From assembly GCA_008080745.1 (NCBI GenBank), contig SHMX01000013.1, forward strand, positions 1-14,974: 14,974 bases of DNA, in the 5' to 3' direction. This document shows, one piece after another, positions 1-14,974 of this stretch. The DNA comes from Candidatus Thorarchaeota archaeon (GTDB taxonomy: Archaea; Asgardarchaeota; Thorarchaeia; Thorarchaeales; Thorarchaeaceae). Under the pieces are notes generated by a model. That model had not been told where the DNA came from. It searched no databases and saw only the letters and a program-made list of their open reading frames with translations. Numbering within the stretch: the stretch's first letter is position 1; the number at the start of each line of letters is the position of its first letter. The translations under genes and the position numbers were made by a program.

Positions 1-8365: not shown

Positions 8366-10657
8366 ATCTCTCCCTTCCATAAGGGTTAGTAAAATCGTAA
8401 ATTCATAATCCTGTAATTTTGGATAGTCACGCTTCAGAAGCATTCTTTGAGCAAGTTGTCCGGGGTGTGTTTGCAGTGCCTGCACAACTCCGTTAACTTT
8501 CGATAGATTAGCAAAATGTTGAGCTCTTACTGCTGCCGCCAGTAATTTAGCAATTTTTTCAGCATGAAGGAAGGGGATTGATTCCTCTCGTAATGAGAGA
8601 GTTCTCATGAGAGAGCCATTAGCTGGAAAGTTCACTGCACCACCCTTCTCAGTAACATCGACCATTGCTAGTCCTGAAAATATCTTCACCCGTACCCCTA
8701 ACAATAGATGAAGGATAAGACCTTGCAAGAGAATTTTTGCAATACTATCAGAATTCAGGGTTCCCGAATCGGGATAGGTACTCATGAATACATAATTTCC
8801 AATCACATCGTTTGAGATACTGAAAGTTTCCCTCTTTGCTGTGCAGATTTGTTCCAATAATGTATCGATTTTTTCTGGAAACTGATCAAATGCACCATTT
8901 AAGAGCAATTTAGATGACTTAATAGGACTTCTATCGAGTTGTCTCAATTCTTTCTTGGCTAACTCCTCCATCGCCTCAGATTCTTCTATGGAAAAAGCCA
9001 TCTGAGGAATGAGAACGTACCCCCAACCTTTGTTTCCTCTAAGTATACCTTCCAGAAGACAGAGTTCACATACATTGACATTATCCAGACGTTTGGTCCC
9101 TATTCCCATAATCATGAACTTCTTGGTGCCAGAACCCACACCAGCAGCTATTGCGGTAGTTCCTGGAGCAGCGGAACCACATATTGGACAACGAATATTG
9201 CCATCCATACTTCCCATAGCCTTAGGTTTAGCATCTCTGTAGGTGAGATAGTATCTCTGAGCTAATTCATATGCATCAAACGAACAATTTGATGTGTTTT
9301 TTTGTGATGCGAGTTCTAGAAAGGGATGCTTTACATCCGCTAACAGGGTTGTCAGATATTGTCCAATTGAAATCTCTTTTATTGGATCAAACGATGGGTC
9401 TTTGAAAATTTCCTTCATTCGTTTAACAAGCACAAGATATCCTTTCAGAAAAGCATCGACCCCCTCCTCTACATTCATCGTCTTTATGGCACGATCTGCA
9501 AAGGTATTTGATTCCAGAGTTGAACTTGCCTGATCGATAAGTTCGGTCCAAGTGGTATAGCTCATCGGGAGACCAATTTCTCCAAAAGGAATTCCTAGTA
9601 ATTCAAGCTCGGTCTTTGCTAAATCTTCCAATGCACTGTTTTTCTTATCTTCATCTATTTCTATCGCGACAATATTGGACCGTAAAGCATTCTGTAAGGT
9701 TGACAGAAAGCGAACGAATATGGCTCGTTTCTGTTCATCATTTTTTCCCGAAAATCCCTTAACTTGGTTAGCTCCGAACTCAGCCAGAGTCTTCATTGAT
9801 GATAATGCAACAATACCCTCGTTGGCAATCATACCTCGATTGATTTGTAGAGCAGTTGCACTCTCAAGAAAACTAGGTTCCATCAATTTTTCAGCAAGTA
9901 ACTTTCTGATAAGACTCTCAGCATCAATAGATATTTTTTGAATGTCTAAATCACTTTTTCCAATCATTAAACATCCATCAGGATACATAGCGAGAGGAGT
10001 ATAATCTGATTCTTTGTAAGCGAGTTGTAATCCTTTATGAAGTAAATAGGTCAAAACACCACGAGTTATCTGAACTGAGTAGTATTCAAACTTAATACCA
10101 TGGTCGTTTCTCAATGTGTCAAAATCAGGTCGTTCCAATGACCGATATGCATCTCTAGGACTTGGACTCGAAGCAATCCAATCGGCACATTTGACTATGG
10201 TTCCCAAAAGAGAAATATAGGGAAGGTCCCCTCCTTCCACTTTTTCAGTTACTACCCGTGAAAGTGAAACAGCCTCCCCCACACCCAAATGAGTGTGCAC
10301 GATAACTGCATAGACTAATGCGTGGAAGCTATCCTCAAATTCACCAATCTCATCAAGTACTGAACTCACATCATCTCCACTAGGAAGGTGTGCAGGAGGT
10401 TTACTACCGGATGAAATAGCCTCCTGAAATTCCTTAGATTCCTTCCCGAGATCATGCAAATATCCAGCTATCTGAACAACGCCAACAAATTTTTCGGGCA
10501 AGTTAATATGGTCAATTATGGTTTTTGCTACACCTGAAACAGCACGCGAATGTGAAAGAAGGGTTTGTCCTCCAAATTTCTCAGACTTCGCAAGCAGTTT
10601 ATTCCAAGATCTATCTTTTGCCCAATTCTCTAGCTGGTTGAAACTTGTATGAGTCAT
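7979..10657 (-). CDS. cas10d: Type I-D large subunit Cas10d (Csc3) with N-terminal HD nuclease
   Basis: TLLSHS...LHDLGK...HTH...ADWIAS HD motifs, CPICG...CELC Zn finger, no GGDD, 892 aa. First gene of a csc2-csc1 operon. Confidence 0.92.
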   Translation of the reverse strand: MTHTSFNQLENWAKDRSWNKLLAKSEKFGGQTLLSHSRAVSGVAKTIIDHINLPEKFVGVVQIAGYLHDLGKESKEFQEAISSGSKPPAHLPSGDDVSSVLDEIGEFEDSFHALVYAVIVHTHLGVGEAVSLSRVVTEKVEGGDLPYISLLGTIVKCADWIASSPSPRDAYRSLERPDFDTLRNDHGIKFEYYSVQITRGVLTYLLHKGLQLAYKESDYTPLAMYPDGCLMIGKSDLDIQKISIDAESLIRKLLAEKLMEPSFLESATALQINRGMIANEGIVALSSMKTLAEFGANQVKGFSGKNDEQKRAIFVRFLSTLQNALRSNIVAIEIDEDKKNSALEDLAKTELELLGIPFGEIGLPMSYTTWTELIDQASSTLESNTFADRAIKTMNVEEGVDAFLKGYLVLVKRMKEIFKDPSFDPIKEISIGQYLTTLLADVKHPFLELASQKNTSNCSFDAYELAQRYYLTYRDAKPKAMGSMDGNIRCPICGSAAPGTTAIAAGVGSGTKKFMIMGIGTKRLDNVNVCELCLLEGILRGNKGWGYVLIPQMAFSIEESEAMEELAKKELRQLDRSPIKSSKLLLNGAFDQFPEKIDTLLEQICTAKRETFSISNDVIGNYVFMSTYPDSGTLNSDSIAKILLQGLILHLLLGVRVKIFSGLAMVDVTEKGGAVNFPANGSLMRTLSLREESIPFLHAEKIAKLLAAAVRAQHFANLSKVNGVVQALQTHPGQLAQRMLLKRDYPKLQDYEFTILLTLMEGRDMTTIADEIAGIMDEYYRPEKYGSSMHAILGPVNVLYNEFRRVKNLEDSSIQAIAGKMHRQLQQLNRGDYHYAEAAAPIMELCKNIADELEGLSPREQKNFLEDLRYSVYLLRLISINERIKAKKEESK

Positions 10658-10680
10658 TACAATTTCATGGTAACCCCATA

Positions 10681-10687
10681 ATATAAA
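10681..10687 (-). promoter_or_regulatory. Archaeal TATA box for the cas10d operon (likely leaderless mRNA)
   Basis: TTTATAT ends about 24 nt before ATG 10657; no SD upstream of cas10d. Confidence 0.55.
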
Positions 10688-10759
10688 TGTATCGAGCCAT
10701 AGGTATATTATGAATTCCTATGTTTACTTTTCAGACCGATTTAAGTAAACTTCGGAATG

Positions 10760-12205
10760 TTAGACTCCCAATTTCTTGATGTCTTCACGCTTCAAAGATT
10801 TAGAGAGATGTAAAAGGCGCTTTTTCGAAGTGTCAGCCTCTTTATTAATTCGAAATACATAGTTCGAACTTGTCTTACTGTGCTGCTGAATAGACACAAG
10901 ACCGATTCGCTCCAATTCCAGAATAAGTTGACCTGGTGAGGGGTATAATAGGTTCTTCTTTACCCGATCTTTAATTCCAAAAAACTGCTCTACTCGTTTA
11001 CACCCCTTTACGATTTGACGGGCATTACGAGCACCCCGTCGGCTTTCCACAATGAATTTCACCGAGGGGTCATCCTCATGAACATACGAATCTCTAAGAT
11101 ATGCAACAGCTAAATAGTCAAATACTGTAGAAAGAGGGGGTTTCAGAGGATATACATTGGTGGAATTTAGAGTCCGTTTAGTGAGAGTGGATAGATCCGA
11201 CCGTATAGGTTCAGAACATTCAACAAGTTTCAAGACTGAATTGAAGGGGAGGGTTTTGATCAAACTGGCAAATTGTCGAGTCACATCTTTTGTCATGGAT
11301 AGCAAATCAAACCATTGTGATACAACTTCAAACACTTTACGCTCATAAGAATGTGGGAGAATGTGAGGTGAAATTTTATCTGAATAGAGATAGTGTCGCG
11401 GATTATAATTAATAAGAAGACATTCGGATATTTGCTTTAGTTCTGTTGGGTTTTCGGTATGTTGTCGTAAAGTATTCCATAATGAAGGAATCATAATCCG
11501 ATGAGCTTGAGCATATGAGATACTATCAAGTATCCTGTCAAGGAAAAGTCGAGTCGCCGAAGGTAATGTTTCAACACGAATGACACCCGAATCAACCCTA
11601 CATCGCGCATTATATTTTTGATAGGCAAATTTTACTCCAGAAGTCGGATTTTTCACTTTTAGAATCTGACTCTCAAATATATCTGAAAAAGAAGCATCTA
11701 TGGACGAATCCATGAGTAATGCCTTTTCAATGTCTGATCTATAAGATTTCAGTCTTTTACGAAATGTATTTTCAGCTGTTTGAGATAGAGTATTACCAGT
11801 CATTTTAGATAAGGGAACTAATTTCATTCTATATTCGATTAGACAGGCTGGAAACAGTCGAACTTCATCAGTTACATCAATAAGAGAATCTTTGTAACTT
11901 GTCTGATAGGCACAACGAGCCACCATAGGAATAGGAGGACGATGTGTCATACAATAATCGGTTTCAAGTCTAAAATGGTGTAATGAGAGAGGTAGGTTTC
12001 TACCGGATACTACCCATCGTAGTTTTGCTATACCATTGATGAAAGGAAGATCAGGAGATTTCGAGGGCTCTTTTAGGCATTGTTTGAAAATAGTGCGGGT
12101 TAAATTTGACGAACATAGAAATCGTAAAGAATTTCGCAAGGTGGATGTGTCAGTTATCATTTCAGGAAATGGCAAATACGAACTTAGTACAAGCATTCGA
12201 AGCAA
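10760..12205 (-). CDS. Hypothetical basic protein, possible C-terminal winged helix; likely start TTG 12205 (ORF track start GTG 12232)
   Basis: Long ORF (481 aa from 12205). SD-like GAGGGGG precedes TTG 12205, one nt after the upstream stop. C-terminal PSPGQLILELERIGLVSIQ...NYVFRIN looks helix-plus-wing-like. No catalytic motif recognised. Confidence 0.7.
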   Translation of the reverse strand: MLRMLVLSSYLPFPEMITDTSTLRNSLRFLCSSNLTRTIFKQCLKEPSKSPDLPFINGIAKLRWVVSGRNLPLSLHHFRLETDYCMTHRPPIPMVARCAYQTSYKDSLIDVTDEVRLFPACLIEYRMKLVPLSKMTGNTLSQTAENTFRKRLKSYRSDIEKALLMDSSIDASFSDIFESQILKVKNPTSGVKFAYQKYNARCRVDSGVIRVETLPSATRLFLDRILDSISYAQAHRIMIPSLWNTLRQHTENPTELKQISECLLINYNPRHYLYSDKISPHILPHSYERKVFEVVSQWFDLLSMTKDVTRQFASLIKTLPFNSVLKLVECSEPIRSDLSTLTKRTLNSTNVYPLKPPLSTVFDYLAVAYLRDSYVHEDDPSVKFIVESRRGARNARQIVKGCKRVEQFFGIKDRVKKNLLYPSPGQLILELERIGLVSIQQHSKTSSNYVFRINKEADTSKKRLLHLSKSLKREDIKKLGV

Positions 12206-12206
12206 T

Positions 12207-13679
12207 TTAATCCCCCTCAAAGTCGTGTTCACTTATTAGCCATTCATTTGTACCAGGCTTCCATCGTTCCATAGGAAAACTCCAATTGGTAAAATGCTGA
12301 TGACTATATTGAAGTAGCCATCTTTCGTATCCCTCAAGAAGCCCATTAAGTGTGTTTGATACCTCTGCCAGATAACCTTCTGGCATGCGTAGAGTGAATA
12401 TCGTGTATCCATTATGGGTACGTTGAGCATATATTTCAGGTAGGCAAGATAGAGCTCTTGAGAGTTTTTCATGTTTTGATGAATTTATGTGTGCAACCAT
12501 AATAATACTCTCTGGAGCAAAAAGGGGATTAGGAAGTATTCTATTCCAAATGATACCCCGATTCTGAAGCTCATTAAGCCTTCTTCTAATGAAATTATAA
12601 TCTTTACCTACTTCTTCGCGAACGGTCCGAACAGTCAATGGCCCTCTCTCAAAAAGAAGACGGATCATCTTTACATCCAAGTTAGTAATCTCAAATCCTG
12701 AAAGAAAAAGATCGGGAACTTGGGACTCTAGTGGGATATGTTCTTCTTCAAAACCATGACGGATAGAAGTACCATAATATGCAGGAGGAATATTCCATGA
12801 TGTGCCAGAAAATCTATCGTAGTTGTAATTCATCCAGGAACGATTGGGATTCCGCTCAAAGACTCTTACATCTGTAACGTGTTTTTTACTCAGTATCAAG
12901 TCTCGCCAATCGTCTATTTCTGATCCGGATCTCCAAGATATAGGGACTATCAGATTTACAAGTATGAAACGATTTCCAAACTTGCAATCATATATGCTAT
13001 GAACCCAAGGATTTGGATGACCTACTTGGATAGGCAAGGGGGCATCTAGATTATCCATCTCAATTAAAACAATGGATACTTTTAGATTTAATGCCCGATA
13101 GGAAAATCGAATCGCTTCATATAGAATCTTTCTTGAGCATAGCTCCTGGAGCTTTCTCGAAACATAACCTTTTGTAGTTCCAATCAGCTCAGCCAATTTA
13201 CTGGGAGAAATGGTCTGTGTATAGATGGCTTTCTGAAAGATGTCCACCTCTCGGGATGTGAGAACAGGCCGATATTGACTGCGAATTTTAAGAACCGTAG
13301 CGATAAAGTCATCACGAATAGAATCACTGGATATCTCCCTGAGCCTAAGAAAAGCTGATTTTAGTAAATGGAAACTCTCAGGGTGACTGAGGAGCATATC
13401 GTAGATTCGAGGAGGATCATAGATAAGATTTGACCCAGCGTAACTATGCTCGGTCTTAGACTGCCAGAACCAATCGAGTTCTACCAATTGATGATGAGGG
13501 ACTCCTAGTTTTAGCAGTAATTGTTTAGTCCTAAAACAAATAATATCCCAAACTATTGCATTATTTGCTAGATCCAGTTCCAATATCAGGTCCTTTATCG
13601 AGGTACTAATCTTTTCTCTATCATTCTTCTTACATTTTGCAGTACTGCATATCTGTTCAATGATAGTCTGAAGTTTCAT
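12207..13679 (-). CDS. Tandem wHTH / Lrp-AsnC-like transcriptional regulator with an extra N-terminal domain
   Basis: Two HTH units (LTSREVDIF...ISPSKLAELIGTTKGYVSRKLQEL and LDVKMIRLL...LTVRTVREEVGKDYNFIRRRLNELQNRGII), each followed by a ferredoxin/RAM-like alternation of hydrophobic strands. Confidence 0.7.
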   Translation of the reverse strand: MKLQTIIEQICSTAKCKKNDREKISTSIKDLILELDLANNAIVWDIICFRTKQLLLKLGVPHHQLVELDWFWQSKTEHSYAGSNLIYDPPRIYDMLLSHPESFHLLKSAFLRLREISSDSIRDDFIATVLKIRSQYRPVLTSREVDIFQKAIYTQTISPSKLAELIGTTKGYVSRKLQELCSRKILYEAIRFSYRALNLKVSIVLIEMDNLDAPLPIQVGHPNPWVHSIYDCKFGNRFILVNLIVPISWRSGSEIDDWRDLILSKKHVTDVRVFERNPNRSWMNYNYDRFSGTSWNIPPAYYGTSIRHGFEEEHIPLESQVPDLFLSGFEITNLDVKMIRLLFERGPLTVRTVREEVGKDYNFIRRRLNELQNRGIIWNRILPNPLFAPESIIMVAHINSSKHEKLSRALSCLPEIYAQRTHNGYTIFTLRMPEGYLAEVSNTLNGLLEGYERWLLQYSHQHFTNWSFPMERWKPGTNEWLISEHDFEGD

Positions 13680-13704
13680 CCCGTCTTTAAAGTATCATTT
13701 CCCC

Positions 13705-13711
13705 TATAAAA
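13705..13711 (-). promoter_or_regulatory. TATA-like box for the wHTH gene (likely leaderless)
   Basis: TTTTATA ends about 26 nt before ATG 13679. Confidence 0.45.
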
Positions 13712-13747
13712 TAATAATCCCCCAACCAGATTACGAGTTTTAGAAGT

Positions 13748-13813
13748 TTATATGGCCTTTATTTTGCTGTTAGAAGATAAATAACGCCTTTCTTTCCTGT
13801 CCAATTTGGTCAT
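13748..13813 (-). CDS. Putative 21-aa basic mini-ORF MTKLDRKERRYLSSNSKIKAI
   Basis: SD GGAGGTGG (13829-13822), 8 nt, then ATG; ends at TAA 13750-13748. Not in the ORF track because of its length. Confidence 0.4.
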   Translation of the reverse strand: MTKLDRKERRYLSSNSKIKAI

Positions 13814-13852
13814 CCAATTGTCCACCTCCTAGGGTCTCAGAGGTGATAAAGA

Positions 13853-13900
13853 ATGCAACGCCCTCCTGATGACCCATTTCCAATACCCCCGTGGGATTGA
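13853..13900 (+). CDS. Putative 15-aa proline-rich mini-ORF MQRPPDDPFPIPPWD
   Basis: Near-perfect archaeal SD GAGGTGAT (13840-13847), 5 nt, then ATG; ends at TGA 13898-13900; 6 of 15 residues are Pro. Confidence 0.5.
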   Translation: MQRPPDDPFPIPPWD

Positions 13901-13927
13901 ATCAGTACTAAAAACAAAAGTGGCCAG

Positions 13928-14013
13928 AGACCTCGAATCAATCGAGGTCTTACCCTTAGACAGCATACAAGGGCATCCACGAACATATAATCGTGGCCCC
14001 TTTTTCTTTTTTT
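13928..14013 (+). terminator. Cluster of three hairpins followed by a T-tract (3' end of a putative small RNA)
   Basis: AGACCTCGA/TCGAGGTCT (13928-13950, 9 bp), CCCTT/AAGGG (13953-13973), CCACGA/TCGTGG (13977-13996), then TTTTTCTTTTTTT (14001-14013). Confidence 0.5.
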
Positions 14014-14185
14014 GGTTCTGTTAACGATATGATAAAACAGAAGAATCACATGTTTTGGTCTTTGGGTAATATTGCGGATGGATGAATAGTAACTTTTCGA
14101 GATACATCGCTTCTTCATTTCATTAGGATATACCTCTAAGATTTTTGTTTGATAATAACGGTAGTGCACCCTAAAACACTTCAAA

Positions 14186-14225
14186 CATTATTCTTTTCTA
14201 GTAAACCTAATCTAGAAAAATAATG
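14186..14225 (-). terminator. Hairpin downstream of the terminal repeat; candidate pre-crRNA terminator
   Basis: CATTATT(CT)TTTCTAG, 10-nt loop, CTAGAAAAATAATG: a 14-bp stem with a 2-nt bulge, 16 nt beyond the last repeat in the inferred transcription direction. Confidence 0.4.
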
Positions 14226-14241
14226 GGAAACAACAGAAATT

Positions 14242-14974
14242 GTTTCAATCTCCTTACTTGGAGCTTATTTTCTGCAGCGTTGAAACCGTTATCGAGGCTC
14301 AGAAGAGAGCCGTCTTTCAATCTCCTTACTTGGAGCTTATTTTCTGCAGCCTTATTATGTTGAAACAAACGGTTTAACAAGTGTCTCCTTTCAATCTCCT
14401 TACTTGGAGCTTATTTTCTGCAGCATTATAGTTATGTTCATCTTTTGTTTAAAAGATGGTATAACTTTCAATCTCCTTACTTGGAGCTTATTTTCTGCAG
14501 CCAAGTTCTTGATATTATTCTTGCCTACTACAATAGTCTTTCAATCTCCTTACTTGGAGCTTATTTTCTGCAGCATAGGGATTTGTCCAAACATACCCCG
14601 GTTCGCCTGAGATCTTTCAATCTCCTTACTTGGAGCTTATTTTCTGCAGCGAGCCAGTTGGATATCGTGGTTTGTCGCGTCTGGGTTTGCTTTCAATCTC
14701 CTTACTTGGAGCTTATTTTCTGCAGCTATCAGATTCTGACCTTTTCTTTTTGAATTCAATATCCTTTCAATCTCCTTACTTGGAGCTTATTTTCTGCAGC
14801 AAAGGTGTATCGAGGTTCGACATCGATCAGGCATGATGCTTTCAATCTCCTTACTTGGAGCTTATTTTCTGCAGCTCATGGGCGGGGCTAGGTTTGATGC
14901 GTCGGGACCGTTCAGCTTTCAATCTCCTTACTTGGAGCTTATTTTCTGCAGCGAGCCAGTTGGATATCGTGGTT
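14242..14974 (-). CRISPR. CRISPR array, trailer end: 10 repeats of 37 bp, 9 complete spacers (35-40 nt) and 1 partial; continues beyond the window
   Basis: Repeats start at 14242, 14314, 14388, 14465, 14538, 14614, 14690, 14764, 14839 and 14916. Minus-strand consensus GCTGCAGAAAATAAGCTCCAAGTAAGGAGATTGAAAG: the CUCC/GGAG stem ends exactly 8 nt before the end (AUUGAAAG handle). The only mismatched repeat is the leftmost (14242 C>G), consistent with a trailer. Confidence 0.98.

Follow-up and report, generated by a model that had tools for sequence, protein, structure and literature searches.

The gap between a regulator gene and the CRISPR array of a Thorarchaeota type I-D locus probably holds one real small gene and not two: a plus-strand unit, part of a regulator module, that may act through polyproline/PPW pausing during its translation or through the micropeptide that it encodes. 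The micro-ORF, MQRPPDDPFPIPPWD, occupies positions 13853-13900 of the plus strand, comprises 15 codons with its stop at 13898-13900, and encodes a peptide with a conserved core. It is preceded by the Shine-Dalgarno (SD) sequence GAGGTGAT (13840-13847, plus strand), which lies 5 nt ahead of the ATG at 13853 and is perfectly complementary to the 3' end of the 16S rRNA of the same genome, GGAUCACCUCCU. The whole unit would span about 160-235 nt and would consist of a TATA-like box, a 5' motif, the perfect SD, the 15-codon ORF, a structured 3' part and a T-run. We propose that it forms the third component of a module whose two other members, wHTH490 and orfB490, run divergently from it.

The window analysed here is an entire contig (G000:C13, 14,974 bp) of a 3.16-Mb archaeal MAG, G000. 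It carries a DUF2797 gene followed by cas1, cas2 and cas4 (582-3383, plus strand), then cas6, cas3, csc1, csc2 and cas10d (3392-10657, minus strand), two 490-aa ORFs (10760-12232 and 12207-13679, both minus strand) and a CRISPR array of 37-nt repeats that runs from 14242 to the contig end. Pfam matches to Csc2, the Cas3 helicase, Cas6, Cas1, Cas2 and Cas4 place the locus in type I-D, together with a TIGR03159 match for Csc1; Cas10d matches TIGR03174 at a score under the model cutoff. The micro-ORF region falls within the 560 nt that separate the second 490-aa ORF from the array. Scanning 13300-14974 against Rfam by E-value gave nothing meaningful here, with sub-threshold snoRNA-like noise only.

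A DNA search of 60 related genomes, using the intergenic region as query, returned matches confined to 13840-13978, with their left edge exactly at the plus-strand SD; identity was 72% in G008 and 85% over 13928-13979 in G011. Searching with the peptide pattern recovered real copies in 8 of the 86 genomes of the family; the 314 genomes from elsewhere in the phylum had none, and a control pattern gave no matches. Four pattern matches in other Asgard families were rejected as chance, as they have neither SD nor start codon and lie inside other frames; those in G065 and G078, which belong to the same family, were likewise attributed to chance. A scan of JGI metagenomes for an SD, a start codon and the peptide pattern yielded a single locus, which is real, and the two matches obtained from IMG/VR both fall within long reading frames and include no micro-ORF. 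A related-locus search with a four-sequence alignment of the regulator gave no loci beyond those already known. The nine loci compared below therefore come from eight Thorarchaeaceae genomes, representing seven genera, and one JGI metagenome contig. The micro-ORF is present as a single copy in the G000 genome, in which no long ORF has the peptide's motif combinations.

Start and stop codons are kept in all nine loci, and in eight of them the start is preceded by an SD variant, GGAGGTGA, GAGGTGA or GGGGTGA. The peptides are MQRPPDDPFPIPPWD in the window, MYRPPDDPSPIPPF in G008, MYHPPDDPHPIPPW in G012 (with a TTG start), MHNPPGDPSPVPPWC in G011, MALSSPPGDPHPIPPW in G023, MVSCPPNDPMPIPPW in G016, MNPGDPWPIPPWRPA in G005 and MTANPGDPYPIPPWVPDGPRA in G062 (both with GTG starts), and MWPPEDPNPIPPW on the JGI metagenome contig. 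They share the core P-[DGNE]-D-P-x-P-[IV]-P-P-[WF]. ORF length stays within 13-21 codons in every locus, and the plus-strand ORF is thus not what remains of a longer gene, an outcome that the initial annotation had named as fatal to its own proposal. Proline makes up 40-47% of the micro-ORF peptide, against 4.2% of the proteome, and is accompanied by acidic residues; the plus-strand peptide is hydrophilic and not hydrophobic. PP-[DGNE] occurs in seven of the nine loci and PP-[WF], at or near the stop codon, in all nine.

The pattern of substitution indicates that this conservation acts on the peptide. Over the ten core codons of the nine loci, 11% of pairwise comparisons differ at codon position 1, 16% at position 2 and 64% at position 3, and the eight fixed codons show 168 synonymous versus 16 non-synonymous codon differences. 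CCT, CCC, CCA and CCG are interchangeable at every proline position across loci, and the non-proline residues D, I/V and W/F are conserved as well. Third-position bias and synonymous excess are what purifying selection on a translated sequence leaves behind; judged from these comparisons, the plus-strand ORF is a genuine conserved micro-gene, probably translated and under purifying selection at the amino-acid level. Two longer frames that overlap it, a 51-aa ORF (13869-14024) and a 115-aa minus-strand ORF (13837-14184), were treated as spurious, since conservation tracks the frame of the micro-ORF or, farther 3', base-pairing.

The linkage of the micro-ORF to the regulator module is conserved. 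In eight of the nine loci, the micro-ORF lies 150-250 nt upstream of, and divergent from, a homologue of wHTH490 (12207-13679, minus strand), which encodes a 490-aa tandem winged-helix Lrp/AsnC-like regulator. The Pfam matches of wHTH490 are TrmB/HTH_24, and segment 334-452 of its profile aligns to PH1519/FL11 residues 22-139 (E = 6.6e-7) and also to LrpC. The order expected of an Lrp/AsnC protein, an N-terminal HTH followed by a RAM-type ligand domain, is found in its C-terminal third, and wHTH490 as a whole is a fused multi-unit variant of that family; its structural neighbours in the Atlas are tandem HTH_AsnC proteins of Thorarchaeota. The homologues beside the micro-ORFs share 23-45% identity. 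The 490-aa partner gene, orfB490 (10760-12232, minus strand), is always downstream of wHTH490: a homologue follows in all seven loci long enough to show it, with 27-29% identity in G008, G012, G011, G005 and G062. OrfB490 has no match in Pfam, NCBIfam or the PDB, and its AlphaFold2 model (pLDDT 57) is of poor quality outside a helical C-terminus that is predicted to be winged-helix-like.

What lies beyond the pair varies. In G000, G008, G012 and G011, wHTH490 and orfB490 are followed by cas10d, csc2, csc1 and cas3; in G005 and G062, the pair occurs without cas genes, in surroundings of unrelated genes that include those for enolase, ferredoxin, MNT/HepT and beta-propeller proteins. The micro-ORF of G016 is opposite a type III operon (RAMPs and Cas10), no close wHTH490 or orfB490 was found in this 95%-complete genome, and the two small proteins adjoining the micro-ORF have no similarity to wHTH490. 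These varied contexts, type I-D, no cas genes and type III, suggest that the unit belongs to a movable three-part module. The gene linkage in relatives bears out the earlier proposal of a regulatory module tied to this type I-D locus. A CRISPR array follows the micro-ORF in the same direction in G008, G011 and G012; we rejected a general role of the micro-ORF as an array leader, as the array is inverted in the window and absent in G005, G062 and G016.

Upstream of the micro-ORF, the TATA-like box GTTTATATGG (13746-13755, plus strand) is a candidate promoter. It fits the YTTTWTAR boxes upstream of tRNA genes in G000, and a TATA-like element recurs at -99 to -107 (about -103) from the micro-ORF start in seven of the nine loci. 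A second TATA candidate, ATAAATAA, lies at about 13778-13785, some 75 nt ahead of the start. Aligned with MAFFT, the 110-nt regions ahead of the nine micro-ORFs share a weakly conserved 5' motif beginning CCAATT (13803-13825, plus strand; the relatives' consensus is about CCAATTAGCTNAGGGAGTTYC) and do not align elsewhere. Loci with the wHTH regulator have this motif and G016, which is without the regulator, does not; the motif could be an operator or a 5'-UTR element. Complementarities between the 5' motif and the 3' domain are short and fall at differing places in each locus, and were treated as chance.

Past the stop codon lies a conserved two-hairpin element (13928-13976), made of a 9-bp stem with the loop ATCAA and then a CCCTT/AAGGG stem. 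It is 72-85% identical to the element of loci whose neighbouring protein shares just 37-43%, and 8 of the 10 pairs in hairpin 1 show compensatory changes. Relative to shuffled sequences, its folding gives z = -5.5 on the plus strand and -3.5 on the minus strand; in six of seven loci it is the minus strand that folds better, as G·U pairs there take the place of A·C mismatches. The evidence as to strand is thus conflicting, and a palindromic operator would look alike. A covariance model run over the 86 family genomes found the element in these loci alone, its four weak further matches being unrelated hairpins.

The terminator scan identified a terminator-like hairpin (13977-13996) and T-run (14001-14013), which together cover 13977-14013 of the plus strand. 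Downstream of the micro-ORF unit, a T-run is present in G000, G008, G012, G011, G005, G062 and the metagenome locus; G016 has a T-rich stretch only, and the G023 contig ends too early to judge. The initial annotation had proposed a plus-strand RNA of about 235 nt that a TATA-like TTTATAT (13747-13753) would start near 13777 and that would end at this T-run, and such a small transcription unit is plausible, its parts recurring in relatives. The distance from stop codon to hairpins ranges from 30 to about 135 nt depending on the locus, and in G005 and G062 the T-run stands between the ORF and the two-hairpin element. This variation in spacing, with a T-run ahead of the hairpins in two loci, does not fit a classical attenuator.

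The location of these elements, in an intergenic control region, raises the alternative that the locus has no coding function, the operators and promoter of the divergent regulator being conserved as DNA and the ORF being incidental. Hairpin 1 is indeed a DNA palindrome, the arms of which could co-vary with the specificity of the regulator. Protein-binding DNA is not expected, however, to show a three-base periodicity of substitution and a strong synonymous excess. The start and stop codons are kept in all loci and the SD in eight of nine, and the ORF persists in G016 without the regulator. We regard this reading as the least credible of those weighed here.

The initial annotation had centred on a different feature of the region, namely two back-to-back, mutually complementary SD sites that would drive two divergent mini-ORFs. 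The motifs are where it placed them and SD spacing is canonical on both strands: CCACCTCC (13822-13829), the site of the minus-strand SD, is 8 nt from a minus-strand ATG at 13813-13811 that opens a 21-codon ORF. The two halves of the proposal fared differently. The plus-strand ORF stands, with its conserved SD, frame and terminator, but the minus-strand ORF does not, as neither it nor its SD has a counterpart in any of the eight related loci. CCACCTCC, which sits just past the 5' motif, is not conserved, and the minus-strand small ORFs of the nine loci are mutually unrelated.

Genome-wide counts make such an arrangement unremarkable. SD-like heptamers are not enriched in G000 (297-345 sites versus 386 expected), about 40% of them have a start codon 3-10 nt downstream, one half of these leading into ORFs of less than 30 aa, so that an SD, a start and a short ORF occur together by chance at dozens of sites. 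The pair in the window is the only divergent one within 40 nt in the genome, against 1.3 expected. The 6-bp CACCUC/GAGGUG hairpin, by which a transcript was supposed to hide its own SD, is missing from both the minimum-energy and the centroid folds of 13777-13900, a segment that is no more structured than its shuffles (z = -0.89; 36 of 200 shuffles equally stable). The paired element does not recur in the related loci either: the upstream anti-SD is found in the window alone and in none of the relatives. The minus-strand ORF and the complementary pairing of the SDs are chance.

These observations also bear on the type I toxin-antitoxin, or translational switch, that would operate through SD occlusion and a cis-antisense RNA. 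Motif positions and canonical spacing on both strands agree with it, but the two partners are not conserved together, the plus-strand ORF alone being retained, and neither peptide is hydrophobic. The minus-strand peptide (MTKLDRKERRYLSSNSKIKAI) is basic and hydrophilic, unlike a hydrophobic membrane-active toxin. With the hairpin absent from the predicted fold and the relatives' SD standing without an upstream anti-SD, this mechanism is in our view highly improbable.

A related proposal was a CreT-type toxin. CreT acts through one rare tRNA, by a pair of rare codons placed after the start. The micro-ORF RNA resembles it as a small RNA beside a type I cas operon, with a strong SD (here perfect), an AUG, a very short ORF and then a stem-loop, and could on this analogy be an RNA toxin, or a trap for the ribosome or aIF5A, that is silenced by the regulator or by Cascade and renders the locus addictive. 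Moreover, G062 has a two-copy direct repeat of 29-31 nt, spaced by 67 nt, just downstream. Shmakov et al. described cargo genes for a regulator and a toxin-antitoxin upstream of cas10d in type I-D loci, possibly controlled by mini-arrays (PMC10120712). The present module is similar to that cargo (PMC10120712) in that a regulator block lies between the array side and cas10d and also occurs elsewhere as a movable unit. It differs in that the described mini-arrays target cargo promoters and none is detectable at the micro-ORF module, and neither the micro-ORF nor the two-hairpin element is described there.

Several observations nonetheless argue against CreT-type toxicity. No pseudo-repeat that could serve as a CreA-like guide rises above shuffled expectation in the intergenic regions of G000, G008, G012 and G011, where the best ungapped match to the locus's own repeat is 19-21 of 37 positions (shuffle mean 19-20, maximum 22-24). 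For the spacers of the window array and for the degenerate 38-74 segment, which had been suggested as a guide, neither a partial protospacer nor any match of at least 10 nt was found in 13680-14241, save one to the T-run at 14002. The SD and start typical of CreT are present, but the specific rare codons after them are not: the micro-ORF codons vary synonymously, with four interchangeable proline codons, which is incompatible with action through one rare tRNA. The peptide is conserved in sequence, a property that CreT can do without, and the module is found away from cas genes as well. Addiction by a CreTA-like system thus appears very unlikely, if a little less so than the type I toxin-antitoxin, and the micro-ORF corrects the toxin-antitoxin reading of this region.

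We tentatively favor, at somewhat less than an even chance, a reading in which the micro-ORF acts in cis as a ribosome-pausing sensor. The ORF carries one or two strong polyproline pause motifs, including PPW at or near the stop codon. Translation of PPX/PPW depends on EF-P in bacteria and on eIF5A together with polyamines in eukaryotes; PPW is the most prominent pause site in bacteria without EF-P, and is required for polyamine/eIF5A control of the AZIN1 upstream conserved coding region (PMC8705083). Since its motifs belong to this EF-P/eIF5A-dependent class, the rate of micro-ORF translation would report aIF5A, proline or polyamine status, and would in turn determine what becomes of the small RNA that carries it. 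The micro-ORF has the short length, the conserved peptide and the PPX/PPW motifs of a pausing ORF, and its conservation lies at the peptide level. Its near-invariance, while the regulator falls to 23% identity, and its persistence in G016 suggest that the constraint is imposed by a highly conserved partner, for instance the ribosome; a near-invariant peptide that survives without the regulator points to the translation machinery and favors the pausing sensor. Against such a sensor, no gene that would provide its output has a consistent downstream position in cis: a T-run follows the ORF, the gene beyond is not consistent and the spacing between ORF and structure varies.

The closest parallels to a pausing micro-ORF are leader ORFs of other domains of life, among them mgtP, the proline-codon leader ORF of Salmonella mgtCBR. 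Like the micro-ORF, the AZIN1 uCC and other polyproline uORFs are very short, conserved at the peptide level, and contain PP-X motifs, including PPW, at or near the stop. Unlike AZIN1 uCC and mgtP, the micro-ORF is archaeal, has its own SD and terminator and is not located in the 5' leader of a protein gene; it has no consistent downstream cistron and is divergent from its candidate targets, and pausing is predicted here from the motif. An extended form of this reading would make the micro-ORF a prokaryotic counterpart of AZIN1 uCC, in which pausing would control CRISPR-Cas interference operons through its own structured RNA and the Lrp-like regulator, coupling immunity to translational or metabolic stress, as might occur when a virus infects; we consider it unlikely.

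A trans-acting peptide is nearly as likely as a pausing sensor, though taken by itself it remains doubtful. In this reading, the 13-21-residue micropeptide would bind a protein, wHTH490 being the most obvious candidate and OrfB490 another, and thereby tune the module and the cas operon. Purifying selection acts on D, I/V and W/F in addition to proline, a pattern that fits a trans-acting peptide equally well as it fits pausing. The linkage to wHTH490 in eight of nine loci, with an intergenic control region common to both genes, and the complete Lrp/AsnC unit within wHTH490 are consistent with a ligand and its receptor, the Lrp/AsnC family being known to use RAM domains for sensing small ligands. 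In a distant Asgard family, a Pro/Trp-rich micro-ORF of diverged sequence, MVGPGDGDPVPLWPSPWPEPPPPSSG, which begins MVGPGDGDPVPLWP and has an SD and a T-run, is divergent from a 541-aa paralogue of wHTH490. Against these points, nothing comparable exists at 15 of the 16 distant paralogue loci, the micro-ORF of G016 has no close wHTH490 or orfB490 beside which to act, and a peptide that is almost invariant next to wHTH490 homologues of down to 23-28% identity would be unusual for a co-evolving ligand-receptor pair.

Peptide-receptor regulators are exemplified by RRNPP quorum sensing and by the phage arbitrium pair AimR/AimP. The module shares with them a tiny peptide gene adjoining the gene of a large cytoplasmic DNA-binding regulator. 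It departs from them in several respects: the micro-ORF peptide has no signal sequence or processing site and is invariant across highly diverged would-be receptors, and the regulator is archaeal and Lrp/AsnC-like, not TPR.

The conserved proline-rich micro-ORF unit is a previously undescribed feature: our literature search returned no description of PIPPW or of the micro-ORF element. Conserved micro-ORFs are, to our knowledge, almost never annotated in archaea, and we know of no archaeal peptide-dependent regulatory ORF of this kind, literature searches on this point being blank as well. The micro-ORF described here, which is clearly selected at the amino-acid level and has in PPW one of the best-known pause motifs that depend on elongation factors, belongs to the control region of a regulator module found at the head of Thorarchaeota type I-D cas operons, and is once opposite a type III operon. 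Should it sense aIF5A or polyamine status, translation control would be linked to defence in Asgard archaea, and PPW-based sensing would predate eukaryotes. If the micropeptide is instead a cofactor of the Lrp-type regulator, it would represent a new class of ligand for that family. Either reading offers a precise and cheap target in vitro, in the form of a 15-residue peptide and an RNA of 160-235 nt.

As to the origin of the material, the 16S gene of G000 fits the archaeal model, and the stretch is present in only two DNA runs, both from marine sediment, which are probably its source.

The CRISPR array of the window (14242–14974) is probably transcribed towards the micro-ORF, a conserved 15-codon proline-rich reading frame, as judged from its repeat. 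In the minus-strand reading, this repeat has a 3' end of ATTGAAAG, forming an 8-nt handle behind a 4-bp hairpin; an 8-nt handle following a hairpin is the usual repeat end. We compared this array with its homologues (L025 7165–8644, L026 1–401 and the end of L027) in G008, G011 and G012, three relatives with a type I-D operon and the module formed by the micro-ORF, the divergent 490-aa Lrp/AsnC-like regulator wHTH490 and its partner orfB490. These arrays lie 0.5–1 kb downstream of the micro-ORF and run in its direction, so that, on repeat sequence, the array is inverted in the window genome.

The same repeat occurs at both contig ends in one orientation, as a degenerate copy with two mismatches at 1–37 and as the array at 14242–14974, and the partial last spacer (14953–14974) repeats the spacer at 14651–14689. 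It is therefore probable that the cas locus is flanked by one array or two, within which the assembly broke or looped.

A conserved two-hairpin element at 13928–13976, which displays compensatory changes, is specific to the module and present in single copy. It may function as a plus-strand RNA, a minus-strand RNA or a palindromic DNA operator.

A strong TATA-like box, TTTTATAG, lies at 13702–13712 on the minus strand, ~25 nt upstream of the wHTH490 ATG at 13679; this spacing suggests that the wHTH490 mRNA is leaderless. The pairing of orfB490 (490 aa, 10760–12232, minus strand) with the regulator is constant, even away from cas genes. No family match was found for orfB490, and its structural model, confident for the C-terminal ~125 residues only, predicts a helical, winged-helix-like domain.

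In G062, a relative whose 8.4-kb module-bearing contig lacks cas genes, an exact 29-nt direct repeat (~31 nt with flanks) occurs just downstream of the module in two copies spaced 67 nt apart (L030 7069–7097 and 7136–7164). It shares TCAATCT with the I-D repeats and looks like a mini-array. In G016, which has the micro-ORF without a close wHTH490 or orfB490, a type III-like operon (L031 3073–9630, contig C69) faces the micro-ORF and encodes a palm2-containing Cas10, two RAMPs, one of them a fused protein of 632 aa that weakly matches Csc2, and two small uncharacterised proteins. A diverged Pro/Trp-rich micro-ORF of 26 codons (MVGPGDGDPVPLWP..., L054 2590–2680, G041:C24), with a Shine–Dalgarno site and a T-run, belongs to another Asgard family and is oriented divergently to the gene of a wHTH paralogue of 541 aa, hinting that the peptide–regulator pairing is older than Thorarchaeaceae.

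Elsewhere in the window, the adaptation operon starts with a DUF2797 protein gene (582–1472, plus strand), which abuts cas1 directly upstream. The 16S rRNA gene of the same genome (G000:C2:589938–592348) spans 2,411 nt against a 1,478-position model and thus holds ~930 nt of insertion in total, probably one or more introns.

Follow-up and report, generated by a model that had tools for sequence, protein, structure and literature searches.

CreT, of the type I-F CreTA module of P. aeruginosa, is a small RNA located in a CRISPR-Cas locus that requires a Shine-Dalgarno (SD) sequence, a hairpin and a mini-ORF whose stop is preceded by two Pro codons (bioRxiv 10.64898/2026.06.02.729485). Its frame comprises 4 sense codons with no other conserved residues, any Pro codon suffices, and the RNA is silenced by Cascade plus CreA. 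MgtL, from the mgtA leader of E. coli and Salmonella, is a 17-codon ORF with an acidic, Pro-rich cluster after the start and a structured RNA behind it; its translation is abortive or slow depending on condition (Pro and EF-P sensing), and it acts in cis on mgtA via alternative leader structures. Clusters of D, E and P directly after the start, as in MgtL (MEPDPT...), destabilize the ribosome and serve as sensors, the criterion being an N-terminal D/E/P-rich cluster in which at least four of six residues are of this kind (bioRxiv 10.1101/2021.02.02.429294). Among stalling tripeptides, PPW stands out most as a pause site when bacteria have no EF-P (PMC8705083), and both DDP and PDP are eIF5A-dependent (PMC7104864). 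The AZIN1 uCC of eukaryotes, a short conserved coding region, likewise has a conserved PPW close to its end; according to the account of Ivanov et al. 2018 contained in PMC8705083, pausing there depends on eIF5A and polyamines, and this upstream frame controls the main ORF of the same mRNA by ribosome queuing.

In the RRNPP systems of Bacillota (Rgg/SHP, ComR/ComS), a tiny peptide gene lies by its cognate regulator, often divergently, and paralogous cassettes carry different peptides; the receptors are TPR proteins, and the peptides are exported, processed and re-imported. Lrp/AsnC (FFRP) proteins often control a divergent neighbour and are switched by small ligands at their RAM domain.

The window analysed here is a complete contig of 14,974 bp from a Thorarchaeota genome and carries a type I-D CRISPR-Cas locus. 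Within it, a frame of 15 codons is, with high confidence, a real and unannotated gene for a tiny acidic, Pro-rich peptide, and it probably works together with the proteins encoded beside it. The features of a creT-type RNA are found, namely a strong SD, a mini-ORF with stall-prone codons and a stabilizing hairpin; as in RRNPP systems, the peptide gene adjoins a regulator gene.

Sequence and conservation of the micropeptide frame

The small ORF (sORF) lies in a 562-bp gap between the start codon of the first 490-aa gene (13679) and the CRISPR array. It occupies 13853-13900 of the plus strand (MQRPPDDPFPIPPWD, 15 codons plus TGA), beginning with ATG at 13853, ending with TGA at 13898-13900 and reading M-Q-R-P-P-D-D-P-F-P-I-P-P-W-D. 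The preliminary description of this DNA had reported six Pro among the 15 residues, which the reading frame confirms, with RPPD at residues 3-6 and IPPW at residues 11-14; the PPW ends one codon short of the stop. The SD site GAGGTGAT (13840-13847, plus strand) is separated from the ATG by 5 nt and is complementary to 8 nt at the 3' end of the 16S rRNA of this genome, ...GGATCACCTCCT; GGAGGTGA is retained in almost all homologous loci. The 15-mer is acidic and without a hydrophobic stretch, all of its relatives are acidic too, and neither a signal sequence nor a hydrophobic SHP-type export signal is present in its sequence, making a classic quorum-type loop unlikely.

Ahead of the SD, 13745-13839 (plus strand) is the putative promoter/operator region and 5' leader of the RNA. 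CCAATT-type elements lie within it at 13801-13819, and four other genomes (G008, G011, G012 and G043) have a related element, CCAATTnnnnnAGGGAGTTYC, in the equivalent position. A minus-strand mini-ORF at 13748-13825, which is a basic frame of 21-25 codons behind GGAGGTG (plus-strand CACCTCC, 13823-13829), was also considered and is probably incidental, as GGAGGTG is not kept in G008 or G011.

Applied to both strands of the whole 3.16-Mb genome, a chance filter requiring an SD-like sequence, 8-60 codons, at least 27% Pro and one PP returned 9 matches, and the frame at 13853-13900 is the sole Pro-rich short ORF behind GAGGTGA on that same scale. In a DNA search of relatives, two further genera proved to have this stretch, each with the same SD and with a matching frame (MYRPPDDPSPIPPF and MHNPPGDPSPVPPWC), and orthologues of the sORF are found in six other Thorarchaeota genomes. 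Common to the seven Thorarchaeota loci is a core of 11 codons, P-[P/G]-[D/G]-D-P-x-P-[I/V]-P-P-[W/F], in which third positions vary in all 11 columns, first positions in 3 and second positions in 4; pooled over these loci, pS is 0.73 and pN is 0.17 (pN/pS 0.23). This substitution pattern shows that selection acts on the peptide or, at the least, on which codons are used, and a peptide conserved under saturated synonymous change marks the sORF as a real coding element. The peptide-level conservation for which the preliminary description had called is therefore present. The Pro codons differ from genome to genome and vary freely, so selection is not on one tRNA species.

The second family of the phylum has related peptide types (...DPDEPEFWPP and ...PPDDPEPWPP), and P or PP falls within the last few codons of nearly every family member. 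Scanning the genome contigs of the whole collection for the peptide core gave 41 matches, five of which have an SD, a start and a short frame; all five are Thorarchaeota records already found, and the remaining matches, which are bacterial frames lacking these features, were discarded. A metagenome scan with SD plus core yielded two chance matches and nothing else, and weak blastn matches in G015 and G091 fall inside an ordinary coding gene and were likewise attributed to chance. Full-text searches of the literature turned up no description of such a gene in Thorarchaeota.

Some other short frames and features were recorded along the way. A 17-codon frame, FDFL[PQ]PGDP[IV]PVPPWH[YC], is shared by four Limosilactobacillus genomes (L071, L072, L098 and L101); it has neither SD nor start codon and is probably the reverse or an alternate frame of a conserved element. 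Outside the window, on contig C2 of G000, a second candidate micropeptide (MNPMKPPPDGPW, 205703-205741, plus strand) has AAGGAG ahead of it and a hairpin and T-run after it, and its ORF is convergent with a 704-aa ORF on the minus strand (205797-207911). The same contig holds an archaeal SSU rRNA match at 589938-592348, which at 2411 nt against a 1478-position model suggests one or more large 16S insertions or introns.

Linkage to a divergent regulator and the CRISPR-Cas context

The search of the phylum covered 400 genomes and used the neighbouring 490-aa protein alone as its query, returning homologues of this regulator (12207-13679) in 69 of them. The 30 best loci were taken by regulator protein only, blind to the sORF. 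A Pro-rich sORF behind a GGAGGTGA-type SD is present in 20 of these, and one further locus has a variant without PP, giving 21 of 30; two of the 30 are cut by contig ends. In every one of the 21 the sORF is on the opposite strand and close upstream of the regulator start (173 bp separate the two in the window), and the sORF filter gave no other match within the 30 loci. In ten more distant regulator homologues an sORF was not detectable. Two cassettes with different peptides are held by one genome, G115. The preliminary description had favoured a stand-alone role for the peptide. This is not supported, since a divergent tandem-Lrp-like regulator, a second 490-aa protein and, as third member, the sORF make up a conserved cassette. 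A close regulator homologue on contig C4 of G011 (L050, 2391-3932, E 6e-108) looks like a solo copy, with neither a Pro-rich sORF found in the upstream search nor a second partner protein detected.

Partner gene 1 (12207-13679, minus strand) encodes the 490-aa regulator. Its AF2 model has a pLDDT of 85 and comprises a 135-residue N-terminal helical domain followed by two units of a winged HTH plus a RAM-like domain, the latter with the topology beta-alpha-beta-beta-alpha-beta. Foldseek places NirDL at the top (double Lrp fold, E 8e-8), followed by many Lrp/AsnC/FFRP regulators, with probability 1.0 to many FFRPs; the protein is thus predicted by its model to fold as a tandem Lrp/AsnC-like regulator. 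In Pfam searches with E values up to 0.01 it matched HTH families only and no AsnC-type ligand domain, and NCBIfam and PADLOC gave weak wHTH matches alone, so the likeness to Lrp/AsnC is structural only.

Partner gene 2 (10760-12232, minus strand) overlaps the end of gene 1 and encodes an uncharacterized protein, also of 490 aa, for which no family match was found in Pfam, NCBIfam or PADLOC. It is conserved beside partner 1 in seven loci and always accompanies it in the Thorarchaeota loci. The two were entertained as paralogous regulators and this was abandoned, the BLASTP comparison of partner 2 with partner 1 not being significant. The AF2 model of partner 2 is poor (pLDDT 61) and uninformative on the first 300 residues; within this poor model, residues 350-485 match winged-helix proteins with Z of 7-8.4, suggesting a C-terminal winged helix.

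About 100 nt downstream of partner gene 2 begin the co-oriented type I-D interference genes (3392-10657, minus strand), a set in which Cas10d with its HD domain, Csc2/Cas7d, Csc1/Cas5d, Cas3' and Cas6 are all found; the plus strand of the window has a DUF2797 gene, cas1, cas2 and cas4. The CRISPR array, assigned to the minus strand, has ten 37-nt repeats and extends from 14242 to the contig end at 14974. As the reverse complement of the repeat ends in ATTGAAAG, the crRNA would be read from the minus strand, and the degenerate repeat copy at 14242 (1 mismatch) marks the leader-distal end. The window array was compared with L014, L015 and L046: in G008, G011 and G012 the array next to the sORF is co-directional and downstream of it; here it is inverted, its crRNA being convergent with the sORF. 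The same 37-nt repeat occurs in identical orientation at both ends of the window (1-84 and 14242-14974; the copy at 1-37 has 2 mismatches), so that either two arrays flank the cas locus or the assembly broke inside one array. The spacer from 14651 (14651-14672) equals the truncated last spacer (14953-14974) over 22 nt, being either a duplicated spacer or an assembly artefact.

Close cas10d homologues are found in five of 86 family genomes. The order of sORF, divergent regulator, second protein, gap of about 100 nt and cas10d is the same in all four that can be assessed (this genome, G008, G011 and G012); in the fifth, the contig stops at cas10d. In the second family, the regulator is again seen in CRISPR-cas neighbourhoods (G028, G112 and G113). 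A homologue of it lies between cas6 and a DUF2797-cas1-cas2-cas4 block in L114 of G113 (about 4860-6260). In L055/L110 of G112, a homologue and a 93-repeat array are 1.6 kb apart, and there is a second copy near cas1-cas2 at a distance of 16 kb. In G005 and G135, the 20 kb around the cassette holds no cas gene, the G005 copy having the defence-island-like neighbours HepT/MNT and AAA_14-DUF4143, and genomes of genus g5 have the cassette with no match to I-D cas10d. As it is also found without cas genes, the cassette is autonomous, yet it has been repeatedly recruited to CRISPR-Cas loci.

The structured RNA and the possible roles of its peptide

Judged by its sequence and predicted fold, the sORF is carried on a small, structured and self-terminating RNA of roughly 170-200 nt, at about 13810-14013. 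The fold z-score of 13810-14012 is -4.1 relative to shuffles. Behind the frame, the 3' domain consists of stem-loop 1 (13927-13951, 10 bp, loop AUCAA) and stem-loop 2 (13953-13973, 5 bp, loop AGACARCAUAC, tail GCAUCC), followed by the putative 3' end of the RNA at 13977-14013, where a terminator-like hairpin (13977-13996) precedes a T-rich run (14001-14013), all on the plus strand. In the RNAalifold consensus of the four genera with the type I-D-linked cassette, five of the ten pairs of stem-loop 1 show compensatory double changes and stem-loop 2 has one compensatory pair, making six of 15 pairs for the two stems together, and the loops are almost invariant. The covariance model R1 of the 3' domain found only its four I-D-linked training loci among the 86 family genomes; weaker matches had no sORF upstream and were set aside. 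All homologous loci have a T-run behind the structured region, more distant cassettes having different hairpins plus the T-run, and Rfam over 13400-14974 gave only a sub-threshold CRISPR-repeat match. A small hairpin at 13881-13899, which the preliminary description had placed over the last codons, does appear in the minimum-free-energy fold; it is out of register in relatives, however, and is largely a consequence of CCN...TGG self-complementarity.

The stalling motifs named in the preliminary description were borne out and extended: PPD, DDP and PPW all occur in the sORF, with published backing for such motifs (PMC8705083, PMC7104864), and the hexapeptide RPPDDP has D, E or P at five of six positions. 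All three motif classes, PPW, DDP and a D/E/P cluster after the start, are therefore combined in a single short frame. The genome encodes aIF5A, a family that among the controls searched matched only archaeal control genomes. The same description had noted that no plus-strand gene lies downstream, and indeed there is none after the T-run and the array is antisense. The content downstream of the sORF differs among loci, and the distance to downstream elements ranges from 330 to 1260 nt. With no gene downstream on the same strand in the window and nothing conserved there, cis-attenuation is not supported.

A tentative mechanism for the whole peptide-regulator cassette, including control of the I-D operon, can be proposed, and its chance of being right in full is somewhat below even. 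The regulator pair would bind the shared intergenic region and control both divergent promoters, and the sORF RNA would be heavily loaded with ribosomes through its 8-nt SD. Almost all of the ORF consists of motifs predicted to be translated slowly or abortively when a/eIF5A is missing (PPD, DDP, a PPW close to the stop, and D/E/P at five of the six early residues); being built of IF5A-dependent motifs, it could make peptide output a report of translation capacity. The acidic, Pro-rich 15-mer may then feed back on its cognate regulator through the RAM-like domains, just as amino acids act on Lrp/AsnC proteins; this feedback would tune the regulator operon and the cas genes behind it, in this lineage setting expression of the I-D operon. 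Such an intracellular feedback loop needs an input, which is presumed here. Counting against the mechanism are the missing export signal, the purely structural likeness of the regulator to Lrp/AsnC proteins, and regulator homologues with no sORF detected upstream, one of them close (G011, contig C4) and ten more distant.

Peptide composition alone fits a translation-stall or a toxin role equally well. The RNA could accordingly be a protein-controlled Pro-codon toxin or addiction element which, like CreT of P. aeruginosa, arrests translation when over-expressed; the divergent DNA-binding proteins, not Cascade-CreA, would repress it, and loss of the regulator-cas operon would release the toxin. 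This is unlikely, although several features suit it: the architecture is that of a Pro-codon CreT (bioRxiv 10.64898/2026.06.02.729485), with PP or P close to the stop in almost every family member, its occurrence is patchy and multi-copy, CRISPR-cas loci of at least three independent lineages contain the cassette, and the neighbours in G005 resemble those of a defence island. CreT needs two Pro codons only, however, whereas here D, I/V and W/F are conserved over 11 codons; an antitoxin made of two proteins of about 490 aa each would be unusually large, and the cassette is also found among ordinary metabolic genes. Quite unlikely is an arrest or abortive-translation sensor of the MgtL type whose output is RNA, the peptide being a by-product. 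Stalling or drop-off, set by aIF5A, Pro-tRNA, Mg2+ or polyamines, would alter the folding, stability or read-through of the 3' domain, which would then act in trans or on downstream transcription. The D/E/P content of RPPDDP is of the MgtL type (bioRxiv 10.1101/2021.02.02.429294), PPW and DDP are IF5A-dependent (PMC8705083, PMC7104864), the stems of the 3' domain covary around their almost invariant loops, and three relatives have the co-directional array downstream. In the window, by contrast, there is no co-directional gene or array downstream, and the spacing to downstream elements is variable, as given above. The 3' domain is also confined to four genera, where the peptide type is not; no second or complementary target site for the conserved loop AGACARCAUAC was found in the window; and G008 and G011 lack the alternative pairings of the window, which involve the terminator hairpin and GGCCA/TGGCC, so that conservation of structure is limited to the two 3' stems. 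The minimum-free-energy folds leave the SD mostly paired, but its mean pairing probability of 0.78 is no greater than the 0.79 of shuffled-flank controls, so SD sequestration is not a specific feature.

The strong structure and the covarying 3' domain would also be accounted for by a small RNA that codes for nothing and contains an open frame by accident, but this reading is very improbable given the codon-periodic substitutions and low pN/pS, and given that start, stop and SD are kept in 21 loci of two families whose nucleotide sequence is otherwise unalignable. Scarcely credible is a canonical CreTA, in which the type I-D Cascade would repress a CreT RNA with a CRISPR-like CreA guide. The sORF does lie between the array and the cas10d operon with a CreT-like architecture, yet in 13680-14241 no creA or repeat-like sequence (up to 3 mismatches in 14 nt) was found beyond chance-level sites. 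For none of the spacers, the odd one at 38-74 included, is the best seed match to the intergenic region and sORF promoter better than for shuffled spacers, in the window and in G008, and the same cassette occurs in genomes without I-D cas10d or any nearby cas gene, showing no dependence on a resident Cas effector. Membership of CreTA is consequently rejected, while a CreT-like mode of action is not.

Returning to the peptide-regulator cassette, its boldest form would make the sORF the first archaeal translation-arrest micro-ORF, one sensitive to aIF5A, polyamines or Mg2+, with a peptide output or a ribosome-trapping toxicity that is read or restrained by the tandem-Lrp pair and that Thorarchaeota have wired to a type I-D operon. 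This is possible, if doubtful as a whole. If true, CreTA would have a functional analogue under protein control, and the PPW/eIF5A pause switch of eukaryotes would have its Asgard counterpart, with a peptide assembled from motifs that are a/eIF5A-dependent in bacteria and eukaryotes. Its recurrence as the leading element of CRISPR-Cas operons suggests that cas genes are controlled or protected through an undescribed layer without a CreA guide. Genes of such length are invisible to gene callers, and as Asgard archaea are not yet genetically tractable, a conserved micropeptide with a fixed partner is a rare and directly testable regulatory handle; all that the test requires is a synthetic 15-mer, 173 bp of DNA and one purified protein.

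Comparison with known systems

As in CreT, a small RNA within a CRISPR-Cas locus has a strong SD, consecutive Pro near the stop and a stabilizing hairpin, and the Pro codons likewise vary between genomes. Unlike CreT, the frame has 15 codons with conserved D, I/V and W/F, and it has no CreA and no spacer match; unlike CreTA, the cassette has two DNA-binding partners, also occurs without cas genes and resides in an archaeal host. The likeness to MgtL lies in a short ORF with an acidic, Pro-rich cluster after the start and a structured RNA behind it; the sORF RNA differs in having its own terminator and no conserved downstream gene, its fixed partner being a divergent regulator operon. Like the AZIN1 uCC, as far as that system is described in the source cited above, the sORF is short and conserved and has a conserved PPW towards its end, in a host with aIF5A, but no main ORF follows it.

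The arrangement of a tiny peptide gene by its cognate regulator, divergently oriented, and the presence of different peptides in paralogous cassettes recall RRNPP systems. The HTH plus TPR receptor typical of these is not seen in partner 1, the model of which instead has wHTH and RAM-like domains and is matched by Foldseek to Lrp/AsnC and NirDL. From Lrp/AsnC proteins, partner 1 differs in having no Pfam AsnC match, an extra N-terminal domain and two units in one chain; what it is predicted to share with the Lrp/AsnC (FFRP) and NirDL/AhbAB proteins is the repeated combination of a winged HTH with a RAM-like domain.
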